This document shows positions 1 through 64,000 of a stretch of DNA of 64,000 bases, in pieces (the first letter of the stretch is position 1; every line of letters begins with the position of its first letter). The DNA is from Escherichia phage vB_Eco_F31. The position numbers were made by a program, and so were the translations under genes. The notes beneath the pieces are model-generated. The model was not told where the DNA came from. It saw only the letters and a list, made by a program, of their open reading frames with translations, and made no database searches. The DNA lies in sequence record OP870147.1. One strand, given 5' to 3'.

Positions 1-7
1 TGTTTCC

Positions 8-2221
8 TTATTTGGCCGCTTCCACGGCCTTCATGAATTTAACGATTTGAGCGACCTGTTCTTTAGAAAGAGTACCACGTCGTCCCATGTATTCTGACAC
101 AATATGATAATTGGTTTCAAATTCAATAACCATTTTATCATCATTATCGTAAGCATTATCTTTAAGCTTATCGAAAATTTTAGCACACAATTCTAACTTC
201 TTATTCAGGTCTGTATTAGTAGCACCTGCGAATCGATTCCATCCCCAGCGATTATTTACTGTTGAGAGTTTTGCAAAGTCTTTACTGATTTCTTTGTTCT
301 TAGAGCTAAAATACTTACTAAGGAAGTTAAGCTCTTCGTTACGAGTAATATGATTCAAATAAGGCTGTGCTCTACGACTTGGTGATACATACTCATCATA
401 ATCCACTTTATCAATTAGCGTAATATAGTCGTTAATTGATTTTTCGAACAAGCATTCTACTTCACCAAGTTTACGAACTTTCTTAGCAATCTGTGGACGG
501 ACTACAGTGAACTCTTTAATACCTGACAAATCAGCAATACGGGTCAAGAAATTGGAGTCATAGTTCAACCAACCTTTATCTGCGTCAAGACATTCAGCAT
601 TAGAACGATTACGAACTATAGCATAACCTTGGATTTCATCAGCTTCACTCGCTGGAATAAAGAGATCTTCCGATACCCAAACATCGTTTTCATTCTTAAA
701 GAACCGATGAGCACTTGGGGATTTAGGACGAGGCCCATTAGAACGAGTCTTGACTTCAATCCACGGCTTAACGATTTGTAAAAGCTCTGAAGTCTTGTAC
801 ATGTTAATATTGTCGCCATCAAAGATAGCTTTAAGGCGTTCCAGAAGTTTCATTGCATCTTCGTCTGTAGGGTCAACGAATAGTACGCTTTTACCAAAAC
901 CGCGTGGAACTTTACCGGTTAATTTAACCTCGTCTTTAGACATTTCAATTGAATTAAGAGCTCGCATTAATGGAACACGTCCCTTAACATCGTCAATAAC
1001 AATTTCAACGTTTTTAATGTTAATGCCAATCAGGCTGTTAATTGAAATGGTTGTTGATGAGCTACCACTTTCACGAATACGACGAAGACGAGGGGATTCA
1101 ACGATATCGTATACGACGCCAAGATTACACCATTCAGGCCCCATTTTAAAACGTTTGTACAACTCGGAATAAGTTAGTTGTTCTTTAGAGTATTTCAGTG
1201 ATTCAATATTAGACCCAGCCTTTTCCATGTATTTACGAGCTGTATAGCCAAGAGAATCAATTTCACGGAACACATGACGTGGGTATTTACAATCAATCCA
1301 TTTCTTAGAATCTTCAGCAAACAATTTAGCATCGATTTCTGCAACGCGTTTATGGATATTTGCTACTGTACGTTTATCAAATGACAATGCTTCACGAGAC
1401 GGGGCTACATCTAGTTCACCCATAGGGAATTTAATATAAGCTGTAGTGCATCGCGTCATCATCCATGTTTGTTCTTTAATAACACTTCCGATTGGATATA
1501 CAATACCACCATATACAGCCATGATATTACCACGTTCACCCCATGGAGCTTCCTTGGCCAAATATACATCGTCAAATTCAGGAAAGTATTTAATATCTTT
1601 AACACCGCGAACTTCTGCAATATCACCTAGAGGACGCATAACATATGCAATTTCAGATGCGAACTTTTCAAAATCTTCTGGGTTAACCGGTACAACTACT
1701 TCTACACCCGTACGGTCATCAGGGCCCATCTTATCTACGAAGGTTGGCTTAATCTGTGGACCACTGTCATCTTGATAGATTACGTAACCGCGAACTTCAC
1801 CGTTGTGATAAGACGTAAGGTTAAACGTATCGGTATATGCTAGTGGAGCTTTAGAGCCGAGTCCGAATCCACCAATGAAATCGTTACTCGATGTTTTAGT
1901 TGAAGCAAAATATGAGTTATAGATTCCTGGCTCTTCGTCATTACCTCTAATGGTGAAATCGCTCATACCAGGACCAAAGTCTCGAACTACAAAACGTGGG
2001 TCCAAACGACCTGGAGCCTGAACAATAAACTTATCAGTGCAACCATTAAGAATTTGCCCATCGATACAGTTTGTGATTAATTCACGTACACAAGCCAATT
2101 CTTTGTTTGTATAAAGGTCATTAGACAAAATCTTATAAACTTTGCTATTGCCTTGAATAGTAAATGCTGTGCTCTTACCGCCAGAACCAATAATCGTTTC
2201 TTTAGCCGTTTCAATAATCAT
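8..2221 (-). CDS. rIIA: rIIA membrane-associated protein
   Basis: 737-aa ORF with N-terminal GHKL-type ATPase motif (LITNCIDGQ); size and position at the start of a T4-like early region match rIIA. Confidence 0.8.
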   Translation of the reverse strand: MIIETAKETIIGSGGKSTAFTIQGNSKVYKILSNDLYTNKELACVRELITNCIDGQILNGCTDKFIVQAPGRLDPRFVVRDFGPGMSDFTIRGNDEEPGIYNSYFASTKTSSNDFIGGFGLGSKAPLAYTDTFNLTSYHNGEVRGYVIYQDDSGPQIKPTFVDKMGPDDRTGVEVVVPVNPEDFEKFASEIAYVMRPLGDIAEVRGVKDIKYFPEFDDVYLAKEAPWGERGNIMAVYGGIVYPIGSVIKEQTWMMTRCTTAYIKFPMGELDVAPSREALSFDKRTVANIHKRVAEIDAKLFAEDSKKWIDCKYPRHVFREIDSLGYTARKYMEKAGSNIESLKYSKEQLTYSELYKRFKMGPEWCNLGVVYDIVESPRLRRIRESGSSSTTISINSLIGINIKNVEIVIDDVKGRVPLMRALNSIEMSKDEVKLTGKVPRGFGKSVLFVDPTDEDAMKLLERLKAIFDGDNINMYKTSELLQIVKPWIEVKTRSNGPRPKSPSAHRFFKNENDVWVSEDLFIPASEADEIQGYAIVRNRSNAECLDADKGWLNYDSNFLTRIADLSGIKEFTVVRPQIAKKVRKLGEVECLFEKSINDYITLIDKVDYDEYVSPSRRAQPYLNHITRNEELNFLSKYFSSKNKEISKDFAKLSTVNNRWGWNRFAGATNTDLNKKLELCAKIFDKLKDNAYDNDDKMVIEFETNYHIVSEYMGRRGTLSKEQVAQIVKFMKAVEAAK

Positions 2222-2233
2222 ATTTTTCTCTCA

Positions 2234-2434
2234 TCACAAGTTACGTTTAAAAATTTCTGCCACTTCGAGAAGTTCTTCTTTAGTAGCTGTATCGGTTTGT
2301 ATTTTATATCGAATTTCTTTAAAGCGTTCTTTAAAGGACTCTGCTGACTCGATATCAAAAAATCTTTGGATAAGCCGGAATTCCCGGAGCACTGCTTTAT
2401 CAAAAAGTTCCAAGTCCACGTTATATGTTCTCAT
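2234..2434 (-). CDS. small hypothetical protein (rIIA.1 position)
   Basis: 66-aa ORF immediately upstream of rIIA, tightly packed. Confidence 0.45.
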   Translation of the reverse strand: MRTYNVDLELFDKAVLREFRLIQRFFDIESAESFKERFKEIRYKIQTDTATKEELLEVAEIFKRNL

Positions 2435-2526
2435 AATATTCTCTTCAGTAGATTCCTAGGGCACTATTACTAAAGACCATATAATTTATCATCTTATGTG
2501 TAATAGTGCCTCAGGCTATTCAGGAT

Positions 2527-3627
2527 TTACGCTGTGAAGATTTTATCCCACATCGCAACAACTGCATCTCGATTATACTTCTTCCATACTGCTTCAGCAC
2601 GTTTAACTCGAGCTTCGTATGTGTCAGTGAATTCTAATACAGCTTTTGTGTAAAGCGCAACTACTTCTTTCTTAGGAGTAGAGGAATCAATTTCTACACG
2701 CACAGTATCTGGGTCGTATTCGAATGTCGCATGAGGATAATCCTTAAAAACTAACTGGATTACAGGGACACCTTTAGAGATGGCTTCAATAGAACTATTC
2801 TCTACCGTACCTGTGTCAGGACACGTATTAATAAGTGCTTTAGCTGTTTTAAGACATTCCATAATTTCACTGTGTGGAGCATCAATAATAACAGGATATT
2901 TAGCTGGTGGTGCCCATTTGCTTGGACAATAACCAATACCATTTTCGCCTAGTGCTTTAATCGCTTCAAGAGCAACATCAGTACGACGCATTTTAGTGTC
3001 ATAACGTTGTGCACTAATAATCAGATCAGTCGCCGGAAGAACTTCAGGTTTCTCATTCAAACAAATAACCGGATAATCTTCGGCTTCAAACAACGGATTT
3101 GCTCGCCAATAATCATAATCGATTTTGTCAGTCAGACCTGAAGTCATATAACAATATTTGCGTTCAAATTCACGGAAGGCTTTAGTAGGAGCATAACTCT
3201 TACCGCCATTCTTATGAATTTGAATAGTTTGGTCCCAAATTTGAACAATACCACGAGATACCGGTTCAAATGGTGTTGCCATAAAATTCTTGTGAACTTT
3301 AGAGAGACCTGCGTCTTTAATTGCCTGAACGGTTAGTTTAGTCGGTTCCATAGTAACAACAAAATCATATTCATGGATGCCGGCTAGTTCAACAATCTTA
3401 CGAGCCATAGTATAACTCATACCTAGACTGAATTTAGTCAGATGACCAACAGGATGATGATTAACTTTCCAATCACCAAATGTGTCATTATCAAAACCGA
3501 TATAATCAATATCGGCACCAATAGAAACTAAATATTTCAACACATTTAAATGTACTGCTTCAAGACCACCTTGTACACGTTCAGGATTAAATGGGACTGC
3601 ACGAGATGGGATAAACATAACTTTCAT
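2527..3627 (-). CDS. GT-B fold glycosyltransferase, candidate hmC pentosyl(arabinosyl)transferase
   Basis: 366-aa ORF; N-terminal MKVMFIPS...GGLE and C-terminal G-x-VENSSIEAISKGVPVI resemble the GT1/GT4 E-x7-E donor-binding region; lies between rIIA and topoisomerase where T4 has no such gene. Confidence 0.55.
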   Translation of the reverse strand: MKVMFIPSRAVPFNPERVQGGLEAVHLNVLKYLVSIGADIDYIGFDNDTFGDWKVNHHPVGHLTKFSLGMSYTMARKIVELAGIHEYDFVVTMEPTKLTVQAIKDAGLSKVHKNFMATPFEPVSRGIVQIWDQTIQIHKNGGKSYAPTKAFREFERKYCYMTSGLTDKIDYDYWRANPLFEAEDYPVICLNEKPEVLPATDLIISAQRYDTKMRRTDVALEAIKALGENGIGYCPSKWAPPAKYPVIIDAPHSEIMECLKTAKALINTCPDTGTVENSSIEAISKGVPVIQLVFKDYPHATFEYDPDTVRVEIDSSTPKKEVVALYTKAVLEFTDTYEARVKRAEAVWKKYNRDAVVAMWDKIFTA

Positions 3628-3640
3628 AATTAAGCCTTAT

Positions 3641-3671
3641 TAAAATTAAAATGAAGCTCCCGAAGGAGCTT
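3641..3671 (-). terminator. hairpin terminator with UUCG loop downstream of gene 39
   Basis: AAGCTCC-TTCG-GGAGCTT on the minus strand followed by T-rich tract; overlaps the gene 39 stop. Confidence 0.5.
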
Positions 3672-5487
3672 AGGACATCCATTCTTTACGAAGTTCTGAA
3701 TCATCACCCATCAACATTTCAAAGAGTTCTTTCCAATTTTCAGGAAGTTTAACTACGTCGTACACAGGGTTCTGAATCATTTCACGATATTCTGACTTTT
3801 CAAGGGAGCCTAATCCCTTGATGTATCGAATACTATGCTTAGGCAGTGTATCTTTAACTTCTTCATACTCAGCTACAGTATAAAACCATTTTTGAGTTTT
3901 GCCAATTTGTGCAATAATTACAGGCGTTTTAACAAAGCGAATACGTCCTTGTTCAAACAATTCAGGCCAATTACTAAAGAAAGCAAGCAAAGCCGGATAG
4001 ATACTTCCAAGACCGTCATGATCGGCATCGGTCATAATTGCAATATTACGATAGTTCGTATTCTCTGCCTTTTCACCAAGAATAAGACCTGTGATAGCAC
4101 AGATATCAAAGAGCTCTTTGTTCTTCATCATATCAGCATATGACATACCCCAGCTATTCATCACCTTACCACGTAATGGGAATCCGCCGTGTAGTTCACG
4201 GTCACGAACATCAATGAGATAACCAATTGCCGAATCACCTTCTGTTAAGAACAATGTCGTATCTGCATCTTTACCACATTGGTTAGCTTTAATATGCTTA
4301 TGAACCTTAGCTTTAGTTGCCTTTTTAGCTGCTTTAGTTTCTGCAGCCTTTTCTGCTGCCAATTTACGAGCTAATGCTGCTTCAACAATAGGCATAATCA
4401 AGGCTTCGTTTTTAAGAAGTGCCTGAGCAATTTTCTTAGCATCCAATTGGATATGATTACGAATATCACCATACGTTGACGTTAAACGTTCTTTAGTCTG
4501 AGAATCAAAACGCATGTTGCTCATGTCTCTAATAAACATCAACATTGTGAGACATTCTTTAACACGAGCTTTAGTGACTTCAATACCCTTATATTTCTTT
4601 TTAATACCCGGCAAAAGATGTTCGCAGATATCATCCATTACACATTCAACATGATGACCACCATTTTTAGTATGGATATTATTCACATAAGTTAAATGAC
4701 GGAAGCCATCTGGTGATGTTGTGAATGCTATAGAGACTTTATCATTTTCTTGAATGATGTTATCTTCACCAAATTGTTTAGCAAATCGTTTAAAATTACC
4801 ATCAACCTTTTTACCATTAAATGTGAACTTGATATCAGGATAAACGACTGCCAATGTTTGAAGTCTGTCTAAAGTAATATCTAAATAAATTTGAGATAAA
4901 TTATGCTCTTCAAATGAAGAGAAATCAGGAGTGAAGATTACTTTAGTGCCTTTACCTTTAGATTTCTTAGAAGACCATGATTTGTTTTCCATTCCGTTTG
5001 AACAGTTAACAGTGATTTCATTTTCGCCATCTGACGTTATGCCTGTAAACAACGTAGAGAAGATATTAGTTAAACTACTCCCGACGCCGTTCATACCACC
5101 AGTCTTGCGTTCAGAGTCATCACCAAAGTTACCACCGGCCTTTGGAATAGTCCAGGCTGCTACAGGCCCAGGAATTTGTTCACCCGTTTGGTCGGTAACT
5201 AAACCTTGAGGAATACCACGTCCGTTATCTTCCACCGAAACTTGATTATTTTTAATTTGCACATCAATTTTATTTGCAAACTTAAATGATGTACGAATAG
5301 CTTCATCAACCGAGTTGTCAATAATCTCATCGATTAATTTAACCAGACCAGGAACATATTCAACTTGTTGATATTTACCAAACAAAAAACGCTCATGTGC
5401 TTCTTTAGCAGAAGAACCAATATACATACCACTACGTTTCTTAATATGTTCTACATCTGACAATACCTTAATTTCATTTTTAATCAT
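3670..5487 (-). CDS. 39: DNA topoisomerase II large subunit (GyrB-like ATPase + Toprim), single uninterrupted ORF
   Basis: 605-aa ORF with GHKL ATPase and Toprim-like motifs (GGxxGxG-like NGVGSS, DADxDG = TDADHDG); equals T4 gp39+gp60 fused as in several T4 relatives. Confidence 0.85.
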   Translation of the reverse strand: MIKNEIKVLSDVEHIKKRSGMYIGSSAKEAHERFLFGKYQQVEYVPGLVKLIDEIIDNSVDEAIRTSFKFANKIDVQIKNNQVSVEDNGRGIPQGLVTDQTGEQIPGPVAAWTIPKAGGNFGDDSERKTGGMNGVGSSLTNIFSTLFTGITSDGENEITVNCSNGMENKSWSSKKSKGKGTKVIFTPDFSSFEEHNLSQIYLDITLDRLQTLAVVYPDIKFTFNGKKVDGNFKRFAKQFGEDNIIQENDKVSIAFTTSPDGFRHLTYVNNIHTKNGGHHVECVMDDICEHLLPGIKKKYKGIEVTKARVKECLTMLMFIRDMSNMRFDSQTKERLTSTYGDIRNHIQLDAKKIAQALLKNEALIMPIVEAALARKLAAEKAAETKAAKKATKAKVHKHIKANQCGKDADTTLFLTEGDSAIGYLIDVRDRELHGGFPLRGKVMNSWGMSYADMMKNKELFDICAITGLILGEKAENTNYRNIAIMTDADHDGLGSIYPALLAFFSNWPELFEQGRIRFVKTPVIIAQIGKTQKWFYTVAEYEEVKDTLPKHSIRYIKGLGSLEKSEYREMIQNPVYDVVKLPENWKELFEMLMGDDSELRKEWMS

Positions 5488-5499
5488 GTTGTCTCCTCG

Positions 5500-5535
5500 T
5501 TATGAAGGTATTCTATCATCCGAAATCTAAAGCAA
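5500..5535 (-). promoter_or_regulatory. MotA-box middle-type promoter upstream of gene 39
   Basis: Minus strand TTGCTTTAG - 11 nt - TAGAAT directly after the terminator hairpin. Confidence 0.45.
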
Positions 5536-5551
5536 AAAGGGCCGAAGCCCT
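5526..5551 (-). terminator. hairpin terminator with UUCG loop
   Basis: AAGGGC-TTCG-GCCCTT followed by TTTTTGC on the minus strand; directly followed by a MotA-box-like promoter for gene 39. Confidence 0.55.
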
Positions 5552-5976
5552 TATTTAAATTTAATTTTCTGAAGTGTATCAATTGCAGCCAAACGCCCTT
5601 GTTCACTTTTAACTGTAATGACCACATCGCCTGATACGATCACCGAACCATCAACAAATTCTATAGAGCCTTTTTTGAAATCGACAGCTGTATCTGGTTC
5701 CTGAACTTCTTCAAAGAATTTAAATTCTGCACCATAAAGCAGAATATCACCTTGCATACTATGAATAGTTCGGCCATAATCGCCTACGGCTTCTACAGCA
5801 ATAACCGAAACACCGTAACCAATCATCTCTTCCACAATAAAATCTTTGGACAATAAAGTAGTATGCAGATTAGTATTAAGACGTTTACCAGTCGTATTAA
5901 GAATTCTCAAGAAATTATCTTCCTGTCCTTTGATAATACGATATTTCTTACCAACTTCAAAACCTTTAAAAGCCAT
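5551..5976 (-). CDS. hypothetical protein (goF position by synteny)
   Basis: 141-aa ORF downstream of gene 39; same size as T4 goF, not otherwise verified. Confidence 0.45.
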   Translation of the reverse strand: MAFKGFEVGKKYRIIKGQEDNFLRILNTTGKRLNTNLHTTLLSKDFIVEEMIGYGVSVIAVEAVGDYGRTIHSMQGDILLYGAEFKFFEEVQEPDTAVDFKKGSIEFVDGSVIVSGDVVITVKSEQGRLAAIDTLQKIKFK

Positions 5977-5978
5977 AA

Positions 5979-6158
5979 TTAACCCTTCTTAAGTAAGTCG
6001 TAAAAACCACCGTTCACATGTTTAGGAGCAGAAACCCGACGAGTAGACAGACGATGACATTCAGGGCAAACATCGTTTTCTCGTTCAGAAATTCTTTTAA
6101 TTTTTTCATATTCATGACCACAATCTTCAGATTGGCATTTATAGTCATATAACGGCAT
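5979..6158 (-). CDS. small zinc-ribbon protein (CxxC...CxxC)
   Basis: 59-aa ORF (MPLYDYKCQSEDCGHEY...CPECHRL) found by manual translation; start overlaps the upstream stop (TAATAATG); below the ORF-track size cutoff. Confidence 0.4.
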   Translation of the reverse strand: MPLYDYKCQSEDCGHEYEKIKRISERENDVCPECHRLSTRRVSAPKHVNGGFYDLLKKG

Positions 6159-6160
6159 TA

Positions 6161-6571
6161 TTATTCCTTAAAATGTGCTTTCAACATTTGATACAAAGAC
6201 CATGCCTGGTCGTTATTTTCGATAGTAATCGTCATCACCGGAAATTCAGACAATTCATCAAGTTCACCAGAATCTTGCTCTTCGGACGCTTGATACGGAT
6301 TTCCAACTTCGTCAAAGAACTCTGCTTCATTCGTGGAAAGCCAGATAAAGTTTTCATCAAGAATATCACCGCCTGTTGCGTATCCAACCGTGCCAGTAGA
6401 TGTCACAATTTTAGTAGGACGACCAAGATGGTCAACATCTAATACTTTAAACGGTTCCATGCCAAGGCGTCGTGCATAAATCCCATTATCAGTGTGGTCT
6501 TTAATAAACTCTTCTTGGGCACGTTTATCTATGAACCGATACCATTTATTAACTTCAAATTTAATAGCCAT
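6161..6571 (-). CDS. hypothetical protein
   Basis: 136-aa ORF, acidic C-terminal region, tightly packed with neighbours. Confidence 0.5.
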
Positions 6572-6798
6572 TAGTAAGTTTCCTTCCAGTAAGTTGTACC
6601 ATTTTCAGTGATTTCACGGAAGATACCATAGATAGGCATTTCATCACCGAGTTTTTCGTAAACGTAAACCACTTCGGTGTAGCATAAAAATTCGGTCCAG
6701 CTTTTCTGTACAACAACTAAATCAGGATTAAACAGAACATCTTCAAACTCATCGATGTTTGAATCAGTAGTTACGTTTTTAATGATTTGACGTTTCAT
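6571..6798 (-). CDS. hypothetical protein
   Basis: 75-aa ORF with upstream GAGGAG RBS and early-type promoter. Confidence 0.45.
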
Positions 6799-6825
6799 AA
6801 TATTCTCCTCTTGTTTTGATAGGTC

Positions 6826-6857
6826 TATAGTATCATAGACTATAGTTGTTGTACATC
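6826..6857 (-). promoter_or_regulatory. early-type promoter (GTACA -35, TACTAT -10)
   Basis: Minus strand TGTACA-N17-TACTAT-AGACCTATC upstream of the 75-aa ORF. Confidence 0.4.
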
Positions 6858-7380
6858 ATTTTAGCAAAATAAAATCAACTTGTTCTGCCAATGAACGTCT
6901 AAACATTAATTGACAACTTCCGAGGATGAAATCAGGTGCTTCATAGACCGCGATGTAGTATCCTTTAGCTTTCAAGAGTTCAACATCCACCTGGTCATCA
7001 AACCATGCATAAACCGCGTCAACACTTTCAAATCCAAAATAGAACCCTTGAGCCCAATCTTCACTCAATTCAAATGTGTGCTCAATTCTATAGTATCTTA
7101 AGATATTTTGTTCAAGGAGTTTGTCTTCATTTACTGTAGGACGATTAGGGACATTATAGTTGTCGCCGTGATGGTAGAAGTTACCTGAGAGTATTCCATG
7201 CTTATCAAGGAACTCCCATGTTTCTTCAGAGTTGTCGGTGCCCGACCAACCGTATGGCGAACGAGGTTCTTTATTCCAAGAGGTTTCCCAAATTCTGACG
7301 GCTTTACCGTCTTCGATAGCAATTCCTGGTAATGATTCACGTTGAGTACAAAAACTACGTTCTACGCGGTAAACTAACAT
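6856..7380 (-). CDS. hypothetical protein
   Basis: 174 aa counted from the internal ATG (MLVYRVERS) that has an AGGAG RBS; the ORF-track start at 7437 is an alternative codon. Confidence 0.5.
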   Translation of the reverse strand: MLVYRVERSFCTQRESLPGIAIEDGKAVRIWETSWNKEPRSPYGWSGTDNSEETWEFLDKHGILSGNFYHHGDNYNVPNRPTVNEDKLLEQNILRYYRIEHTFELSEDWAQGFYFGFESVDAVYAWFDDQVDVELLKAKGYYIAVYEAPDFILGSCQLMFRRSLAEQVDFILLK

Positions 7381-7406
7381 ATTATTCTCCTCTGGTTGAT
7401 ATGGAT

Positions 7407-7436
7407 ATAATATCAAAACCGGAGGAGAAGTAAACA
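7407..7436 (-). promoter_or_regulatory. early promoter GTTTAC-N17-TATTAT
   Basis: Minus strand GTTTAC + 17 nt + TATTAT upstream of ORF 6856-7380. Confidence 0.5.
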
Positions 7437-7439
7437 ACT

Positions 7440-7859
7440 TTATGCGAAAGCAGCTGGGCTATATTTTTTAATTTGGAATTCAGGAACTACCATGAACTGA
7501 CCAGCGAAAACGATGTTATAAAGCTTAACACCATCTTCTACCCAACGGTCGCTAATAAATCCGGCGATTTGCTTAGTTTTCCACGGTGTTCCATCAGTTG
7601 CCGCAGCAATAGTGAATTCATGGTCTTTTTCAACAGAAACTGATCTGCATAGTCCCCATTTGAACGCTTTTTCTTCTGGCTCAATGAACTGGCTTGAGAC
7701 GTAGCCAATATTACCATTAGCATCACGAACTTTAACTTGGTTACGACCAAAAACCGGATCACTCACAGAAAGAACTTCAACCAACTTCCCGGCAACTTTA
7801 GAGCGAGAAGCAACAGATACATATACGTAATCACCTGTAGAGAGATTTACAATATTCAT
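7440..7859 (-). CDS. hypothetical protein, member 1 of a tandem paralogue trio
   Basis: 139 aa; shares C-terminal motif GFISDRWVEDGVKLYNIVFAGQF with the two upstream ORFs. Confidence 0.55.
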   Translation of the reverse strand: MNIVNLSTGDYVYVSVASRSKVAGKLVEVLSVSDPVFGRNQVKVRDANGNIGYVSSQFIEPEEKAFKWGLCRSVSVEKDHEFTIAAATDGTPWKTKQIAGFISDRWVEDGVKLYNIVFAGQFMVVPEFQIKKYSPAAFA

Positions 7860-7868
7860 AATAATTCC

Positions 7869-8354
7869 TTAAGCTTTACGAGGAGACACATAACGAGTGA
7901 TTTCAGATTCTTTAACAACTCGGAAGTCACCTAAGAATACGATATTGTATAACTTTTCACCATCTTCTACCCATTGGTCACTAATGAAGCCACACATGGT
8001 ATCAGTTGTGCTTGGATAACCATATTCATCGATGAAGTCAAATTCTTTATCAGTCTGGAATTCAACACCTTTACACAAGGCCCATTTGAACTGTACATTA
8101 GGCTCTGTGGATTCAACTTTTTCTCTTGAAGCAAAAGCACTACTCGCAGGAGTTTCCAAGAACTTTGCACGAACATAAGCGAACTGAGTTTCCCTCGACC
8201 CAAGACTAGGAATAATACGAACTTTTACCTCAGAATCTTCATCTTTAACGCCTTCTTTAAGTTGAATACTTACAACTTCGACCAATTTTCCTGCTGCTTT
8301 AGAACGAGATTTTTTAGATACGCGAACGATTTCACCAATAATACCAAGATTCAT
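7869..8354 (-). CDS. hypothetical protein, member 2 of a tandem paralogue trio
   Basis: 161 aa; C-terminal GFISDQWVEDGEKLYNIVFLGDF; own early promoter. Confidence 0.55.
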   Translation of the reverse strand: MNLGIIGEIVRVSKKSRSKAAGKLVEVVSIQLKEGVKDEDSEVKVRIIPSLGSRETQFAYVRAKFLETPASSAFASREKVESTEPNVQFKWALCKGVEFQTDKEFDFIDEYGYPSTTDTMCGFISDQWVEDGEKLYNIVFLGDFRVVKESEITRYVSPRKA

Positions 8355-8383
8355 AATTTTCTCTCTTTGTTTAAGTTGAATTC

Positions 8384-8413
8384 ATTATACTCCATCCGTC
8401 CTTGGATGTACAA
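8384..8413 (-). promoter_or_regulatory. early promoter cassette (variant of the repeated cassette)
   Basis: Minus strand TGTACA-N17-GTATAAT with CCAAGGACGGATGG in the spacer. Confidence 0.45.
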
Positions 8414-8415
8414 CA

Positions 8416-8910
8416 TTAATTAAGGATATTAACCACAGCACTACGTGGAACTACACTAAAATCACCTGCATGAACAACGTTCAGAAGTTCAACACCGTCT
8501 TCAATCCACTGATCAGTCACCCATCCATTTACTGGACCAGCGAATGGGCGTCGAATTGAAACATATTTACACAACAAATCAGTAGGCTCAATAGGCTTAA
8601 TCAGAGTACCGTACATACAAGCGATATCCATATCAATACAGATATCTTTAACGGGTTCTACTTCTTCAATCAACAGTTCAAAGTCGGTGCTTGGAAGGGC
8701 GGTGGTAGAAATTGTACCATATGAATTTTTAATTTCTAAGAATAACCAAGGGCCTTCAACTTGTTTGATGAAGTTAACAATAGTGAAACTATTACCTTGA
8801 GTGGCACCTAAAATTTCACAAAACTTTTCATAAGCTCGCACTGAAGCACCGTACCAGTTGATTTGTTTTTCGTCTTTCAGGATGTAAGTAGCCGTAGTAT
8901 TGATATTCAT
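8416..8910 (-). CDS. hypothetical protein, member 3 of a tandem paralogue trio
   Basis: 164 aa; C-terminal GWVTDQWIEDGVELLNVVHAGDF; own early promoter. Confidence 0.55.
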   Translation of the reverse strand: MNINTTATYILKDEKQINWYGASVRAYEKFCEILGATQGNSFTIVNFIKQVEGPWLFLEIKNSYGTISTTALPSTDFELLIEEVEPVKDICIDMDIACMYGTLIKPIEPTDLLCKYVSIRRPFAGPVNGWVTDQWIEDGVELLNVVHAGDFSVVPRSAVVNILN

Positions 8911-8942
8911 AATGTTTTTTCCTGTTTGGTTAAGATAGAAAG

Positions 8943-8973
8943 ATTATACTCCAACCATCCTTGGTTGTAAACT
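8943..8973 (-). repeat. repeated early promoter cassette (copy 1), PeSL-like
   Basis: attatactccaaccatccttggttgta identical to copies near 50750 and 51770; GTTTAC-N17-GTATAAT on the minus strand. Confidence 0.55.
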
Positions 8974-8977
8974 GATT

Positions 8978-9655
8978 TTATCGCTGTTTTACACTTAACG
9001 GGTCAGGATTCTCAGGGACATCTTCAAGGCCAAGCGCATAACGCTGAGCATATTTTAACATCAAAATATCTTTAGCACAATCATGAATACTATCATGGGC
9101 AACGAATCCTTTTAGCGTACCCATCGGTAATGGACACATACTTAATCCTCGTGTCAACGAGTAAGCTTCGATTGCCGTACGAATATCGCGTTGAGCCCAG
9201 AATTTAACCGGTTCTAATTTATCAGTATCAATATCTGGTTCAAGAACACCTTCATCACGATAGAGGTCACGAATCAAATCGACCAAGATCGGGAAGTCAA
9301 AACTCATACCACGGCACCACATCTGTGATTTCCATTGGTCAACTTTATTAGCTCGACAATAATCTAAAAAGATTTTAATGCCTTCAAGCGTAGTGACATC
9401 GTCTTCAGACGGAGCCAAGTTTTTACGCGCTTCAGCCGATTGTTCTTTCCACCATTTCATAGTGGATTTAGCGAAAACTCGCTTCCCTTTCTGAGAAGCT
9501 AAATTAAATTTAATTCGCTTACCTCGTTGAACAAGTTCTTCAAATGATTCAACAACTTCAGGGTCGGAATTATATGCAATAACCGCAAGGTCAATAACAG
9601 CCGCTTTTGATGTATTGCCGAATGTTTCAAAATCTATAATAACATCAGTGCTCAT
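8978..9655 (-). CDS. dexA: exonuclease A (DEDD-type 3'-5' exonuclease)
   Basis: 225 aa; N-terminal IIDFETFG exonuclease motif; syntenic with T4 dexA next to dda. Confidence 0.75.
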   Translation of the reverse strand: MSTDVIIDFETFGNTSKAAVIDLAVIAYNSDPEVVESFEELVQRGKRIKFNLASQKGKRVFAKSTMKWWKEQSAEARKNLAPSEDDVTTLEGIKIFLDYCRANKVDQWKSQMWCRGMSFDFPILVDLIRDLYRDEGVLEPDIDTDKLEPVKFWAQRDIRTAIEAYSLTRGLSMCPLPMGTLKGFVAHDSIHDCAKDILMLKYAQRYALGLEDVPENPDPLSVKQR

Positions 9656-9664
9656 AATTTTCTC

Positions 9665-10978
9665 TCAAATAAAATGGACGTCAAAACGACCGCGAGTCGT
9701 GCCGACATACAATAACTGTTTAGCTAATTCTGAATCGGCATAATGGATACACGGTGTATAAACAAAGGCCGTGTCAACAGACATACCCTGGGCCTTATGG
9801 AAGGTTGATACAGGTAGTGCCTTCACCTTAGTGAACATACGTTTAGCATCCCAGAACTCGCTCCATGGAGCTTTACCACCTTTATTCCAGAATTTGTATG
9901 TTTCTGCGGTCTTAGCCAAAAACAAATTGAATTTATAAAGCTCTTCTTCAGAAGAAATAACCTTTATATCTTCGCGGATGTATTCTTCATCATCCCCATA
10001 TGTTTCTACTGTAAGATTCCAGTATCGTATCATATATTCGCCTGAAACACCGCGTGCTTTAACGAATGTAGACGTTTCTACAGCATCTCGAATACGAACG
10101 AATTGCCCGTTATTGAAAAGCATTTCGGTCATATTTTTACCATCTAACTTATATGTCTTAGTAAATGGCTCTTGTAGAACAATGACTTCGTCTTTAATAA
10201 ATGGTTTTTCTGTTTCAAGAAGTTTTCGGCGAATAATTGAATTTAACTTGTCCACCGACTTATTTGTGAATGCCATCATTCGATTTTCGAAAAGGTCTTC
10301 AGGAGTTTTAACGACGTTAAAATAGTTCATCATATACGATTTAAGGTCTGTATATCCATGAACACCGTGTCCATCAACTACTTTATCGTAAATCCATTTG
10401 CCATTACGAATATCAGTCGCAACATCAATAATTGGTGCATTGCTACGTTTAACTTCTGTAAGGTTGCATTGCACGAAGTCTTTGTGAGTGAAGAAAGGAC
10501 TTAGATACGCAGTTGATTCGCCTGGGTCTACCGGACGAATCTGGCATCGGTCGCCGATTCCAATTACTGTACACCATTTAGGGATACTAGCTAACATTAT
10601 TTTAAACAGAGAACGGTCGCACATTGACGCTTCATCAAATAACAGTACACGACACAAGGCTAAGTCGGGAACCTTTTTCTGTTCAAACAATACGTTTTCT
10701 TCGTATGTAGTTGGGTTGATTTTAAGAATGCTATGAATAGTCGATGCTTCTTGACCCGCAAGTTTGCTTAGAACTTTTTTAGCAGCATGTGTAGGAGCTG
10801 CTAAAATAATACCTGATTCTCCAGAAGAAATAAGGGCTTCAACGATGAATCTAGTAAGGGTTGTTTTACCTGTACCAGCAGGTCCATTAATAGTTACATG
10901 ATGTTTCTTTTCTTTAATAGCTTCCATAACAACGTTGAAGGCATTTTTCTGGCCTTCAGTCAAATCATCAAATGTCAT
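9665..10978 (-). CDS. dda: Dda DNA helicase (SF1B)
   Basis: 437 aa; Walker A GPAGTGKTT; near-colinear with the T4 Dda sequence as I recall it. Confidence 0.9.
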   Translation of the reverse strand: MTFDDLTEGQKNAFNVVMEAIKEKKHHVTINGPAGTGKTTLTRFIVEALISSGESGIILAAPTHAAKKVLSKLAGQEASTIHSILKINPTTYEENVLFEQKKVPDLALCRVLLFDEASMCDRSLFKIMLASIPKWCTVIGIGDRCQIRPVDPGESTAYLSPFFTHKDFVQCNLTEVKRSNAPIIDVATDIRNGKWIYDKVVDGHGVHGYTDLKSYMMNYFNVVKTPEDLFENRMMAFTNKSVDKLNSIIRRKLLETEKPFIKDEVIVLQEPFTKTYKLDGKNMTEMLFNNGQFVRIRDAVETSTFVKARGVSGEYMIRYWNLTVETYGDDEEYIREDIKVISSEEELYKFNLFLAKTAETYKFWNKGGKAPWSEFWDAKRMFTKVKALPVSTFHKAQGMSVDTAFVYTPCIHYADSELAKQLLYVGTTRGRFDVHFI

Positions 10979-11286
10979 CGTAAAGTCCCTGCAATTGGAA
11001 TACTAACAATACGGCCTGTGTCCAGGATTCGTTGATACAATCTTTGCGTCTCCGCATCTAGTTTAACGTGTTTCATTTCAAGCTTATTAAACCAGAACTT
11101 ACGCGGAGTTTCGACCATTCTTAGAACTCCCATTTTTAAATCTGTTTTATACTGTGTTTTCAAAGTATCGAAAACTTTATCTGCAATATCCTTTCTAAAA
11201 AATACTGCAGGACGATGCTCATCAAGTGGAACCGGGACAGTAAATCCTTCCATATCTCGATAAACTATTGCATATACATAAACCAT
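10975..11286 (-). CDS. hypothetical protein (dda.1 position)
   Basis: 103-aa ORF overlapping the dda start by 4 nt. Confidence 0.5.
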   Translation of the reverse strand: MVYVYAIVYRDMEGFTVPVPLDEHRPAVFFRKDIADKVFDTLKTQYKTDLKMGVLRMVETPRKFWFNKLEMKHVKLDAETQRLYQRILDTGRIVSIPIAGTLR

Positions 11287-11288
11287 AA

Positions 11289-12035
11289 TTAACCTTTAAT
11301 CAGTTGGAATAATGATGCGCTAAGTGGTAAGCCACGTTTCAATTTTAATTTACCAATGAAACCAATCTTTTCAAAACGTTGCAGACCTTGGATAACTTTA
11401 TCATATGTGTCGAAAAGCGATTCAGCATCAGTTAATTTAGTTTTAGTTTTCCAGTCAGAGCCTTTAAGAAGAACATTGAGTTTAGTAAGTTCATGGCCTT
11501 CTGCTTGATGTGAGCCATTAATGCGTGCTTTCAAAGCAACAATTCTAAGTTTAGATTCGTTAGATAAAGGTTGATTTTTCATCATGTTCGCCATATGCTT
11601 AACACGATTTTCACGTTTTGCTCGGATTTTTAAAATAGTACAATAAACCTTTTTAATTTGGGCCCATTTCTTCTCGTCGAGATTAAGTTTCTCTACTTTA
11701 CGGGCAGAAGGATTAGCGATACGTCTTGCAATGGCATCACGTTTCTCAATAAGTTCTTCTAATGTCAAATCAGAACGAGCCGTGTTATATTTTTTCTTAA
11801 CTGGGATAACATTACCTTTAATGTAGCCGATATCATTATTAAAACGTTCTAAGGATAATTTCTCACCTTCAACAGAGTTATTGAAAGATTCGCCTGAGTA
11901 AGCGCAGACCTTTTGATCAAGAATGTTTTTAAGGTAATTAAAGTCTAAGTTAAAATCCTTAGAGCGTCTCTTCGCAGAAGCTCTGGTGTGGTCAAGACGA
12001 CGATTGATTTTGTTAATTTTATTATTTGATAACAT
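11289..12035 (-). CDS. srd: Srd-like protein (sigma-70-related, syntenic)
   Basis: 248 aa, basic; between dda.1 and modA as in T4 (T4 Srd 251 aa). Confidence 0.5.
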   Translation of the reverse strand: MLSNNKINKINRRLDHTRASAKRRSKDFNLDFNYLKNILDQKVCAYSGESFNNSVEGEKLSLERFNNDIGYIKGNVIPVKKKYNTARSDLTLEELIEKRDAIARRIANPSARKVEKLNLDEKKWAQIKKVYCTILKIRAKRENRVKHMANMMKNQPLSNESKLRIVALKARINGSHQAEGHELTKLNVLLKGSDWKTKTKLTDAESLFDTYDKVIQGLQRFEKIGFIGKLKLKRGLPLSASLFQLIKG

Positions 12036-12084
12036 AATATTTTCCTCTGTCTTACGGACGTTAAGGTCATTTAGCTGATAAGTC

Positions 12085-12114
12085 TATAATATCATGCCCT
12101 CAGGTAGTGTACAC
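12085..12114 (-). promoter_or_regulatory. early promoter upstream of srd
   Basis: Minus strand GTGTAC-N17-ATTATA-GAC. Confidence 0.4.
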
Positions 12115-12188
12115 TCTTTTTTCGTAAAATGCTTTAATTTTTTATGTGTTATAATGGTTCTGAGTTCCATCCGGTTATTCCAATTCAG

Positions 12189-12797
12189 TCAGTAACTGAC
12201 AATAGACAGATTCCAGATTGTATAACGTCTATCTTGAATAATAGAATCTACACGCAGTGTAGTCCCTATAGGGAGCATAAATTCACATTCGTCGGATATA
12301 AGTCTAGCATTAGACCGTCTTGTCGCTTCAGGGAAAGCTCCATTGAACTCACAAGATGGCGCAGCCAGAATCATGTTAAGCATATGTTCACGGAAGTTGA
12401 AAGCAAATGGTGCATCTTTGATGCAGAACATATTAAATGTTCCGTAAAAATTATACGAAGCAAAGTTACGTGCTACACCGAACACTGGGCTGAAGCTCAT
12501 TACTCTGTCAAATTTAATAATACTACCAATGCCTTTATCATCAAGTGCGGCCATAGTTTTCTTAGAGATTCCACGATACATTGTCTCAGGAACAGAAGAC
12601 GTCCAATTTCTACGAACGATTGAACTTAACTCCTGTTGAATACAGTCTGGCTTGTTTTCCATACACTGCCAAAGGATGCTTTGTTCATTATCGTTGAATT
12701 GACTATCAATTTCGTACTGCAATACATCTTGATATTCGGGGTTTTGAGCACGACGAACCATTTCTTCAATTTCACACTCGTTATACGGCATAAACAT
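12189..12797 (-). CDS. modA: ADP-ribosyltransferase ModA-like
   Basis: 202 aa; paralogous to the next ORF (shared NILWxC, TSxVP..YRG motifs); order srd-modA-modB as in T4. Confidence 0.6.
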   Translation of the reverse strand: MFMPYNECEIEEMVRRAQNPEYQDVLQYEIDSQFNDNEQSILWQCMENKPDCIQQELSSIVRRNWTSSVPETMYRGISKKTMAALDDKGIGSIIKFDRVMSFSPVFGVARNFASYNFYGTFNMFCIKDAPFAFNFREHMLNMILAAPSCEFNGAFPEATRRSNARLISDECEFMLPIGTTLRVDSIIQDRRYTIWNLSIVSY

Positions 12798-12823
12798 TTA
12801 GGTTTCTCCTGTGGTTGATAAAG

Positions 12824-12853
12824 GTATAGTATCATCGGAAGAGTTTGTACACT
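12824..12853 (-). promoter_or_regulatory. early promoter upstream of modA
   Basis: Minus strand TGTACA-N17-ACTATA. Confidence 0.4.
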
Positions 12854-13433
12854 AAAAATTCAACATTTTCAAATGAATGATTTTGTATAACCGAGATAAA
12901 GGGTCATATTCTAAGTCTTCAATTTCCACAATCTCAAATCTAGAGATACCTGAGACCATGTACTCTTGTTCAGATTCAATCATATCTAGGACGTCAACAC
13001 GCTTTTCTTCCATAACATGCTTAGGGTTCTTTCCGGCGAGTACAATGTTAATCATGTTTTGGTAGTAATCAAAAATGAATGGAGCATTCCTGAGACTAAG
13101 AATAGTGTACGTCTGATATTCCCATCTCCCAGAGAATTGACGAGCTGTACTGAAATCAGTTGTGAATGATGTTACTCGTCCAGGAGACCAATGGCATCCA
13201 ACAGAAAGAAGTGAAAGACGTTCTACTTCTTCTGGAGTTACACCACGGTAGAGTTCTACTGGTACTGTAGAAGTCATATGCTTACGAACAAGATGGTCTA
13301 ATTCATAGTGGAAATCCGGGTCTTCCTTAGAATCGGTGCAAGCCCAGAGAATGTTTTGTTCTTGGCGGGTGAATTTGCTATCAATCAGATTTGTTAGGTA
13401 TTCACGTTCTTGAAGTTCAGATTGACATGTCAT
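12852..13433 (-). CDS. modB: ADP-ribosyltransferase ModB-like
   Basis: 193 aa; paralogue of the preceding ORF; GGAGG RBS and early promoter upstream. Confidence 0.6.
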   Translation of the reverse strand: MTCQSELQEREYLTNLIDSKFTRQEQNILWACTDSKEDPDFHYELDHLVRKHMTSTVPVELYRGVTPEEVERLSLLSVGCHWSPGRVTSFTTDFSTARQFSGRWEYQTYTILSLRNAPFIFDYYQNMINIVLAGKNPKHVMEEKRVDVLDMIESEQEYMVSGISRFEIVEIEDLEYDPLSRLYKIIHLKMLNF

Positions 13434-13460
13434 GATAGACCTCCATTTAAAGATAAGCCT

Positions 13461-13490
13461 ATCATAACACGAGAGGAGGGAATGTAAACT
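13461..13490 (-). promoter_or_regulatory. early promoter upstream of modB
   Basis: Minus strand GTTTAC-N17-TATGAT, then GGAGG RBS. Confidence 0.5.
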
Positions 13491-13653
13491 ACTTTTTAAG
13501 CTTTCCTACTAAAGGACCATCAGGACCAGGTTGTTCTAACATGAATAAGGATGCTTTAAAAAGCAATGTCAACCCTTTCACCATTCGATACCATGTCTCA
13601 AAGTCTTTTTCCTTGATTTCTAGTAAGAATTTCTCTTTCAATTTCTCTTTCAT
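13489..13653 (-). CDS. small hypothetical protein
   Basis: 54-aa ORF by manual translation; its ATG overlaps the upstream stop (ATGA coupling). Confidence 0.3.
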   Translation of the reverse strand: MKEKLKEKFLLEIKEKDFETWYRMVKGLTLLFKASLFMLEQPGPDGPLVGKLKK

Positions 13654-13838
13654 TTCCAAGGACTCCACGGTGGAGGGTCGTCATAATAAGACGCTAGGTC
13701 TTTCAGGACTTCTAACGGTAAACTAAACCCATGACGTTGTATAATATTACCAATTTCATTGACAAGTTCACCACGTTGTTCTTTAGGAGCCTCAACTTCA
13801 GGCTCGTCAAACATACTCATAAGGTCCATATTATTCAC
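13650..13838 (-). CDS. hypothetical protein
   Basis: 62-aa acidic ORF. Confidence 0.4.
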   Translation of the reverse strand: MNNMDLMSMFDEPEVEAPKEQRGELVNEIGNIIQRHGFSLPLEVLKDLASYYDDPPPWSPWK

Positions 13839-14295
13839 CGAGATAAAAACTAGCCGGTTCAGAGAATGTTTCTAGTGCTACACCTTTTGTCTTAAAAAAT
13901 TTCCAAATAGCTCGTTGCAAATGGATTAAATCTGCTAATGATGTAATAAAGTATTTTTTGGCAAAATACTTATGGTCTCGCTTTTCAAACAAGTCTAAAC
14001 GCTTTTCAGGATTCACATAAACTGCATTTTCCGTAGATTCATAACCTAAGTCCTTTATGCCTTCTTCAAGACTAAACGGAGAATTTTTAGAACGAGTAAT
14101 AGCTCCAACTCGCTCTACACGAATTTTGTAACCTTTAGGAATCTGCAATTTGCAGAATTCTTCTACGATATATTGCGGATTATTTAGACTTTTGTTAATG
14201 AGAATAGCTATTTCTAGTGGAGTCTTATCTTCTACTGGTATATGTTTAAACGACTTGGCTTCAAGCAAGTACATTTTAAATAACATAGCATCCAT
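13831..14295 (-). CDS. hypothetical protein (mrh position)
   Basis: 154-aa ORF between modB and soc as T4 mrh; assignment by position only. Confidence 0.4.
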   Translation of the reverse strand: MDAMLFKMYLLEAKSFKHIPVEDKTPLEIAILINKSLNNPQYIVEEFCKLQIPKGYKIRVERVGAITRSKNSPFSLEEGIKDLGYESTENAVYVNPEKRLDLFEKRDHKYFAKKYFITSLADLIHLQRAIWKFFKTKGVALETFSEPASFYLGE

Positions 14296-14474
14296 TATAA
14301 TTTCCTCGATGGTTCACCCATATAAAGTTTTACAATACGTTCGCCTTCATCTTCGACGAGCTTTTCTTCATGTTTCTGGAATTCTTTAGCCATATTCTCT
14401 TCAAGAACATCCAGCCAATCTTCTGGACCGACACCATCGTCACAGCTTTTAAACCATTTAACTATCTTGTTCAT
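14295..14474 (-). CDS. small hypothetical protein
   Basis: 59 aa counted from MNKIVKWF; ATGA overlap with the upstream ORF. Confidence 0.4.
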   Translation of the reverse strand: MNKIVKWFKSCDDGVGPEDWLDVLEENMAKEFQKHEEKLVEDEGERIVKLYMGEPSRKL

Positions 14475-14671
14475 TCGCAGCTCCCTGAGCTTGAACCACA
14501 ATCAGAATAACTTGACCCAGAATCACCAGGCCAAGACGATACGTATGAATGATTATAACTTGAAGAGCTTGAAGCATTAACCTGTTTTGTTTTTGGACGA
14601 ACAACTTCTTCCATCATTCCGTCACCGATATATTCCCAACTTTTTTCGTGTGTATCAGGAATAGGCATCAT
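14471..14671 (-). CDS. small Ser-rich hypothetical protein
   Basis: about 66 aa from MMPIPD...; C-terminal SSSSSYNHSYVSSWPGDSGSSYSDCGSSSGSCE; start chosen to avoid overlap with the upstream ORF. Confidence 0.3.
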   Translation of the reverse strand: MMPIPDTHEKSWEYIGDGMMEEVVRPKTKQVNASSSSSYNHSYVSSWPGDSGSSYSDCGSSSGSCE

Positions 14672-14684
14672 ACCTTCGCCTGGT

Positions 14685-14912
14685 TTAACAGCAAACAACT
14701 TCTTCAGCATCGTAAGCATTAATTGTTCCTCGAACAAAACGAACACCGCCGTCATCCCAACGGATTTCGGCATTAAATTTGACGTCTTCACCATCCATCA
14801 TGAATGAGTGTACGACTACATCATCGTAATATCCAAGACCGTACTTTAATGAAACTTCTTGAGCAATCAAAGCACCTAATGTGTTATTAGGTTTAATCCA
14901 ACGATTTAACAT
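14685..14912 (-). CDS. small hypothetical protein
   Basis: 75 aa from the ATG (MLNRWIKP) preceded by AGGAG; early-type promoter upstream. Confidence 0.4.
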   Translation of the reverse strand: MLNRWIKPNNTLGALIAQEVSLKYGLGYYDDVVVHSFMMDGEDVKFNAEIRWDDGGVRFVRGTINAYDAEEVVCC

Positions 14913-14941
14913 ATTGTTCTCCTCTTGAGTAAGTAAGAATA

Positions 14942-14971
14942 TCTTAACACAGTTTTTAGCGGTTGTAAACT
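14942..14971 (-). promoter_or_regulatory. early promoter (GTTTAC-N17-TAAGAT)
   Basis: Minus strand GTTTAC + 17 + TTAAGAT upstream of ORF 14685-14912. Confidence 0.4.
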
Positions 14972-14978
14972 GTAGAAA

Positions 14979-15006
14979 CAAAAAAAAAGGAATCCCGAAG
15001 GATTCC
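14979..15006 (-). terminator. rho-independent terminator downstream of soc
   Basis: GGAATCC-TTCG-GGATTCC followed by a T9 run on the minus strand. Confidence 0.75.
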
Positions 15007-15015
15007 TTAAATTAT

Positions 15016-15252
15016 TTAACCACTTACTGGTGTAGGGGTAAACATTGCAGCGTTCTTAGTTTTCCAAGTTGCTGCATCAGAAACGACATCAGAATAAGCT
15101 GCCTTTTCTGATGGAAAGATTTGGTAATGAGAATCTGCAATCCGATGTTCGTTTGAATAAATCTCAAACGGCACAGAAACTTCCATACCTTTAACTTCTT
15201 TACCTTCACCAGCAGGATGCGTAAAGGTTTTGATGTTTACATAACCACCCAT
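15016..15252 (-). CDS. soc: small outer capsid protein Soc
   Basis: 78 aa; GYVNIKTF...HYQIFPSEKAAYS matches T4 Soc as recalled; exact late-promoter box TATAAATA upstream; terminator downstream. Confidence 0.8.
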   Translation of the reverse strand: MGGYVNIKTFTHPAGEGKEVKGMEVSVPFEIYSNEHRIADSHYQIFPSEKAAYSDVVSDAATWKTKNAAMFTPTPVSG

Positions 15253-15283
15253 AATTAACTCCTTTGTTGTTTAATTACAGGTG

Positions 15284-15291
15284 TATTTATA
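15284..15291 (-). promoter_or_regulatory. late promoter box TATAAATA upstream of soc
   Basis: Exact TATAAATA on the minus strand about 30 nt upstream of the soc ATG. Confidence 0.65.
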
Positions 15292-15297
15292 ACTTAA

Positions 15298-15819
15298 TCA
15301 GTAACCATTATCCTGGCGTTCAAAGTTGTGTTGGTTTTTCAGGTAGTAAAGTTTAAAGATTTCTTCAGCGGAAAGACCCAGACCTTGGAACATATTCAGA
15401 ACAAAGTGGAGGATATCAATCATCTCAAATTTAATTTCAAGCTGGTCTTCAGGAGACAGTTCATCGATACGACGATTTCGATATTCAGCATGTTGTGCTT
15501 TCCATGGCTTCCATACACTGCTGGCAGCTTTTTCGCCATTGGACATACCACCAAGTGAAGTCAGCAGTTCACGGAATTCATCATCAATATAATCTTTCTG
15601 ATTACGCAGCCAATCAACAACATCGCCAGCAGTGGCCAATTCATCAGGATGTTTGTTATGTTCAGGCTTGTCATTTGCCAGACGAACCTGTAAAGATTTC
15701 TGCATATCAAGCATTACCTGCAATGGGTCTTTATCTTCGTGAATCAGAGCATTAAAATAAGCTTCTTCTGCTTTATCAACACCAGAAATAAGCTGTGAAC
15801 ATTCGTTAAAGTGTGCCAT
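15298..15819 (-). CDS. 56: dCTP pyrophosphatase (MazG-like), gp56
   Basis: 173 aa; size and synteny next to soc and the primase. Confidence 0.65.
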   Translation of the reverse strand: MAHFNECSQLISGVDKAEEAYFNALIHEDKDPLQVMLDMQKSLQVRLANDKPEHNKHPDELATAGDVVDWLRNQKDYIDDEFRELLTSLGGMSNGEKAASSVWKPWKAQHAEYRNRRIDELSPEDQLEIKFEMIDILHFVLNMFQGLGLSAEEIFKLYYLKNQHNFERQDNGY

Positions 15820-15909
15820 TATTTTTTCCTTTCAATTCAGTATAAGAGAGTTAATTCTAACATTAATTTTATAAAGCGTAATAAATAATAAGGTAACTAA
15901 GGAGATATT

Positions 15910-16107
15910 ATGTTTAAACTTCCATCGTTAATCAACGCTATTAAAGGCAATAAAAAGAAAACTGCTATCGCTGCAATAGTTGTAGGTGGCATTATTTCAT
16001 GGAACTTCGGGATTGCACCATTGTTAGTTGCCCATGGTGTTATAGTTCCTTCTGTTCCGTTGGATACTGTGGTTGATTTGGCCTTTGCTATTGTAGGACT
16101 GGTTTAA
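15910..16107 (+). CDS. small hydrophobic membrane protein (plus strand)
   Basis: 65-aa ORF with strong RBS (AAGGAG-N7-ATG); two predicted TM segments; the only convincing plus-strand ORF in the window. Confidence 0.45.
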   Translation: MFKLPSLINAIKGNKKKTAIAAIVVGGIISWNFGIAPLLVAHGVIVPSVPLDTVVDLAFAIVGLV

Positions 16108-17126
16108 ATCTTCGAATAACGAGATAATCTCATTTTAGCATGCAACCCACTTGAAATATTCTGTTTCATATATTCTAAAATTTCTTGTGGTGTTGCATTT
16201 TCTTTCATTACCATATCATTCACATCCTTTGAACTCCATGGAGCTCGGTCCCAGAACATGACACGTTCGCCTGCATCAACTAATCGCTTCATGCGAGCTA
16301 TAGTATCCGGATGCCTAGGTTCATTATCCATTACCCATACCCGACGTTCTTTAAATGGTACCACATCTAAATCTATTGAGCCGCCTGTAATAGCGATTGC
16401 ATTGGGTATGAATAAACTATCAATAGGGCCTTCCATTACCCAGACGTCTCCTTCCTTAACACGTTCAACACCATAAATTTTTGTTGCAGACTCAAACGCT
16501 TTAATAGTGATATATTTCTGAGGAGCATCTTTACGAAGTGCACGTCCTTGGAATGACTCGGCCTTCCCATCTTTATTAAAAATAGGAATAACTAAACGTG
16601 GTTCGGGAATCTCTTTCTTATACGTACCAGGTTGAATCTTGTTGACCAATTTGGGCCATTCTAATGTGAACCATAATCTGTTCCACGATTCTTTAGGAAT
16701 ACACCGAGACTTAACATATTTCACAATAGGATGCTCTTCAGGCAACTTGTCCAGACGAGAACAAGACGGCAAAGAATTTATAGTCTTTTTCTCTGGCTCC
16801 GGCTTAGCTTCAGGAACCTTTTCAATCTTTGGTTCCATTCTAGCTTTTTCTTTACGAACTTCCATTAGATATTCGCGATAAAGCTCTTCATCATACTCTT
16901 TTAAGTATCCTGAAATTGTATTGTGGTATTGACAGTTATAGCAATGTACATTACCAGGAGTACCACCATAATACCATCCGCGAGCTTTCATTGCATCTGT
17001 CTGGGAGTCGCCACAAACTGGACATCGAAATGTTAATTTAAATGTGCTTGAATTATTGATTTGTCTAAAACGAGGTAGGTGAGAAAACGCACGATAAGCA
17101 AATTCATTATCTATCCATTCAGCCAT
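16104..17126 (-). CDS. 61: DNA primase gp61 (zinc ribbon + Toprim)
   Basis: 340 aa; CPVCGDS...CYNC zinc ribbon; T4 gp61 is 342 aa; syntenic. Confidence 0.8.
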   Translation of the reverse strand: MAEWIDNEFAYRAFSHLPRFRQINNSSTFKLTFRCPVCGDSQTDAMKARGWYYGGTPGNVHCYNCQYHNTISGYLKEYDEELYREYLMEVRKEKARMEPKIEKVPEAKPEPEKKTINSLPSCSRLDKLPEEHPIVKYVKSRCIPKESWNRLWFTLEWPKLVNKIQPGTYKKEIPEPRLVIPIFNKDGKAESFQGRALRKDAPQKYITIKAFESATKIYGVERVKEGDVWVMEGPIDSLFIPNAIAITGGSIDLDVVPFKERRVWVMDNEPRHPDTIARMKRLVDAGERVMFWDRAPWSSKDVNDMVMKENATPQEILEYMKQNISSGLHAKMRLSRYSKI

Positions 17127-17165
17127 AGTATTCTCCAGAGGCCTTAAATTAATAAGGCCATCATA

Positions 17166-17633
17166 TCACAACTTATTAATATTTACTTTAATTCGCTTTC
17201 TTTTCTTGGAAGGAATTTGTTCTGGACCTTTATTTACGACTGCACCTGTAGTAGTTCCTGATGCAATAGCTTGAGGACTGCCACCTGAATCACCAGCAAC
17301 CATATCCTCAAATAAAGGGAGTTCTTTAAATATTTCTTTCTGCTGTTCTTCAGTAATGTTATAGCGTGAAGCTACAGCACTCCAAGCAGACATCATTGAG
17401 GCCATTCCATTAAGACCTGGAACAGTGCTCATCATTCGCTTCATTGAACGAACTGAAGCATGAAAAGGTGTATAAGCCGCTTTCTCTTCAGGAGTAGAAG
17501 GACGTTTAAGAACACTTCCACGTTCATCGATGATTTTGGCTTCGTATGCTTTCCATTCGGTAAAAGGTTTTTGCATTAGTCGAATAAACTTATATGCGTA
17601 AACAGAATCTATTGCAGTGTTAATAATACCCAT
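17166..17633 (-). CDS. hypothetical protein (61.1 position)
   Basis: about 155 aa from MGIINTAIDS, which has an AGGAGG RBS. Confidence 0.45.
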   Translation of the reverse strand: MGIINTAIDSVYAYKFIRLMQKPFTEWKAYEAKIIDERGSVLKRPSTPEEKAAYTPFHASVRSMKRMMSTVPGLNGMASMMSAWSAVASRYNITEEQQKEIFKELPLFEDMVAGDSGGSPQAIASGTTTGAVVNKGPEQIPSKKRKRIKVNINKL

Positions 17634-17652
17634 AGGTACCTCCTGAGTATAT

Positions 17653-17850
17653 TTAATCAATTACAAAGATTGCTTTGTCACCATTTATATCTGTGACTTC
17701 ATATGTAGTGCCTTCATACTGTGGAATATTCCAAATTACACCATCATTAGCTTTTACGCTAATATGGCATTGGTGTTTTGAAACAACTTCATAATCTTCA
17801 AAACTTGTAAAAACACTAATTTTAGAACCAGTGCAAATTGCAGTAGTCAT
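17653..17850 (-). CDS. small hypothetical protein
   Basis: 65-aa ORF, tightly packed. Confidence 0.35.
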   Translation of the reverse strand: MTTAICTGSKISVFTSFEDYEVVSKHQCHISVKANDGVIWNIPQYEGTTYEVTDINGDKAIFVID

Positions 17851-17851
17851 T

Positions 17852-18511
17852 TTAACCTCGATTCATAAATGCATTAAATATTTGGTCATCAACAGAAATT
17901 TCTAATTCGACTTCAATTGCTTCAGCCTTTTCTTCAGGTGGTAATTCGTATCCACACACTACAATTTTTTCATCGATATCAAAATATACAGAAGCAATAC
18001 GATTAATGTTATTTTCAGTTAAGTCTAAATCAACATCAACATCTTTTTGACCTACACTTAAAGGATAACTAATACGGGTTATTTTATTATCTTTAACAAA
18101 GAGTCCACCAACATACTCTGTACTACGTTTGAAGTTTACACGTTTCCGAAATGAAAGATATGATGCATCTTTACCATGAGCTCGGCTCATAGGACATAAT
18201 GAATAGCTAGAATAAGAGATGTCAAATCCTACACCTTCAATATGAGCCAACGTGTCATGATTAAACCAATTATAATCATACGCCAAATCCATTATATTGT
18301 AATATGTGAAAGGCACAGGATTAACATCATATGTTGTACCTTTAAAATCTGCCCAGGCAACGATTTCGTTATCTTTAACAATTACAAAAATTACACCAAT
18401 ATGGTATCCGTTATTATTTTCATTCGGCGTTATATTATAACATTGTGCATTAGGAAATTTACCATATTTAAATGGTGCGTTTTTGTGCATATAATAAATC
18501 ATATTATTCAC
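17852..18511 (-). CDS. hypothetical protein (61.2 position)
   Basis: 219-aa ORF. Confidence 0.5.
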   Translation of the reverse strand: MNNMIYYMHKNAPFKYGKFPNAQCYNITPNENNNGYHIGVIFVIVKDNEIVAWADFKGTTYDVNPVPFTYYNIMDLAYDYNWFNHDTLAHIEGVGFDISYSSYSLCPMSRAHGKDASYLSFRKRVNFKRSTEYVGGLFVKDNKITRISYPLSVGQKDVDVDLDLTENNINRIASVYFDIDEKIVVCGYELPPEEKAEAIEVELEISVDDQIFNAFMNRG

Positions 18512-18797
18512 CTGTGATTTCGGTTACGATATCTTTGTTATCGAAATTAGGGTCACAATACAAAACATAGTTGTACTGCATGATACCGCCAGACTTAAGT
18601 TGTTCAACAACTTTATTAACCATATTAGGACGGTCTCGTTTAGTGATGTTCATAATATCAGAGAAGATTTGTTGTTCAACATCTTCTTGATTTGCAGTCA
18701 TTGACCACTCACAGAGGTCTTTATCATAACCTGCCGTAACTGGAGCCGGTGCACATGATACTGCAAGTAAGATTGCTGCCAATGATAACTTTTTCAT
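18504..18797 (-). CDS. sp: periplasmic protein with signal peptide, Sp (spackle)-like
   Basis: 97 aa; N-terminal signal peptide (MKKLSLAAILLAVSCAPA); size and position match T4 sp. Confidence 0.5.
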   Translation of the reverse strand: MKKLSLAAILLAVSCAPAPVTAGYDKDLCEWSMTANQEDVEQQIFSDIMNITKRDRPNMVNKVVEQLKSGGIMQYNYVLYCDPNFDNKDIVTEITGE

Positions 18798-18827
18798 TTT
18801 AACTCCTTAGTTGATTTGATAGGACTA

Positions 18828-18857
18828 CTATACTATAGTCCATCTATAATGTAAACA
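18828..18857 (-). promoter_or_regulatory. early promoter upstream of sp
   Basis: Minus strand GTTTAC-N17-TATAGT-AGTCCTATC. Confidence 0.5.
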
Positions 18858-18860
18858 AGT

Positions 18861-19109
18861 TTATTCTTTTTCGCGAATAATAATTACTTGTTGAGGCTGC
18901 TGAGCCGATTTCTTTTCGGCAACGATAGACCAAATTAAAGTTCCAATCCAACCAACCATCGTCCAGTTAAAGAGTAAAGATACAAAGAAGATTGCTGTTG
19001 TGCTTTTTGTGCCACGAATAAGTGCGATTACCCAAGGCAACATGTAAATGATGATTGAACCAATACCTGCGATTAAAACTGCTACTGAACTAGCTACGAA
19101 TAATTCCAT
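18861..19109 (-). CDS. small membrane protein (2 TM)
   Basis: 82 aa, two hydrophobic helices; 61.4 position. Confidence 0.45.
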   Translation of the reverse strand: MELFVASSVAVLIAGIGSIIIYMLPWVIALIRGTKSTTAIFFVSLLFNWTMVGWIGTLIWSIVAEKKSAQQPQQVIIIREKE

Positions 19110-19170
19110 GTTAATTTCCTCTTGATTTGTTATGTTTATAGTATCTTATTTTAACTTTGGTGTAAACCAA

Positions 19171-19539
19171 TTAATTAAATTTGTTTAAACGTTCAATACA
19201 CTGGACGTAGTTATTCGCGATTTGTTTCTGGGTAGGCTCTTTACCAGTTGTTTCAACATAGCGAATGAATGCAATTTCAGTAGCCTGTAGACAATGTTCT
19301 TTAACGCGTTGTTCTTTTGACAATGCTACAGTATCAGAATCACGATAACGTTGAGCATGAGCATCAGCTTGAATCATTCGATTACCTACAGTAACCGGGT
19401 CTTCCACTTCAACTTTAGGTTGGTCGTACTGTTTAACATTCGGATTGTAAATCAGTTGGCCAACGTTATTAGGGATAAAGCCATGGGCACCACATCCGGT
19501 TAATCCAAATACCATTGCTAAAGCGATTAATTTTTTCAT
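19171..19539 (-). CDS. putative lipoprotein
   Basis: 122 aa; signal peptide with lipobox LTGC; no T4 counterpart that I recall. Confidence 0.5.
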   Translation of the reverse strand: MKKLIALAMVFGLTGCGAHGFIPNNVGQLIYNPNVKQYDQPKVEVEDPVTVGNRMIQADAHAQRYRDSDTVALSKEQRVKEHCLQATEIAFIRYVETTGKEPTQKQIANNYVQCIERLNKFN

Positions 19540-19568
19540 TTCAATTTCCTCTGTAGTTGATAGAAAGA

Positions 19569-19598
19569 TAGTAACACAGTATGTGGTGCTTGTAAACA
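19569..19598 (-). promoter_or_regulatory. early promoter upstream of the lipoprotein gene
   Basis: Minus strand GTTTAC-N17-TTACTA. Confidence 0.4.
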
Positions 19599-19610
19599 GT
19601 TATTTTAAAA

Positions 19611-19799
19611 TTATCGAAAATCTGCTTCAAAAACTTTCTCGTCATTAACAAATGCTTTAACTAATGCGTTGTTCACTTCAGCAAGTTGTACCGCAACCCA
19701 CTCGATTTCTTCACGGTCACCTGATAACATGATATCTTTAGTGAACATATTATCATTTTTAAACCAGCCAATAAAAGTAACTTTAGTTAATTTGCTCAT
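19611..19799 (-). CDS. dmd: Dmd antitoxin (discriminator of mRNA degradation)
   Basis: about 62 aa from MSKLTKVTFIGWFKNDNMFTK, matching T4 Dmd as recalled; ATGA-coupled to the upstream ORF. Confidence 0.7.
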   Translation of the reverse strand: MSKLTKVTFIGWFKNDNMFTKDIMLSGDREEIEWVAVQLAEVNNALVKAFVNDEKVFEADFR

Positions 19800-20113
19800 A
19801 TTTCCTCGCAAAATGCCCATTCAGCATGATATACTGTAGCACCTTTAGTATCATTCATTTGAACTACATCTACCGGAGAAATTACTCGATAGAGACGTGG
19901 TTCACCTCCATAAGAGCGTGCTGCTCGTCCTGCATAAATCTTTGCTAAACCGATATCTTCAGTAAAGAATACACGATCCAAGTTTTTCTTACGTCCTGTT
20001 TCAGACAGAACTCCTGTTTCCTCAGGAGGACAAAGCATGTTTTCGATGTTAGCTGAACTACTTGAACCGTGATAAAAAATCTTAAATTCTGCTTTACAAT
20101 CGATGGTTTTCAT
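19796..20113 (-). CDS. hypothetical protein (HGS...Y...Y...E arrangement)
   Basis: 105-aa ORF translationally coupled to dmd; own early promoter. Confidence 0.5.
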   Translation of the reverse strand: MKTIDCKAEFKIFYHGSSSSANIENMLCPPEETGVLSETGRKKNLDRVFFTEDIGLAKIYAGRAARSYGGEPRLYRVISPVDVVQMNDTKGATVYHAEWAFCEEI

Positions 20114-20139
20114 TTTGTTCTCCAGTAGTTGATAGGTCT

Positions 20140-20169
20140 ATAATAACACAACTACTGGAGAAGTAAACT
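20140..20169 (-). promoter_or_regulatory. early promoter upstream of the 105-aa ORF and dmd
   Basis: Minus strand GTTTAC-N17-TATTAT-AGACCTATCAAC; inverted repeat CCAGTAGTT/AACTACTGG around the -10. Confidence 0.55.
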
Positions 20170-20543
20170 TAAAAATGTAATTTAGATACATCTGCGTTGA
20201 TTTCGGTTTGGTTTGCGTCATATGCAATTAAACGAACCGCTTTAGATGGGTCATTCAATGCATAGAAATGATGGAACATTGCTCGAACGATATCACCATT
20301 TACGAGTTCTACCTGGATAGGAGAACCTTTTTCGAGTTGGAAATGTTCATAAGCTTTGATGGTTCGTAGATAATCAAGTTTTTGATTTCCAGCTCCAACA
20401 ATTTGTACGATACGTTTGCCCATGTTTTCCATACGAGATACAATAGTTTTAGGAGCAAGAATAACGTAGGTTGCCAGCGGAGAAACTACTTCAACAGTTG
20501 TGTTTTCGGTGATTGCAGTAAAAATTGCTTGAGACATATTCAT
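20169..20543 (-). CDS. hypothetical protein
   Basis: 124-aa ORF between gene 41 and dmd. Confidence 0.5.
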   Translation of the reverse strand: MNMSQAIFTAITENTTVEVVSPLATYVILAPKTIVSRMENMGKRIVQIVGAGNQKLDYLRTIKAYEHFQLEKGSPIQVELVNGDIVRAMFHHFYALNDPSKAVRLIAYDANQTEINADVSKLHF

Positions 20544-20573
20544 AATGTTTTCCTCTTGGTTGGTGTAAGTACA

Positions 20574-20603
20574 TCATATCATGCCTAGAGGAAGATGTAA
20601 ACC
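20574..20603 (-). promoter_or_regulatory. early promoter downstream of gene 41
   Basis: Minus strand GTTTAC-N17-ATATGA immediately after the UUCG hairpin. Confidence 0.35.
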
Positions 20604-20606
20604 CCT

Positions 20607-20628
20607 AAAGGAGACCGAAGTCTCCTTT
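20607..20628 (-). terminator. stable UUCG hairpin downstream of gene 41 (terminator or RNA stability element)
   Basis: AAAGGAGAC-TTCG-GTCTCCTTT; no U-run on the minus strand, so function uncertain. Confidence 0.35.
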
Positions 20629-20630
20629 CA

Positions 20631-22073
20631 TTAAAATTTTAACTCGTTGGCTAAGCTATCTAGGTCAGCACGTGTTGCTTTGGCTTTACCTACGCGTTCC
20701 GTACGATTCACCTCTGCCTGACGCATCTGAGCACCTGCGTTTTCATTTACTGTGTTAGGTGTGTTCATGCCTTCTTGCTCAATCTCAATCCATTTCTGGT
20801 TGCCTTTACGTACACCCATCAGGAATTTATTCCACTTATTCTTATCACCATATCGTGATTTGATTTGTTTGATAAGTTGTTGTTCAGCTTGTGCAAGTTC
20901 TTCGGTTTCAATTACAGCCAACATGAAATCTGCCGTTGCTGGTAAACCTGCTGATTCTGCAATATCGCTCATGTTCATATCCGAAGCATCCCATGCTGCA
21001 CGTCCTACTTGAGCTGCAGTCCATAGAACTGTTTCAGATTCTACTGCTAATGCACGAAGTTCTTCTGCGATAGCTTTAACTAATGTGTAGCTATTTTCAG
21101 TGTAAACTCTGATACGACAAGACCCACAAATACCTAAGTAATCAACCATGATTACAGATGGAACAAAGTTCTTCTTAAGTTTTAACTCATTAAGCAATGC
21201 ACGGAATGTATTAGCATTAGCTCCGCCAGTAGGATACTGCTTAACTACTAAACGTCCTAATGTTGTTTTTGAACGCCATTTTTCCATCTTGGCTTTATAT
21301 TCAGCATAAGATACGTTACCATCATCAATATCATCGAGTGATACGTCAAGCATGTTTGCATCTATACGCTTAGCACAAACTTCTTCAGCCATTTCCATGG
21401 AAATATAAAGAACATTATGACCTGTTTGAAGATAATCTGCAGCAAGTGAACAAAGGCCTAAAGATTTACCGACGTTAACACCAGCCATTAAAACGTTTAG
21501 TGTACCTGTTTCAGCACCACCTTTAGTGATTTTATTCAAAATGTTTAATTTGAACGGGACCTTACGTGCTTTATTTAGATAAGAAAGCCAGCGTGCTTCG
21601 TAGTCTTCCATCCAGTCATGTCCAACATAACTATCGAACGAAATTGAAAGTGCTTGACGCATAATATCAGGAATAGCTCCTACGTCAGGCATTTTCTTGT
21701 TACGTTGTTCTGGAGGTAGTTCAGCATTAGACTGAATCTCAATGATTTTGGACGTAGCATTATACATCGCTTTTTGCTGGACATATTTCTCAGTTTCTTT
21801 AACCAACCATTCGTGGTCTTCAGGAGTATCAGCCAATTTTTCAATTAGGTCTGAAGTTCCTTTATATTCGGCTTCAGTTAAAGAACTGTTATCTAAAGCC
21901 ACCTTTAACGCATTGATAGATGGCATTGCATTATATTCGTTAACGTGGCTCTTTATAATTTTAAAGACATTTTTTGCCGGTCCACGCTCAAAATACTCAG
22001 AATCCATATAAGGCCAGACCTTAGAAAAATAAGCCTGGTCATATACTAGATGAGACAAAATAATTTCTACCAC
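20631..22073 (-). CDS. 41: replicative DNA helicase gp41 (DnaB-like)
   Basis: 480 aa; Walker A GVNVGKS; near-colinear with T4 gp41 as recalled. Confidence 0.9.
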   Translation of the reverse strand: MVEIILSHLVYDQAYFSKVWPYMDSEYFERGPAKNVFKIIKSHVNEYNAMPSINALKVALDNSSLTEAEYKGTSDLIEKLADTPEDHEWLVKETEKYVQQKAMYNATSKIIEIQSNAELPPEQRNKKMPDVGAIPDIMRQALSISFDSYVGHDWMEDYEARWLSYLNKARKVPFKLNILNKITKGGAETGTLNVLMAGVNVGKSLGLCSLAADYLQTGHNVLYISMEMAEEVCAKRIDANMLDVSLDDIDDGNVSYAEYKAKMEKWRSKTTLGRLVVKQYPTGGANANTFRALLNELKLKKNFVPSVIMVDYLGICGSCRIRVYTENSYTLVKAIAEELRALAVESETVLWTAAQVGRAAWDASDMNMSDIAESAGLPATADFMLAVIETEELAQAEQQLIKQIKSRYGDKNKWNKFLMGVRKGNQKWIEIEQEGMNTPNTVNENAGAQMRQAEVNRTERVGKAKATRADLDSLANELKF

Positions 22074-22082
22074 GATAACTCC

Positions 22083-22424
22083 TTAAAAGAATTTAAATTT
22101 TTTCTTGGTCCGTTCATTAAAAGCTTGTTGTACTTGCATTGTAACACATTTTTCAACATGTGGTGCAAGTTCTGCTTTTCTGTCCTGGTCAAGAACTGCA
22201 AAGTCCATTACGATTTTACCATCAACCCAGTCTAGTTTTGTAATATAGACTATATGATGGGAACCGTCTTCAAGTGTAATCAGAATCTCTTGAATGACAT
22301 TTTCCATTGCTGAACGGACAATTTTAAGAGATTCATTAAACACTCGTTCTTTGCGAATGTCTTCCCCTTCCGAAGAAGGGGATTCATCAACGATTTCTAG
22401 ATTTAAATCATCGAGATTATTCAT
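22083..22424 (-). CDS. 40: gp40-like head assembly protein
   Basis: about 113 aa from MNNLDDLNLEIV; between 41 and uvsX as in T4. Confidence 0.5.
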   Translation of the reverse strand: MNNLDDLNLEIVDESPSSEGEDIRKERVFNESLKIVRSAMENVIQEILITLEDGSHHIVYITKLDWVDGKIVMDFAVLDQDRKAELAPHVEKCVTMQVQQAFNERTKKKFKFF

Positions 22425-23589
22425 CGAAATCTTCCATTTCGTCAAGGTCGTTTTCTATATCTGCTGCAGACGGAGCATCAGAAGTTTTAACCGGAACTTT
22501 AGTTGTTGCTTTGCAATTAATAAGGTCGTTAACAGCGTCATCAACTTCTTTAATAGAAGAGATAGCACCTAGTTTATATTTAGTTTCAATTGCATCTCGG
22601 AAAGGTTTGTGTTTAAACAACGGTCCCCAGAATTCTACACAATCAGTAGCTTTAGCACGCCATGATTTTTCTTCACGAATCATTTCGCCTGTTTCTTCGT
22701 CAAGGAATTCGCGAGCATACCACCCGGCTTTAGGCTTAACTACAAAACCAATTTCAGTTGCCATTTCTAACAAGCCACTGAACGGGTCGATACCACCATC
22801 GAAATTAACCGTGATCGGGAAAGTAGATTTCTCTTTAACCGTGCGAGATTTTTCTGCTTTCAACGTGAAGTCATAACCGGTCAATTCTGTACCTTCTTTA
22901 ACCTGACGTTTAGAGATAAAGAATACAGTGTTAGCAGAGTAAAGAATACCTGTACCACCACCCATAATCTCTTTAGGATATAGTCCGCCGATTTCCATTG
23001 CTGTATGGTTGATTGCAACACACGGAATATCTTTAATAGTCAGATAAGGAGTCACAATACGGAACAGAGATTTAAGTGCCTTAGCACGAGACATATCACC
23101 TACGACTTTCTCGTTCAATGCATCTTCGGTTTCTTTCTTAGATGCAGTATTACCGATTGAATCGATAAAGATAATAACTTTATCACCCCGTTCAATCGCG
23201 TCAAGCTGATTAGTCATATCAACTTTAAGTTGTTCGACGGATTGAATCGGAGTATGAACTACACGGTCTAAATCAACACCCATTGAACGAAAATAAGATT
23301 CTGAAGCACCGAATTCCGAATCATAGAACAAACAGATTGCATCTTTATATTTCTTCATATATGCTGCAACCATGGTCAGTCCAAACAATGTTTTAAAATG
23401 TTTAGAAGGTGCAGCAAAAATAGTCAAGCCTGATTGCAATCCTGCATTCAGAGCACCACCTAGTGCGATATTCAACATCGGAATACGAGTAGGGACTTCA
23501 TCACGATTATTAAACAGCTTAGACTTAGTCAAGTCTGCAGTCATTTTAGAAGTAGAAGCTTTAATCAGACGAGATTTTAAATCAGACAT
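22417..23589 (-). CDS. uvsX: UvsX recombinase (RecA-like)
   Basis: 390 aa; RecA fold motifs; acidic C-terminus; T4 UvsX is 391 aa. Confidence 0.85.
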   Translation of the reverse strand: MSDLKSRLIKASTSKMTADLTKSKLFNNRDEVPTRIPMLNIALGGALNAGLQSGLTIFAAPSKHFKTLFGLTMVAAYMKKYKDAICLFYDSEFGASESYFRSMGVDLDRVVHTPIQSVEQLKVDMTNQLDAIERGDKVIIFIDSIGNTASKKETEDALNEKVVGDMSRAKALKSLFRIVTPYLTIKDIPCVAINHTAMEIGGLYPKEIMGGGTGILYSANTVFFISKRQVKEGTELTGYDFTLKAEKSRTVKEKSTFPITVNFDGGIDPFSGLLEMATEIGFVVKPKAGWYAREFLDEETGEMIREEKSWRAKATDCVEFWGPLFKHKPFRDAIETKYKLGAISSIKEVDDAVNDLINCKATTKVPVKTSDAPSAADIENDLDEMEDFDE

Positions 23590-23599
23590 TGTATTTTTC

Positions 23600-23650
23600 C
23601 ATAGGCATCATTATATTTTACTCATGTTTAAAAGATAAGACGATTATATA
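23600..23650 (-). promoter_or_regulatory. putative middle promoter upstream of uvsX
   Basis: ATGCTGTAT (MotA-box-like) about 11 nt upstream of TATATAAT on the minus strand. Confidence 0.3.
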
Positions 23651-23687
23651 CTAAGGGTTATACAGCATTTAAAACTTTAAATGGCTC

Positions 23688-24236
23688 TTAACGAGCCCAT
23701 TTGATGATTTCTGTAATCAAACCATTACGTTCGCTTGCATTAAATCCTATAACTTTGTTAGCACCATCATGATTAAGTAATTGATACGTTTGGATTTTGT
23801 TATGAATTGCAAACTCTTCAAAATGTGAAATGACTGTATTAAAACCGAATGAAGACAAAGTAATAAGGTCGTCTTCAAAACTTTCAGTCATTTCGTTACG
23901 TGTTAAAATAATTGTGAACACATCATGGTTTTGGCAAAGACGAACATAATCCTGCTCATAAACATCAAGAACAGAGGCCGCATCTTGTCGAATACGTCCA
24001 TAAACCCAGTTACTAATATATCCACGGTCTAACAGATAAATCTTAGTAGGGTCTAAATAATTCAACATCGTTTCGAAACAACCAACTTCATTTCGAGACT
24101 TAACATCGAAACGTCCATCAACTGTTCGTTTAGGGAAATCAATCTTTACATATCTTTCACTAATTTCCATTATGTCATTAATGAAAGTTGTTTTACCGGC
24201 ATTATCCGGGCCATCTACTAAAATAATTTTAGCCAT
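23688..24236 (-). CDS. P-loop kinase (NMP-kinase-like fold), substrate unknown
   Basis: 182 aa; N-terminal Walker A ILVDGPDNAGKTT; occupies the T4 beta-gt locus. Confidence 0.55.
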   Translation of the reverse strand: MAKIILVDGPDNAGKTTFINDIMEISERYVKIDFPKRTVDGRFDVKSRNEVGCFETMLNYLDPTKIYLLDRGYISNWVYGRIRQDAASVLDVYEQDYVRLCQNHDVFTIILTRNEMTESFEDDLITLSSFGFNTVISHFEEFAIHNKIQTYQLLNHDGANKVIGFNASERNGLITEIIKWAR

Positions 24237-24237
24237 T

Positions 24238-25137
24238 TTATTCCTCGATTACGACATCTTCGTATTTAGGTATATTATACGGCGAAGAAATTAAAGCATT
24301 AAAGTAGATGAACTCACCAAGACCTGGATGGAATACTTCTTCAGGATTTTCGAAATATTGAATCTTCGGACGTCCTTTAAGAATTTGATAGTACTCAGTT
24401 TTAGTTGGTTTAAAAATTCTAATCAACGCTTCTTCAGGATACTTATTTCTGTCAAAGCTACTATTTGGATCAGTTATATAAAGCGGTTGACCTAATTGAA
24501 TTGCACATTCAACCACTTGTTCAAAACGATAGCACGGGTCACTAATTCGAAATGGATGAAAAATACCATCTAGATGAATAGGAGCCAAATCACCTACAAG
24601 ACGCTGCATGATGGAAGGACGTATAACTTTCTGAGTTACGATAATCTTATTACCATCTGCACCTGCGTTAACCAGCACTTCTTTTTGACGTTCATTCAAC
24701 ACAGTAGTTTGAAGTGAACGATTAACTGACAACATATCGGTTTTTAAGAATTCGTCAATATAAAAACGTGGTTTATTAGGGTCTGCCGTGATATTGAAAT
24801 TGAATTCTACATCAAAAGCGCCGTCATATCCAGTGATATCTGTTATTAGAAAATCACAATCATAATAAGCAATTAATGAATCAACCACAAATTCATTTTC
24901 AGACCAGAAATATTTACGAGTGTTATACGCGTTATCTTTATACCATAATGGAACAAACTTAAATTCCGGGAAAAGACGTTCACATTCTTTAATATCAGAT
25001 GCATTACGTGGATATGTAATCACATCACCTGGATTAGCACGGTGCAAATGAAGTTGGAAGTTGCCATCCTTAAGGATAGCATACTGTCCAGTTTCATAAG
25101 ACCGCATACTCAAAATAGGTACGCGGAAAATAGCCAT
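24238..25137 (-). CDS. hypothetical protein at the beta-glucosyltransferase syntenic position
   Basis: 299 aa; no motif I can assign; 1-nt gap to the kinase and 1-nt overlap with gene 42. Confidence 0.5.
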   Translation of the reverse strand: MAIFRVPILSMRSYETGQYAILKDGNFQLHLHRANPGDVITYPRNASDIKECERLFPEFKFVPLWYKDNAYNTRKYFWSENEFVVDSLIAYYDCDFLITDITGYDGAFDVEFNFNITADPNKPRFYIDEFLKTDMLSVNRSLQTTVLNERQKEVLVNAGADGNKIIVTQKVIRPSIMQRLVGDLAPIHLDGIFHPFRISDPCYRFEQVVECAIQLGQPLYITDPNSSFDRNKYPEEALIRIFKPTKTEYYQILKGRPKIQYFENPEEVFHPGLGEFIYFNALISSPYNIPKYEDVVIEE

Positions 25138-25853
25138 TAGTCAAGGAATCCTTTAACATAATCAAAATCACGTTCAAACACATGGGCACTTACCATGGTA
25201 TGAGTATAATCACCAACTTCTACACCGCATTCGTTAGCGATATAATGAAGTAATTTTCCTTGGAGATAAAAATCCAACTGCATAACAACAGCACAGTTCT
25301 GAGAACGCATATGACAGTGGGTATAAAGCTTACCATCACGAATATAATAAGTCACTGAGTCAGTACATGGATATTCAAGCGTTTCGTCTGAATCAAGCAA
25401 AGCCTGATCAGAACTTTCTAGAATTTGGAACACAACTCTTCGGGAGTTAGGCTTCTCTTTAAGTTCTTTTAGAAGAGCTGGTAATTGGGCCACAATGCGA
25501 GGACCGTAGAAAGTGTTGAAGTTTGCAGGCAAAGCGTCTGATTTAGGTTTAGAAATAAATTTAGCGACATTAGGATATGCCTTAAACGCTTCTTCTGCAT
25601 CAGTACCACCAGAAATCATAAACTTCCAGAAGTCTTCGGCATATTCATAAGAGATGCGGTTAATACGTGGGTCGGTCATTTTGAATGTTGACGGAGTGTC
25701 AACAACTACTGTCATAGACCCAATTTCATTACAACGTCCAATACGAGAATCAGTTACGAATTCCGGGTTTTCTAAAATTTCACGATTGACTGCTTTAAAT
25801 GCGGCTTGAAAATCTGCGGCTTTGATATATTTCATTGTGTTATGTTTTCCCAT
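25137..25853 (-). CDS. 42: dCMP hydroxymethylase (thymidylate-synthase fold), gp42-like
   Basis: 238 aa; YPCTDSVTYYI (catalytic Cys) and RSQN motifs parallel T4 gp42. Confidence 0.65.
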   Translation of the reverse strand: MGKHNTMKYIKAADFQAAFKAVNREILENPEFVTDSRIGRCNEIGSMTVVVDTPSTFKMTDPRINRISYEYAEDFWKFMISGGTDAEEAFKAYPNVAKFISKPKSDALPANFNTFYGPRIVAQLPALLKELKEKPNSRRVVFQILESSDQALLDSDETLEYPCTDSVTYYIRDGKLYTHCHMRSQNCAVVMQLDFYLQGKLLHYIANECGVEVGDYTHTMVSAHVFERDFDYVKGFLD

Positions 25854-25895
25854 GTTTACCTCAATACAATTTATTATATACTCGATTCGTAAAGC

Positions 25896-26135
25896 TTATT
25901 TGAATTTCTTGGCAGTGTTGATATACCGTAAAGCTTCAGCATCGATACTTCCAAGAACACTATGAAGAAATGCATCAGCGTAGTATTCCAATTGAACAGG
26001 TTCTTTAATCACTTTAGCCGCTTTGGTTTCAAACAGGCCCATAAGGGCCTTTTTAAGAATTTGTTCGTTAGTGTTCAGTTTAATAGTCAAAATCTCTTCG
26101 TTAAGTTTATAATTAAAACTTTTTCTAGAAATCAT
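25896..26135 (-). CDS. hypothetical protein
   Basis: 79-aa ORF. Confidence 0.4.
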   Translation of the reverse strand: MISRKSFNYKLNEEILTIKLNTNEQILKKALMGLFETKAAKVIKEPVQLEYYADAFLHSVLGSIDAEALRYINTAKKFK

Positions 26136-27292
26136 TCCGGGTACCTCAAAGCGTCATCAGAGTTAGTTATATCAATAATAGATATAGAGTTTTCTGCTAA
26201 CCCGTTTTTAGATAATTGACGTTTATAATACCTTTCACAATATGTACACGTTGACCCACAGATTTCATTAGCACAATCAAAATCTGGATGTCTGAACCAC
26301 CTTTTTTCTAAAAAGCCATCTAACAAAGAGGTTTCAATATTTACTGTATGTGAAAACTCAGTTTCATTTTCAAGAGTGAAAATAGTCTCTAAAGGCTTCC
26401 ACAGTTCTAACAAATTACCTTCAAACTTTTCAGAAGCGTATGCTTCAAGAACTTTCAAAATGTAGTCTGTGCTACCTGTACGTCCTGAAACTTTGAATTG
26501 AGTGATACCGATATCATTATAAAGTTTCAAATCTTGAGGACGAACAAAACGAGTTCTCAACCAGTTAAATGGGTCTGTATCACGAGCTTTAATGCAGTGT
26601 TGCATTGGATACCCGTTTAAGGATTTAGCATCATCAGCTGTAACATCAGTACTATGGAAAATATAGCAAGAGTCACGATAGCTACAATGTGTTGTATACC
26701 CTTTACCAGCATTAGAACAGAACTCATTTACAAGAACTTCAAATATTATATTGTTCTTATTGCAAAACTCTGCTGCACGCTTCAGGAAAGAAACTGAACG
26801 GTTCTTATGAATTCCACAGCAGACCTTTTTGATATTGTATTGGTCATGTAAGTATTTGATTTGAGTTACAGCATCGACATGTAGAATTGTTGAAACTTCA
26901 ATCTCAATGTCTTTATTGACTTCACGAACAATTTCCATAACAACAGGGTTAGCGATAGTAATACGCCATACGCCTATTGACCAAAGATACTGAACATAAT
27001 CCTGAATAGCTTTCTTCTTCCACTCGACTAGTTCTCTTTTTGAACCAGGATTTATCGTGTTGAGTGTATAGTTAAAGCAAATACCTAATTCGTTACAACG
27101 TTTAACGTAATCTTCTAACATCTTTTTGTCAACGTCAGGAAGCCTAAAATCAGGTCTGGCTGCTACAAAAGCCATTTCTCTTGTAGAGCCGTATACTTCG
27201 TTTATCAAGCTATTAGGATAAGTTTTATTGAGCTCTACGATTTTATCAAGAAGAGCTAAATCAAAATTCGTTCCGATTTTAAAAGTATTCAT
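26132..27292 (-). CDS. Cys-rich putative Fe-S enzyme (possible U32-peptidase-like TIM-barrel family)
   Basis: 386 aa; central NEFCSNAGKGYTTHCSY and C-terminal CANEICGSTCTYC (CX3CX3CX2C) clusters. Confidence 0.4.
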   Translation of the reverse strand: MNTFKIGTNFDLALLDKIVELNKTYPNSLINEVYGSTREMAFVAARPDFRLPDVDKKMLEDYVKRCNELGICFNYTLNTINPGSKRELVEWKKKAIQDYVQYLWSIGVWRITIANPVVMEIVREVNKDIEIEVSTILHVDAVTQIKYLHDQYNIKKVCCGIHKNRSVSFLKRAAEFCNKNNIIFEVLVNEFCSNAGKGYTTHCSYRDSCYIFHSTDVTADDAKSLNGYPMQHCIKARDTDPFNWLRTRFVRPQDLKLYNDIGITQFKVSGRTGSTDYILKVLEAYASEKFEGNLLELWKPLETIFTLENETEFSHTVNIETSLLDGFLEKRWFRHPDFDCANEICGSTCTYCERYYKRQLSKNGLAENSISIIDITNSDDALRYPE

Positions 27293-27351
27293 TTTTTTTG
27301 CATCTCGCGTTAATTGATGCGATGGTTTTTTTGCAGGTCTTACTTAAATTA

Positions 27352-27738
27352 TTATAGGTTCGGTTTATATGATTTAAATGTTTCGAATTCGCCTTTATTC
27401 ATAAGAGCTTTGAATTCGTCAGGACGCATAGCTTTGTCGTCGATAATCCAATCATATACTGGTTTATGTGTTAGCAAATTATGGTACTTCAAGCCAATGT
27501 TTGCCAAGTTCTGAATCAGACTTGGGAGAATGTCAATTGCTATACGACCAGGACCTACTGACTTCATACCGCGCGCAGTGTAAAGCGTTATGGTATGCCC
27601 TGCATCATACAGGGCATTAATGGCAGACACCATTTCGACGTCCGGTTTGAAGTTCACGTAATCACGATTGTTATTCCACTCTGTTATACAATCATCGACA
27701 TCAAAACAAAGATTAAGCATGTTTTCTACACGATGCAT
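27352..27738 (-). CDS. HAD-superfamily phosphatase
   Basis: about 128 aa; HAD motif I FDVDDCIT near the N-terminus; start overlaps the upstream stop (TAATG). Confidence 0.55.
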   Translation of the reverse strand: MHRVENMLNLCFDVDDCITEWNNNRDYVNFKPDVEMVSAINALYDAGHTITLYTARGMKSVGPGRIAIDILPSLIQNLANIGLKYHNLLTHKPVYDWIIDDKAMRPDEFKALMNKGEFETFKSYKPNL

Positions 27739-29423
27739 TAGATTCGTTCCCATTGATGAGTGATATCGCCACCGATTGGACGATAGGAAACACCAGTTTC
27801 TTTATCAGTTAGTACCCATTTACCAGGATTTTTTGTAATCAGAGTAGCCGTTACAGGTTCTGCTACGTCATAACTAATAGAGCCGTCTTGAAGTACACGG
27901 CCCATGTTACGTAATTGCTTAGTCAGAAGTTCCATACCTTTATAATATGCGGCTACCGCTTTAAGTGGATTATTCTTGAAATAACCACCTAATGCAATCC
28001 AGATAATTGCCACTGCCAAATGATGATACTCGTTAAACGAACTCATCTTTCCATATTTGTAAACTAATGGATTGATGTTAATAGTCACATTACAAGTTGT
28101 TTCATCAATAGTAAACTGTCCCCAGGTCGGATTAGCGTTGAATTCATCATAACCTGAAACAGCGTAAAGCACTTTAGCTTCATCGTACAATTTTGGCCCG
28201 TAAATCTTAGTTTCACCAAAATATCCACGAGGGTCGATAAACTTGACTTCGCCATTATCAGTAATCATAGTATTACTGAAGTTCGGGTCACCATGAATAA
28301 CAGAGTACTGTCCCTGAGAACGGTTATGATAACGAATAAGGTGTTCTAAAGCTTGTTTCAGCATTGGCTTCAGACGTCCAATCTTAGTGTAGTTCACGTG
28401 TGTGATTTTACCAAATGAATCAATCAATGGTTGAATGCTTTCACAACGATCAATAACTTTCGTATAGAATTCTTTAGTGAAATCACGACGGACAGTTTCA
28501 GGACTTACAAAATAAGTGTCTGTGCTGAATTTCAGTGCATCTAAAATTGCATCAACAATTTGTGGACGAGCAAGACTTGATTTGGATTTAATATATTCAA
28601 ATGCCGGCTTACCTTTAATGCGTTCCATTTCAAAGTTATTTTCATTAACAGAAACTAACTGAGGAACTGAATCTGATTTCACTTTAAGATACCATGAAAT
28701 CTCATCTTTCTGAAGAGCTCGACCCTGTTCGGTTAATGCGAATTTAGTTACAGTTTCTTCACCAATTTCAACTGCATTAAAACTACGATTAAGTTCACGA
28801 ACTTCATGAGCTTTTTCAAGTTTAGGCATATCACCTAAATCAATTAGATTCATAAGCTCTGATTTATTGAATGCGCTGCCGTAAAGGAATTCTACGAAAT
28901 CACGTCCTTTGCAGTATTCATGAATTTCCTCATCAGTAGAACCCATGTAGAATTCCCAGTCTTTAAACTGATAAATTCCTACAACATTACCGCCTGTTTC
29001 ACCTACATTAGTGATATTTTCACCATCGAAATTATACCGACATTCATCACCCTTAACATAGATTGCGTTAACATTCCAAGACCATGAACCAAAATCGGGA
29101 ATAATATCACACCAGTTAACAATTACGTTATGGCCGTCTAAATCTTTGTGTAATTTAGCAAGAGCATAAGCAGAACCATACGCTTCATCAACTGTACGAA
29201 TAGTCACATTGAACCCTTCTTGCTCACAATAAGCTCGAACAGTTTCAGCAAATTTTGAATGAACTACTACAATAATTTCATCTGCGCCAAGGTCAGAATA
29301 AATTGTATACAAATTGCTCAGAATAGTGTCTTGTTTATAGTTAACAAGCACCTTAGGAATATGATGCGTTATTGGATACAAACGAGTTGCCAGTCCAGCA
29401 CCAAGAATAACAGCTTTTTTCAT
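27738..29423 (-). CDS. bifunctional sugar-1-phosphate nucleotidyltransferase (RmlA-like, N-terminal) / anomeric sugar kinase (ChoK/APH-like, C-terminal)
   Basis: 561 aa; N-terminal MKKAVILGAGLATRLYPIT (G-x-G-x-R, cf. RmlA ILAGGSGTRLYP); C-terminal VIHGDPNFSNTMI (Brenner HGDxxxxN) and FIDPRG. Confidence 0.6.
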   Translation of the reverse strand: MKKAVILGAGLATRLYPITHHIPKVLVNYKQDTILSNLYTIYSDLGADEIIVVVHSKFAETVRAYCEQEGFNVTIRTVDEAYGSAYALAKLHKDLDGHNVIVNWCDIIPDFGSWSWNVNAIYVKGDECRYNFDGENITNVGETGGNVVGIYQFKDWEFYMGSTDEEIHEYCKGRDFVEFLYGSAFNKSELMNLIDLGDMPKLEKAHEVRELNRSFNAVEIGEETVTKFALTEQGRALQKDEISWYLKVKSDSVPQLVSVNENNFEMERIKGKPAFEYIKSKSSLARPQIVDAILDALKFSTDTYFVSPETVRRDFTKEFYTKVIDRCESIQPLIDSFGKITHVNYTKIGRLKPMLKQALEHLIRYHNRSQGQYSVIHGDPNFSNTMITDNGEVKFIDPRGYFGETKIYGPKLYDEAKVLYAVSGYDEFNANPTWGQFTIDETTCNVTININPLVYKYGKMSSFNEYHHLAVAIIWIALGGYFKNNPLKAVAAYYKGMELLTKQLRNMGRVLQDGSISYDVAEPVTATLITKNPGKWVLTDKETGVSYRPIGGDITHQWERI

Positions 29424-29464
29424 GTTGAAGTCCTCATTGGTAAGTAGGAGTATTGTACACTATT

Positions 29465-29608
29465 CTAGTTAAAGCATTCATACTTTGCTTGTAGTCCAAT
29501 CATAATCCATCCAATTACAAGTGTTGGAATCATTACTGGAGCCGTTAAGCTCCAGTAGATAGTCATGACAAGCATCAATAGTAAAAGTCCTATTGTTATT
29601 GCTTTCAT
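29465..29608 (-). CDS. small hydrophobic peptide
   Basis: 47-aa ORF (MKAITIGLLLLMLVMTIYW...), ATGA-coupled to the SIS gene stop. Confidence 0.3.
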   Translation of the reverse strand: MKAITIGLLLLMLVMTIYWSLTAPVMIPTLVIGWIMIGLQAKYECFN

Positions 29609-30240
29609 TGTTCGCCTCGTAACATGGCACCTAGTGCACCGCCTGGATGGAACTTAAGGAAATCATTAGAGGTAAATCCACGTTCAGACGAAAGGTTGAT
29701 AGCGAACGTATCGATAAGCGCTAACAACAATGTAGTAGACATTGTCGGAGCTAAAGAGTTCTCGTCAACTTCTACCGCGATACCGGTACAGAACGTATAA
29801 TCAAAAAGAGCTTCGTATTCTTGTGGAATGTCAGGGTTACAATGTAACAGAATCTGTTTAACCTGAGGACGAATCATACGAAGATGTTTAGCAACACCTA
29901 TCATTTCTTCAGTCTTACCAGAACGACTGATGTGAACTAATACATCATTAGGTGCAATAAATCCTGCGTCACCATGAGAATAATGCCCAGTGTTCAAATA
30001 CATGCTAGGAATACCTAGTGAAGCAAAAGTCTCGGAAGCTTTAGTTGCGATATTAGCATTCTTACCAACACCTGTAATAATTACCCGGCTTTCATAATTA
30101 CTAAGTCCAGGGCGTCGAAGAGTTTCTAGAATAGCATTATATCGGGCAGGGTTTTGACTAATTACTTTAGCCATAGTGGCAAGAGATGAAGCTTGTTTTA
30201 CGATTGCGTCAATAGCGATAGTAATAGGAGTAGTTTTCAT
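29605..30240 (-). CDS. SIS-domain sugar-phosphate isomerase, KdsD/GutQ (arabinose-5-phosphate isomerase)-like
   Basis: 211 aa; ITGVGKNANIATKASETFASLGIPSMYLNTGHYSHGDAGF parallels the KdsD SIS motif [38 protein letters not shown]; no CBS domains. Confidence 0.65.
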   Translation of the reverse strand: MKTTPITIAIDAIVKQASSLATMAKVISQNPARYNAILETLRRPGLSNYESRVIITGVGKNANIATKASETFASLGIPSMYLNTGHYSHGDAGFIAPNDVLVHISRSGKTEEMIGVAKHLRMIRPQVKQILLHCNPDIPQEYEALFDYTFCTGIAVEVDENSLAPTMSTTLLLALIDTFAINLSSERGFTSNDFLKFHPGGALGAMLRGEQ

Positions 30241-30280
30241 ATTTCTCTCATTTAATTAGTTGGCCATCCTTGGCATTATA

Positions 30281-32992
30281 TCAAAAATCAAACATATCGA
30301 ACAGAGATGCTTTCTTCTCGTAATCGAGTTTAGCTGCTGATGTGAATCCTTCAAGTGGTTTAATAAATGTCTTCTCAAGGAGAACAGTGTAGTCCATCCA
30401 ATGAAGTACATCATCTTTGATTAAATCAGTGATTTCCGTACCAGAAGGCCATGCGATACATTTATCACCGAACGGGTTTCCATCACGTAAAGGCAGAACG
30501 TATACCTTTTCGCCTTCTACAACTTGTGGAGCATCAATATTACCTTTGATAGCTCGGTTATATGTCAGAATTCCACGAATATGGAACGGGCATTTAGGTC
30601 CTGGATATCCACCTACATCATATTTAGCAATGTTATTCGCAGAAGATACCGACGCGATGCTAATATAATTCAATTGACGGAATTCTTTTTCAAACTCTTT
30701 AAAATATTCTTGTAATGATTCTTCACCTTCTTGAAGCATACGACGAATACATTCTTTAAGAGCTTTCTGTACTGCTTTAGGGGTCGAAGATTTCTGAGTT
30801 TCTAGACCCATGATTTTGAGTTTAGGCTCAGCGTAACGAGTACCTTCCATATCCCACACGTTTAATGCATAACGTTTCTTACCAGTCCAGAATCCACCAA
30901 TACCTTTAGAACCGAGCGGAGGACCCGCGATAGCTTCTCGGTCCATGAACATTAAGTGTTGTTTATTGTTCATGTATTCACACATTTCACGGAAACCTTT
31001 ATCAATAGCTGGTTCCATACGTTCACGTGCAAACTTATCTAAGAAGTCTACCCAATGGTTGGTATCACGGAATTTAGATTCACCAACCTTATCAATAATT
31101 TTATCTGCAGATACGTAAATGGAGTCTGTATCACCATATAGAACGAAAGCTTCACCTTCTGTACCACAAACTTCATTCAGATATTCATTAACTTTACGTT
31201 CAATCCACTGTAAAGCCATTTGCCCGAATGTTGTGATTGCAGTAGCATTACGCAAATCATAATAACGGAACCAAACGTTGCCAAGTGCACCATAAAGTGA
31301 GTTGATGAGCAATTTACGGTTAATTTGTGCAGTCATACCTGCAACTTCAGTACGTTGAGCTCTAAACAACATTTCGTTAAGAGATTTAGCAGACAACTTT
31401 TTAATCTTTTCTTTAATCTCATCACTGAAGTCGAAACGATAATCAACATCTAATGGTTCGTCAACAGAAAGATTAGGATTATGCAATGCCTCTTTAATTA
31501 TTTCACCATTACGTTGAGCTGCAAGCATGTAACCTTTATGTTCTTTACGTTGATTAAAGACTTTAGTGATTTCAGTTGGAACTACACCATCACGGTCTTT
31601 ATAATACATCATGCCGTTAGGAGAACAACTGTACACATCTGAAGGACGTTCAGCGATTGCGTTAATATAATCATGCAATGGAGCTACTTTAAACGTTCCT
31701 GCTATTGTTTCTGGGCTAATATTCACTTGGCGAATAATACTTGGATACAGAGATGTAAGGTCGAAACTCATTACATATTTGTATCGATTTGGAATAGGTT
31801 CCTTAACAAAAGCGCCAGGATAAGGTTGAACCGGGTGAGAACGACCTTGTGGAATCACCTTGTTCTGCTCTTTAAGGCTATTAAAAATAATAGCATCCCA
31901 TGTTTTAATTGGGCTAAACACAGATTGAATCTGTATCTTAGCATAATAACCCATGTCCAAACTCAAGTTGATGAACTGACGCTTAGCATCAATTTGCAAT
32001 ACACGATACACGTCGATAATGTTATAAGAAATATATCGTTGGTGATTGCTTTCACGAAGCTTAGAAATAGGGCCGTCATATTTCAGTTTACCAACGTTCA
32101 ATTCAAATTCTGAAATGTAATCCAGAGAATACGACGGTTGATTGGTAAAAGAGAATTTTTTGTAAAGGTCAATGTAATCAAGAACAGAGATACCGAACAA
32201 TGTAATGATTTCACGAGAACCATACATGTTTTCGATAACTTTAACACGAGTTTTACGATGTGGTGATAAACGTTTCGCAGTAGATTCGCCAAAAATATTC
32301 TTGATTCGGTTATACACATACGGAATATCAAATGACTCAACGTTCCATCCAGTCAAAATGACAGGAGTTTTCTGTTGCCAGAAGTTGAGATATTCCATCA
32401 ATAATTCTTTTTCATTATCAAACGGCATATAAACGATTTTGTCGATAATTTCGGATGGAACTTCATCACCACCTTGTTCTTGAAGCTTAGCAGCGATTTC
32501 AATAGACCATTCTTCCACATTACCATATGGAGAATTCAATAGATCAAATACGTAGAACCTGTCGTCAATTGAGTCATAATGGGTGATAGCATCAATCGGA
32601 TGTTTTGCTTGTGACGGCTCAGGGAACCCGTCCGGAGATGTTACTTCGATGTCGAAGTTAGCCACACGAATTTTTGTATGGTCGTATTTGATTTCATAGT
32701 TATAAGTGTCAGACAAATACGCCAATTTGAAATCGTCCATGCCAAGTGCTTCAAGCCCGATATCTTCCATGCGTTTAATCCATTGGGAGGCATCACGCAT
32801 ATTAGCGAACAACTTACGAGTACACGGTTTACCGTAGATATCGAAATATTTCGTAGCCTGACTTTCTGGACAATGAGCAAACAGTGATGGTTTATATTCT
32901 ACTTCACGAGTACGTTCACGGCCATTAGAATCGATGTAACGTTCAAAAATTGAATCACCAATCTGTTCAACCGTTAAGTAAAATTCTTTCAT
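30281..32992 (-). CDS. 43: DNA polymerase (family B), gp43
   Basis: 903 aa; exonuclease and polymerase motifs (FDIE, YGDTDS); N-terminus matches the RB69 gp43 sequence as I remember it. Confidence 0.95.
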   Translation of the reverse strand: MKEFYLTVEQIGDSIFERYIDSNGRERTREVEYKPSLFAHCPESQATKYFDIYGKPCTRKLFANMRDASQWIKRMEDIGLEALGMDDFKLAYLSDTYNYEIKYDHTKIRVANFDIEVTSPDGFPEPSQAKHPIDAITHYDSIDDRFYVFDLLNSPYGNVEEWSIEIAAKLQEQGGDEVPSEIIDKIVYMPFDNEKELLMEYLNFWQQKTPVILTGWNVESFDIPYVYNRIKNIFGESTAKRLSPHRKTRVKVIENMYGSREIITLFGISVLDYIDLYKKFSFTNQPSYSLDYISEFELNVGKLKYDGPISKLRESNHQRYISYNIIDVYRVLQIDAKRQFINLSLDMGYYAKIQIQSVFSPIKTWDAIIFNSLKEQNKVIPQGRSHPVQPYPGAFVKEPIPNRYKYVMSFDLTSLYPSIIRQVNISPETIAGTFKVAPLHDYINAIAERPSDVYSCSPNGMMYYKDRDGVVPTEITKVFNQRKEHKGYMLAAQRNGEIIKEALHNPNLSVDEPLDVDYRFDFSDEIKEKIKKLSAKSLNEMLFRAQRTEVAGMTAQINRKLLINSLYGALGNVWFRYYDLRNATAITTFGQMALQWIERKVNEYLNEVCGTEGEAFVLYGDTDSIYVSADKIIDKVGESKFRDTNHWVDFLDKFARERMEPAIDKGFREMCEYMNNKQHLMFMDREAIAGPPLGSKGIGGFWTGKKRYALNVWDMEGTRYAEPKLKIMGLETQKSSTPKAVQKALKECIRRMLQEGEESLQEYFKEFEKEFRQLNYISIASVSSANNIAKYDVGGYPGPKCPFHIRGILTYNRAIKGNIDAPQVVEGEKVYVLPLRDGNPFGDKCIAWPSGTEITDLIKDDVLHWMDYTVLLEKTFIKPLEGFTSAAKLDYEKKASLFDMFDF

Positions 32993-33051
32993 TTAATTTC
33001 CTTTAGACGAGTTATTGTCTTTTGTTTGTTGATGAACTTATTATACTCCAA

Positions 33052-33069
33052 ATGGGACCGAAGTCCCAT
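33052..33069 (-). terminator. UUCG hairpin downstream of regA, upstream of gene 43
   Basis: ATGGGAC-TTCG-GTCCCAT immediately after the regA stop, followed by TTTGGAGTATAAT. Confidence 0.4.
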
Positions 33070-33073
33070 TGCT

Positions 33074-33442
33074 TTAATTACCAATTGTATATTTTGCTTT
33101 CAAAGTCCAGTCATCTTTCTGTTTAAAAGAGATAACACGGAAGTTATTAGTCAGGCCAAACAGATCTTCACGAGCAGAGTCTTCAATAACAATCAATCCC
33201 CAGTCTTCAAGCAACTGAGCAATCGAATCACGTCGTTGATAGTCTTCACCATCAATATCAACTTGACGCCCGTCCATACGCAACATTTCTTTAAAGTGGA
33301 CGATGTAATATTTACCTTGCTTTTGGAGGATATGACAGGACTGATAAAGAACTTTATCCTTGTTATTAGCGATGCCCATACGGGTCAGAGTCTCTTTGAC
33401 TTTAAGAAAATCTTCAGGGTTCTTCAATTTAATTTCGATCAT
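33074..33442 (-). CDS. regA: translational repressor RegA
   Basis: 122 aa from MIEIKLKNPEDFLKVKETLTRMGIANNKDKVLYQSCHILQK, nearly colinear with T4 RegA. Confidence 0.85.
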   Translation of the reverse strand: MIEIKLKNPEDFLKVKETLTRMGIANNKDKVLYQSCHILQKQGKYYIVHFKEMLRMDGRQVDIDGEDYQRRDSIAQLLEDWGLIVIEDSAREDLFGLTNNFRVISFKQKDDWTLKAKYTIGN

Positions 33443-33444
33443 TT

Positions 33445-34008
33445 TTACCATTCCAATGCTAATTTTTTAAATTGTTTTTGTTCTTTCACATTTTTTGTAA
33501 CTTCTTTGAGAAACTCATCAGTGACCATGGCCTTCAGTTCTTTAAGGACTATTGGCAGCTTGTTATTTTTTTCAAGGAGCCGCTTATACTCGGTAGCATC
33601 ATTCATGTTGATTGTGTAATGTTTCATCAACAATTTGATAACTAGTAACTCTGAAGTGTCTTCAACCAGTTTAGCCCATTTAGAGAATCGTCGGCCACGC
33701 GGAATGGCGGCCATCATGTAGTTGAAGTGTGCTTCATCACTTAATTCAGAACCGACTAAGTTCATCATGTAAACAGCTGGCATACATTCCGGGAACTGTG
33801 ATAATGAGTTCTCAACCATAAATTTTGAGTAGTCAACCTGAGCAATTGACATAGATTTCTTTTCATTAATAGCATTAATGATTTTAAAGAATTCATTCTC
33901 AGGTTTTTCTTTAAACATGTCAGCACATTTTTGAATCGCATCAGCGTCGTTAGACTTCCATGCAATTTGGTGCTCGTTAAGTTGGACGTCATCATCAAAT
34001 AAGTTCAT
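33445..34008 (-). CDS. 62: clamp loader small subunit gp62
   Basis: 187 aa; synteny regA-62-44-45. Confidence 0.75.
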
Positions 34009-34009
34009 A

Positions 34010-34972
34010 TTATTTCCAAGTCAGTTCGCAGGTCAGTTGAAGAAGCATATACATAACATGTAATTCAATATTACTTGCTAATCCATGAAACTTATTATTT
34101 TCGCCTGCAATTTCATAAAGCGAAATAATACTTTTACCAGGTGCAACTTGGTCATAACATTCTGAAACTAATTTATCGATGAACCATGAATAATCTGCGG
34201 CATATTTTGGAGCTAATGCACGAAGCTGTTTGATATCTTTGTTCTTCATTGCTTCGATAACATCAGAGACTGTGCCACGGTCATTAGTTACGATAGACAG
34301 AATACCTGCATCAAGAACACCTTTAGACGAGTACTGGTCTAATTGGCCAATTGTACGACGAAAGTCCGGGAAGTTCTTTTTAACCAGAGCTGCAACAACT
34401 TTCATATCAGCGATTTCGATATTTTCATTCTTACAGATTTCAACCATACGATGAATCATTTTCTTCATCATCGAGATTTTATCTTCTTCGGTTGGACGTC
34501 CGAATTCGATAACTCGACAACGACTACGTAACGGTTCGATAATTCCATCGATGTTGTTAGCAGTAATAACAATAGAGCAGTTACTAGAGAATTCTTCCAT
34601 AAACGTACGAAGGTGACGTTGTGATTCGGCGAGGCCACTACGGTCAAATTCATCAATAACAATAACTTTCGGCTTGCCTTCCATTGAGACTGAACGAGCA
34701 AATGCAGTTAACGGACCGCGTACAAAATCAATTTTACAATCAGAACCGTTGACGAACATCATTTCGGCGTTGATATCGTTACATAATGCTTTTGCCACGG
34801 TTGTTTTACCGGTGCCAGGAGAAGGAGAGTGCAAAATAATATGAGGAAGTTTTCCTTTAGATACTAAAGACTTGAATGTTTCATGGTCATACGCAGGCAG
34901 AATACATTCGTCAATGGAAGAAGGACGATATTTCTGTTCTAGAATGTGTTCTTTGGAATTGATAGTAATCAT
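34010..34972 (-). CDS. 44: clamp loader large subunit gp44 (AAA+)
   Basis: 320 aa; Walker [11 protein letters not shown]; Walker B VIVIDEFD. Confidence 0.85.
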
Positions 34973-35047
34973 GTAATTTTCCTCATTATCATTAAACTGG
35001 AGGATTTCTCCTCCATAATCGTACTACATTAAACGTAAAGCTTTGAC

Positions 35048-35734
35048 TTAGAAGTCGTGAGTAGAATCGGCTTCCATCGCAATAACATAACTTACTTGAG
35101 AGCTTTCAAACTTAGCTGCAACTTTATCACCAGCTCCCCACAACATTACTTTATAGTTACCTGGCTGAATTTTCATATTAGCCATATTGATTACGAAGTT
35201 AAAGTTGTTAGAACCATCATAATCGGTAAGAGTCAAAGAATACTTAGGACGAGTCAAGCCAGAATCTTCAACTTTATTGTAACCGTTGATAACAATTTTA
35301 CCATCTTTATTTGTAATAGCAATTGTATCAATCTGAAGACCACGTGAAACTCGAAGCAATTGTTGAAGGTCTTCAGCTTTAATTTCAGTAATCACAGAAG
35401 CCACTGGGAATTGAATTGGCTTATTAGGAAAAACAATGGTGCTCTTGTCAGCGGCAGGCCAATAAACTGTGGAACGTGTATCTGCAATTTTAATGTTGCC
35501 ATCAGTGTGCATTGAAATTTCAGCATCATCAGACACTAGACTCAAAATGCTTAAGAAGCTATTCAAATCATAAAGTGCTACGTCAAAATCAATTTCATCA
35601 GAGATATTTGCTTCCGCATAAGTGGTGCCATTAACTGCACGAGTCATAATAAATTTACCTTGACTCAGCAGAATGCCGGAGTTAATAGAGGCAAAGTTTT
35701 TCAGAATAGCGATAGTATCTTTAGACAGTTTCAT
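35048..35734 (-). CDS. 45: sliding clamp gp45
   Basis: 228 aa from MKLSKDTIAILKNF, colinear with T4 gp45. Confidence 0.85.
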   Translation of the reverse strand: MKLSKDTIAILKNFASINSGILLSQGKFIMTRAVNGTTYAEANISDEIDFDVALYDLNSFLSILSLVSDDAEISMHTDGNIKIADTRSTVYWPAADKSTIVFPNKPIQFPVASVITEIKAEDLQQLLRVSRGLQIDTIAITNKDGKIVINGYNKVEDSGLTRPKYSLTLTDYDGSNNFNFVINMANMKIQPGNYKVMLWGAGDKVAAKFESSQVSYVIAMEADSTHDF

Positions 35735-35776
35735 TTTATTTCCTTTCAAGACAATTCAAAGTTTATAACAAATTTA

Positions 35777-36193
35777 TTATGCAGCAACCATCTGCTTTTT
35801 AATAGCTTCAGGCAGTGATTCAATATATTCTGGAATTTTAGAAGCAACAATTTCACCAGCTGCAATTAGTTGTTCGTCGGCATCAACACAGTAGAAATCT
35901 TCCAGACGCTCAGAACCGTCTTTATCAAGAACGATTTTTCCGCCAGCTTCAATAGAATCTTTATAGTGCTTACGCATCAGATGAATCCACATATCAGATA
36001 CATCGTTATCAATAAAACCATAAATCATAAAACGAGTTTCTTGTGGAAGAGATTGAAGCTTTTTAGCACTTGCGTCATCACAATGCAGGACCCATGCTTT
36101 ACGAACACGATTATGGTTATGTGGGTTAGCGTCAGTACGGATAGAAGTAACTTTCAGATCAGCAGCAGTGAAACCTTTAGCAGTAGTAAACAT
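35777..36193 (-). CDS. rpbA: RNA polymerase-binding protein RpbA-like
   Basis: 138-aa ORF between 45 and 46 as in T4. Confidence 0.45.
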   Translation of the reverse strand: MFTTAKGFTAADLKVTSIRTDANPHNHNRVRKAWVLHCDDASAKKLQSLPQETRFMIYGFIDNDVSDMWIHLMRKHYKDSIEAGGKIVLDKDGSERLEDFYCVDADEQLIAAGEIVASKIPEYIESLPEAIKKQMVAA

Positions 36194-36205
36194 ATTATTT
36201 CTCTC

Positions 36206-36406
36206 TTATTCGTAGAAGTCGGTAACTGTCCATGCGGAATTGCGATTAGACATTATTTTATTATACTCATCTTTAAAAGCAGATTTGAGCATTTGTTCAG
36301 TAACAATATGTTCTTCACCTGAAAACGTATTGGTCAAAACATATTTTTTAATTTCAGGGACAACGAGAAGATGTTGACCAGTTGAATACTCCATGTTGTT
36401 CTCCAT
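36206..36406 (-). CDS. small hypothetical protein
   Basis: 66-aa ORF. Confidence 0.4.
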   Translation of the reverse strand: MENNMEYSTGQHLLVVPEIKKYVLTNTFSGEEHIVTEQMLKSAFKDEYNKIMSNRNSAWTVTDFYE

Positions 36407-36448
36407 TTAATTTGATGTGGTCATTATAACCACATCGTGTTAAAGCGT

Positions 36449-38137
36449 TTATGAAACAGTCATTACCGTAAATCGTCCAACTTTGCTCATCTGAAGATGT
36501 TGTCCATAACGTTGAGGGTCATGGTCTCGATGAGAGATAATGAACACATTAGTATTTTGTAAACTTCCAAGAATGGTATCTATAGCCTTAACAGCTTCAG
36601 AATCTACAGCGCCGTCAAAAACCTCATCAAGAATCAGAGTGTTGATTTTAACACCAGAGACCTTTTCAGCAATATCTCGCCATGTAAACAACAATGCGAT
36701 ATCGATACGTGCCTTTTCACCTTGACTAAATGAAGCATAACTAAAATCTTCACGACCACGTGATTTTATAGATTCATTGAATTCTTCATCAATAGAAAAC
36801 ACGTAATCAGCTTCCATGATTTTAAGATAATGGTTAATCTGCTTATTGAACAAAGGCACGTATTTTTTAATGATAGCACCTTTAATACCAGAATCTTTTA
36901 ACATATCTGTGATAATACCACGATGGTATTTTTCAAGAACGATATCCGATTTTGTTTTAATGATTTTATCAAGTTCTTTTTGAAGCAAAGCTATCTCATC
37001 GGCATGGTCGATAAATTCCGCCGAGGCTTGTTCTATTGCAGCTTTAACTTTCTTAGCTTTATCAATAGTGGCAATCATTGCTTGTTTCTTGGTACGAATA
37101 TCAGATGCAAGGTCCTGTTTAGTCTTAACATTAGCTCTATATTCGTCCACTAGGACACTCAGATTATCTCTGTGACAGGTAAGTTGCTCGAATGAGTGAT
37201 TACATTCATGAAGCTTATCGGTAATCTTAGAGACAATAGGATCACCCTGGTGCAACTGTGATGCACAAGTAGGACATGTACCACCATCATGATACATCTT
37301 AATAACTTTGTTATATGAGTCGATTTTAGATTTAATCAAGAATGCTTCTTGTCCGATCTTGTTGAATGCCTCAGTAGGGTCTTCATCAAGAACGATATTA
37401 AGTAGTCGCTCATTAGCTTCTTCGATTTCTGCTTTTAATGAACGAGCTTCTTTGGCTAGGTCGTCATACATATTCTGTAGACGCGCTACATTATCACCAG
37501 ATAATTTCTTTTGACGTTCGATATTCTCGTTATAAATCTTAATTTGTTGGATAACACCATCTTTCTTGGCATCGAGAACTTGTCCCTGGGAATTAAGTTC
37601 TCGAACTTGAGACTTATTGATTTTATCCATTTCGGCGAGTGTGCCGACTTCTAAAAGGTCTTCGACAAGTTTTCTACGAGCAGGGGTGCTAAGAGCCATG
37701 AAAGGGGTATACCCTGCCGTCCCAAGCACAACGATTTGTTTAAAAGACGCGTATGACATTCCGATGCTACGTTCAAATTCTTCTTGGAAGTCACGACTGC
37801 TGGCAGATTCATCGAGACGAACACCGTCAACGGAGATTTCGAAAATATTGGGCTTTTGGCCGCGTCTAATGAAGTATTTTTTATCATCGAATTCCATCCA
37901 AAGCTCAACTAAGAGCTCTTTCTTGTTCGTGCTATTAATGATTTGTCCTTTCTTAACATCACGAAATGGTTTACCGAAAAGTCCGAAAGTAATGGCTTCT
38001 AACATCGTAGATTTACCACCACCATTTTTACCAGTGATTAATGTCTTTTGGACTTTATCTAATTGGATATCAATAGGATTCCCACCTACCGACATGATGT
38101 TTTGATAACGAACACGATTTAATTTAAATGATTTCAT
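36449..38137 (-). CDS. 46: recombination endonuclease subunit gp46 (Rad50/SbcC-like ATPase)
   Basis: 562 aa; Walker A GKNGGGKST; coiled-coil middle; Walker B LILDEVFDG. Confidence 0.85.
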   Translation of the reverse strand: MKSFKLNRVRYQNIMSVGGNPIDIQLDKVQKTLITGKNGGGKSTMLEAITFGLFGKPFRDVKKGQIINSTNKKELLVELWMEFDDKKYFIRRGQKPNIFEISVDGVRLDESASSRDFQEEFERSIGMSYASFKQIVVLGTAGYTPFMALSTPARRKLVEDLLEVGTLAEMDKINKSQVRELNSQGQVLDAKKDGVIQQIKIYNENIERQKKLSGDNVARLQNMYDDLAKEARSLKAEIEEANERLLNIVLDEDPTEAFNKIGQEAFLIKSKIDSYNKVIKMYHDGGTCPTCASQLHQGDPIVSKITDKLHECNHSFEQLTCHRDNLSVLVDEYRANVKTKQDLASDIRTKKQAMIATIDKAKKVKAAIEQASAEFIDHADEIALLQKELDKIIKTKSDIVLEKYHRGIITDMLKDSGIKGAIIKKYVPLFNKQINHYLKIMEADYVFSIDEEFNESIKSRGREDFSYASFSQGEKARIDIALLFTWRDIAEKVSGVKINTLILDEVFDGAVDSEAVKAIDTILGSLQNTNVFIISHRDHDPQRYGQHLQMSKVGRFTVMTVS

Positions 38138-38382
38138 ATGTATTCTCTTCGAATGAAGTCCTCTACATATTTTAACATGTCATCCCTATCAGCAAAATAT
38201 TCATCTAGTTCTGCATACATAACAACACCTGGCGCGTACTCACAGGTAACATACATTGTTCCAAAGAAACGAGGAGTTGATTCCTCGTAATTCTCAGTCC
38301 ATTCAACGATACCAATATAACCGTCACCAATACTAAATTCATGACGATGGATTTCATAATCAGTCTTCGTCATTATACGCAT
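38134..38382 (-). CDS. small hypothetical protein
   Basis: 82-aa ORF between 46 and 47. Confidence 0.4.
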   Translation of the reverse strand: MRIMTKTDYEIHRHEFSIGDGYIGIVEWTENYEESTPRFFGTMYVTCEYAPGVVMYAELDEYFADRDDMLKYVEDFIRREYI

Positions 38383-38617
38383 CCTTGATACATGCTTCAG
38401 CCATTTTAAGAATAGAACCAGGAGTATCGTTGTCCATTATATTAAAGCTAAATTCAATAGCCCAGTCAGTGCAGACATGAACTGCTTTAACTTCATTGCC
38501 TTCAACGCGTAATGGCTCAATCCAATACTTGATAGTGTTCTCGAATCCATCGTCATCTTTAACGTCCATTTCAACTTCAAGCCTGAGACCAGCATTGTTA
38601 AATTCATCTAAAGTCAT
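38360..38617 (-). CDS. small hypothetical protein
   Basis: 85-aa acidic ORF. Confidence 0.4.
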   Translation of the reverse strand: MTLDEFNNAGLRLEVEMDVKDDDGFENTIKYWIEPLRVEGNEVKAVHVCTDWAIEFSFNIMDNDTPGSILKMAEACIKDAYNDED

Positions 38618-39633
38618 TGTGTTGCCTCAATATAAAGTTCGTTGGAATATTTGACCAGCGCTTCTCTGTCTTCGTCTGAGATATCTGGAATAGCGTCAAT
38701 ATATTCTTTAATGATATCTTGAAGTGATTTAATCTCGATTTCCTGGTCGTCATCAGATTCAACACTGTTATCAACTTTAGAAACCATACGAAGAGAGTGA
38801 ACTACTTTTTCAAGTTCAGATTCAAACTTAGTCAACTCAGAATCGATTTCTGATACTATAACACGTACGGCTAGATTAGTATAATCAGAATAATTGATTT
38901 TGCCTTTAAACGGATAAGTGATTCGTCGATGCCATGTTGTTTCATTAGGAATAAATTCCATACGTTCAACATCAGTGTCAAATACCCAGAATCCTCGAGG
39001 GTCGTTCTCATCGCCTGCAGTAAGGGTCCATGGTGTCCCAATATATTTGACGTTAGCAGCTTCAGAGATTGTGTGGAAGTGGCCGGACCAGACTTGTTTA
39101 TAAGTCTTTAAGAAATCAGGTTCAAGCCCATGAGACTTCATTCCTTTATAGAAATAAAAGCCGTTCAGTTCCCAGTGCCCAACACAATACGCTGCAGAAG
39201 AAGTCTTGATGTGCTCTAAGATTTCACCTGTATTTTCTTCACACATCCATGGAACGATATCAATCAGACATCCGTCAAAATCTACAGTAGTCGGATGCTC
39301 GTAAATAGTAAAGTTTTCAAATTGAGTTAACAATTCAGAAACAGTGTTAGGTGTTATTGTATTCTTAAACGCCATGTCATGGTTTCCTATCGTGACATGA
39401 ACGTGAATACCTGCTTTAGAAATCATATCAACGATTTCACGATTGAATTCCATTGTACGATGTGTTATTGCTTTACGAACGTCGAACCAATCACCGTACT
39501 GAATCCAAGTTTTAATCCCGTGTTTCTTAGAGTATTCAATTGCTTGTTGAATACCATCACGTTGAATATCTTGAACCCATGGGTCGTCTTGTTTGACTCC
39601 GATATGGAAGTCGCCTAAGTGCAAAATTTTCAT
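38614..39633 (-). CDS. 47: recombination endonuclease subunit gp47 (Mre11/SbcD-like phosphoesterase)
   Basis: 339 aa; N-terminal MKILHLGDFHIG metallophosphatase motif. Confidence 0.85.
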   Translation of the reverse strand: MKILHLGDFHIGVKQDDPWVQDIQRDGIQQAIEYSKKHGIKTWIQYGDWFDVRKAITHRTMEFNREIVDMISKAGIHVHVTIGNHDMAFKNTITPNTVSELLTQFENFTIYEHPTTVDFDGCLIDIVPWMCEENTGEILEHIKTSSAAYCVGHWELNGFYFYKGMKSHGLEPDFLKTYKQVWSGHFHTISEAANVKYIGTPWTLTAGDENDPRGFWVFDTDVERMEFIPNETTWHRRITYPFKGKINYSDYTNLAVRVIVSEIDSELTKFESELEKVVHSLRMVSKVDNSVESDDDQEIEIKSLQDIIKEYIDAIPDISDEDREALVKYSNELYIEATQ

Positions 39634-39649
39634 ATTATTTCCTCATTAG

Positions 39650-39682
39650 TTAATTCATTCTATCATCCGTTTATAAAGCAAA
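39650..39682 (-). promoter_or_regulatory. MotA-box middle-type promoter upstream of gene 47
   Basis: Minus strand TTGCTTTAT - 11 nt - TAGAAT; shares CGGATGATAGAAT with the gene 39 promoter. Confidence 0.45.
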
Positions 39683-39704
39683 AAAGGAACTCCGAAGAGT
39701 TCCT
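39675..39704 (-). terminator. rho-independent terminator with UUCG loop upstream of gene 47
   Basis: AGGAACTC-TTCG-GAGTTCCT followed by TTTTTTGCTTT on the minus strand. Confidence 0.65.
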
Positions 39705-39876
39705 ATCCACATAGTACACCGTACAGAGGCTCATTTGAACTTTTAAATCGAATGGGCTTGTACGTAATAGTTCCTTCGGCTTTAGCTTTATCATAAGACT
39801 CTTTAAAACGTCTCATTCTTTCTGCTTTGCCTTTACGGATTTTATCGAAATTTTCAGAAGTCGGGATGTTCGTCAT
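39703..39876 (-). CDS. small basic hypothetical protein
   Basis: 57-aa ORF by manual translation with GAGGTG RBS; lies where T4 has alpha-gt. Confidence 0.3.
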   Translation of the reverse strand: MTNIPTSENFDKIRKGKAERMRRFKESYDKAKAEGTITYKPIRFKSSNEPLYGVLCG

Positions 39877-39915
39877 GCATAAGCACCTCTCAGAAAATAC
39901 CTAAATCGATTTCTC

Positions 39916-40137
39916 TCATCGTTTCCACCATTTCTTAACTTGAAATGAATCGACCCACACGAGTTGTTTTGGGTCTGCCTTTACAATAGGCGGACAAATT
40001 TCTGTAATAGAACCGTCGTGATATTCCTTTTCAGAAATTTTAACACAAAGAGGACCTCCCAATTTAAGGGTGAACCCTGCGTTCAGCTTCAGACGTTTAA
40101 ACTTTGTTTGAACTAGCGCCATTAATGATGTCCTCAA
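39916..40137 (-). CDS. small hypothetical protein
   Basis: 73-aa ORF. Confidence 0.35.
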   Translation of the reverse strand: MRTSLMALVQTKFKRLKLNAGFTLKLGGPLCVKISEKEYHDGSITEICPPIVKADPKQLVWVDSFQVKKWWKR

Positions 40138-40420
40138 TAGCCTGACGAGTAGTAACCCACTGGATTTTAATTAACTTGTCATTGTATGGTTGTCGTAGAA
40201 TATCCCGAGATTTCTTAATAGCATATTCGTAAGCTTCGAAGTTGTTTTGAATTGCTGCTTCTTGAGCATGAGCATAAAGACGGTTTAGTTCAAAACGATT
40301 CTTTTTAAGAATCTTTTCGGATTTTTTACGTGCTTCAGCTTCATTTTTCTTTTGGATTTCTTGTAGCATTTTAGCTACTGCATCTTCTGCTTCTTTATTT
40401 TCAATAATCTCGGTAGTCAT
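40097..40420 (-). CDS. hypothetical protein
   Basis: 107-aa ORF, helical/charged. Confidence 0.4.
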   Translation of the reverse strand: MTTEIIENKEAEDAVAKMLQEIQKKNEAEARKKSEKILKKNRFELNRLYAHAQEAAIQNNFEAYEYAIKKSRDILRQPYNDKLIKIQWVTTRQAIEDIINGASSNKV

Positions 40421-40421
40421 A

Positions 40422-40631
40422 TTATCTCATTAAATTAAAATAAAAACGTCCATCCTCTTCAATACAGAACTCATATTCAACTGGAGTCCCGTTTATCGAA
40501 AATGACACGTCATGTGGGTTCAAAGGGTCGATGTCAAAATTAATTTTAAATTCACGACCCAACAGTTTTACCAAATAAGGGATTGCTTCGTCAAAAGGTT
40601 CTTCTAAGTAGTTAGAGATGTCAATTGTCAT
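40422..40631 (-). CDS. small hypothetical protein
   Basis: about 69 aa from MTIDISNY; start chosen just downstream of the gp55 stop. Confidence 0.35.
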
Positions 40632-41178
40632 CCTCATATAAAAAATCCAAACTAGGCGAATCGCTAACAACTTCCTTCTTTTCAGCCCCAGGAGCTTTAT
40701 AAGCGGATTCTTCATAATGCGTCATTTTATCGTAGATGTCTTGAATAAACGTTTCATCTACCAACGCTACCATATCATCGTCATGACTGTCGTAGACATT
40801 ATGAACGAAGTAACTATATTTCTTTGCAACTTCCTTACGTTCTTTTTTGATACGTTGGACAAAAGCATTAAAACAAGCTCGAGTTATGTATGCATGTGGG
40901 TTATTGTACTTAGTTTCGTCGAAATTATGAAGTCCCTTAATAGAGGCTTCAATCCCATCTGCAATCATCTCCTGCTTCCAAGACTGGGTATATCCTGAAA
41001 AGTTGAAACGTTTGGACAGGCCTTCGGCGATAAGCATAATTGCTAAACCGATGGTATCATTCTGACGAATAATTTTGTTTGGGTCTTTATTATTTAAGAG
41101 CTCCTTTTTCCACTCGATTATAGCAGCGAGAAGCTCTTTGTTATTCACATAGTTATTTTTAGGTTTTTGTTCAGTCAT
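40621..41178 (-). CDS. 55: late-transcription sigma factor gp55
   Basis: 185 aa from [17 protein letters not shown], near-colinear with T4 gp55 as recalled. Confidence 0.85.
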
Positions 41179-41204
41179 AAGTACCTCTTGGCTCAATTCA
41201 TAGG

Positions 41205-41245
41205 TCTATTATATCATAATATTTAGAGACCTATCTTAAAGCACG
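41205..41245 (-). promoter_or_regulatory. promoter upstream of gene 55 (MotA-box-like TGCTTTAAG plus TATTAT/TATAAT)
   Basis: Minus strand cgTGCTTTAAG - 13 nt - TATTAT, then TATAATAGACCTAT; inverted repeat TAGGTCT/AGACCTA. Confidence 0.4.
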
Positions 41246-41250
41246 AGATA

Positions 41251-41520
41251 CTATCGGAGCAAACAATAAGCCTGAAACACTTTTTCCATTAAACGTTTGA
41301 ACTCATGGATATCGATATAAAGCTCAGTAAGACCGGCATTATAAAGAAAATCTAAAAAGTTCTCATGTGTTTCGTTATAGTCGCCTTCGTTTAATTGAGA
41401 TACATGAGTTTCCCAAAAACCAACACCTTTAACGAATGGAAAATACGTGACTTTCATGTATTCGTCAACATAAAATTCGCCCAGCTTTTCTTCAGTTATA
41501 CTGATTCGAGTTAATTTCAT
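41251..41520 (-). CDS. hypothetical protein
   Basis: 89-aa ORF. Confidence 0.4.
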   Translation of the reverse strand: MKLTRISITEEKLGEFYVDEYMKVTYFPFVKGVGFWETHVSQLNEGDYNETHENFLDFLYNAGLTELYIDIHEFKRLMEKVFQAYCLLR

Positions 41521-41744
41521 TCTAGTTCCTTTGCTGCTTCAAGAGCAGCATCCAACGAATCAAATTGGTCAACGAAATCAATATTCAACGCATCGTCAAC
41601 CGTAGCATATAACCACCATTGTTTGAATTCGTATTCTAGGATAAATCCAGGCCCTTCAATCTGAGGAAGACCTAGACTATTTGTACCAACTTCGTAACCA
41701 GCTAGACGCAGGTCATTAATCAAAGTTTCTGTTAATACGCTCAT
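41517..41744 (-). CDS. small acidic hypothetical protein
   Basis: 75-aa ORF. Confidence 0.4.
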   Translation of the reverse strand: MSVLTETLINDLRLAGYEVGTNSLGLPQIEGPGFILEYEFKQWWLYATVDDALNIDFVDQFDSLDAALEAAKELE

Positions 41745-42073
41745 TTTACCGCCTTAACAATTTTAAGGTCAACGAATTTTTTCTTACGTTGATTTTTCAT
41801 ACGACGGATAGTCTTTTCAGAGATTTCATGTTTCTGATAAGCTTTAGATTCAACACCAAATGCAGCAACGTCAAATTCAGAAAGAATATATTGTACTAGA
41901 ATTTCACGAATAGAATTACGTCCAATTTTCTGGTCGTGTTTTTGCATGATTTCATAAAGACGGAATTCCCACGCATCAAGAACTTGAGGAGTAACAATAT
42001 TGCCAGATTCCAGAAGAGCAACAACTTTATCGAAAGCGAAAGAATTAACTACGTTTTTGATTTTAGTAGACAT
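41741..42073 (-). CDS. hypothetical protein
   Basis: about 110 aa from MSTKIKNV with GAGGAAA RBS. Confidence 0.4.
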   Translation of the reverse strand: MSTKIKNVVNSFAFDKVVALLESGNIVTPQVLDAWEFRLYEIMQKHDQKIGRNSIREILVQYILSEFDVAAFGVESKAYQKHEISEKTIRRMKNQRKKKFVDLKIVKAVK

Positions 42074-42139
42074 ATTATTTTCCTCGGTTATTTTATTATC
42101 CAACGAGAGAATTATACTCATCTCTCAAGAGTTTGTATA

Positions 42140-42379
42140 CTATTTTTTAAGCATGAAAAGTAAGTAATTTGTATCACGTGGAGTAATATCAACACCCATA
42201 TCAAAGATGCCTTTATAGATTGGGTATTTGTTTTCGGTTGTATCGAAGCTGAAACTATTTCCATCACAACTAACAGTAATAGCATCTGTTAAAATGTCAT
42301 ACTCAATCCTAACAATTGAATCCCCAATTTTAACGTCGAGGTGTTTTTTGAATTTGATAAAATCTAATTCTTGGGCCAT
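42140..42379 (-). CDS. small hypothetical protein
   Basis: 79-aa ORF. Confidence 0.4.
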   Translation of the reverse strand: MAQELDFIKFKKHLDVKIGDSIVRIEYDILTDAITVSCDGNSFSFDTTENKYPIYKGIFDMGVDITPRDTNYLLFMLKK

Positions 42380-42442
42380 GATATTTTCCTCATTTTAAGA
42401 CGATAGGAAGATAATAACATGTCTTCCTATCGTTGTACATTA

Positions 42443-42655
42443 TTAACCGAACTTTTTAGCGCCTTTCCAGCCTTCGTACATAACTGCACAAGTCAGTAGT
42501 ACAGCGTGCTGGCATTCTTTGTATTTGTAAATCCAGAACCAGCGTAAAAAGTCTTCATCCTCGACACCATTGAGTTTCATGTTGGCAAAGAATTCGGCCC
42601 GTTCTTCACGAAGCTTTTGCGATAACATAGATTCAGGATTCATTTTATATTCCAT
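42443..42655 (-). CDS. small hypothetical protein
   Basis: 70-aa ORF. Confidence 0.35.
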   Translation of the reverse strand: MEYKMNPESMLSQKLREERAEFFANMKLNGVEDEDFLRWFWIYKYKECQHAVLLTCAVMYEGWKGAKKFG

Positions 42656-42867
42656 GCCCCATTTTCATCGATGAACTTAATCCAGTCATTTACAGACCAT
42701 TTAGTTGTATCACCCTTTGGATTAACATTTAAAGTATATAATCCCTGCTTAAAAAGCATTCGTTTGATATTCATAATTTCCTCAACTGTAACGATAACAT
42801 TCGTTAGCTTTACGTTTGGCTTCAGTATGAGAAGTATTATAATCATACTCTTCTTTACTGTAAACAT
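42640..42867 (-). CDS. small hypothetical protein
   Basis: 75-aa ORF. Confidence 0.35.
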   Translation of the reverse strand: MFTVKKSMIIILLILKPNVKLTNVIVTVEEIMNIKRMLFKQGLYTLNVNPKGDTTKWSVNDWIKFIDENGAWNIK

Positions 42868-43075
42868 CTTTTTTCAACTTACGAACTTCTTTGCGGAGTT
42901 GTCGATTCATTTCGTTCTTGACTTCAGAATCAACGCCTTTCATACGTTTCCATTTATCTGAGCGGAAGATGTTTTCAACCATGTCTTTGTGGCTAACACC
43001 GTCAGGAGCTTTACGCTTACCAAAATAGTCGTAATCGCGAACTTTCAAATCTTTACGACGATATGTTTTACCCAT
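42782..43075 (-). CDS. small basic hypothetical protein
   Basis: about 97 aa from MGKTYRRKDLK with GAGGT RBS. Confidence 0.4.
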   Translation of the reverse strand: MGKTYRRKDLKVRDYDYFGKRKAPDGVSHKDMVENIFRSDKWKRMKGVDSEVKNEMNRQLRKEVRKLKKDVYSKEEYDYNTSHTEAKRKANECYRYS

Positions 43076-43082
43076 AAGTACC

Positions 43083-43331
43083 TCAGAGGTTGATTGATAC
43101 AACGCGTTTGATAAAATTCACTTCACTTACTGAAAGGTCTTTAAGACCGATTGATTCTAAACGCTGATTAAGCGTCAACATCGGGATATAATCCCAATGA
43201 GTTTTATTTGCTTGATAAGTACGAACGCCATTAGCAATTTCAACATGCAAATCGGAAATGGTAACGAATACCGGTCGCTCGTCATTAACTTTAAGGGTTA
43301 GAACAACTTTCTTTGAATCTAAACTAATCAT
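43083..43331 (-). CDS. small hypothetical protein
   Basis: 82-aa ORF. Confidence 0.4.
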   Translation of the reverse strand: MISLDSKKVVLTLKVNDERPVFVTISDLHVEIANGVRTYQANKTHWDYIPMLTLNQRLESIGLKDLSVSEVNFIKRVVSINL

Positions 43332-43510
43332 GGCTTAATTTCCTTCGCAATTGAACAGAAGATACTACGGTCACAAAGCATTTCACCAATTTCTGGATAT
43401 TTGATTGAACGGTACCAAACATCCAGGCTTGAAACTCTGGTTATCTGTACGGCATTACCATTGACAGAATAGTACTGGTCAACCTTAATTTCTTTATCTT
43501 CAATTGTCAT
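43328..43510 (-). CDS. small hypothetical protein
   Basis: 60 aa from MTIEDKEIK with AGAGGAAAAC RBS; early-type promoter upstream. Confidence 0.4.
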   Translation of the reverse strand: MTIEDKEIKVDQYYSVNGNAVQITRVSSLDVWYRSIKYPEIGEMLCDRSIFCSIAKEIKP

Positions 43511-43538
43511 TTTGTTTTCCTCTATAGCAGATGGTTTA

Positions 43539-43567
43539 ATCTTAACATATCTATCGAGGATGTAAAC
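43539..43567 (-). promoter_or_regulatory. early promoter (GTTTAC-N17-TAAGAT)
   Basis: Minus strand GTTTAC + 17 + TAAGAT upstream of ORF 43328-43510. Confidence 0.4.
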
Positions 43568-43654
43568 TGTTTTATGAAAAATATTTTTGATTTGAGAGGG
43601 GCACAAGGAGATAGTGAAGTGAAGATTCCAATGGATTATATTAGAAATGAGATA

Positions 43655-43679
43655 AAGAAGACCAGGCGGCACCTGGTCA
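43655..43679 (-). terminator. rho-independent terminator downstream of nrdH-like gene
   Basis: GACCAGG-TGCCG-CCTGGTC followed by TCTTCTTTATCTCATTT on the minus strand. Confidence 0.55.
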
Positions 43680-44000
43680 ATCTTCTATGATATCAGAGTC
43701 ATATCCTAATGAAATCAAGGACTTTTTAAACTCTGCAATATTCTTTTGTTTCTTATCATTTAAAAATATGACAGGATAACGAATATTAAGTGAAGTGAAT
43801 CCTGCACGTTTAGCAAGAGATACGATTAAAGGACGGTCATATTCAATCTTACCATTATTAGTGAGGACTTTATAAAATGTATAAGGAGCATTGAGCTCCT
43901 TTAAAAGTTTTGTAACAGCATAACATCCTGGACAACGTCCTACTTCTTCAGGGATGCCATAGATTTCAATCTTGTTCTTTAAGTTCGAGTTTTGTTCCAC
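43677..44000 (-). CDS. nrdH: glutaredoxin-like protein NrdH
   Basis: CPGC redox motif in a thioredoxin-fold-sized ORF; probable GTG start with AAGGA RBS; terminator hairpin downstream. Confidence 0.5.
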   Translation of the reverse strand: MEQNSNLKNKIEIYGIPEEVGRCPGCYAVTKLLKELNAPYTFYKVLTNNGKIEYDRPLIVSLAKRAGFTSLNIRYPVIFLNDKKQKNIAEFKKSLISLGYDSDIIED

Positions 44001-44283
44001 GAGAAATAATTCCTTGGTAAGCCCAATAAGGAGGATTAACAGAATCCTCACCAGAGTTTTCTTCAGGAAAATAAACCTGGATAACAAATCCAGACTCATC
44101 AAAGGTAAAATAAACCGTAGGCAGTTCACCTAACAAATCGGCACGAGCGTTGATTTCTTCGAGGTCTTGTTCACGTCCAGCCCAAAAACTAGGATTTAGA
44201 TTACATTCGTAAAAATAATAGTCATTACCGAACATATCAAACCCCTTCCAACTCTCTACCACATACCGCTCAAAACTAATCAT
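43966..44283 (-). CDS. hypothetical protein
   Basis: 105-aa ORF. Confidence 0.4.
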   Translation of the reverse strand: MISFERYVVESWKGFDMFGNDYYFYECNLNPSFWAGREQDLEEINARADLLGELPTVYFTFDESGFVIQVYFPEENSGEDSVNPPYWAYQGIISRGTKLELKEQD

Positions 44284-44285
44284 AA

Positions 44286-44501
44286 TTAAGCCTTTTTATC
44301 AAGAACAGAATTCAGTTTATTAGTAATTTTGTCCAAACGTTCATTGAATTCGCTGGAGGATAAACCCTTTTCTGGAGAAATTAAACTAATCACGAAAAAT
44401 ACACCAGTAAAAGGAATAAGAAAAATAGCTCCAACTGCCATAAACAAAAAGAACGTTACAGTTGTAAGAAAATCAGCTAAACCTTTACGAAATTTGTACA
44501 T
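44286..44501 (-). CDS. small membrane protein
   Basis: 71 aa with one long hydrophobic segment. Confidence 0.4.
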   Translation of the reverse strand: MYKFRKGLADFLTTVTFFLFMAVGAIFLIPFTGVFFVISLISPEKGLSSSEFNERLDKITNKLNSVLDKKA

Positions 44502-44611
44502 ATTTACCCTTAATTAACTAAGCATTGATAATCATTAAACTATATTGCGAATAAAATTCTGGACCAAAACGAAAAATCATATCATTTATAGTATCCATAA
44601 TGTAATTCAAT

Positions 44612-45082
44612 TTAATCATGTTTCCACACCCCATCGGTATTTGACCAAAGTCGCTGATTATCTGATCCTCGCCACAGCTTTTTAGTCGGAAGATTTTTCT
44701 CATACTTCCCATCAATAATAACATCAACATATTTAAGCATTTCTAGTTGTTTAATATCTTCAAACTTATATCCTGTCCACAACCAAATGCTTTTATTGGG
44801 ATAAAGATTTTTTACTGTTTGAGCAATGCAATGAATAACATCTCGGTTATCAGGATAGAGAGGGTCACCTCCGGTTATAGTTAATCCTTCTATATAATCA
44901 TTATTCAAACATTCAATTAATTGTTCTAGTGTTTCACCAGTGAATGGAACACCATTTCTAGCATTCCATGTTGATTTATTATAACACCCTTCGCATTTAT
45001 GCAAACAACCCGTAACGAAAAGAACGACCCTGCATCCGGGGCCGTTCACAAAATCGCAAGGATAAAATCTATCATAATTCAT
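44612..45082 (-). CDS. nrdG: anaerobic ribonucleotide reductase activating protein NrdG (radical SAM)
   Basis: 156 aa; CLHKCEGC radical-SAM cluster motif; adjacent to nrdD. Confidence 0.85.
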   Translation of the reverse strand: MNYDRFYPCDFVNGPGCRVVLFVTGCLHKCEGCYNKSTWNARNGVPFTGETLEQLIECLNNDYIEGLTITGGDPLYPDNRDVIHCIAQTVKNLYPNKSIWLWTGYKFEDIKQLEMLKYVDVIIDGKYEKNLPTKKLWRGSDNQRLWSNTDGVWKHD

Positions 45083-46896
45083 TGGTGTTTAACCCTATGC
45101 ATGATTTCTTTATTTTTACCGAGATTAAATCCGCGTTCGTTCGGATTTCCCAAATAACCGCATGTTCTTCTTATGGTGTTCATCTTTTTAGGATCAGTTT
45201 CTCCGCAAACTGAACAAACAAATCCGTTTTCAGTAGGAGTCATTTCATGGGTACTTCCACATGTAAAACATTTATCTACTGGCATATTAACACCAAAATA
45301 ATCTAAATGTTGTGCAGCATAATCCCAGACGGCCTCAAGTCCCTTTAAATTGTTTTTCATATCTGGAAGTTCAACATAAGAAATGTGACCACCTGTCGCA
45401 ATGAAATGATATGGCGCTTCACGAGAAATCTTTTCAAACGGAGTAATATTTTCTTCTACTGAAACGTGGAAACTGTTAGTGTACCAGCCTTTATCGGTAA
45501 CATCCTTTACACTTCCATATTTTTCTGTATCGAGTTTACAGAAGCGATAACAAAGGTTTTCAGCAGGAGTCGAATATAAACTAAAAGCAAATCCAGTTCT
45601 TTCAGACCACTGTTTAAGATGAGCATTCATTTTAGTTAAAATTTCTTGCCCAATATCACGACCAACAAGAATATTCAATTCGTGAATACCAATGTATCCT
45701 AAAGACACTGAACTTCTACCGTTTTTAAATAACTCAATTATGTCGTCATCAGGTTTAAGACGAACCCCGAATGCACCTTCTTGGTAAAGAATAGGAGCAA
45801 CAGTCGCTTTAACTCCTTTTAAGGAACTAATTCTACACATCAAAGCTTCAAAACACAGGTCCATTCGTTCGTTAAATAGCTCAACAAATTTCTGTTCATT
45901 GAACTGTGTTCCAATATAAGAATCTAACGCAATACGAGGAAGATTCAGTGTTACAACACCAAGATTATTACGTCCATCAAGAATTTCATTACCAGTCGAA
46001 TCTTTCCATACGCTCAAGAAACTACGGCAACCCATTGGAGAAACTGGAACTGAAGAACCGGTAATAGCTTTATTATTCTTAACCGAAATAATGTCAGGAT
46101 ACATTCTTTTGCTTGCACATTCTAACGCAAGTTGTTTAATATCATAGTTTGGATCATCTTTATAAAGATTAACACCTTCTTCAACAAACATAACAAGTTT
46201 AGGAAAAATAGGAGTTATTCCATCACGACCAAGACCTTTAATGCGGTTTTTAAGAATTGCCTTCTGAATCATTCGTTCAGTCCAGTCAGTTCCCGTACCA
46301 AATGTAATTGTTACAAAAGGCGTTTGTCCGTTTGAACTAAAGAGAGTATTTACTTCGTATTCATAAGCTTGGAATGCGTCATAGACATCTTTTTCTGTTT
46401 TAGATTGAGCATAATTCAACGCATCAGCGATTTGCCATTTTTCTGCATCTTCAACATGTTTAGCGTATGTGCGTTTAACATAAGGAGAAAGAACTTTATC
46501 TACATTCGCAAATGTAGTTCCGCCATACTGGTGTGAAGCAACTTGTGCGGTAATTTGTGCCATAATTGCAGTAGCAACACCAATAGATTTAGGCGTTTCA
46601 ATTTGAGCATTGCCTAATTTAAATCCATTCTCAAGCATCCCCTTTAAATCGACTAAACAGCAATTGGTAAACGGAAGAGCAGGAGAATAATCAATATCAT
46701 GCATGTGAATGATTCCGCTTTCATGCGCATTCATAATAAAAGACGGGACCATATTTTTGGCAATGTGCTTAGACACAATACCAGCCATAAGGTCCCGTTG
46801 AGTTGGAAAAACACGAGAATCTTTATTAGCATTCTCGTTCAAAAGATCTTTATTAGTTTTATAAATTAATCCTTCAATTTCTTTTTCAATTTTCAT
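45079..46896 (-). CDS. nrdD: anaerobic ribonucleoside-triphosphate reductase NrdD
   Basis: 605 aa; C-terminal glycyl-radical motif RRTCGYLG; zinc-ribbon cysteines; no intron interruption. Confidence 0.9.
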   Translation of the reverse strand: MKIEKEIEGLIYKTNKDLLNENANKDSRVFPTQRDLMAGIVSKHIAKNMVPSFIMNAHESGIIHMHDIDYSPALPFTNCCLVDLKGMLENGFKLGNAQIETPKSIGVATAIMAQITAQVASHQYGGTTFANVDKVLSPYVKRTYAKHVEDAEKWQIADALNYAQSKTEKDVYDAFQAYEYEVNTLFSSNGQTPFVTITFGTGTDWTERMIQKAILKNRIKGLGRDGITPIFPKLVMFVEEGVNLYKDDPNYDIKQLALECASKRMYPDIISVKNNKAITGSSVPVSPMGCRSFLSVWKDSTGNEILDGRNNLGVVTLNLPRIALDSYIGTQFNEQKFVELFNERMDLCFEALMCRISSLKGVKATVAPILYQEGAFGVRLKPDDDIIELFKNGRSSVSLGYIGIHELNILVGRDIGQEILTKMNAHLKQWSERTGFAFSLYSTPAENLCYRFCKLDTEKYGSVKDVTDKGWYTNSFHVSVEENITPFEKISREAPYHFIATGGHISYVELPDMKNNLKGLEAVWDYAAQHLDYFGVNMPVDKCFTCGSTHEMTPTENGFVCSVCGETDPKKMNTIRRTCGYLGNPNERGFNLGKNKEIMHRVKHQ

Positions 46897-47366
46897 TTTA
46901 AACTCTTTCTAAGCTGCTTTTTGAATGAAGCTATTAATTGTGTTTTAGTATCAGATTCATTATATTCAAATCCTCTTTGAAGCATCTCGGACATCATTTC
47001 CTCTTTACCTAGTCTTGAGAACTCTTTAGTTTTGTCTGGAACAAAATTAGGATGGATATTATTATCAGAATAATCTTGTTTCAAATAAGCAAGAAGAGAT
47101 TCAAGCCATTCGAGGTAATCAACGTTTTGACCTTTAAGACCAGAACGGTTGAACTTATGCTTCATTTGGCCTTCTGCTGCGTTGCACAGATTACAGAGTA
47201 ACCCACGAACTTTACCGGCTTTTGGCCCGCTTAATTCGTGGTCGTGGTCAAGATGGTTACCTTGAACATCAGGGTCTAATTCACGGTGGCAAATTGGACA
47301 CTTACCATTCTGTGCATCATAAAATTTTTGTTTTTCTTCTTTATATTTTGCGCCTGATAATAACAT
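46893..47366 (-). CDS. 49: endonuclease VII (Holliday junction resolvase), gp49
   Basis: 157 aa; CPICHREL...HLDHDH motif; near-identical to T4 endo VII as recalled. Confidence 0.85.
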   Translation of the reverse strand: MLLSGAKYKEEKQKFYDAQNGKCPICHRELDPDVQGNHLDHDHELSGPKAGKVRGLLCNLCNAAEGQMKHKFNRSGLKGQNVDYLEWLESLLAYLKQDYSDNNIHPNFVPDKTKEFSRLGKEEMMSEMLQRGFEYNESDTKTQLIASFKKQLRKSLK

Positions 47367-47401
47367 GATAAACCCTTACCTTAAATAGATAAGGGTATTT
47401 A

Positions 47402-47827
47402 TTAACTTAAACGTCTTTCTAAATATTCAATGTATTCTGCGGCTGCTTGCATCAGGTTACCTTCATAGCCGTCGTTATTTTCTTGTCCGGCTAATTTAGC
47501 TAATGCATAAGAAATTCGTTCACCTTCGAATTCACCAAGTTTACTACCTAGCACATCTGCAATATCAGCCGAATCAATTTCTTCGAGTTCATCTATTGAA
47601 TGTGATTCCCAGAAGCACCAAAGAGAAGTATCACGGTCATAGATGCAAAGTTTCTCACCAGTGTTCAACATCACTTCAATAATGCCATGGTCGCCATAAC
47701 CATCTTCGGTCGTAGTACCAATTACCTTGATGATTGTATCTTTCTTTAATTCAGGAAACTTAACTTGCAGTTCTTCGTCGTCTTTAACAATCTTGAACCA
47801 CTTACCACGTGTGTCGGAAATATTCAT
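47402..47827 (-). CDS. hypothetical protein (pin position)
   Basis: about 141 aa from MNISDTRGKWF; syntenic with T4 pin, unverified. Confidence 0.4.
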   Translation of the reverse strand: MNISDTRGKWFKIVKDDEELQVKFPELKKDTIIKVIGTTTEDGYGDHGIIEVMLNTGEKLCIYDRDTSLWCFWESHSIDELEEIDSADIADVLGSKLGEFEGERISYALAKLAGQENNDGYEGNLMQAAAEYIEYLERRLS

Positions 47828-47828
47828 A

Positions 47829-47999
47829 TCAATATTCTCTATAAAAGTTACGATGAGAACGTTTAGCTTTGCGAAGCTGACGTTTAGTAGGACGAACTGT
47901 AAATGGTTGTCCAGAGAAAAAAATCGGATCGGTTTTAATAAGCAAATACCAATCATGCTTGCCATTTTTTAATAAACGGTACAATAATTTAACTTGCAT
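47829..47999 (-). CDS. small basic hypothetical protein
   Basis: 56 aa from MQVKLLYRLL with GGGAAGAGA RBS. Confidence 0.35.
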   Translation of the reverse strand: MQVKLLYRLLKNGKHDWYLLIKTDPIFFSGQPFTVRPTKRQLRKAKRSHRNFYREY

Positions 48000-48127
48000 A
48001 ATAATCTCTTCCCATCTCCATATCAATTAATTCATTTATTGAAGGTTCATCATAACACGTTTCTTCGTCGTTGTAAACTGTTTCGACGTCTGGCTCGACT
48101 GTCTCCCATCGAGCCGAATACCATGGC

Positions 48128-48484
48128 TTAACCCCGGAGTTTATTGAGCTCTTCATAATCAATCCAGGATTCTAGCCCTGACGGCAGGTCACATTCAATG
48201 TTCCACAGAAGCTCTTCAATGGCTTGCAGGCGATTATATTCTTCAACGGTAATGGTAACCATTGGTGCAACCGGTTCTGCCTTTTTAACCATCATGTCGT
48301 TCATCAGGACGTAAAGGTCATCACGAACGACAGTGTCGTTCCATCCCCATGATTTGGCTTCGTAAGCTAATGATGAAGGGAGCACATTTAAAACTTCAAT
48401 AATAGTTGGAGCATCAGGACCAAGTTCATTGGCACAAACTTCGTATACATCTTGGAAATCTTTAAGATTTAATGAATATGTCAT
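48128..48484 (-). CDS. hypothetical protein
   Basis: 118-aa acidic ORF. Confidence 0.45.
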   Translation of the reverse strand: MTYSLNLKDFQDVYEVCANELGPDAPTIIEVLNVLPSSLAYEAKSWGWNDTVVRDDLYVLMNDMMVKKAEPVAPMVTITVEEYNRLQAIEELLWNIECDLPSGLESWIDYEELNKLRG

Positions 48485-48502
48485 TTAAAATTTTCTCGCA
48501 GG

Positions 48503-48799
48503 TTATTGTTCTACCCATGAACAAGAGACTTCAAAATCAGGACCACCGTATTCCCAGTGATATTCACCAACAGGAATCCAGTCACCGTGCTCGTTTTCTT
48601 CATAGTCCTCAGGCTCAAGGCCAACGAATCGCCATTGGACACCGATGATTCGATTACCCATCATTACTCGAAATTCGCCCCATGGATTATCGATAGCATA
48701 CTGAATATCGTTCTTGGCACGAGAGCACATTTCTTGATATAATAAAGCTTCTAATTCACCCTGGTCATAAGGGCCAGGGAAAGTTAAATCAATACTCAT
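48503..48799 (-). CDS. hypothetical protein
   Basis: 98-aa acidic, Trp-rich ORF. Confidence 0.45.
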   Translation of the reverse strand: MSIDLTFPGPYDQGELEALLYQEMCSRAKNDIQYAIDNPWGEFRVMMGNRIIGVQWRFVGLEPEDYEENEHGDWIPVGEYHWEYGGPDFEVSCSWVEQ

Positions 48800-49059
48800 T
48801 TAAAATATTCTCGTAGTTGGTCAAATCCACCAATGTGACTTCCGTCAGGAGCAAACACCTGAGGCATAGTCAATCCAACTTGTGATTCACGTCCAAGCTT
48901 AACCAGAAGCTCAGCAATTTTCTCATCATCAAAAACACCTTTTTCTGGCATAACGTTAATGAATTCGAATGGTTGTTTCTTAACAGTCAGCAATCGTTTC
49001 GCATTATCACAATAAATGCATTTATGAATAGTAGAGTCATACCCGTACACTTTAAACAT
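48796..49059 (-). CDS. nrdC: thioredoxin/glutaredoxin NrdC
   Basis: 87 aa from MFKVYGYDSTIHKCIYCDNAKRLL; CxYC redox motif; near-colinear with T4 NrdC. Confidence 0.85.
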   Translation of the reverse strand: MFKVYGYDSTIHKCIYCDNAKRLLTVKKQPFEFINVMPEKGVFDDEKIAELLVKLGRESQVGLTMPQVFAPDGSHIGGFDQLREYFK

Positions 49060-49465
49060 TATTTTTCCTTTCATCGATTAAATATGCAATGCCAAATACA
49101 ATACATGTAATAAAACCTGTGATACAGATAGAAACCAACAATACTGTACCAAAGAACCAAATCAAGTTATCTTTGGTAGTTTGTTTGATATCCATCTCAC
49201 GAATTTCTATAGCTATCGTATCACCTTTATTCAGAAGCGTATAAAACGATGGCGATACACGCCTGTCAAAAACTCGTCCTTGCTCATCTTTATAGACTGC
49301 AATAAATTCTAATTTAGAATATTTTCCTGTAGATTGGCCTGAGATTAATTCCACTACCTCCACAGGAATTACTTTAGTTTCCATGTAAGTATTCTGGCTG
49401 TTCCAAATGAATGGAATAATAGCAAAAACTAAAGCTGTGATAAAACAACGAAGGCTATATCTCAT
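49052..49465 (-). CDS. membrane protein
   Basis: 137 aa with N- and C-terminal hydrophobic helices. Confidence 0.45.
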   Translation of the reverse strand: MRYSLRCFITALVFAIIPFIWNSQNTYMETKVIPVEVVELISGQSTGKYSKLEFIAVYKDEQGRVFDRRVSPSFYTLLNKGDTIAIEIREMDIKQTTKDNLIWFFGTVLLVSICITGFITCIVFGIAYLIDERKNNV

Positions 49466-49770
49466 TATAATGTTCTCTCAAATTTGTGGAAGCATTTACG
49501 GCATTTCAATTTCAAGTTATCAGTTGTCCAGTTAACCAGTTGGACTTGGATAGTTCCACATTCCGGGCATGGATGTTTTGCTGCCGATTTGGCAGCATTT
49601 TCACGTCGTTCAACCATTTTCATTATTTCGTTCCATGCCGGAGGAACAAACTCTTCTTCACCGTGGATTTTATCTCGCTGAACAAATTCAATCTTTGAAC
49701 TATCGTCAATAAACTTAACCAAGCCATGATTAGTGCTCATATCAATATCCTCTAAAAGACGTAGTTTCAT
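49465..49770 (-). CDS. zinc-ribbon protein
   Basis: 101 aa; CPECG...CRKC. Confidence 0.45.
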   Translation of the reverse strand: MKLRLLEDIDMSTNHGLVKFIDDSSKIEFVQRDKIHGEEEFVPPAWNEIMKMVERRENAAKSAAKHPCPECGTIQVQLVNWTTDNLKLKCRKCFHKFERTL

Positions 49771-50720
49771 TATAACACCTCAATGGCATTTCGTAAACCA
49801 TCCGCTTTCGCATTCAGAGCTTTTAACGATTTAGTTTGTTCTGCAATCTGGGCTTCGACTTCTTTCAGACGAGATTTGAGATATTCGCGTTCTTCTCTTA
49901 AGTTATCAACCTTTTCTGCTTTAGGCTCTTTAATAGGCTTAGGCTTATACTCGTTAGGGTTCTTCAACTTAATTTGAATGCGAGAACTGTATAACATTGA
50001 ACCATTATCTTCGGTTTCATCATACATTTCTACCACGTCCATGATTCTTAACATCATGCGAAGTTTATAAGACAGCGAACGAATGGTTTTATTGTGCTTC
50101 TTAATTTCTTCAGCTTTCATGGTGCCGAGATTACGTGAGTAATAATAAGGAACCTGAATATCAATTGATAATGATGCGGTACCATTACCGGTTGGTTTGA
50201 ACACTGCAGTAACCCAATCTTTAGCATGAACTGTATTTGTACGATCATCGCCGCCTGTGAATAATTTACGAGAATGTTTAAAAAGCATATTCACTTGGTT
50301 ATTGAATTCACAAGCAAATTTATCAGCAAATTTAGTTTCAGGAATGGTAGTTAACCAATCAGCCAAATGAGTCTTTTTAACATCATTAACAATAGTGAAT
50401 TCAACCAAATCGGTTTTAGATGTCACAGTTTTAATAAAGCTCGGCTTCATAAAGTTTTTAATGTTATCGCGAGCTACAGTAGAAGATAATAAACGAGAAC
50501 GTTTGAACCATTGAAGCAGTGTCCCTAATGAATGAGAATATGCATTTTGAGTATCTTTACAGATATGATTTTCTTGGCCTATGTATGTACCAAAATCTCG
50601 AAGAATACCACTTACTACATCTCGGTGTGGAACATCAAATCCTAGTGCACCAGAAGCACGTTGGGCATGAACGTTAGCGATAAGACCTGCAAAGTATTCA
50701 ATGTAATGTGAACGTGTCAT
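49770..50720 (-). CDS. hypothetical protein with C-terminal coiled coil
   Basis: 316 aa; preceded by a repeated promoter cassette. Confidence 0.5.
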   Translation of the reverse strand: MTRSHYIEYFAGLIANVHAQRASGALGFDVPHRDVVSGILRDFGTYIGQENHICKDTQNAYSHSLGTLLQWFKRSRLLSSTVARDNIKNFMKPSFIKTVTSKTDLVEFTIVNDVKKTHLADWLTTIPETKFADKFACEFNNQVNMLFKHSRKLFTGGDDRTNTVHAKDWVTAVFKPTGNGTASLSIDIQVPYYYSRNLGTMKAEEIKKHNKTIRSLSYKLRMMLRIMDVVEMYDETEDNGSMLYSSRIQIKLKNPNEYKPKPIKEPKAEKVDNLREEREYLKSRLKEVEAQIAEQTKSLKALNAKADGLRNAIEVL

Positions 50721-50749
50721 AATATTTTCCTCTCGTTAAGATAAATTCA

Positions 50750-50778
50750 TTATACTCCAACCATCCTTGGTTGTAAAC
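50750..50778 (-). repeat. repeated early promoter cassette (copy 2), PeSL-like
   Basis: attatactccaaccatccttggttgtaaac; GTTTAC-N17-GTATAAT on the minus strand upstream of ORF 49770-50720. Confidence 0.55.
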
Positions 50779-50782
50779 TATT

Positions 50783-51742
50783 TTATGATTTTAATGCATT
50801 CATTGCGTTAAAAAGTTTAGAATACTGCAACTGGAGATTCGTTACAACACTTTGAGCATCACGAAGCTTAGCTTGTGCTTTGTCAAGTTCAACAGACAGT
50901 TGGTCCATAGTGGCCTTGATTTGATTGTAATGGTAATCTTCGGCCGGAAGAAGGTCATTAGAAACATTTAGTTTTACTGCAGACAGTTTGCACACATTTG
51001 GCAAACCTTTAAACATTGATTTAGCCGAAGTAGAATAAGCACTTAGGACTTCGGCTTGTTCAATTGGGGTCCCAGTAAGCGATGCTTCAAACAATGCATT
51101 TTCCTTTTTAAGATTTTGATAGTATTCAGAGTCTTTGTGCCACCATGGCGCAGGAACCTTTTTACCAATAGATACACGAGCCTGGATAGCGATATTGCCC
51201 TTATTCTTGATAGGGTCGATAATATTAAGCTCACGAGAATAAATTGCTTTAATCTGGTGAATATTATCACCTAACACTTCCAACGCTTGGTGGAATACAC
51301 GAGCAACGTTATCATTCTTAGGTTTATACGTGAGAGTGAACTCGTTCTCACTGATAACCATGATTTCCAACTTATCGTAAGTATATTTCAAATGTTTCAT
51401 GTTAATTGCTTGAGGACGAATACGAGAAGCAATGGCCATCAGATTGTTAAGGTTATTCCGGAACTGCTTAGCGAAATATTGTCCTTCACCGCCAATACAA
51501 AAATTACGAAGTTTCTGTTTGGCCAATAAACGGCTGAACTCACCATTTTTAATGAACTCTTTAACGGGTGTGTTAGTAACGCATTCAAATTTAGTAAACT
51601 TACGAGAATTAATCCCATAATACGAACAGATTTCCTCAATCTCTTCAGGAGTCTTTACAGGCATACGGATAGGATTAGGTCCTGGAGTATATGCGTTCGA
51701 GGTAAATTCTTTGATAAGTTCTTTACGTGTAATAAAAGCCAT
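50783..51742 (-). CDS. hypothetical protein with C-terminal coiled coil
   Basis: 319 aa; preceded by an identical promoter cassette. Confidence 0.5.
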   Translation of the reverse strand: MAFITRKELIKEFTSNAYTPGPNPIRMPVKTPEEIEEICSYYGINSRKFTKFECVTNTPVKEFIKNGEFSRLLAKQKLRNFCIGGEGQYFAKQFRNNLNNLMAIASRIRPQAINMKHLKYTYDKLEIMVISENEFTLTYKPKNDNVARVFHQALEVLGDNIHQIKAIYSRELNIIDPIKNKGNIAIQARVSIGKKVPAPWWHKDSEYYQNLKKENALFEASLTGTPIEQAEVLSAYSTSAKSMFKGLPNVCKLSAVKLNVSNDLLPAEDYHYNQIKATMDQLSVELDKAQAKLRDAQSVVTNLQLQYSKLFNAMNALKS

Positions 51743-51769
51743 TTTATATTCCTCATGTTGAAAAATTTA

Positions 51770-51797
51770 TTATACTCCAACCATCCTTGGTTGTACA
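51770..51797 (-). repeat. repeated early promoter cassette (copy 3), PeSL-like
   Basis: attatactccaaccatccttggttgtaca upstream of ORF 50783-51742. Confidence 0.55.
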
Positions 51798-52793
51798 TCA
51801 TTCCTTAAGAAGTTTTACTACCTGAATAAGATTAGCTCGTTCTGTTTTATTTTTACCGTTTAAGCCTGCTAATCGTGAGATTTCATCGTCAGTCTGTTGA
51901 ATAGTTACATTAAGTTCGTTAATCAAAGCTTCAAAGTATTTGATTTGCTCAGCATGTTTTGATTCAAATTTCTGAACCGGAATAACGTCTTGGTTTAGTT
52001 CATCAATAAGGTCTTTAAGAGCATCTTCTTGGTTGATATCATATTCAACTTCTTTTATTTCTTCAATGAGCTCGTCTTTATATCTAACGTCTTTTAGTCC
52101 TGGTGCTGGTCCTGAAATCTCTTCTTTAAGAGTACAAACATATCCAATACGGTATCCAATGCCGTCTCGCTTGATATCAACTTCGTCGATAAATCCACAA
52201 TGTTTAAGCCCGGAGCCGATTATGTCAAAATATCCTTGACGTCGTCCTTCAAACGTTACACGAACTACTAAGACAGTTTTACCTGCAACCTTTTGAAGCT
52301 CACATTTATAAAAGTCAGTTGAACCTGAATAACGTGGATGAGTTTTAAAGTTCATCTGACGATCTAGGCCCATTTGTAAGCGTGCTGTTACGGCCATAAA
52401 ACGTGTTTGGTTCTCGTTAAGATGAGCAACAATCCATTTCAAAGGCATTTTACACTGTTCACGACCGAACAAATCAGTACGTCCTAGATTACGCAGGATG
52501 TTGTTAGAGTTAATCATCGACAGAACGTTAAGTTTATTCAGCGCGCTGAAGATTCCATCAGCCATTGATTTTCCATAACCTTTACACGCTTTAATAAGTG
52601 CTCGCGGCAGATTAGTATAGATTTCAGACGGCATATGAAAATCAAATTTACTAGTCAGTAATTGATGAACTTGGATAGCAATTTGCTCATAATTAAGTGC
52701 TCTGCGATCGTTATGGTCTTTAAACCACACTTTAATCTGTGAAGCACATAAACCGTTAATTTCATGTTTTACCGCATCAGATGTAATGCTCAT
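51798..52793 (-). CDS. hypothetical protein with C-terminal coiled coil
   Basis: 331-aa ORF. Confidence 0.5.
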   Translation of the reverse strand: MSITSDAVKHEINGLCASQIKVWFKDHNDRRALNYEQIAIQVHQLLTSKFDFHMPSEIYTNLPRALIKACKGYGKSMADGIFSALNKLNVLSMINSNNILRNLGRTDLFGREQCKMPLKWIVAHLNENQTRFMAVTARLQMGLDRQMNFKTHPRYSGSTDFYKCELQKVAGKTVLVVRVTFEGRRQGYFDIIGSGLKHCGFIDEVDIKRDGIGYRIGYVCTLKEEISGPAPGLKDVRYKDELIEEIKEVEYDINQEDALKDLIDELNQDVIPVQKFESKHAEQIKYFEALINELNVTIQQTDDEISRLAGLNGKNKTERANLIQVVKLLKE

Positions 52794-52855
52794 AACTATT
52801 TCCTCAGATTGAATTGGAACTCAAAACCATTATAACCCGTCCTTGGGTAAAGCGT

Positions 52856-53383
52856 TTATGCGTGAACCGTCTTTAAACGTTCTTCAAATTTCCGAAGAGT
52901 ACTAATACGTTCTGCTTTCTGTTTTGTATAGTTTGCAATACGTTCTGAAGTGAGAGCGTATCGTTCGTTTACTGTTTCTTTCATGAAGTCAGGGATTTCA
53001 CGAGAAGCTTTAATTTCATCAAACTTATCGAGTACTGCCTGGTCTTCAGCAATTAAATTTTCGTACATCTCGATATCTTTCTTGATGAAGTCGATATCTT
53101 CCTGGGTTACTTTGGATAAACGAGATGCTTTATCCTTTTTGTACTGCTCGTTAGTTTCACGAGACCAGAATAATGTACGTTTTTTGTTAGTGTTTTTGTA
53201 GACTTCCACAATTCCAACTGAATCGATGATAACAATCCAATTCCAGCGAGATTTGAAAATCTGACCTCCGTCCACGGTAATCTCGTTACCATAAGCAACG
53301 TCATTAAAGAACTTGCTTTGTGCTTCAGATTTAAATTTACCGTCGTTATAATTTACCAGGTTGAAAATATCTTTAGCGTTCAT
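52856..53383 (-). CDS. hypothetical protein
   Basis: 175-aa ORF with early promoter upstream. Confidence 0.45.
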   Translation of the reverse strand: MNAKDIFNLVNYNDGKFKSEAQSKFFNDVAYGNEITVDGGQIFKSRWNWIVIIDSVGIVEVYKNTNKKRTLFWSRETNEQYKKDKASRLSKVTQEDIDFIKKDIEMYENLIAEDQAVLDKFDEIKASREIPDFMKETVNERYALTSERIANYTKQKAERISTLRKFEERLKTVHA

Positions 53384-53410
53384 GTTTTACCTCCAGTAGT
53401 TGATAGGTCT

Positions 53411-53439
53411 ATAATAACATAACCATAGACCTTGTAAAC
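53411..53439 (-). promoter_or_regulatory. early promoter GTTTAC-N17-TATTAT-AGACCTATC
   Basis: Inverted repeat AGGTCTAT/ATAGACCT flanks the -10; upstream of ORF 52856-53383. Confidence 0.55.
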
Positions 53440-53441
53440 AA

Positions 53442-53729
53442 CTAAAAGAAACTTTTTTCGGTATTTTTTCCACTGAACCAAACAGACTTCGGGATTTTTT
53501 GTAATTTTTCAGATTTAAGTTTCTCTTCTTGTTCTTTCTTATATACACCCTTGTCGTACTGGAGCATCTCTATGGCATTCTTTTGCAAACGATCTAAGGT
53601 AATTAAGGCTTTAGTTTTTCCTTTCAAGGAAGAGTCCTGGCGAACCTCCTCACTATATTGCATCGTAGAACTAACCATACGATGAGCATACAGTTCGACT
53701 GCGGCTTTAATTTTTTGCATAAAATCCAT
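53442..53729 (-). CDS. small hypothetical protein
   Basis: 95-aa ORF. Confidence 0.4.
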   Translation of the reverse strand: MDFMQKIKAAVELYAHRMVSSTMQYSEEVRQDSSLKGKTKALITLDRLQKNAIEMLQYDKGVYKKEQEEKLKSEKLQKIPKSVWFSGKNTEKSFF

Positions 53730-53866
53730 AACATATCCTCTTTGATTTGTACATCATTATTTTAAATATTTCTATGCCCTCAGTAGGTTCCTGGTGTCCT
53801 TCTTTGAGTTAAGCCATATGATTATTCATCTTTATGGCTTTTGTTACCTCAGAACTTCCTATAAGC

Positions 53867-54868
53867 TTATTTCAGTAAAGTTACTTCAGAGATTTCTTCC
53901 CAACCATCTTTATCAGTTGAAATAAAATCTGCTACATAAAGAGCCGTACGTAATGATACATTGCGAAGACGAGATACATTAGCCTTCATCCAGGACAATG
54001 CTTTGTACGTTTCTGCATCCGTCAGGCCACGTTTCTGCATCATGTCAGTAGATAATATTACATCTTCAACTCGAACCATAATCTCTTCATTAGAGTGTAC
54101 TCCAAGGTCGAGATACACTGAACGAGATACTAAAGCTTGAAGGTGTGGAGCAAGTTTCGAACCCCGTTCTAACTCTTTATCGATATCAACGTTTGTAATG
54201 AAAACGATAGTACCTTCAAACTCAAATTCTTTATCAATACCCTTATCCTCGAGATAAGATGACGCAGTGCTCCAACAAACTTTGCGTTTATCGCCGGTAT
54301 CTAATGCTGCTTTAAGAAGGTTCAAGATGTCCATATCTGAGAATACGTCAACGTCGTCGATTAAGAGAACGCTGTCTGCGTCACGGTTGAGCCAAAGTTG
54401 TTCGTAAAGGCCAATACCAGAGATTTTACCATTAATGCTTTTGTATTTGATGAAACCATTATCATTAGCGTTATTAAGTGCTTTATCCAGAGAATACGTC
54501 TTACCAATACCGGCTGCACCTGAAATAATGAGTGAACGAATTTTGCCATCGATAATGCCATTCGTCATCATGTTCATTACTTTAAAGCGTTTGTTGATAC
54601 GAGTTTTCATATTTTCAGTGCTTTCAACAACTGCAACTGGCGATGTCTCAACTCCTTCCATTACGATGTCTGATTTGAAGACCCATACTCCACGTTCAGA
54701 GCCATCAATCATAACGAAAATTTTACCATCACCTAAGTGGGAACATTCAGGATTAAGCTTTGCCGGGAACCAGGTCTTTGTGGCAACATAAGAACCAGAG
54801 ATTTCGTTATTACGATAGATACCTTTTTTGATTTGAACGTTGAACATTTTATTCTCCAATTTACTCAT
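53867..54868 (-). CDS. P-loop ATPase (AAA-like)
   Basis: 333 aa; Walker A ISGAAGIGKTY; Walker B VLLIDDVD. Confidence 0.5.
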   Translation of the reverse strand: MSKLENKMFNVQIKKGIYRNNEISGSYVATKTWFPAKLNPECSHLGDGKIFVMIDGSERGVWVFKSDIVMEGVETSPVAVVESTENMKTRINKRFKVMNMMTNGIIDGKIRSLIISGAAGIGKTYSLDKALNNANDNGFIKYKSINGKISGIGLYEQLWLNRDADSVLLIDDVDVFSDMDILNLLKAALDTGDKRKVCWSTASSYLEDKGIDKEFEFEGTIVFITNVDIDKELERGSKLAPHLQALVSRSVYLDLGVHSNEEIMVRVEDVILSTDMMQKRGLTDAETYKALSWMKANVSRLRNVSLRTALYVADFISTDKDGWEEISEVTLLK

Positions 54869-54885
54869 TTCGTTTCGATAGGTCT

Positions 54886-54914
54886 ATAATAACATATCCT
54901 AAAAGCATGTACAC
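54886..54914 (-). promoter_or_regulatory. early promoter GTGTAC-N17-TATTAT-AGACCTATC
   Basis: Upstream of the P-loop ATPase gene. Confidence 0.5.
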
Positions 54915-54945
54915 TACTTTTTTAAAAATATTTTAACCCCCTAAA

Positions 54946-54961
54946 GGGACCCGAAGGTCCC
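54946..54961 (-). terminator. UUCG hairpin downstream of the secreted-protein gene
   Basis: GGGACC-TTCG-GGTCCC; weak U tract. Confidence 0.35.
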
Positions 54962-54966
54962 CGCAT

Positions 54967-55233
54967 TTACTTATCGCACTTAGCAACATAATTAGGCATA
55001 TCACAGAATACAGAGCGAGTAACTACTCGTCCCTTTGACCATGCTTCAGTTGCTTGTCCGGCCGTGCTATTAATATAGCTTGATTTGATATTCTCAATAC
55101 CCTGAGAATGCGATGCATTTACCGAACCGTTGGAAGGTGCAGAAGACTGGTTACCACCAGCTCCTGCACCTGTGGTAGCACCAACAGAGAATGCCATCAT
55201 TACTGCGAATAAACCAATTACTAATTTTTTCAT
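54967..55233 (-). CDS. small secreted protein
   Basis: 88 aa; signal peptide; Gly/Ser/Asn-rich. Confidence 0.45.
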   Translation of the reverse strand: MKKLVIGLFAVMMAFSVGATTGAGAGGNQSSAPSNGSVNASHSQGIENIKSSYINSTAGQATEAWSKGRVVTRSVFCDMPNYVAKCDK

Positions 55234-55264
55234 ATTTACCTCAAGTTAAGAGTTATTTATCTAC

Positions 55265-56254
55265 TTATTTATAGTAAGAATTATGATTTTCGAGATAGAC
55301 TTGCTCAAGGAAATCATCCCAGAAACTCATATCTACTTTTTGTTGCATACCGTTCTTAGCGGCTTGTTCTGATGCTTGTTCTACCTGGTCAACAATGTCT
55401 TCCAGGAATTCTTGTACAGTTTTAAACGTATGTTTACCAAGCTTAACATCGAGAATAAATGGAGCATCCTGAAGTGGGTAAACCAGGTCGCCGGTTTTGT
55501 AAATTTCCAATAATTGAAGTCCACCGCGACATGCATGACTCAATGCTTTCCAGTCAATACCTTCGTTAGCTTCTGCCTTACGAGCACGTTCGCCATAGTT
55601 CTCTTCCAGTTTAACCAGGATGGCATTGAACTCTTTATTGGTTAACGTATCTTGGAATTTACGGTCTAACAGATTATAGAATGTTTGCTTACCTGTTTTC
55701 TCGTTTTCGGTTTCAACCCACGAAGCAAATTCACCTACAGGCAGAACATTCTTCATATGTGATAAACGAATTACTGCACCATTATCAAAGTATTGTCCCC
55801 ATTCATTAGAACGTTTAAGGGCTTGACGAAGAACAGCCAGTCGAGAACCCTTGACACCGTATTTAGAAGCTTGCTTACGGACATACCCCAAATAAGATTT
55901 CATGTTAGTGGTATAGAAACGAGACCTGTTATCTTGAATATACTTCCACACGTCAGGCAAATCAGATTTAACCACTAGACTTGGTGGAGTGTGAAGCATA
56001 TCTAATGCGACAGTTTCACCATCCGCAGCTAGTTTAAAGAAATATTTGAGACTGTACAACTCATGATCCACATCGTCTTTTGTGTTCTTAGAAGATGTGT
56101 TATTCGTGTTCTTGCTCATGTGTTCTTTAACGTTACCGGTCAAGATATCACGAGCATGAGGGACATAAATTTCTTTAAAATCGACGTCAGATTCAGGAGT
56201 AGACGTTCCATAAAGGTGGCTACCAAAGTAGCCTTTCATAATTGTTTTCATCAT
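55265..56254 (-). CDS. Pol-beta superfamily nucleotidyltransferase (NTP_transf_2-like)
   Basis: 329 aa; N-terminal GSHLYGTSTPESDVDF fits GS-x9-13-[DE]h[DE]h; C-terminal helical region. Confidence 0.5.
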   Translation of the reverse strand: MMKTIMKGYFGSHLYGTSTPESDVDFKEIYVPHARDILTGNVKEHMSKNTNNTSSKNTKDDVDHELYSLKYFFKLAADGETVALDMLHTPPSLVVKSDLPDVWKYIQDNRSRFYTTNMKSYLGYVRKQASKYGVKGSRLAVLRQALKRSNEWGQYFDNGAVIRLSHMKNVLPVGEFASWVETENEKTGKQTFYNLLDRKFQDTLTNKEFNAILVKLEENYGERARKAEANEGIDWKALSHACRGGLQLLEIYKTGDLVYPLQDAPFILDVKLGKHTFKTVQEFLEDIVDQVEQASEQAAKNGMQQKVDMSFWDDFLEQVYLENHNSYYK

Positions 56255-56724
56255 TTAGCCTTATATTCAAGAGTAGGACAGATTTTTTCTTTACGAGCTT
56301 TAAGGTATTCGCCTATTAATGATTTCTTACGTTCAATAGGCTCAAGTCCATTTTTAATTCGTTCTTGGTTTTGCGCAATGAGCTCAATTTCTTTATAATA
56401 TTTTCTGTCGTTATATTTGTCTAACAACCAAGACGGACCAATTACCAACCCGGTAGCAATAAAAGCCATGACTGCTACAATTAAAATGCCTACACCAATT
56501 GAGGCCGGAACTAATGTCCATAGACTGTTAAAAACAAAGAATTTAGTTAAAATTTCCTGGCCAATGATTGTGACTGCTGCTAAAATCGCAAATCCAATAA
56601 TTGAAACAGCCAATACCGGGATTAACGTTTTCCAAAAATAAGCACACAACGTTTTCGGACGATTCCATGTACTATTGAACGCGGCATAAATTTTAAAGTG
56701 CCAAGAGTTTTCATTGATAATCAT
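56251..56724 (-). CDS. membrane protein
   Basis: 157 aa with two long TM segments. Confidence 0.45.
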   Translation of the reverse strand: MIINENSWHFKIYAAFNSTWNRPKTLCAYFWKTLIPVLAVSIIGFAILAAVTIIGQEILTKFFVFNSLWTLVPASIGVGILIVAVMAFIATGLVIGPSWLLDKYNDRKYYKEIELIAQNQERIKNGLEPIERKKSLIGEYLKARKEKICPTLEYKAK

Positions 56725-56733
56725 AATAATTCC

Positions 56734-57264
56734 TTATTTCAAAGTTGGGATAATAGAATCGAGATAAGCTTTAAGAGCAACTGTTTCATCTTTGTCTAAT
56801 GTAATGATATGTTGACGAAGGTCATCAATTTGGCGAATAACTACGACATCACCGTCTTCATAAGAAGGATTAACGCCTAGGACTGTTGTATAGTCAGGGC
56901 GGTCCTGATTTGTAATAAAAGCATTACGGCATTTAGCCCATTGAAGTTTGGCCTTTTTGGCAGTTTCAGATTCTATGAATTCTTTCACCTTAGTGACGAA
57001 TGTTTTCCAATTATTGATAGAAAGGCATTCATCTTCTGTTTCGATATTAACCCCACTATAAAGACCGTGATAAAAACGAACTTGAAGGTCTTCATCAATG
57101 TTAATTACAGATGCATGGCCGGGCGGATTGAGTTTCAAAATCTTGTCCAGTTCCATAGGAAGAATAGTAACAGCATCATCTTCTTGTGTCAGAACGTAAG
57201 CATAACCACGTTTTTCGATACATAAATCGCCAAACAACTCGGTTGTTTCAATTACAGTTTTCAT
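56734..57264 (-). CDS. hypothetical protein
   Basis: 176 aa from the ATG MKTVIETT; the ORF-track start at 57276 is a TTG. Confidence 0.45.
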   Translation of the reverse strand: MKTVIETTELFGDLCIEKRGYAYVLTQEDDAVTILPMELDKILKLNPPGHASVINIDEDLQVRFYHGLYSGVNIETEDECLSINNWKTFVTKVKEFIESETAKKAKLQWAKCRNAFITNQDRPDYTTVLGVNPSYEDGDVVVIRQIDDLRQHIITLDKDETVALKAYLDSIIPTLK

Positions 57265-57265
57265 A

Positions 57266-57445
57266 TTATTCACCAATTAAAGTTTCAACAAAATTCACCA
57301 AATCATTCAGACAAGCATCAACCTGATTTTCATAAAAGTCTTCGTTATCATTTACTGCATGATAAGCTACATCATTCAAATCTGAATCGGCTTCACGTAA
57401 GTTACGGATAAGTTCCATCAATTTATTAGCTTGTTCACGGGTCAT
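57266..57445 (-). CDS. small acidic hypothetical protein
   Basis: 59-aa ORF by careful reverse-complement translation (MTREQANKLMELIRNL...); stop adjoins the next ATG. Confidence 0.35.
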   Translation of the reverse strand: MTREQANKLMELIRNLREADSDLNDVAYHAVNDNEDFYENQVDACLNDLVNFVETLIGE

Positions 57446-57581
57446 TTTACCATACTCGTTTCAATAAGATTCACTATGCCGTTTACCATGTTATAAGTAA
57501 ACATCGGATAATTGTATTGTACTACAACATAAGCGATAAGCAAAAGTTTCATTTTGTTCTCCGTTTGTTTTGATAGGACTA

Positions 57582-57610
57582 CTATAACATAGTCCTACCA
57601 AGATGTAAAC
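57582..57610 (-). promoter_or_regulatory. early promoter GTTTAC-N17-TTATAG-AGTCCTATC
   Basis: Perfect 8-bp inverted repeat TAGGACTA/TAGTCCTA around the -10. Confidence 0.5.
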
Positions 57611-57816
57611 TACCGATTGTGTTTTAAATGTTGATAAAGTTCTTCAACTTGTTTTGGGTCCAAAACAATTAAGTCATTTTCTTGACGAAGATAAATCCAT
57701 CCCTTATCCCCAGGGCCATTTTTACAAAACATCACCACCGTATCATCATCTTCAGCGCTTTCAGGTAAAAGTTCAAGTACACCGTCTTCAGATTTTCCAG
57801 TATAATCGTAAAGCAT
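57610..57816 (-). CDS. small hypothetical protein
   Basis: 68 aa from MLYDYTGKSEDG with GAGGA RBS. Confidence 0.4.
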   Translation of the reverse strand: MLYDYTGKSEDGVLELLPESAEDDDTVVMFCKNGPGDKGWIYLRQENDLIVLDPKQVEELYQHLKHNR

Positions 57817-57823
57817 AATATCC

Positions 57824-58003
57824 TCACATAATCTCGTTAACATACATTTGCAATTCGGTGTGGGCTTCGGCCATCTTTTTCATAGCTCTGTTAATGTCGA
57901 TGTCTCCATCTTCGCAACCATGAGCATTTTCCCAATCAGATACCGCATTAGCGTACTCTTCAATCAAAAACATTAACTTAGAAATTTTTTCTTTACGTGT
58001 CAT
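57824..58003 (-). CDS. small hypothetical protein
   Basis: 59 aa from MTRKEKISKL with AGGAG RBS. Confidence 0.4.
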   Translation of the reverse strand: MTRKEKISKLMFLIEEYANAVSDWENAHGCEDGDIDINRAMKKMAEAHTELQMYVNEIM

Positions 58004-58030
58004 AACGTTCTCCTCTAGTAAGTAAGGACT

Positions 58031-58059
58031 ACTATAACACAACCTGAGGAGAAGTAAAC
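58031..58059 (-). promoter_or_regulatory. early promoter GTTTAC-N17-TATAGT
   Basis: Upstream of ORF 57824-58003; followed by AGGAG RBS. Confidence 0.5.
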
Positions 58060-58065
58060 TGATAG

Positions 58066-58100
58066 ATGCCAAAAAAAGCCCCAACCATAAGGAAGGGGCT
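58066..58100 (-). terminator. rho-independent terminator downstream of rI
   Basis: AGCCCC-(12-nt loop)-GGGGCT followed by a T7 run on the minus strand. Confidence 0.6.
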
Positions 58101-58106
58101 AGTAAA

Positions 58107-58409
58107 TTAGATAGATGTAGGCTCTAATTTTATTTTCATGAACTCGGCAAATTGTCTGGCAGTTTTTATGCCTTGTTCATGACATTCAAATGCATCATCA
58201 CAGGGGCTATTTTTGTAATGCTTTGCCATATACTTATAGAATTTTTCAGAATTCTCGACATTTTGAATTTCAAACAAAGTATATACATTTTTAATCCCTG
58301 ATTCCATAAAGTTATCAAAATATGGGTCGATATATGCAGTGCCAACAATAGGAGTTGTTACTGCAAAAAACCCCAGCATCACCATGACGGCTATCGCTCT
58401 TAAGGCCAT
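58107..58409 (-). CDS. rI: lysis-inhibition regulator RI-like membrane protein
   Basis: 100 aa; N-terminal signal anchor; DPYFDNFMESGIKNVYTLFE...CDDAFEC resembles T4 RI as recalled; adjacent to tk. Confidence 0.55.
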   Translation of the reverse strand: MALRAIAVMVMLGFFAVTTPIVGTAYIDPYFDNFMESGIKNVYTLFEIQNVENSEKFYKYMAKHYKNSPCDDAFECHEQGIKTARQFAEFMKIKLEPTSI

Positions 58410-58421
58410 ATAGGCCTCCTG

Positions 58422-58634
58422 TTAATTTTGGCCAGTATTTATTTTTCGCCTTTGGACGGCCTTAACATCTGCGAGGTATTTTTCCAGCTTGCGCTTGCGT
58501 GTATAATCAGCTTTAGAACCAGTTTGACGGATATCCTCGTTTAAATGAGAAATAGAATGTCCTAATTCTCTTCGGATTTCATCCAATTGGGTTACAGTAA
58601 GATTACGAAGTTGTCTTTCGTTTAATTGCTGCAT
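58422..58634 (-). CDS. small basic hypothetical protein
   Basis: 70-aa ORF between rI and tk. Confidence 0.4.
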
Positions 58635-58661
58635 ATATACCTCTTGGTTAGATATTAGTAT

Positions 58662-59243
58662 TTATAACAACCCTGTCAAATCGTTCCAATGCTTCCGGCA
58701 TAATGACACATATCTATCGGTATCACCAATTTCAATTTGACTGCCATCTGTAATTGGAAGTCCGTCTTCCGTGACTCTAGCTACCATTGTGGCCTTTTTA
58801 CCACAATGACAGACACCTTTAAGTTCAACAAGCTTATCGGCAATAGCCATTAATGCTTGAGAACCTTCAAATAGATTACCTTTAAAATCTGTTCGTAGTC
58901 CATATGCCATTACCGGCACATTGTATACGTCAACAATACGACTAAGTTGATACACCTTTTCAGTAGTTAAGAACTGAGCTTCATCAACAAATACACAGTG
59001 AATATCCTTTTGTGCTGCAGCCCATTTATAGAATTCAAAGATATCCATGTCTTTTGTAATTATATTGGCGTCCTGTCGAATACCAATACGAGAGACTATT
59101 TCACCTTTTGAATCGCGAGTATCAATAGCCGGTTTAAGAACTAATACACCCATGCCACGTTCTTTATAGTTATGTGCGGCAGTAAGTAATGAAGCAGACT
59201 TACCAGCGTTCATAGCGGCATAGGTAAAAATTAAACTAGCCAT
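58662..59243 (-). CDS. tk: thymidine kinase
   Basis: 193 aa; Walker A AAMNAGKS; C-terminal zinc-site cysteines (CHCGKKA...CRKH); T4 tk is 193 aa. Confidence 0.85.
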   Translation of the reverse strand: MASLIFTYAAMNAGKSASLLTAAHNYKERGMGVLVLKPAIDTRDSKGEIVSRIGIRQDANIITKDMDIFEFYKWAAAQKDIHCVFVDEAQFLTTEKVYQLSRIVDVYNVPVMAYGLRTDFKGNLFEGSQALMAIADKLVELKGVCHCGKKATMVARVTEDGLPITDGSQIEIGDTDRYVSLCRKHWNDLTGLL

Positions 59244-59252
59244 AAGAGTCCC

Positions 59253-59435
59253 TTATAGTGAATTCACGTAGTCAATGAGTTCTTGTTCTTTCCTGTCAAA
59301 TGATTCCAACAATGCTTGATATTCTTCGTCCGTCAAAGGAGCATATTCATCATACGCATTGGTGGCTGCTTGCTCATCCAATAGGTCATGGATAAGTTCA
59401 AACAGTTTAGTTTTCTCTTCTTTAGTCAATTTCAT
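59253..59435 (-). CDS. small acidic hypothetical protein
   Basis: 60-aa ORF. Confidence 0.4.
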   Translation of the reverse strand: MKLTKEEKTKLFELIHDLLDEQAATNAYDEYAPLTDEEYQALLESFDRKEQELIDYVNSL

Positions 59436-59659
59436 TTAGGTTCACCTTCTTTAACGAAATCTGGGTAAGGGTAAAATCCTGAGTAAAACCCTTCACCTTT
59501 ATGATTGCTACAACCTTTGTTCGAACAGTAACACCAATAATCAAAATCACAAGCCATTTCGTCATTGCATAAAGCAAAAACTACAGGCCATTCGCATTTT
59601 TCGCATTTAGCACCTGTAAGAATTTTTGTTTGACTCATAGCCATGTCACCTTTAAGCAA
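59432..59659 (-). CDS. small Cys-rich hypothetical protein
   Basis: 75 aa, multiple Cys pairs (CEKCEW...CYCSNKGC). Confidence 0.4.
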   Translation of the reverse strand: MLKGDMAMSQTKILTGAKCEKCEWPVVFALCNDEMACDFDYWCYCSNKGCSNHKGEGFYSGFYPYPDFVKEGEPK

Positions 59660-59862
59660 TATTCTTCTACATGTTGTTTACGGCCTTTCTTATCAATAAA
59701 GGTATATTCAACGAATGTTCCGATGTAGTCTTTATCTACATCATGTGGACTATTAATTGGACATTTAGTACGACAAATGCGTTCCCATTGACGAATAATT
59801 ACTGCCTTATTCTTTGGATCGTATGGATGTGGATAATGTGTATTCATAATAACGGTTCCCAA
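59635..59862 (-). CDS. small hypothetical protein
   Basis: 75-aa ORF. Confidence 0.4.
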   Translation of the reverse strand: MGTVIMNTHYPHPYDPKNKAVIIRQWERICRTKCPINSPHDVDKDYIGTFVEYTFIDKKGRKQHVEEYCLKVTWL

Positions 59863-60341
59863 TCAACAATCACAATTTCTAGTTTAGTAGAATACGTATC
59901 TAAAATCTCTTCGATGACATCCCAGTTTCCACCACCAATACCTGCACCAATTCTTGGCATATAAATTACAGGCTTTATTATCTTATTCTTTCCGAATTCA
60001 TTTAATTCTATTATACAATTCATTAAAGCAGAGTACTCAAAATTAGGTCCCGGCTCAAACTGTGTATAAAGATTAAAGCAATAAGCTTTATGGGTCTTAA
60101 AATATTTTTCATAAACCGAATAAGTCCCGAGTTTAGACTTGTCTCCGAATTCGGTTTGAAGTTTATCGGCTTCTAAAATTTTTGGATAAGCCTTTGCTAA
60201 TTGGCCTGCTACACCGGCGCCCATTGTATGAAAACAATTACACCCATGAGCAATATTATTACCTTTAGAAAACAGGGCGACAATATCGCCCTTGATATAG
60301 TTTTTAATCACTTGCTGCAAGTCCTCTATTATAAGAGTCAA
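59844..60341 (-). CDS. macro-domain protein (ADP-ribose binding/hydrolase fold)
   Basis: 165 aa; GNNIAHGCNCFHTMGAGVAGQL and IGAGIGGG match macro-domain signature regions. Confidence 0.55.
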   Translation of the reverse strand: MTLIIEDLQQVIKNYIKGDIVALFSKGNNIAHGCNCFHTMGAGVAGQLAKAYPKILEADKLQTEFGDKSKLGTYSVYEKYFKTHKAYCFNLYTQFEPGPNFEYSALMNCIIELNEFGKNKIIKPVIYMPRIGAGIGGGNWDVIEEILDTYSTKLEIVIVDWEPLL

Positions 60342-60651
60342 CTAGACGGTCTACCATAGAATTGCATGCTGCCTTATCTTTAGGTTCCGCCACCGAGCAT
60401 TCTAATATTTGCCATTTTTTATAGTATCTTTTAATTAAGGTAGACGCCTTGAACCTACTAGACGCCCCATCTTTTTCTCCGTCTTTATACGCATATAACA
60501 ATTTTTGTGAAAAATCTACTTTACACTCTTGACTTTTACCACAGTAATCAGACGCCGTTCTGTTTGTATACTCCGTTACATCAGTATATGTAGTATTAGC
60601 AAGAGCGTTAAATGAAACCAAGCTAACTATTAAAGCCAACATTTTGGTCAT
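60304..60651 (-). CDS. small secreted protein
   Basis: 115 aa with signal peptide; several Cys. Confidence 0.45.
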   Translation of the reverse strand: MTKMLALIVSLVSFNALANTTYTDVTEYTNRTASDYCGKSQECKVDFSQKLLYAYKDGEKDGASSRFKASTLIKRYYKKWQILECSVAEPKDKAACNSMVDRLVDSYNRGLAASD

Positions 60652-61190
60652 TCTTTTATTTCCAGTAGTTTATTTGATTTAAGGTAATTAGCCTTTTCTA
60701 GGACTTCAGAAGCATATTTACTTCCAGCACTTGTCTTCCATCCCGCATTATATGAGGATATAGCTTTTCTTATATCCCCGTTATGTATATTTAACCAATA
60801 AGAAAATTCGATATAAGCCCATCTGGCTGAATTAGACCGCTTAGATAGCATTTTCTTAATTTGGGCATCAGTCATATTATAACCAAGCTGGTTAATTCTT
60901 GCCCTCATTGTTGGTAGATAATTTTGGAACATTCCATACGCATGGTGACCTTTCTTATCTTTAAGATTAATACCGGCAGATGATTCCTGCCATAGTATTG
61001 CGGCCATTATGTATCCAAGTCCTTTCTTATGCATATTTTCATGCGTTTTAAATTTTCCGTCCTTAGAAAACTGTTCCCCAAACTGATAAGCATAATTCAA
61101 GTTATCGAGTTGGACATTACTAAAAGTATGCTCGGAGCTATGTGCTGATAACGAAAGAGCAAATAGACCAGCGAGTAGTGCTTTTCTCAT
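60648..61190 (-). CDS. secreted lytic transglycosylase (SLT domain)
   Basis: 180 aa; signal peptide; SLT motifs ILWQESSAG, AYGMFQ, YNAG. Confidence 0.6.
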   Translation of the reverse strand: MRKALLAGLFALSLSAHSSEHTFSNVQLDNLNYAYQFGEQFSKDGKFKTHENMHKKGLGYIMAAILWQESSAGINLKDKKGHHAYGMFQNYLPTMRARINQLGYNMTDAQIKKMLSKRSNSARWAYIEFSYWLNIHNGDIRKAISSYNAGWKTSAGSKYASEVLEKANYLKSNKLLEIKE

Positions 61191-61198
61191 GTTTACCT

Positions 61199-61657
61199 CT
61201 AGATTTTAATCACTGCTTTAGAAGCTTTTCCTGGTAGTCGTTTACTGTTAATAATAGCCATTCTACATTGAAGAGTCTTCATTTTGAATGCCGGATTTTC
61301 GCGACAAACTGTAAGTCCTAACCAAAGATTTCCGTCAGTTATTTCTAAACGGCCTGGACGATACTCGACACCTTCGACAAAATCTTCATCAACATCTGGA
61401 CGTGCCGGCATTGATAAAAATTCTGCAACTTCTTTAACGTGATTTTTTACTTTATGAAATAATTCAAAAACGTAATTCTCATCTATTTCTCTCTGGATGG
61501 CACGATCTAAGAGATGTTGAGAATACTTGATATGAAAGCCTGGTAGTCCAAGAGACTTTGCAGCATCTTTTATACCGGCATTTATTTTGCGGAACTCCGT
61601 TTCAAAGATTCGACGGAGTTTATTACGGCGGATAAAAACTTCCGAATTGATAGTCAT
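61199..61657 (-). CDS. regB: RegB site-specific endoribonuclease
   Basis: 152 aa; MTINSEVFIRRNKLRR...QCRMAIINSKRLPGKASKAVIKI near-colinear with T4 RegB as recalled. Confidence 0.85.
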   Translation of the reverse strand: MTINSEVFIRRNKLRRIFETEFRKINAGIKDAAKSLGLPGFHIKYSQHLLDRAIQREIDENYVFELFHKVKNHVKEVAEFLSMPARPDVDEDFVEGVEYRPGRLEITDGNLWLGLTVCRENPAFKMKTLQCRMAIINSKRLPGKASKAVIKI

Positions 61658-61685
61658 TTTGATTTCTCCTCTAGTTGACAGGTCT

Positions 61686-61714
61686 ATAGTAACACAACTA
61701 GAGGAGAAGTAAAC
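61686..61714 (-). promoter_or_regulatory. early promoter upstream of regB
   Basis: Minus strand GTTTAC-N17-TACTAT-AGACCTGTCAACTAGAGGAG; inverted repeat CTCTAGTTG/CAACTAGAG. Confidence 0.55.
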
Positions 61715-61718
61715 TACT

Positions 61719-61934
61719 TTATTGATAAAATGGAGTTAAAGCCCAAGATTCTTTAGATACCATATTGGCGAAATGCCTCATCTCTTCGATTTGGCGACGA
61801 CGCTGGTCAGCATAGTCTTCTTCGCCTTCTTCCTTACAATCTTCAAGGTCTTCTTCAAGATACTTTAAGTATTCACTACAAATTTTGTTGACCTTTTCTT
61901 GAAAGTCCAATAACCCAGTAATAGTAGAAGCCAT
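61719..61934 (-). CDS. small acidic hypothetical protein
   Basis: 71-aa ORF. Confidence 0.4.
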   Translation of the reverse strand: MASTITGLLDFQEKVNKICSEYLKYLEEDLEDCKEEGEEDYADQRRRQIEEMRHFANMVSKESWALTPFYQ

Positions 61935-62200
61935 TAGTATTTTTCCTCAGGTCGAAATACTGCACGACATGCCCACATGCTGGCTTCTTTTAGATGTTGC
62001 TTAGCATACTTAAGAGCCTGTACTGCATCCATATCTTCTTTGGTTTGTTGCTCTGTTTCATTTTCTTTCAAGATATATGCTTCTTCAATCAGAGCATCAA
62101 ACAACAATCCAAGACGGACTTCTGCATCTTTAATAGCGTTCACTTTACCGATTTTATCGTCGGTATGTGGCTTGTAGCCTTTGATGTCTTCAATCGACAT
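61934..62200 (-). CDS. hypothetical protein
   Basis: 88 aa from MSIEDIKGYK with GAGGAAA RBS. Confidence 0.4.
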   Translation of the reverse strand: MSIEDIKGYKPHTDDKIGKVNAIKDAEVRLGLLFDALIEEAYILKENETEQQTKEDMDAVQALKYAKQHLKEASMWACRAVFRPEEKY

Positions 62201-62414
62201 AAGGAATTTCCTCATCGGTGGCAAGGTCATATTCGACCAATTGGATAGGCTCATTAATACCATATCCACGTACAGTGATATCAGTTGTCGGATAGTTTCC
62301 AGTAATATCACCCATTCTAAATGCTTCAGTGAATGATTGCTCGCCTGAGCAACTAAACCAGGCGGCAAAACATTTTAAAACACCTTCAGACCCTTCTATA
62401 ATCAATTTAGCCAT
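62190..62414 (-). CDS. small hypothetical protein
   Basis: 74-aa ORF, TAATG-coupled to the grcA-like ORF. Confidence 0.4.
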   Translation of the reverse strand: MAKLIIEGSEGVLKCFAAWFSCSGEQSFTEAFRMGDITGNYPTTDITVRGYGINEPIQLVEYDLATDEEIPYVD

Positions 62415-62641
62415 TATAGACTCTCAGTAAAGGTACGAGCGATAACGTCGCGCTGCTGTTCCGGAGTCAGAGAGTTAAAGCGAACTGCATAACCGGATAC
62501 ACGGATGGTCAACTGCGGATATTTTTCTGGATGCTTAACTGCATCTTCCAGAGTTTCACGACGCAGAACATTAACGTTCAGGTGTTGACCACCTTCAATT
62601 TTAACTTTAGGGTTGATGTTCAATTTCAATTTCACGGGCAT
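62414..62641 (-). CDS. grcA: GrcA/YfiD-like autonomous glycyl-radical cofactor, C-terminal domain only
   Basis: 75 aa; glycyl-radical motif RVSGYAVRF; residues from [11 protein letters not shown] to the C-terminus match enterobacterial GrcA as I recall it; higher GC and host-like codons. Confidence 0.6.
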
Positions 62642-62777
62642 TCAAACCGTAGAAAATTTCCGGGTCTACAATAGCGTCTTCTTTAAAAGTCTTAGAGACA
62701 ATAATCCGGGCTTGAGTACCGTCTTCAAAATAAATAGTGCCTTTGTGTGTGCCTTCAAGAATTTGATATGCTTTCAT
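62607..62777 (-). CDS. GrcA-like N-terminal fragment (different frame from the C-terminal domain)
   Basis: 56-aa ORF by manual translation; [18 protein letters not shown] resembles GrcA GEARCIVAKAGYAEDEVV; overlaps the C-domain ORF by 35 nt. Confidence 0.4.
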
Positions 62778-62783
62778 ATAACC

Positions 62784-63092
62784 TCAATTAGAAAATAAAT
62801 TTATCCAAGTTTTTTCTTTAATCAAAAATGGGTCGGAATTAAACGCCATTAAACTTTGAGTGATTAATCCCTTAAATGGCCCATCAATAAATTCCATTTT
62901 GAAATGTGGAATACTAGTCATCAACCGTGCATTAGGAGCAGTACAAAGAACCTGCTGCCCTGCGAACGGACCTTTAGTCAAACGGTATCGTTTAGGTTTA
63001 AAATGGTAAATCTCGTAATTTTCTACAAGGGCCCTTTTATTGCATACTAGGCTGTTATAACAATATTCAAAAACTTCAATATTGGTCATCAT
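62784..63092 (-). CDS. hypothetical protein
   Basis: 102-aa ORF. Confidence 0.4.
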   Translation of the reverse strand: MMTNIEVFEYCYNSLVCNKRALVENYEIYHFKPKRYRLTKGPFAGQQVLCTAPNARLMTSIPHFKMEFIDGPFKGLITQSLMAFNSDPFLIKEKTWINLFSN

Positions 63093-63627
63093 TGCATTCC
63101 AATCACAAAAAATTGAGGACGAGCATTACCGCCAATGCAATATTTGCTTTTGCAACAGTGTTGGACTGTTTTAATATGTACATTGTAAATCTTATCCATA
63201 TCAGGAGCTTTAATAGGCTCGTCAATTATATACAGAATACGAGAAAGCGTTAATCCACGGAATTTAGAACCTTCATTGCCAATAAAACTACGAACAGAAT
63301 CAGTAAATAAACGGAATCGAATATCGTCGCTAGAATAACGAGAAAATTCTTTTTCAATGTTGCCAGCAGAAATTTTAGCATAAGCTGAAGTATTAGAAAG
63401 AACAATAACCGTTCCACCATCATACAGCCAATTAGCAGCAAAGTTAGTCACAGCAATTGATTTACCTGATTGTCGGCCACCGTCTAAACGAAGTGTACAG
63501 TACTGCTTGAGTACGTCTTCAAATGGTGGGACATAACCGTTCTTACAAATTTCTTCTACTCTAGCATCAGAATGGTGTGTAAAAGCATTCATCAGGGATA
63601 GATAAGGTCCAGTTAAAAATGTTCTCA
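63089..63627 (-). CDS. small P-loop NTPase
   Basis: about 179 aa from MRTFLTGP; Walker A GGRQSGKS; Walker B ILYIIDEP. Confidence 0.45.
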
Positions 63628-63801
63628 TATTATTTCTCTTAAGGTTTGGGCCATTCCGTGGCACATGTTAGGTCCTTCGACTCGCTATGTAAACCCATTA
63701 CCGCACTTGGGCTCGACCTTATTACAGGTTGGAAAAGGTACATCACTCAGAGGACTCGACGTTCATGAGGAGAGGTTGCGTTTCCCTTTATTAGGCAAGA
63801 A

Positions 63802-64000
63802 TTATACTCTAGGCTTTTGAGCTTGTTTGGTATTGGATTCCCATGCGGCTTTGGTAATTTTGTTAGCGGCATAACCAAAGGCATTAGATAGAACACCTTT
63901 AGAGTTGAATACATCCAATCCAATAAGTACACCGGCTGTGTTAAATTTAGGAGCAAAGTACGCATTAGTTTTAGAAAGAGCTTTTTTCAATTCAGGGTCT
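63802..64000 (-). CDS. C-terminal end of a gene continuing beyond the window
   Basis: ORF runs off the 3' edge of the window; only the last ~62 codons are visible. Confidence 0.35.
   Translation of the reverse strand, partial: DPELKKALSKTNAYFAPKFNTAGVLIGLDVFNSKGVLSNAFGYAANKITKAAWESNTKQAQKPRV

What the first reader, a model, noticed from the sequence alone, without database searches (positions are those of the whole stretch)
2457..2510. Perfect 11-bp inverted repeat between the glycosyltransferase gene and rIIA.1
GGCACTATTAC (2458-2468) and GTAATAGTGCC (2497-2507) flank an AT-rich 28-bp spacer that contains TATATGG. This could be a large-loop terminator, an operator controlling the rIIA.1-rIIA transcript, or a recombination scar at the edge of the inserted glycosyltransferase gene.
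Basis: seen in the sequence. Interest (0 to 1): 0.35.

Follow-up and report, generated by a model that had tools for sequence, protein, structure and literature searches.

The report
Conserved hairpin upstream of phage rIIA.1
A real but ordinary 61-base stem-loop sits between the DNA-arabinosyltransferase gene and rIIA.1 in RB69-like (Mosigvirus) phages; it is most likely an RNA hairpin inside a multi-gene message, and it is not a classical terminator, promoter or operator.

Summary
The arms are 2460-2470 and 2500-2510, with a 29-nt spacer. It extends to 16-nt arms (2455-2470 / 2500-2515; 14 Watson-Crick pairs, one G-U, one A·C).

All nearby genes are on the minus strand: gp39 topoisomerase, a UUCG terminator, RB69 ORF003c-type glycosyltransferase (GT), the hairpin, rIIA.1, rIIA.

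A perfect 11-bp repeat alone is not beyond chance. The whole hairpin is: RNA dG -32 kcal/mol, z = -5.5.

It is single-copy and present in all 154 Mosigvirus records, and in none outside the genus. It is at least as conserved as the flanking coding DNA. Substitutions concentrate at the helix's two A·C mismatches, and 4 of 5 create pairs.

It has no U-tract, no promoter match above chance, no MotA box, no late promoter, no Rfam match, and it does not robustly mask the rIIA.1 ribosome-binding site. T4 has a canonical early promoter at the same position.

Best reading (about 0.4): an intercistronic RNA stem-loop acting as a decay or processing barrier or weak attenuator, next to a lineage-specific gene insertion. 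This resembles a degraded PeSL. Interest is low.

The parts
2500..2515 (-). 5' arm of the hairpin as transcribed (CCUGAGGCACUAUUAC). The perfect core is 2500-2510 and the outer 4 bp extension is 2512-2515. A2511 faces C2459 as an A·C mismatch.
2471..2499 (-). 29-nt A/T-rich spacer. It is predicted to fold into an upper stem (2491-2495 with 2473-2477; 2487-2489 with 2479-2481) and a 5-nt apical loop, which makes the element a rod of about 24 bp. C2498 and A2471 form a second A·C mismatch. The spacer holds TGATAAATT / TATATGG on the minus strand and TATAAT on the plus strand, but no complete promoter.
2455..2470 (-). 3' arm of the hairpin (GUAAUAGUGCCCUAGG). The perfect core is 2460-2470.
2527..3627 (-). 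Glycosyltransferase gene (366 aa), 98.9% identical to RB69 ORF003c, the putative hmC arabinosyltransferase. Its stop codon (2527-2529) lies 11 nt upstream of the hairpin base.
   Evidence: PMC6024577
2234..2434 (-). rIIA.1 (66 aa). Its start codon is 20 nt downstream of the hairpin base. The weak Shine-Dalgarno GAAGAG at 2441-2446 lies outside the stem.
3654..3671 (-). UUCG-tetraloop intrinsic terminator between gp39 and the glycosyltransferase gene. This is the other edge of the Mosigvirus-specific segment.
   Evidence: annotated as a terminator in PhAPEC2

Best explanation
The element is an intercistronic RNA stem-loop. It is carried on the read-through early/middle message that runs gp39 -> arabinosyltransferase -> rIIA.1 -> rIIA on the minus strand.

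It forms a rod of about 61 nt: 16 bp in the lower stem and 8 bp in the upper stem. It starts 11 nt after the transferase stop codon and ends 20 nt before the rIIA.1 start codon.

The proposed action is as a decay or processing barrier. It would block 3'-exonucleases and so protect the transferase segment, and/or cap the 5' end of the rIIA.1-rIIA segment after endonucleolytic cleavage in the flanking A/U-rich single strands. It may also attenuate read-through weakly. Either way it would uncouple the amounts of the two gene products.

What is shown: the structure, its position, its genus-wide conservation, and the absence of terminator, promoter and operator signatures. What is inferred: that it acts at the RNA level, and what it does there.
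For: - The hairpin is thermodynamically exceptional (z = -5.5) and forms with probability >=0.99 whatever the flanking context.
- It lies wholly in a 92-nt non-coding gap. That is long for this tightly packed genome, and no strong promoter (10 of 12 or better) lies between it and rIIA.1. rIIA.1 therefore probably depends on read-through RNA that carries both arms.
- All 154 Mosigvirus records have it.
- The 61-nt consensus is identical in 111 of 154 records. Adjacent 61-nt coding controls are identical in 64 of 154 and 98 of 154.
- In 20 genomes chosen for divergence, 5 of 46 paired positions vary, 2 of 11 loop positions vary, and 4 of 4 positions in the two A·C mismatches vary (Fisher p about 6e-4).
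- Four of the five changes at mismatch positions create a pair. Each mismatch was repaired on either side in different lineages: A-U in AV109/116, G-C in VIPECOMC06, U-A in PhAPEC2, C-G in ESCO47.
- The distant GT homologue in Acinetobacter phage Minot is also followed, shortly after its stop codon, by an unrelated hairpin without a U-tract.
Against: - No transcript data exist for any Mosigvirus.
- The sequences are 97.5-100% identical, so formal covariation is nil: 391 of 500 shuffles reach the observed score.
- The core stem is broken in RB69 itself (U2463C), in WFbE185 (C2508A) and at the outermost pair in NHEP29, so the constraint is loose.
- Any transition at an A·C mismatch makes a pair automatically. 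The adjacent CT->TC double change in AV109/116 looks like one templated DNA event rather than selection on RNA.
- Classifying the second mismatch (2498/2471) as part of the helix was done after seeing the data. With only the a-priori mismatch, I estimated p at about 0.03; that figure was not computed with a tool.
- G-U versus A·C asymmetries do not favour either strand.
Confidence: 0.4

Rival explanations
1. It is a DNA-level quasi-palindrome with no present function. It would be a by-product, or degraded PeSL (promoter-early stem-loop), of the recombination that put the glycosyltransferase cassette where T4-type phages have an early promoter. It would be kept near-perfect by recency and by templated (strand-switch) correction during replication.
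For: - It lies at the edge of a lineage-specific 1.2-kb segment in a region that differs among T-even genera. T4 has a promoter only, other genera have small ORFs, and Mosigvirus has the GT.
- PeSLs and degraded PeSLs are reported next to such indels (PMC4122927; PMC2839356).
- This phage has many stem-loop-bearing early promoters, and a remnant-like ATTACA-17-TATGGT lies inside the hairpin.
- The AV109/116 dinucleotide change yields a perfect 16-bp palindrome in one step.
- Genus diversity is only 2-3%, so retention of the repeat needs no selection.
Against: - The arms are unique in the window, and each Mosigvirus genome holds one matching place apart from a tandem duplication. There is therefore no visible partner for PeSL-type exchange.
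- No promoter halves above chance level remain.
- The non-coding hairpin is at least as conserved as neighbouring coding DNA.
- Paired positions vary less than unpaired ones (p = 0.02).
Confidence: 0.3
2. It is a promoter-bracketing hairpin of the PeSL or gene-e type. A weak promoter in the loop would start transcripts that lack the 5' arm, while read-through transcripts would carry the whole hairpin and be translated or handled differently.
For: - This architecture is common in the window. The 5' arm sits in the promoter spacer, the -10 box in the loop, and the 3' arm in the leader.
- It is described for RB49 PeSLs and for T4 genes e, soc, 49 and I-TevI (PMC3014915).
- T4 has an early promoter at exactly this position.
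- The loop holds TGATAAATT (extended -10-like) and ATTACA-17-TATGGT.
Against: - The best match is 9 of 12, and the window has about 1,100 matches of 8 or more of 12.
- It lacks the A/T-rich upstream tract and the TG(T) before the -10 box that this phage's real promoters show.
- The tool's own scan does not list it.
- The majority haplotype (A2486G) weakens the -10-like boxes.
- The Shine-Dalgarno sequence is outside the stem.
Confidence: 0.1
3. It is a translational coupling device. The hairpin would bring UCUUCA at the end of the transferase gene (2535-2540) next to UGAAGA in the rIIA.1 ribosome-binding site (2442-2447). rIIA.1 would then be translated only when a ribosome terminating on the transferase gene melts that helix.
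For: - This 6-bp helix closes the minimum-energy and centroid folds of the 116-nt segment, with pair probabilities of 0.72-0.90.
- In other T-even genera rIIA.1 overlaps the preceding ORF, which is classical coupling.
Against: - The helix probability falls to 0-0.17 in every larger context (161-667 nt).
- The Shine-Dalgarno sequence is then about half unpaired.
- A 6-bp complementarity is expected by chance, and both segments are invariant, so no covariation test is possible.
Confidence: 0.1
4. It is an intrinsic (rho-independent) terminator ending the glycosyltransferase transcript.
For: - It begins 11 nt after the GT stop codon.
- RB49 PeSL stem-loops without classical U-tracts reduced read-through in reporter assays (PMC2839356).
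Against: - There is no U-run after the stem (CCCUAGGAAUCUACUG).
- The loop is 29 nt and the stem is A/U-rich (7 of 11 core pairs are A-U).
- The scan does not report it, while it does find the UUCG terminators at 3654-3671 and 5537-5552.
- No strong proximal promoter for rIIA.1 was found, so efficient termination here would probably cut off its transcription.
Confidence: 0.07

Closest known systems
PeSL (promoter-early stem-loop) cassettes of T4-like phages (Arbiol et al. 2010, PMC2839356; Comeau et al. 2014, PMC4122927), including 'degraded' PeSLs
   Same: It is an intergenic stem-loop immediately upstream of a Shine-Dalgarno sequence and start codon. It lies in a hyperplastic spot next to a lineage-specific gene insertion. 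The window itself has many intact PeSL-like promoters, and T4 has one at the homologous position.
   Different: There is no functional-looking -35/-10 pair. The stem is 11-16 bp with a 29-nt loop, rather than a short G/C-rich stem. The sequence is single-copy rather than a repeated motif.
Inhibitory leader hairpins of T4 genes e, soc, 49 and I-TevI (McPheeters et al. 1986, as reviewed in PMC3014915)
   Same: It is a hairpin present only on read-through transcripts, just upstream of a gene.
   Different: In those cases the Shine-Dalgarno sequence or AUG is inside the helix and a late promoter lies in the loop. Here the Shine-Dalgarno sequence is 9-14 nt outside the stem, and no TATAAATA is present. 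The loop reads GATAAATT, or GATAGATT in most phages.
Intercistronic stabiliser hairpins in bacterial operons (REP-type, e.g. malE-malF; cited from my own knowledge)
   Same: It is an imperfect palindrome without a U-tract, lying between two cistrons of one transcript. The proposed action as a 3'-exonuclease barrier is the same.
   Different: It is not a repeated family, it has no similarity to E. coli or plasmid DNA, and it is longer, with a structured loop.
UUCG-tetraloop intrinsic terminators of T-even phages
   Same: It is an intergenic stem-loop on the coding strand after a stop codon.
   Different: Those have 6-7 bp G/C-rich stems, a 4-nt loop and a U-run (3654-3671 and 5537-5552). This element has none of these features.
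RNase III processing sites of phage T7 early mRNA (cited from my own knowledge)
   Same: It is a rod-like intercistronic helix of about 24 bp interrupted by small internal loops.
   Different: No sequence similarity or Rfam match was found. T-even mRNA processing is mainly by RNase E and RegB. This comparison was not testable here.

Membership tests
Intrinsic (rho-independent) terminator | G/C-rich stem with a short (3-8 nt) loop | tested here: not met
   The loop is 29 nt and 7 of 11 core pairs are A-U.
Intrinsic (rho-independent) terminator | Run of U immediately after the stem | tested here: not met
   The sequence after the stem is CCCUAGGAAUCUACUG on the minus strand and UCAGGCUAUUCAGG on the plus strand. 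The scan does not list the element.
PeSL (promoter-early stem-loop) | Sigma-70-like early promoter (TTTACW-N17-TAYWAT in T-evens) within the element | tested here: not met
   The best match is ATTACA-17-TATGGT, 9 of 12, which is chance level. It has no A/T-rich upstream tract and no TG before the -10 box.
PeSL (promoter-early stem-loop) | Stem-loop adjacent to or overlapping the promoter, followed by a Shine-Dalgarno sequence and start codon | tested here: met
   The stem-loop is at 2455-2515, the Shine-Dalgarno sequence at 2441-2446 and the ATG at 2432-2434.
PeSL (promoter-early stem-loop) | Repeated, conserved motif at many intergenic sites of the genome | tested here: not met
   The arm sequence is unique in 64 kb apart from one 1-mismatch hit. 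Each genome holds one matching place, except for a tandem duplication in JK45.
PeSL (promoter-early stem-loop) | Located in a hyperplastic region next to an indel between related phages | tested here: met
   The GT segment is present in Mosigvirus only. T4 and other genera have different content between gp39/60 and rIIA.1.
RBS-sequestering leader hairpin (T4 gene e type) | Shine-Dalgarno sequence and/or AUG base-paired within the helix | tested here: not met
   The Shine-Dalgarno sequence and AUG lie outside the stem. The optional long-range helix has probability <=0.17 in realistic contexts.
RBS-sequestering leader hairpin (T4 gene e type) | Proximal promoter starting inside the hairpin | tested here: inconclusive
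   There is no late (TATAAATA) or MotA-type motif and only a chance-level sigma-70 match. No transcript data are available.
Protein operator (palindromic binding site) | Half-sites overlapping a functional promoter and/or recurring at other regulated genes | tested here: not met
   No credible promoter was found, and the half-site does not recur in the window.
Known structured RNA family (Rfam) | Covariance-model match | tested here: not met
   Only four spurious hits with E of 7.8-8.8, none on the hairpin.
RNase III processing site | About two turns of near-continuous duplex, cleaved by RNase III | not testable with these tools
   The predicted rod has 24 bp with internal loops. Cleavage cannot be assessed in silico.

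The most novel reading that the evidence does not exclude
The hairpin is a dedicated cis-regulatory RNA, for example a nuclease processing site or the binding site of a phage protein. It would set the ratio between the hmC-arabinosyltransferase and the rII membrane proteins in ara-hmC phages. Alternatively, it is a natural quasi-palindrome hotspot where templated mutation can be watched across sequenced isolates.
Probability: 0.1. Interest if true: 0.4.

Novelty: new member of a known kind. Interest (0 to 1): 0.15.

Why it matters
The direct importance is small. It adds one unannotated, genus-wide conserved stem-loop to the RB69-type genome map. It also shows that Mosigviruses have lost the proximal early promoter that T4 has upstream of rIIA.1. 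rIIA.1 there therefore probably depends on read-through from the arabinosyltransferase gene.

If the hairpin does set relative stability of the two message halves, it would matter for engineering or expressing the ara-hmC modification gene.

The pattern of pair-forming substitutions at the two A·C mismatches is a tidy natural example of helix perfection, whether by selection or by templated correction.

Tried and rejected
- **Canonical terminator.** Rejected: no U-tract, and the scan does not list it.
- **Sigma-70 / T4 early promoter in the loop, on either strand.** The minus-strand match is only 9 of 12. The plus strand has a perfect TATAAT (2479-2484) but no -35 box, no TG and no gene to serve.
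- **MotA middle promoter and late TATAAATA.** Both are absent at the hairpin.
- **Rfam.** Nothing found.
- **Second copies or a mobile-element reading.** The arms are unique in the window. The exact pattern in IMG/VR hits only two Mosigvirus contigs. There is no match in 5,426 E. coli genomes or 72,556 plasmids.
- **Shine-Dalgarno masking or translational coupling through UCUUCA/UGAAGA.** This appears only in the 116-nt fold and collapses in larger contexts.
- **Covariation test.** Uninformative at 99% mean column identity.
- **Search for diverged carriers of the GT, to obtain real covariation.** Metagenomes returned only 4 loci at 98-99% identity. The next relatives are Acinetobacter phages at 43% identity in another context.
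- **JK45 503-bp tandem duplication as evidence of recombination at the repeat.** The junction lies outside the repeat.
- **Transcriptome literature for RB69/Mosigvirus.** None found. The Daegelen & Brody 1990 papers on T4 rIIA transcription are not held.

Full report
**Observation**

The plus strand reads CCTAGGGCACTATTAC (2455-2470), then 29 nt, then GTAATAGTGCCTCAGG (2500-2515). TATATGG is in the spacer on the minus strand.

A perfect inverted repeat of >=11 bp with a 3-60 nt spacer is not rare. The window has four, and dinucleotide shuffles give 1.6 +/- 1.5. The extended structure is exceptional:

- Minus-strand RNA 2540-2425 folds at -32.1 kcal/mol, z = -5.5, with 0 of 200 shuffles as good.
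- Plus-strand RNA gives z = -3.1.
- Single-stranded DNA gives -11.7 kcal/mol, z = -3.7.
- The core stem has pair probability >=0.99 in every context from 161 to 451 nt.

The spacer itself folds into a 5+3 bp upper stem. The whole element is therefore a rod of about 24 bp containing two A·C mismatches (2511/2459 and 2498/2471).

**Context**

All genes here are on the minus strand:

| Feature | Coordinates |
|---|---|
| gp39 (fused 60+39 topoisomerase subunit) | 3670-5487 |
| UUCG-tetraloop terminator | 3654-3671 |
| 366-aa glycosyltransferase (GT) | 2527-3627 |
| Non-coding gap containing the hairpin | 2435-2526 (92 nt) |
| rIIA.1 | 2234-2434 |
| rIIA | 8-2221 |

The terminator is found by the scan and is annotated in PhAPEC2.

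The window is a Mosigvirus (RB69-like), about 98% identical to many isolates. The GT is 98.9% identical to RB69 ORF003c. ORF003c was proposed as the hmC arabinosyltransferase (PMC6024577) and is annotated that way in the BASEL phages.

The hairpin begins 11 nt after the GT stop codon and ends 20 nt before the rIIA.1 AUG. The weak Shine-Dalgarno sequence GAAGAG lies outside the stem.

**Distribution**

- The 161-nt region occurs in 154 phage records, all Mosigvirus, at 97.5-100% identity, and nowhere else in the phage collection.
- The exact pattern in IMG/VR hits only two Mosigvirus contigs.
- Metagenomes add four loci at 98-99% identity.
- Nothing matches in E. coli genomes or plasmids.
- The arm occurs once in the 64-kb window, apart from a single 1-mismatch hit.
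- GT homologues outside the genus (Acinetobacter phages, about 43% identity) lie in a different gene context. There the GT is followed by an unrelated UUCG hairpin.
- Other T-even genera have small ORFs between gp39 and rIIA.1, with rIIA.1 overlapping the preceding ORF.
- T4 has only 54 nt there, and that stretch is a textbook early promoter: TTTACT-17-TATAAT with a CCACA-AGGA-TGTGG hairpin in its spacer.

Relative to T4, about 1.2 kb (terminator, GT, hairpin) therefore replaces the rIIA.1 early promoter.

**What the element is not**

- **Intrinsic terminator.** There is no U-run on either strand and the loop is 29 nt. The scan that finds the two neighbouring UUCG terminators does not list it.
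- **Early promoter.** This phage's promoters are easily recognised: TTTACA-17-TATAAT with an A/T-rich upstream tract and TG(T) before the -10 box, with about 30 sites scoring 10-12 of 12 on the minus strand. The hairpin offers only ATTACA-17-TATGGT (9 of 12), which is chance level, and has none of the accessory features.
- **Plus-strand promoter.** The plus-strand TATAAT in the spacer has no -35 box, no TG and no gene to serve.
- **Middle or late promoter.** There is no MotA box and no late TATAAATA. In most genomes the loop reads GATAGATT.
- **Known RNA family.** No Rfam family matches.
- **Operator.** An operator is unsupported because there is no credible promoter and no recurrence of the half-site.
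- **Ribosome-binding-site mask.** A 6-bp helix between the end of the GT gene (UCUUCA) and the rIIA.1 ribosome-binding site (UGAAGA) closes the 116-nt minimum-energy fold. Its probability drops to <=0.17 in larger contexts. I do not rely on it.

**Comparative evidence for a real structure**

I aligned 20 Mosigvirus sequences, deliberately including the most divergent, plus four metagenome loci.

Within the 61-nt hairpin, 11 sites vary:

| Position class | Variable sites |
|---|---|
| Paired | 5 of 46 |
| Loop | 2 of 11 |
| The two A·C mismatches | 4 of 4 |

- Mismatch positions against paired positions give Fisher p about 6e-4. All non-paired against paired gives p = 0.02.
- Four of the five substitutions at mismatch positions create a Watson-Crick pair.
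- Each mismatch has been repaired from either side in different lineages. A2511·C2459 became A-U in AV109/116 (with the neighbouring G-U becoming G-C) and G-C in VIPECOMC06. C2498·A2471 became U-A in PhAPEC2 and C-G in ESCO47.
- These variants stabilise the hairpin, from about -27 to -34 kcal/mol in AV109/116 and VIPECOMC06.
- Genus-wide, the hairpin consensus is identical in 111 of 154 records. Flanking 61-nt coding controls are identical in 64 of 154 and 98 of 154.

Caveats:

- Formal covariation is nil at 99% identity.
- Any transition at an A·C mismatch makes a pair.
- The second mismatch was classified after seeing the data.
- The AV109/116 change is an adjacent dinucleotide swap, which looks like a single templated quasi-palindrome correction in DNA.
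- The core stem is broken in RB69 (A·C), in WFbE185 (A·G) and at the outermost pair in NHEP29.

The helix therefore matters somewhat, or is at least actively perfected. It is not strictly required.

**Mechanism**

rIIA.1 has no credible proximal promoter. The hairpin lies entirely within RNA that must read through from the GT gene. I therefore favour, at about 0.4, an intercistronic RNA stem-loop that acts as a decay or processing barrier, and perhaps as a weak attenuator, separating the fates of the GT and rIIA.1-rIIA segments.

The main rival, at about 0.3, is a functionless DNA quasi-palindrome or degraded PeSL left at the edge of the GT insertion. PeSLs and their degraded forms are reported next to exactly such indels, and intact PeSL-like promoters abound in this window.

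Three minor rivals remain:

- an embedded weak promoter (about 0.1);
- translational coupling (about 0.1);
- a true terminator (about 0.07).

**Verdict**

This is a real, conserved, unannotated stem-loop of an ordinary kind. It is a new member of the known class of T-even intergenic stem-loops. Its function is unproven and its interest is low.

Noticed in passing
window 20114-20168, 61658-61718, 7381-7439, 58004-58106, 20544-20630, 43511-43676, 13434-13540 (minus strand): A family of early promoters of the form GTTTAC-TTCTCC...-TGT-TATTAT-AGACCTATC-...GGAGAA-ATG. The 5' arm of an 8-14 bp inverted repeat (anti-Shine-Dalgarno-like TTCTCC) lies in the promoter spacer, the -10 box is in the loop, and the 3' arm contains the Shine-Dalgarno sequence. 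Read-through RNA would therefore mask the ribosome-binding site, while promoter-proximal RNA would not. The family is PeSL-like. The two 14-bp examples at 20118 and 61664 are near-identical to each other.
   Followed up: partly
window 8911-8977, 50721-50782, 51743-51797, 8355-8415; T4 locus L021 2404-2457: A second class of early promoter, TTTACA-ACCAAGGATGGTTGG-AG-TATAAT, carries a small hairpin in the spacer. T4's own early promoter upstream of rIIA.1 (TTTACT-TTACCACAAGGATGTGG-TATAAT) has the same design. Mosigvirus lacks it at rIIA.1.
   Followed up: partly
Shigella phage JK45, MK962757.1 2412-3419 (locus L023 612-1619): A 503-bp perfect tandem duplication comprises the first 17 nt of rIIA.1, the hairpin and the last 411 nt of the glycosyltransferase gene. 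It creates a truncated extra ORF. The junction is CCCATTTAC|CGTTATATG, with microhomology only. It may be genuine or an assembly artefact.
   Followed up: yes
window 2458-2459; phages AV109 and AV116 (loci L026, L027), probably also AV118: A CT->TC swap makes the arms a perfect 16-bp palindrome and removes the in-frame TAG. As a result, annotators extended rIIA.1 by 10 codons into the hairpin.
   Followed up: yes
window ~2301-2326 (minus); T4 ~2270-2295: A MotA-box-like CGCTTTA followed 12 nt later by TAAAAT lies inside the rIIA.1 coding sequence and is conserved between this phage and T4. It is a likely middle promoter for rIIA. A canonical TGCTTTA...TAGAAT middle promoter sits at about 5510-5534, just after the UUCG terminator at 5537-5552 upstream of gp39.
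   Followed up: partly
window 2540-2600; phage ESCO47 (OM386662.1 87866-87926): ESCO47 is only 85% identical over the last 61 nt tested of the glycosyltransferase 3' end, against >=95% in all other records. This suggests a local mosaic patch close to the hairpin.
   Followed up: no
window 42400-42433, 36407-36448, 41179-41250, 57446-57609: Further inverted repeats bracket -10 boxes, for example GATGTGGT-TATAAT-GACCACATC and ATAGGTCT...TGATATAAT-AGACCTAT. The hairpin-around-the-promoter design is therefore widespread in this genome.
   Followed up: no

What the first reader, a model, noticed from the sequence alone, without database searches (positions are those of the whole stretch)
2527..3627. 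Orphan GT-B glycosyltransferase beside rIIA: candidate DNA pentosyltransferase encoded 20 kb from the donor-synthesis island
The 366-aa ORF has GT-B hallmarks (C-terminal E-x7-E-like region GTVENSSIEAISKGVPVI) and sits between rIIA and gene 39, a position where T4 has only small ORFs. With no alpha-gt or beta-gt in the window, this is the best candidate to transfer the sugar onto 5-hmC. The pathway would then be split across two loci.
Basis: partly seen in the sequence, partly recalled or inferred. Interest (0 to 1): 0.8.

Follow-up and report, generated by a model that had tools for sequence, protein, structure and literature searches.

The report
Known phage DNA arabinosyltransferase (second sugar)

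Summary
The 366-aa ORF at 2527-3627 (minus strand) is real. It folds as a GT-B glycosyltransferase and lies between rIIA.1 and gene 39, 20 kb from the sugar-donor island. The window is a Mosigvirus (RB69-like). The ORF is 98.9% identical to RB69 ORF003c, which was proposed as the DNA arabinosyltransferase in 2018, and 98% identical to the crystallised "phage HY126 glycosyltransferase" (PDB 9IQZ, and 9IR0 with UDP).

Two parts of the interpretation need correcting:
- **Acceptor base.** The base is 5-hydroxycytosine, not 5-hmC. The window's ThyA homolog is 235/238 identical to RB69 gp48 (a proven 5hodCMP synthase) and carries its diagnostic Asn.
- **Not the only transferase.** A second GT-B protein (299 aa, 24238-25137) sits beside the ThyA homolog, where T4 has beta-gt. 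It occurs in 348 phage records across many genera. The gp3 family occurs in 211 records: one copy in Mosigvirus (di-arabinosylated), two in Acinetobacter phages (tri-arabinosylated), none in Thanatos (mono-arabinosylated).

The Acinetobacter paralogs (DLP3 gp76 and gp77, 40-43% identical) extend arabinose chains on DNA from UDP-Araf in vitro. The ORF is therefore most likely the second, chain-extending arabinosyltransferase, as proposed in 2026. Already known; low novelty.

The parts
2527..3627 (-). 366-aa GT-B glycosyltransferase gene. It is the ortholog of RB69 ORF003c/gp3, Bas46 bas46_0103 and the HY126 glycosyltransferase (PDB 9IQZ/9IR0). Proposed second (chain-extending) DNA arabinofuranosyltransferase.
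2758..2811 (-). Codons for residues 273-290 (GTVENSSIEAISKGVPVI), the nucleotide-sugar-binding signature helix of the C-terminal Rossmann domain. The motif is E276-x4-E281, with invariant G273 where canonical GT4 enzymes have the first Glu of E-x7-E.
   Evidence: Invariant columns T272 G273 T274 V275 E276 ... E281 A282 I283 S284 G286 P288 V289. hhalign to P0136, which has ETAGYAVFE. Residue positions.
3635..3638 (-). Shine-Dalgarno-like AAGG, 7 nt upstream of the ATG.
   Evidence: Read directly from the sequence.
3654..3671 (-). 7-bp stem with a UUCG-type tetraloop (AAGCTCCTTCGGGAGCTT) overlapping the gene 39 stop codon, followed by an A/T-rich tract. It is terminator-like or an RNA-stabilising hairpin between gene 39 and the GT gene. 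No convincing sigma-70 promoter lies between it and the ATG, so read-through co-transcription with gene 39 is likely (inference).
24238..25137 (-). 299-aa compact GT-B protein (GT1). It is the intact equivalent of RB69 gp46:47 and homologous to DLP3 gp79 and Thanatos TH1_063. Proposed first, base-proximal arabinosyltransferase, and the pathway partner of the ORF under study.
   Evidence: AF2 pLDDT 93.8. Foldseek GT-B hits MshA, 2-epimerases and 9ir0. 179/182 and 115/116 identical to RB69 ORF047c and ORF046c. PHROG 3891.
25137..25853 (-). ThyA-family 5-hydroxy-dCMP synthase (RB69 gp48 ortholog). It defines the acceptor base as 5-hydroxycytosine.
   Evidence: PF00303 1.2e-15. 235/238 identical to RB69 gp48, with Asn at the T4 gp42 D171 position and Cys148/Asp179 equivalents kept. 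Function from PMC13326640.
23688..24236 (-). Thymidylate-kinase-like nucleotide kinase (RB69 gp45 ortholog).
   Evidence: PHROG 761 5e-45. Synteny with DLP1_076 and L005.
26132..27292 (-). U32-family protein (RB69 gp50 ortholog). Its role in the pathway is unknown.
   Evidence: PF01136 7e-11. 79% identical to Thanatos TH1_065.
27352..27753 (-). HAD-like phosphatase (RB69 gp51 / HY126 AfhF equivalent): Araf-1,5-bisphosphate to Araf-1-phosphate.
   Evidence: PHROG 1238. Function from PMC13326640 citing He et al..
27738..29423 (-). Bifunctional NTP-transferase and kinase (RB69 gp52:53 / HY126 AfhE equivalent). It makes UDP-arabinofuranose.
   Evidence: PF00483 8.5e-10 plus weak kinase-domain hits. 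Function.
29605..30240 (-). SIS-domain arabinose-5-phosphate isomerase (RB69 gp55 ortholog).
   Evidence: PF01380 8e-10. Function.
15298..15819 (-). MazG-like NTP pyrophosphohydrolase, the presumed dCTPase that removes canonical dCTP (RB69 gp28 equivalent).
   Evidence: PHROG 173 1.6e-45. Role from Table 1 of PMC13326640.

Best explanation
The ORF encodes a soluble, UDP-sugar-dependent GT-B glycosyltransferase that works on phage DNA after replication. The phage replaces dC with 5-hydroxy-dC, made as 5hodCMP by the ThyA homolog at 25137-25853. The island enzymes convert ribulose-5-P to UDP-arabinofuranose. The compact island GT-B (24238-25137) puts the first arabinose on the 5-hydroxyl of the base. 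The 366-aa enzyme then transfers a second arabinofuranose from UDP-Araf onto that first arabinose, giving the di-arabinosyl-5-hydroxycytosine that dominates Mosigvirus DNA. Shown here: the fold, the near-identity to a UDP-bound crystal structure, the pathway context, the identity of the acceptor base, and the link between gene copy number and sugar number. Shown by others for the Acinetobacter paralogs: extension of an arabinose chain on DNA from UDP-Araf. Inferred: that this particular protein performs the second step, its linkage and stereochemistry, and that it acts alone.
For: - Identity: 98.9% to RB69 ORF003c. The ortholog is annotated 'putative hmC-arabinosyltransferase' in Bas46.
- Experimentally characterised relatives: DLP3 gp77 and gp76 are 43% and 40% identical over the full length. 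Together they convert di- to tri-arabinosyl-5hoC on RB69 DNA with UDP-Araf (PMC13326640).
- Gene neighbourhood: in Acinetobacter phages the two paralogs abut the island. In metagenomic locus L005 a family member overlaps the start of a GT1 homolog (48% identity) and is followed by the kinase gene.
- Copy number against sugar number: Thanatos has no gp3-family gene and is mono-arabinosylated. Mosigvirus has one copy and is mono- plus di-arabinosylated: RB69, NP at 1:4, Bas46/47 'double'. Acinetobacter DLP3 has two copies and is tri-arabinosylated.
- GT1 is the universal partner of the island: 348 phage records in more than 10 host genera against 211 for gp3, and at least 138 against about 10 protein clusters. 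GT1 lies immediately downstream of the ThyA homolog, as beta-gt does in T4.
- Two 2026 papers propose the same order of action.
- A Bas46 'Aat' deletion mutant is viable and has altered sensitivity to a defence system, which fits an accessory step.
Against: - No held paper reports an activity assay or knockout chemistry for this exact protein or for RB69 gp3. The assignment to step 2 is labelled a proposal in PMC13326640.
- He et al. 2026 (Nat Chem Biol), the likely source of 9IQZ/9IR0, and Mahler et al. 2025 could not be read. Either could show something different.
- GT1 has never been shown to glycosylate 5hoC. Single DLP3 GTs were inactive on 5hoC DNA. The Thanatos GT1 homolog TH1_063 was reported to have UDP-xylose pyrophosphorylase activity instead.
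- In a midpoint-rooted NJ tree the window protein lies outside both Acinetobacter paralog clades, so its function cannot simply be transferred from gp77.
- DLP3 needed gp76 and gp77 together, which raises the possibility that family members do not work alone.
Confidence: 0.72

Rival explanations
1. The 366-aa enzyme makes the base-sugar bond itself, adding the first arabinose onto 5-hydroxycytosine. This is the Thomas 2018 / first-reader model with the base corrected. The 299-aa island protein would then do something else, such as sugar activation or the second step.
For: This was the original proposal for RB69 ORF003c. It is the GT that was chosen for crystallography. The Thanatos GT1 homolog was reported to act as a UDP-xylose pyrophosphorylase rather than a transferase. 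No GT1 transferase activity has been shown.
Against: About 137 phage records carry the island and GT1 but no gp3-family gene. They include Thanatos, whose DNA is nevertheless pentosylated on the base and whose only GT-B candidate is GT1. The gp3-family paralogs that have been assayed extend an existing sugar chain. Thomas et al. did not consider gp46:47, which is split into two ORFs (046c and 047c) in the RB69 record.
Confidence: 0.14
2. The enzyme works only as part of a complex with the island GT (or as an obligate oligomer), and the pair installs both sugars. On this view 'first' and 'second' transferase are not separable activities.
For: DLP3 gp76 and gp77 were active only together, and single GTs were inactive. 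In L005 the gp3-like and GT1-like genes overlap stop to start, which suggests translational coupling. The 9IQZ entry has chains up to at least H.
Against: In Mosigvirus the two genes lie 20 kb apart in different transcription contexts. GT1-only phages are mono-arabinosylated, so GT1 does not need a gp3 partner. The mixed mono/di product ratios (1:4 in NP) fit two sequential, separable steps.
Confidence: 0.09
3. It glycosylates a non-DNA acceptor (host envelope glycan, lipid or a protein), like its nearest bacterial structural relatives. Its link to DNA modification would then be coincidental.
For: The top structural neighbours after 9IQZ are small-molecule, lipid and polysaccharide GT4 enzymes: SPS, BshA, PimA, WaaG. 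One JGI member is auto-named 'glycosyltransferase involved in cell wall biosynthesis'. The protein is mildly acidic (pI 6.2).
Against: The family is found only in T4-like phages that carry the 5hoC/UDP-Ara island. Its paralogs act on DNA in vitro. T4 alpha-GT, a proven DNA enzyme, has a similar pI of 6.1.
Confidence: 0.03
4. Literal first-reader model: the enzyme transfers a pentose onto 5-hydroxymethylcytosine.
For: The older literature described RB69 DNA as arabinosyl-hmC, and the Bas46 annotation still says so.
Against: The phage's ThyA homolog is the 5-hydroxy-dCMP synthase type, not a dCMP hydroxymethylase: only 25% identity to T4 gp42, Asn at the diagnostic position, and 235/238 identity to RB69 gp48. 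NMR and MS studies showed the sugar is ether-linked directly to C5-O with no methylene, and called the hmC assignment erroneous.
Confidence: 0.01

Closest known systems
RB69 ORF003c / gp3 (NP_861693.1), Bas46 bas46_0103, and the phage HY126 glycosyltransferase (PDB 9IQZ apo, 9IR0 with UDP)
   Same: This is the same gene: 98-99% amino-acid identity, the same 366-aa length, and the same position between rIIA.1 and gene 39. The ortholog has a solved GT-B structure with bound UDP.
   Different: Only a few substitutions. Nothing found here suggests a functional difference.
Acinetobacter phage DLP3 gp77 and gp76 (XEO41443.1, XEO41444.1), experimentally confirmed arabinosyltransferases 2/3
   Same: Same protein family: 43% and 40% identity end to end, sharing the TGTVE(N/H)xSxEAI signature. 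They use UDP-Araf and act on already arabinosylated DNA.
   Different: They are two tandem paralogs inside the island, required together, and they yield a third arabinose. The window has a single copy 20 kb from the island, and Mosigvirus DNA stops at two arabinoses. The window protein branches outside both paralog clades.
T2/T6 beta-glucosyl-alpha-glucosyl-hmC transferase (the enzyme that makes gentiobiosyl-hmC)
   Same: Functional analogy only: a second phage GT that adds a sugar to the first sugar on a modified cytosine in DNA. Gentiobiosyl modification is mentioned; the enzymology is from general knowledge.
   Different: Different sugar (glucose from UDP-Glc), different base (hmC), and no relationship to this ORF was tested or seen.
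T4 alpha-glucosyltransferase (GT-B, PDB 1Y6F/1XV5) and T4 beta-glucosyltransferase
Bacterial retaining GT4 glycosyltransferases (sucrose-phosphate synthase 6KIH, BshA 3MBO/6N1X, PimA 2GEJ, MshA 3C4Q, WaaG)
   Different: Identity is 9-15%. No Pfam Glycos_transf_1 hit appears even at E=10. The first Glu of E-x7-E is replaced by an invariant Gly. The acceptor is a sugar on DNA and the donor is a furanose.

Membership tests
GT-B fold glycosyltransferase superfamily | Two Rossmann-like alpha/beta domains with an interdomain cleft | tested here: met
GT-B fold glycosyltransferase superfamily | Nucleotide-sugar donor bound by the C-terminal domain | tested here: met
   The 98%-identical ortholog was crystallised with UDP (9IR0). 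The invariant C-terminal residues R208, R214, E276 and E281 are conserved.
CAZy GT4 / Pfam Glycos_transf_1 (PF00534) retaining glycosyltransferases | Sequence match to the family profile above threshold | tested here: not met
   Pfam returns 0 families even at E<=10. NCBIfam returns 0. There is only a weak PHROG 2170 'glycosyltransferase' hit at E=0.074.
CAZy GT4 / Pfam Glycos_transf_1 (PF00534) retaining glycosyltransferases | E-x7-E signature motif | tested here: not met
   The motif is E276-x4-E281. The position 8 residues before E281 is an invariant Gly. The distant relative P0136 has the canonical ETAGYAVFE, and its first E aligns to G273.
CAZy GT4 / Pfam Glycos_transf_1 (PF00534) retaining glycosyltransferases | Retaining stereochemistry | not testable with these tools
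   PMC13326640 labels gp3 a 'beta-arabinosyltransferase' but states that the stereochemistry is only proposed.
Phage gp3-type DNA arabinosyltransferase family (RB69 gp3 / HY126 GT / DLP3 gp76-77; PHROG 8302) | Full-length sequence homology to the family | tested here: met
   PHROG 8302 at 2e-222 over residues 1-366. 98.9% identity to RB69 ORF003c. 43% and 40% identity to DLP3 gp77 and gp76.
Phage gp3-type DNA arabinosyltransferase family (RB69 gp3 / HY126 GT / DLP3 gp76-77; PHROG 8302) | Encoded in a genome that also has the 5hodCMP synthase, the UDP-Araf synthesis genes and the GT1 transferase | tested here: met
   All of these are present in the window at 23688-30240.
Phage gp3-type DNA arabinosyltransferase family (RB69 gp3 / HY126 GT / DLP3 gp76-77; PHROG 8302) | Transfers arabinofuranose from UDP-Araf to arabinosylated 5hoC in DNA | not testable with these tools
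   This has been shown only for DLP3 gp76+gp77 acting together. It is a proposal for RB69 gp3.
T4 alpha-glucosyltransferase family | Sequence homology to T4 a-gt | tested here: not met
T4 beta-glucosyltransferase family | Sequence or close structural homology to T4 b-gt | tested here: not met

The most novel reading that the evidence does not exclude
The gp3 family may be a mechanistic outlier: an inverting (beta-linkage-forming) furanosyltransferase built on a scaffold whose nearest structural relatives are all retaining GT4 enzymes. On this reading, the family-invariant replacement of the first Glu of E-x7-E by Gly273, and the shifted Glu276, would be the adaptation to a UDP-arabinofuranose donor and a sugar-on-DNA acceptor. 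This rests on the motif deviation found here and on the 'beta-arabinosyltransferase 2' label in PMC13326640, which its authors call a proposal. He et al. 2026 may already have settled the point with the UDP complex.
Probability: 0.25. Interest if true: 0.4.

Novelty: already known. Interest (0 to 1): 0.15.

Why it matters
Arabinosylated 5-hydroxycytosine protects Mosigvirus and related phage DNA from restriction enzymes, some CRISPR-Cas systems and DNA glycosylases, and it exposes the DNA to type IV systems such as BrxU. The number of arabinoses changes which defences work. Knowing which transferase adds which sugar therefore matters for phage engineering, for choosing phages for therapy, and for sequencing such genomes. 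For this scan, the result is that the finding rediscovers a published gene. The useful outcome is the corrected reading (5hoC rather than hmC; second sugar rather than first; two GT-B genes rather than one), plus an independent phyletic and synteny argument for the published but still unproven order of action.

Tried and rejected
- Pfam and NCBIfam scans of the ORF found nothing. The family is invisible to curated profiles.
- BLAST of T4 alpha-gt and beta-gt against the window and against both GTs found no similarity.
- Direct comparison of the 366-aa and 299-aa proteins found no sequence similarity (E=1.1). They are not recent paralogs.
- I looked for a remnant of the GT gene at the rIIA.1-39 junction of JS98, a GT1-only Dhakavirus. 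There is none, only an unrelated, unannotated 103-aa ORF. Loss of the gene from that lineage is therefore not supported.
- I looked for direct repeats or a mobile-element signature flanking the gene. Only short, chance-level repeats turned up.
- The sigma-70 promoter scan of 2100-5700 found fewer sites than in shuffled sequence (9 against 13.5) and none placed to drive the gene.
- I tested whether Thanatos TH1_065 (378 aa, at the position of the gp3-like genes in DLP3) is a hidden gp3 relative. It is not: it is the U32-like protein (79% identity to window 26132-27292; hhalign probability 0.1% against the gp3 profile).
- The context of the metagenomic member P0129 (L004) shows T4-like genes but no island genes within 4.5 kb, so it is uninformative.
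- JK45 looked like a natural disruption of the gene, but it has an intact copy plus an extra 411-bp ORF.
- He et al. 2026 (doi 10.1038/s41589-026-02150-z) and Mahler et al. 2025 (PMID 40578341) are not held. A search for the PDB codes returned only unrelated chemistry papers.

Full report
**Observation.** The ORF is present exactly as described: 2527..3627 on the minus strand, ATG start, 366 aa. It is flanked by rIIA (8..2221), a 66-aa rIIA.1-like ORF (2234..2434) and a fused 605-aa topoisomerase II large-subunit gene 39 (3670..5487). It has an AAGG Shine-Dalgarno-like sequence 7 nt before the ATG. A UUCG-loop hairpin overlaps the gene 39 stop codon just upstream. The quoted peptide is residues 273-290, and the ORF start lies 20,061 bp from the near end of the sugar island. 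T4 alpha-gt and beta-gt have no detectable homolog anywhere in the window (best tblastn E > 1).

**What the window is.** The first 6 kb are 97.5-98.2% identical to many Mosigvirus genomes, including APCEc01, moskry, HY126 and BASEL phage Bas46/ChristianSchoenbein. In Bas46 the orthologous gene is annotated 'putative hmC-arabinosyltransferase'. The protein is 98.9% identical to RB69 ORF003c. An identical sequence is on record from phage vB_Eco_F31.

**The motif.** In the family alignments T272-G273-T274-V275-E276 and E281-A-I-S-x-G-x-P-V are invariant. In an hhalign alignment to the only distant relative found (P0136, probability 96%), the canonical ETAGYAVFE places its first Glu on G273.

**The acceptor base is not hmC.** The island ThyA homolog (25137..25853) matches T4 gp42 only weakly (25% identity, E=1.6e-10). 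It is 235/238 identical to RB69 gp48. It has Asn where T4 gp42 has Asp171 (E. coli ThyA D169) and retains the Cys148 and Asp179 equivalents. Lee et al. (NAR 2026, PMC13326640) showed that RB69 gp48 makes 5-hydroxy-dCMP. They also showed that RB69 DNA carries mono- and di-arabinose ether-linked to 5-hydroxycytosine, and that D169N is the diagnostic signature. The Durham Collection paper found 5-ara-dC and 5-ara-ara-dC at 1:4 in Mosigvirus NP and calls the earlier hmC assignment erroneous. Bas46 and Bas47 are described as doubly arabinosylated.

**The ORF is not the only transferase.** The window's island (23688..30240) contains the following genes:
- a kinase-like gene;
- a 299-aa ORF;
- the ThyA homolog;
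- a U32-like protein;
- a HAD-like phosphatase;
- an NTP-transferase/kinase fusion;
- a SIS isomerase.

The 299-aa ORF (24238..25137) is the intact form of RB69 gp46:47, which is split in the RB69 record (179/182 and 115/116 identical residues). It folds confidently (pLDDT 93.8). It matches GT-B superfamily structures: MshA, UDP-GlcNAc 2-epimerases, BGluT, and 9IR0 itself at E=7.6e-5. It has no sequence similarity to the 366-aa protein. It lies immediately downstream of the ThyA homolog, which is the position beta-gt occupies after gene 42 in T4.

**Which enzyme does which step.** Three independent lines agree.
- *Distribution.* GT1 is found in 348 phage records: Escherichia 176, Acinetobacter 57, Klebsiella 26, Shigella 15, Serratia 14, and also Enterobacter, Proteus, Yersinia, Edwardsiella, Pectobacterium, Erwinia and Shewanella Thanatos. 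It forms at least 138 protein clusters. The gp3 family is found in 211 records, limited to Mosigvirus-type coliphages (one place each) and Acinetobacter phages (two places each). It has only about 10 clusters, and 11 representatives among 1.84 billion proteins.
- *Copy number tracks sugar number.* Thanatos has no gp3-family gene: its 378-aa TH1_065 is the U32-like protein. It is mono-arabinosylated. Mosigvirus has one copy and stops at two arabinoses. DLP3 has two copies and reaches three.
- *Biochemistry of the nearest characterised relatives.* DLP3 gp77 and gp76 are identical in sequence to DLP1_075 and DLP1_074. They are 43% and 40% identical to the window protein over the full length. Together they add a third arabinose to RB69 DNA from UDP-Araf.

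In Acinetobacter phages the two paralogs abut the island. In a metagenomic T4-like contig a family member overlaps the start of a GT1 homolog and is followed by the kinase gene. The link to the pathway therefore does not depend on the Mosigvirus arrangement. Lee et al. and the Durham paper both propose GT1 first and gp3 second.

**Caveats.**
- The step assignment for this protein is still a proposal in everything I could read.
- GT1 has no demonstrated transferase activity. Single DLP3 GTs were inactive on 5hoC DNA.
- The Thanatos GT1 homolog was reported to behave as a UDP-xylose pyrophosphorylase. That study's transferase assay used unmodified plasmid DNA, so it does not bear on the question.
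- In a rough NJ tree the window protein branches outside the two Acinetobacter paralog clades, which are 53-57% identical to each other and 41-44% identical to it. It is a co-ortholog of both rather than the ortholog of gp77.
- The co-dependence of gp76 and gp77 leaves room for models in which the enzymes work as a complex.
A Bas46 'Aat' deletion is viable and changes sensitivity to a defence system, but the citing text does not say which gene was deleted.

**Locus history.** The rIIA.1-39 junction is a variable cargo site:
- T4 has gene 60, 60.1 and a defective mobA there, with the topoisomerase gene split.
- JS98 has a 588-bp unannotated stretch with an unrelated 103-aa ORF and no GT remnant.
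- Mosigvirus has the GT gene.

Nucleotide homology between the window and JS98 stops near 2404 and resumes near 3670. No flanking repeats or mobile-element signatures were found.

**Verdict.** It is wrong on the acceptor base and probably on the step. The whole story is already in the literature, from the 2018 proposal to the 2025 PDB entries and the 2026 papers that revised the chemistry and the order of action. Novelty is 'already known' and interest is low. The residual open point is direct proof of the step, the linkage and the stereochemistry for this enzyme, and whether its non-canonical E-x4-E site reflects an inverting furanosyl transfer.

Noticed in passing
window 26132-27292 (-): The U32-family protein of the island is 79% identical to Thanatos TH1_065. 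That is far more conserved than the neighbouring GT1 (47.5%). It is absent from the Acinetobacter DLP1/DLP3 island. It gives a faint NCBIfam hit to UbiU (E=9e-4, far below the cutoff). U32 proteins such as UbiU/V, RlhA and TrhP are O2-independent hydroxylases, and RlhA makes 5-hydroxycytidine in rRNA (general knowledge). This could be an anaerobic route to 5-hydroxycytosine that parallels the O2- and flavin-dependent ThyA homolog. Published annotation calls it a 'sugar or heterocycle reductase'.
   Followed up: partly
L013 4495-5397 (Thanatos TH1_063), homolog of window 24238-25137: A GT-B-fold protein of the GT1 family is reported in PMC12838424 to have UDP-xylose pyrophosphorylase activity in vitro. 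That is unexpected for this fold and conflicts with its proposed role as the first arabinosyltransferase. The NTP-transferase domain is actually in TH1_060.
   Followed up: partly
window 2455-2515: A 16-nt inverted repeat (CCTAGGGCACTATTAC / GTAATAGTGCCTCAGG, 88% complementary, 29-nt spacer) lies between the GT stop codon and the rIIA.1-like ORF. No T-run follows it on the coding strand, so it is not a classic terminator. Its function is unknown.
   Followed up: no
L008 (Shigella phage JK45, MK962757.1) 801-2404: JK45 has an intact 1101-bp GT gene followed by an extra 411-bp ORF that also matches the GT query. This looks like a partial tandem duplication of the 3' part of the gene. JK45 is also filed under Tequatrovirus although this region is Mosigvirus-like.
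   Followed up: partly
L011 (JS98, NC_010105.1) 2437-3024: The 588-bp 'empty' interval between rIIA.1 and gene 39 in JS98 contains an unannotated 103-aa minus-strand ORF unrelated to the GT. The rIIA.1-39 junction carries different cargo in T4, Dhakavirus and Mosigvirus.
   Followed up: partly
OZ038340.1 'Tegunavirus sp. BRC001' 142623-146354: This record carries the Acinetobacter-phage-type GT1-kinase-GT-GT cluster (78% nucleotide identity to DLP1). Its taxon label therefore looks wrong, and it accounts for the single 'Tegunavirus' gp3-family hit.
   Followed up: partly
L010 (RB69, NC_004928.1) 1501-2401; window 24238-25137: RB69 ORF047c and ORF046c are the two halves of one gene that is intact in this window (299 aa). 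This is consistent with the frameshift sequencing error noted in PMC13326640.
   Followed up: yes
window 3670-5487 (-): Gene 39 here is the unsplit 605-aa form, covering the T4 gp39 and gp60 regions. The phage therefore lacks the T4 gene 60 split and its 50-nt translational bypass element.
   Followed up: partly

What the first reader, a model, noticed from the sequence alone, without database searches (positions are those of the whole stretch)
7440..8910. Three tandem paralogues with a conserved C-terminal domain, each with its own promoter
ORFs 7440-7859, 7869-8354 and 8416-8910 (139-164 aa) share the C-terminal block ISD(R/Q)W(V/I)EDG(V/E)(K/E)L(Y/L)N(I/V)V(F/H)AG(Q/D)F.VVP and an upstream FKW.LC segment, but their N-terminal halves differ. 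Tandem diversification with separate early promoters is typical of host-interaction or anti-defence gene families.
Basis: seen in the sequence. Interest (0 to 1): 0.5.

Follow-up and report, generated by a model that had tools for sequence, protein, structure and literature searches.

The report
Phage motB, second motB, and motB.1
The three neighbouring genes are real relatives of each other, but they are the already described MotB / MotB.1 early-gene family of T4-like phages (proteins that coat DNA and disturb the host's H-NS gene silencing), so the finding is correct but ordinary.

Summary
Three minus-strand ORFs (7440-7859, 7869-8354, 8416-8910) share a C-terminal block far beyond chance: BLASTP E 1e-28, 2e-10 and 3e-10, and all three pass the Pfam PF17613 (MotB) cut-off.

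The window is a Mosigvirus (RB69-like T4 relative). ORF2 is the MotB orthologue (58.6% to T4 MotB). ORF1 is a second, ancient MotB copy. ORF3 is the MotB.1 orthologue.

Two details of the finding are wrong:
- ORF1 and ORF2 share their N-terminal halves too (a KOW-like domain). Only ORF3 differs.
- ORF1 has no promoter of its own. It starts 9 nt after ORF2's stop. Only ORF2 and ORF3 have T4-early-type promoters.

The arrangement is published. Patterson-West et al. 2021 report two motB copies plus one motB.1 in RB69. Kim et al. 2025 report that the MotB.1 N-terminal domain is an LSm-like fold shared with GoF.

All three genes are under purifying selection (dN/dS 0.08-0.31), not diversifying.

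Small additions from this work:
- The shared domain models as an SH3/Tudor-like small barrel rather than the published OB-fold.
- The T4 reference motB.1 is truncated by one extra G that resequenced T4 genomes lack.
- The two promoters are copies of a cassette dispersed through the genome.

Novelty: already known. Interest: low.

The parts
8416..8910 (-). ORF3, 164 aa: orthologue of T4 MotB.1. It has an LSm-like N-terminal domain, a linker motif and a short MotB-type C-terminal domain.
   Evidence: 37% identity to T4 MotB.1, E 1e-26. phrog_2333 E 1.7e-82. Pfam PF17613 35.1 bits. AF2 model mean pLDDT 79.
8653..8910 (-). ORF3 N-terminal domain (aa 1-86), alpha/beta; the GoF / Frd.2 / MotB.1 'LSm-like' family.
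   Evidence: hhalign against the N-terminal domain of the GoF paralogue at 5551-5976 gives probability 91.9%, E 7e-7; the KOW control gives 0.1%. PHROG cross-hit. Published in PMC12152347.
8587..8637 (-). ORF3 linker (aa 92-108) carrying the short motif IDMDIACMYGTLIKP. In other family members the same motif sits at the N-terminus.
   Evidence: Alignment A1. Motif count: 92 occurrences among the 275 fetched proteins, 69 within the first 40 residues and 23 internal. Low pLDDT over residues 86-106.
8419..8592 (-). ORF3 C-terminal domain (aa 107-164): the short form of the shared MotB domain. Five strands with a 3-residue helix between strands 4 and 5.
8943..8971 (-). T4-early-type promoter of ORF3 (TTTACA-N17-TATAAT); a copy of a dispersed promoter cassette.
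   Evidence: The identical 29-mer is at 50749-50777.
7869..8354 (-). ORF2, 161 aa: orthologue of T4 MotB. It has a KOW-like N-terminal domain (aa 1-67, nt 8154-8354), a disordered linker, and a long C-terminal domain (aa 88-161, nt 7872-8093).
8384..8412 (-). T4-early-type promoter of the ORF2-ORF1 unit (TGTACA-N17-TATAAT); a variant of the same cassette.
   Evidence: (repeat D2: 76% over 54 nt).
7440..7859 (-). ORF1, 139 aa: second MotB copy specific to a sub-clade. It has a KOW-like N-terminal domain (nt 7671-7859) and a long C-terminal domain (nt 7443-7667), with almost no linker. It is probably co-transcribed with ORF2 (9-nt gap, AAGGAA Shine-Dalgarno sequence).
   Evidence: 41% identity to ORF2, E 1e-28. 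36.6% to T4 MotB. phrog_1671 E 7e-51. Present at 80% identity or more in 207 of 760 MotB-bearing phage records. dN/dS 0.09-0.18.
6856..7380 (-). Context: homologue of T4 MotB.2 (174 aa from the ATG at 7380), with its own promoter-like site at 7434-7407. It is not a member of the paralogue family. It lies downstream of the motB genes here, whereas in T4 it lies upstream.
   Evidence: 34% identity to T4 MotB.2, E 4e-15. phrog_1106. T4 gene order. Promoter.

Best explanation
The locus is the motB.1 - motB - motB' block of a Mosigvirus (RB69-like member of the Tevenvirinae). It lies in the non-essential early region between dexA and cef.

ORF2 is MotB. In T4 this is an abundant early protein that binds DNA tightly and without sequence specificity, associates with H-NS/StpA on DNA, alters the H-NS footprint and derepresses part of the H-NS regulon. 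[quoted passage not shown]

ORF1 is an old, conserved second MotB copy with the same two domains but almost no linker. It is expressed from the motB promoter. ORF3 is MotB.1, which carries an LSm-like N-terminal domain (shared with GoF and Frd.2) on a shortened version of the same C-terminal domain.

The shared C-terminal block is a small five-stranded beta-barrel. I infer that it is the common nucleic-acid / nucleoid-targeting module, and that the different N-terminal domains and linker lengths give the three proteins different partners or binding modes.

Shown here: homology, domain boundaries, purifying selection, promoter motifs and distribution across phages. Taken from the literature for T4 MotB only: DNA binding and the effect on H-NS. 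Inferred: that ORF1 and ORF3 act on the nucleoid through the shared domain.
For: Identity of the genes:
- The window is 99.1% identical to Mosigvirus vB-Eco-KMB38.
- Context is dda-dexA upstream and cef-goF downstream.
- ORF2 is 58.6% identical to T4 MotB, ORF3 37% to T4 MotB.1, ORF1 36.6% to T4 MotB.
- Pfam PF17613 is above cut-off for all three.

Shared domain:
- E 2e-10 to 1e-28 pairwise; hhalign 99.6%.
- AF2 gives pLDDT 90 or more for both C-terminal domains.

Family range and architecture:
- The family is narrow. Only 24 cluster representatives reach E<=1e-3 among 1.84 billion proteins.
- In 23 related loci the rule is one MotB.1-type gene directly upstream of one MotB. Mosigvirus-like loci add the 139-aa copy. 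Distant phages carry a single KOW + short C-terminal domain gene.

Selection: dN/dS 0.08-0.31, with synonymous sites between paralogues saturated.

Published function and family description: PMC7827196, which explicitly notes RB69 with two motB and one motB.1; PMC12152347 for the MotB.1 N-terminal domain.
Against: - No experiment exists for ORF1-type or Mosigvirus proteins.
- T4 delta-motB.1 has wild-type burst size and latent period, and MotB.1 had no effect in an RNA reporter assay (PMC12152347; abstract). Its function is therefore open.
- Which MotB domain binds DNA is not known (PMC7827196).
- In the closest relative, KMB38, the ORF1 homologue is split by a frameshift. This is either a sequencing error or a sign of dispensability.
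Confidence: 0.72

Rival explanations
1. The family acts on RNA or transcription elongation rather than on the nucleoid. The KOW domains of ORF1 and ORF2 (as in NusG/Spt5/RfaH) and the LSm-like domain of ORF3 (as in Hfq) would engage RNA polymerase, the ribosome or RNA. The shared C-terminal barrel would be an RNA-binding or dimerisation module. This matches the historical name 'modifier of transcription'.
Against: [quoted passage not shown] Wild-type GoF and MotB.1 had no effect in the RNA reporter assay. T4 MotB binds DNA tightly.
Confidence: 0.15
2. The shared C-terminal block is mainly a protein-protein module, for homo- or hetero-oligomerisation among the three paralogues or for docking on H-NS/StpA. 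DNA contact would be made by the N-terminal domains. The three genes would then encode subunits of mixed complexes.
Against: A DNA-independent MotB/H-NS interaction could not be detected despite repeated attempts (PMC7827196). AlphaFold3 gave no confident homomultimers for MotB.1. PWWP and KOW barrels also bind nucleic acids.
Confidence: 0.25
3. One reading: a rapidly diversifying anti-defence gene family, each copy independently expressed and evolving to counter different host immune systems.
For: The location is a hyperplastic early region, and copy number and N-terminal modules vary between phages. H-NS is a xenogeneic silencer, so countering it is loosely 'anti-defence'.
Against: dN/dS is 0.08-0.31. 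The ORF1-type copy is 84-100% identical across more than 200 phage records. ORF1 has no promoter of its own. No known defence system is reported as a target.
Confidence: 0.08

Closest known systems
T4 MotB (Pfam PF17613; PHROG 1671), a phage nucleoid-associated DNA-binding protein
   Same: ORF2 is its orthologue: 58.6% identity, the same length, the same two-domain layout, and the same neighbourhood between dexA and cef. ORF1 has the same two domains.
   Different: ORF1 is a second copy absent from T4. It lacks the roughly 25-aa inter-domain linker, is 36.6% identical to T4 MotB, and lies 9 nt downstream of motB without a promoter.
T4 MotB.1 (PHROG 2333), the 'category 2' MotB.1 group of Patterson-West et al. 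2021 and the LSm-like fold family of Kim et al. 2025
   Same: ORF3 has the same N-terminal domain, the same short C-terminal domain and the same position immediately upstream of motB.
   Different: ORF3 carries a 21-aa insert with the DMDIACMYGTLIKP motif between the domains, which T4 MotB.1 lacks. It has its own promoter, whereas T4 motB.1 follows motB.2 by 10 nt. The T4 reference protein (119 aa) is truncated within the C-terminal block by a 1-nt difference.
RB69 motB locus (two motB + one motB.1), described in PMC7827196
   Same: The same genus (Mosigvirus) and the same three-gene content (P0164 is RB69 MotB, 78% identical to ORF2).
   Different: The extra 29-aa 'category 3' peptide reported for RB69 has no counterpart in this window. 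No fourth copy of the block was found.
SH3-like small beta-barrels (KOW of NusG/Spt5, Tudor, chromo, PWWP, LSm)
   Different: There is no sequence-level relationship: hhalign of the C-terminal domain against the KOW domain gives probability below 1%, and Pfam finds only PF17613. Aromatic-cage or other ligand-reading residues were not examined.

Membership tests
MotB family (Pfam PF17613) | Sequence match to the family profile above the curated gathering score (25 bits) | tested here: met
   ORF1 75.6 bits, ORF2 181.7 bits, ORF3 35.1 bits. The isolated C-terminal domains also match.
MotB family (Pfam PF17613) | N-terminal KOW-like domain (SRSKxAGKLVEV motif) | tested here: met
   Met for ORF1 and ORF2: KOW profile E 6e-21 and 6e-32, all-beta N-terminal domain in the model. 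Not met for ORF3, which is therefore MotB.1-type and not MotB proper.
MotB family (Pfam PF17613) | Conserved C-terminal core G(F/W)(I/V)(S/T)DQW(V/I)EDGxxLxN(I/V)V | tested here: met
   Present in all three, with invariant D, W, E, G, L, N and V columns in the family alignments.
MotB family (Pfam PF17613) | Early-gene location in the dexA-cef non-essential region of a Tevenvirinae genome | tested here: met
   dda, dexA, cef and goF flank the block. Same region as in T4 and in 23 related loci.
MotB family (Pfam PF17613) | Tight non-specific DNA binding, co-purification with H-NS/StpA on DNA | not testable with these tools
   Known only for T4 MotB (PMC7827196). Needs biochemistry.
MotB.1 / LSm-like fold family (GoF, Frd.2, MotB.1; PMC12152347) | N-terminal domain of about 85 aa homologous to the GoF-type N-terminal domain | tested here: met
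   ORF3 N-terminal domain against the N-terminal domain of the GoF paralogue (5551-5976 family): hhalign 91.9%, E 7e-7. Against GoF alone: 23%, E 9e-4. Control: 0.1%. PHROG cross-hit 6e-4. The model has five strands plus helices.
OB-fold (cold-shock / eIF5A C-terminal type), the published assignment for the MotB C-terminal domain | Five-stranded barrel with the helix between strands 3 and 4; structural neighbours are OB-fold proteins | tested here: inconclusive
PeSL promoter cassettes of T4-like phages (PMC2839356, PMC4122927) | Conserved early promoter TTTACW-N17-TAYWAT, repeated in hyperplastic regions next to variable ORFs | tested here: met
   The pattern gives 25 matches against 7.8 expected. 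The ORF3 promoter 29-mer recurs identically at 50749-50777 and with one mismatch at 51769-51797, in front of genes that show no detectable similarity to each other or to the motB genes.
PeSL promoter cassettes of T4-like phages (PMC2839356, PMC4122927) | Associated stem-loop / terminator element | not tested
   No terminator-like site was found on the minus strand in 6500-9800. Folding of the cassette was not done.

The most novel reading that the evidence does not exclude
The conserved C-terminal block is a Tudor/KOW-like SH3 barrel, not an OB-fold, and it serves as a portable nucleoid-targeting module. Tevenvirinae would then have combined it repeatedly with different heads (KOW, one or two LSm-like domains, a short DxDxxSxY peptide). 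MotB, MotB' and MotB.1 would deliver distinct activities to H-NS-coated DNA. A corollary is that the true T4 MotB.1 is a 143-aa protein carrying this module, so published work on the 13.8-kDa annotated form may have studied a truncated protein.
Probability: 0.3. Interest if true: 0.4.

Novelty: already known. Interest (0 to 1): 0.15.

Why it matters
The finding matters little as a discovery. The family, its shared C-terminal domain, the differing N-terminal domains and the two-motB-plus-motB.1 arrangement in RB69-type phages are all in print (PMC7827196, PMC12152347).

It has modest practical value for people working on MotB and MotB.1:
1. The extra MotB copy is an old, well-conserved gene present in about a quarter of MotB-encoding phage records. 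Redundancy should therefore be considered in knock-out experiments.
2. The fold of the shared domain deserves re-examination (SH3-like versus OB).
3. The T4 reference annotation of motB.1 probably lacks most of that domain because of a single-base error.

Tried and rejected
- **Chance similarity.** Rejected by pairwise E-values and profile comparisons.
- **Recent gene conversion or recent tandem duplication.** Rejected. Third-position identity in the shared block is only 30-50% and pS is 0.70-0.93.
- **Further copies of the domain elsewhere in the window.** None found.
- **Relatives outside T4-like phages.** A full HMMER scan of 1.84 billion representatives gave only 24 hits at E<=1e-3, none to the N-terminal domain of GoF-like proteins.
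- **Sequence match to any solved structure.** None. The best E was 0.7.
- **Foldseek against viral models, to see GoF directly.** It returned only MotB-family and low-quality multi-domain alignments, so it was not informative for the GoF link.
- **Sequence relationship between the C-terminal domain and the KOW or LSm-like domains.** None.
- **Structured RNA in the region.** Only a sub-threshold Y_RNA hit (25.9 bits against a gathering score of 38), treated as chance.
- **Co-duplication of promoter and gene as the explanation for the similar ORF2 and ORF3 upstream regions.** Rejected. The same cassette precedes other genes with no detectable similarity 42 kb away.
- **The NAR 2021 MotB paper (PMC8450097).** It is not held in the library, so only its title is cited, from a reference list.

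Full report
**1. What is at the coordinates**

Three ORFs lie head to tail on the minus strand: 8416-8910 (ORF3, 164 aa), 7869-8354 (ORF2, 161 aa) and 7440-7859 (ORF1, 139 aa). Upstream on that strand are a Dda helicase (9665-10978) and an exonuclease A homologue (8978-9655). Downstream are a 174-aa ORF (6856-7380), cef (6571-6798) and goF (6161-6571).

A megablast of 6800-9700 finds 631 phage records. The best is Escherichia phage vB-Eco-KMB38 at 99.1% identity, classified as Straboviridae; Tevenvirinae; Mosigvirus. The window is therefore an RB69-like relative of T4.

**2. Is the similarity real**

Yes.
- ORF1 and ORF2 align over essentially their whole length: 41% identity, 150 columns, E 1e-28.
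- ORF3 shares only the last 29-36 residues with the other two: E 2e-10 and 3e-10.
- Profile-profile comparison of the C-terminal domains of the two subfamilies gives probability 99.6%, E 1.5e-24. It covers 50 of the 58 residues of the short domain. The homology therefore includes the strand carrying the 'LC(K/R)' residues. The long form differs by an internal insertion.
- All three proteins pass the curated threshold of Pfam PF17613 'MotB, modifier of transcription'.
- An HMM of the block finds no fourth copy in the 64-kb window.

**3. Corrections to the finding**

(a) The N-terminal halves of ORF1 and ORF2 do not differ. Both carry the KOW-like SRSKxAGKLVEV domain. Only ORF3 has a different N-terminus.

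(b) The promoter scan finds excellent T4-early-type sites in front of ORF3 (TTTACA-17-TATAAT, 8971-8943) and ORF2 (TGTACA-17-TATAAT, 8412-8384). It also finds a weaker one in front of the 174-aa ORF (7434-7407). ORF1 begins 9 nt after the ORF2 stop codon, and no minus-strand site lies in the 3' part of ORF2. ORF1 is most simply co-transcribed with ORF2.

**4. Identity of the genes**

Against the T4 reference annotation, from the comparison:

| Window ORF | T4 counterpart | Identity | E-value |
|---|---|---|---|
| ORF2 | MotB | 58.6% | 5e-60 |
| ORF3 | MotB.1 | 37% | 1e-26 |
| ORF1 | MotB | 36.6% | 1e-24 |
| 174-aa ORF (6856-7380) | MotB.2 | 34% | 4e-15 |

Gene order differs between the two phages. 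T4 has dexA-motB.2-motB.1-motB-cef. This phage has dexA-motB.1-motB-motB'-motB.2-cef.

**5. Distribution**

- tblastn with ORF1 finds 760 phage records with a MotB-family gene. Of these, 207 carry an ORF1-type copy at 80% identity or more, always as a second place in the record. None falls between 60% and 80%, and 553 have only MotB proper at below 60%.
- In 23 IMG/VR loci the usual layout is one MotB.1-type gene directly upstream of one MotB gene. MotB.1-type genes carry one or two N-terminal modules plus the short C-terminal domain.
- Mosigvirus-like loci add the 139-aa copy.
- More distant phages have a single gene with a KOW domain fused to the short C-terminal domain.
- The family is narrow. 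A full HMMER scan of 1.84 billion cluster representatives returns only 24 hits at E<=1e-3.

**6. Selection**

- Between the paralogues, synonymous sites in the shared block are saturated (pS 0.70-0.93; third-position identity 30-50%), while amino-acid identity is 53-73%.
- Between this phage and three related loci, dN/dS is 0.08-0.12 for ORF3, 0.25-0.31 for ORF2 and 0.09-0.18 for ORF1.

These are old duplicates kept by purifying selection. They are not a fast-diversifying array.

**7. Structure**

AlphaFold2 with family alignments gives two-domain models.
- ORF2: mean pLDDT 80. The N-terminal domain (1-67) is all-beta, residues 70-85 are disordered, and the C-terminal domain (88-161) has pLDDT above 90.
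- ORF3: mean pLDDT 79. The N-terminal domain (1-85) is alpha/beta, residues 86-106 have low confidence, and the C-terminal domain (107-164) has pLDDT about 90.

Both C-terminal domains are five strands with a three-residue helix between strands 4 and 5. This is the SH3-like order, not the OB order.

One caveat applies. The searches used whole models, and the N-terminal domains are themselves small barrels. The assignment of the C-terminal domain is therefore an inference, not a demonstration. The published HHpred assignment is OB-fold (PMC7827196).

**8. ORF3 N-terminal domain**

hhalign of the MotB.1 N-terminal alignment gives the following:

| Compared with | Probability | E-value |
|---|---|---|
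| N-terminal domain of the GoF paralogue family (window 5551-5976 and homologues) | 91.9% | 7e-7 (78 columns) |
| GoF alone | 23% | 9e-4 |
| KOW control | 0.1% | not significant |

A PHROG cross-hit agrees. [quoted passage not shown]

**9. What is known about function**

From PMC7827196, for T4 MotB:
- It is an abundant early protein and is toxic when over-expressed.
- It improves phage fitness.
- It binds modified and unmodified DNA tightly without sequence specificity.
- It co-purifies with H-NS and StpA only in the presence of DNA.
- It changes the H-NS DNase footprint.
- It up-regulates 75 host genes, about one third of them H-NS-repressed.

[quoted passage not shown] I could cite only its title from a reference list, because the paper is not held.

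The 2021 paper already describes four categories of MotB/MotB.1 proteins with a common C-terminal domain. It states that RB69 has two motB copies, one motB.1 and a 29-aa peptide.

T4 delta-motB.1 has a normal burst size and latent period, and MotB.1 did not affect an RNA reporter.

**10. Interpretation**

ORF2 is MotB and most likely acts as a phage nucleoid-associated protein. ORF1 is a conserved second copy, probably with an overlapping DNA-binding role but with different inter-domain geometry because it has almost no linker. ORF3 (MotB.1) joins an LSm-like head to the same C-terminal barrel.

I infer that the barrel is the shared nucleic-acid / nucleoid-targeting module. Alternatives are listed under rival explanations: an RNA or elongation role, a protein-protein module, and a diversifying anti-defence family.

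**11. Promoters as cassettes**

The 54 nt upstream of ORF2 and of ORF3 are 76% identical. The T4/PST PeSL promoter consensus TTTACW-N17-TAYWAT (PMC4122927) matches 25 times in the window against 7.8 expected.

The exact 29-mer in front of ORF3, including its spacer, recurs at 50749-50777, and with one mismatch at 51769-51797. There it precedes genes that show no detectable similarity to each other or to the motB genes.

The 'own promoters' are therefore copies of a dispersed early-promoter cassette. Such cassettes have been proposed to mediate gene shuffling in T4-type hyperplastic regions (PMC2839356, PMC4122927). That would also fit the different position of motB.2.

**12. Verdict**

The feature is an already described gene family in an already described arrangement. 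Novelty: already known. Interest: low.

Noticed in passing
L001 (T4 NC_000866) 3143-3310, compared with L003 (MT984581) 720-1151 and L004 (KJ477684); equivalent to window 8419-8530: The T4 reference motB.1 (119 aa, '13.8 kDa') ends in ...WVTDQWIGRWR* because of one extra G (GGATTGGAAGATGG against GGATT-GAAGATGG). Resequenced T4 genomes lack that G and encode a 143-aa protein with the complete MotB-type C-terminal domain. The +1 frame of the reference still reads EDGVELLNVVHAGEYSVVPRSAVVAILN*. Published T4 MotB.1 work quotes 13.8 kDa (PMC12152347), so it may concern a truncated form.
   Followed up: yes
L002 (phage vB-Eco-KMB38) 3144-3569, homologous to window 7440-7859: In the closest relative (99.1% identical) the ORF1 homologue is split into 95-aa and 46-aa stop-to-stop pieces, and only 279 nt are annotated. 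This is either a sequencing error or loss of the extra MotB copy.
   Followed up: partly
window 8943-8971, 8384-8412, 50749-50777, 51769-51797 (all minus strand): A promoter cassette, TTTACAACCAAGGATGGTTGGAGTATAAT plus a similar leader, is repeated with the spacer conserved. The copies precede genes of different PHROG families (motB.1, motB, phrog_1435, phrog_2351), and the two distal genes show no BLASTP similarity to each other. It looks like the PeSL-type mobile early-promoter cassettes described for T4-like phages.
   Followed up: partly
window 6856-7380 (minus strand), compared with T4 7661-8161: The MotB.2 homologue lies downstream of the motB genes here (next to cef) but upstream of motB.1 in T4. 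This is a local gene-order rearrangement within the early region, and each unit starts with an early-type promoter.
   Followed up: partly
window 8587-8637 (ORF3 aa 92-108); proteins P0029-P0120: A short motif, [DE]xD[ILVM]x[SC]xY followed by xxPhxP (IDMDIACMYGTLIKP), moves around within the family. It lies between the domains in ORF3-type and KOW+short-CTD proteins, at the extreme N-terminus in the 165-183-aa forms, and between domains in the roughly 250-aa forms. It is absent from T4 MotB.1. It may be a docking peptide; its function is unknown.
   Followed up: partly
window 5551-5976 and 6161-6571 (minus strand): Two further members of the GoF / LSm-like family lie within 3 kb of ORF3: GoF itself (75% identical to T4 GoF) and a 141-aa paralogue (phrog_622) that T4 lacks at this position. 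The region therefore holds three proteins with this N-terminal fold.
   Followed up: partly
protein P0149 (163 aa, metagenomic contigs up to 2779 nt): This is a chimeric MotB. Its N-terminal domain and linker are like T4 MotB, and its C-terminal domain is like the ORF1-type copy (KLCSSVLVVKDHKFTIASATDGTPW...). This suggests recombination between the two MotB paralogue lineages.
   Followed up: no
proteins P0270 (842 aa) and P0272 (1038 aa): Two long proteins match the MotB.1 profile in 7 and 13 short stretches at weak E-values (2e-6 and 2e-4). They may be repeat proteins or low-complexity artefacts. They were not examined.
   Followed up: no
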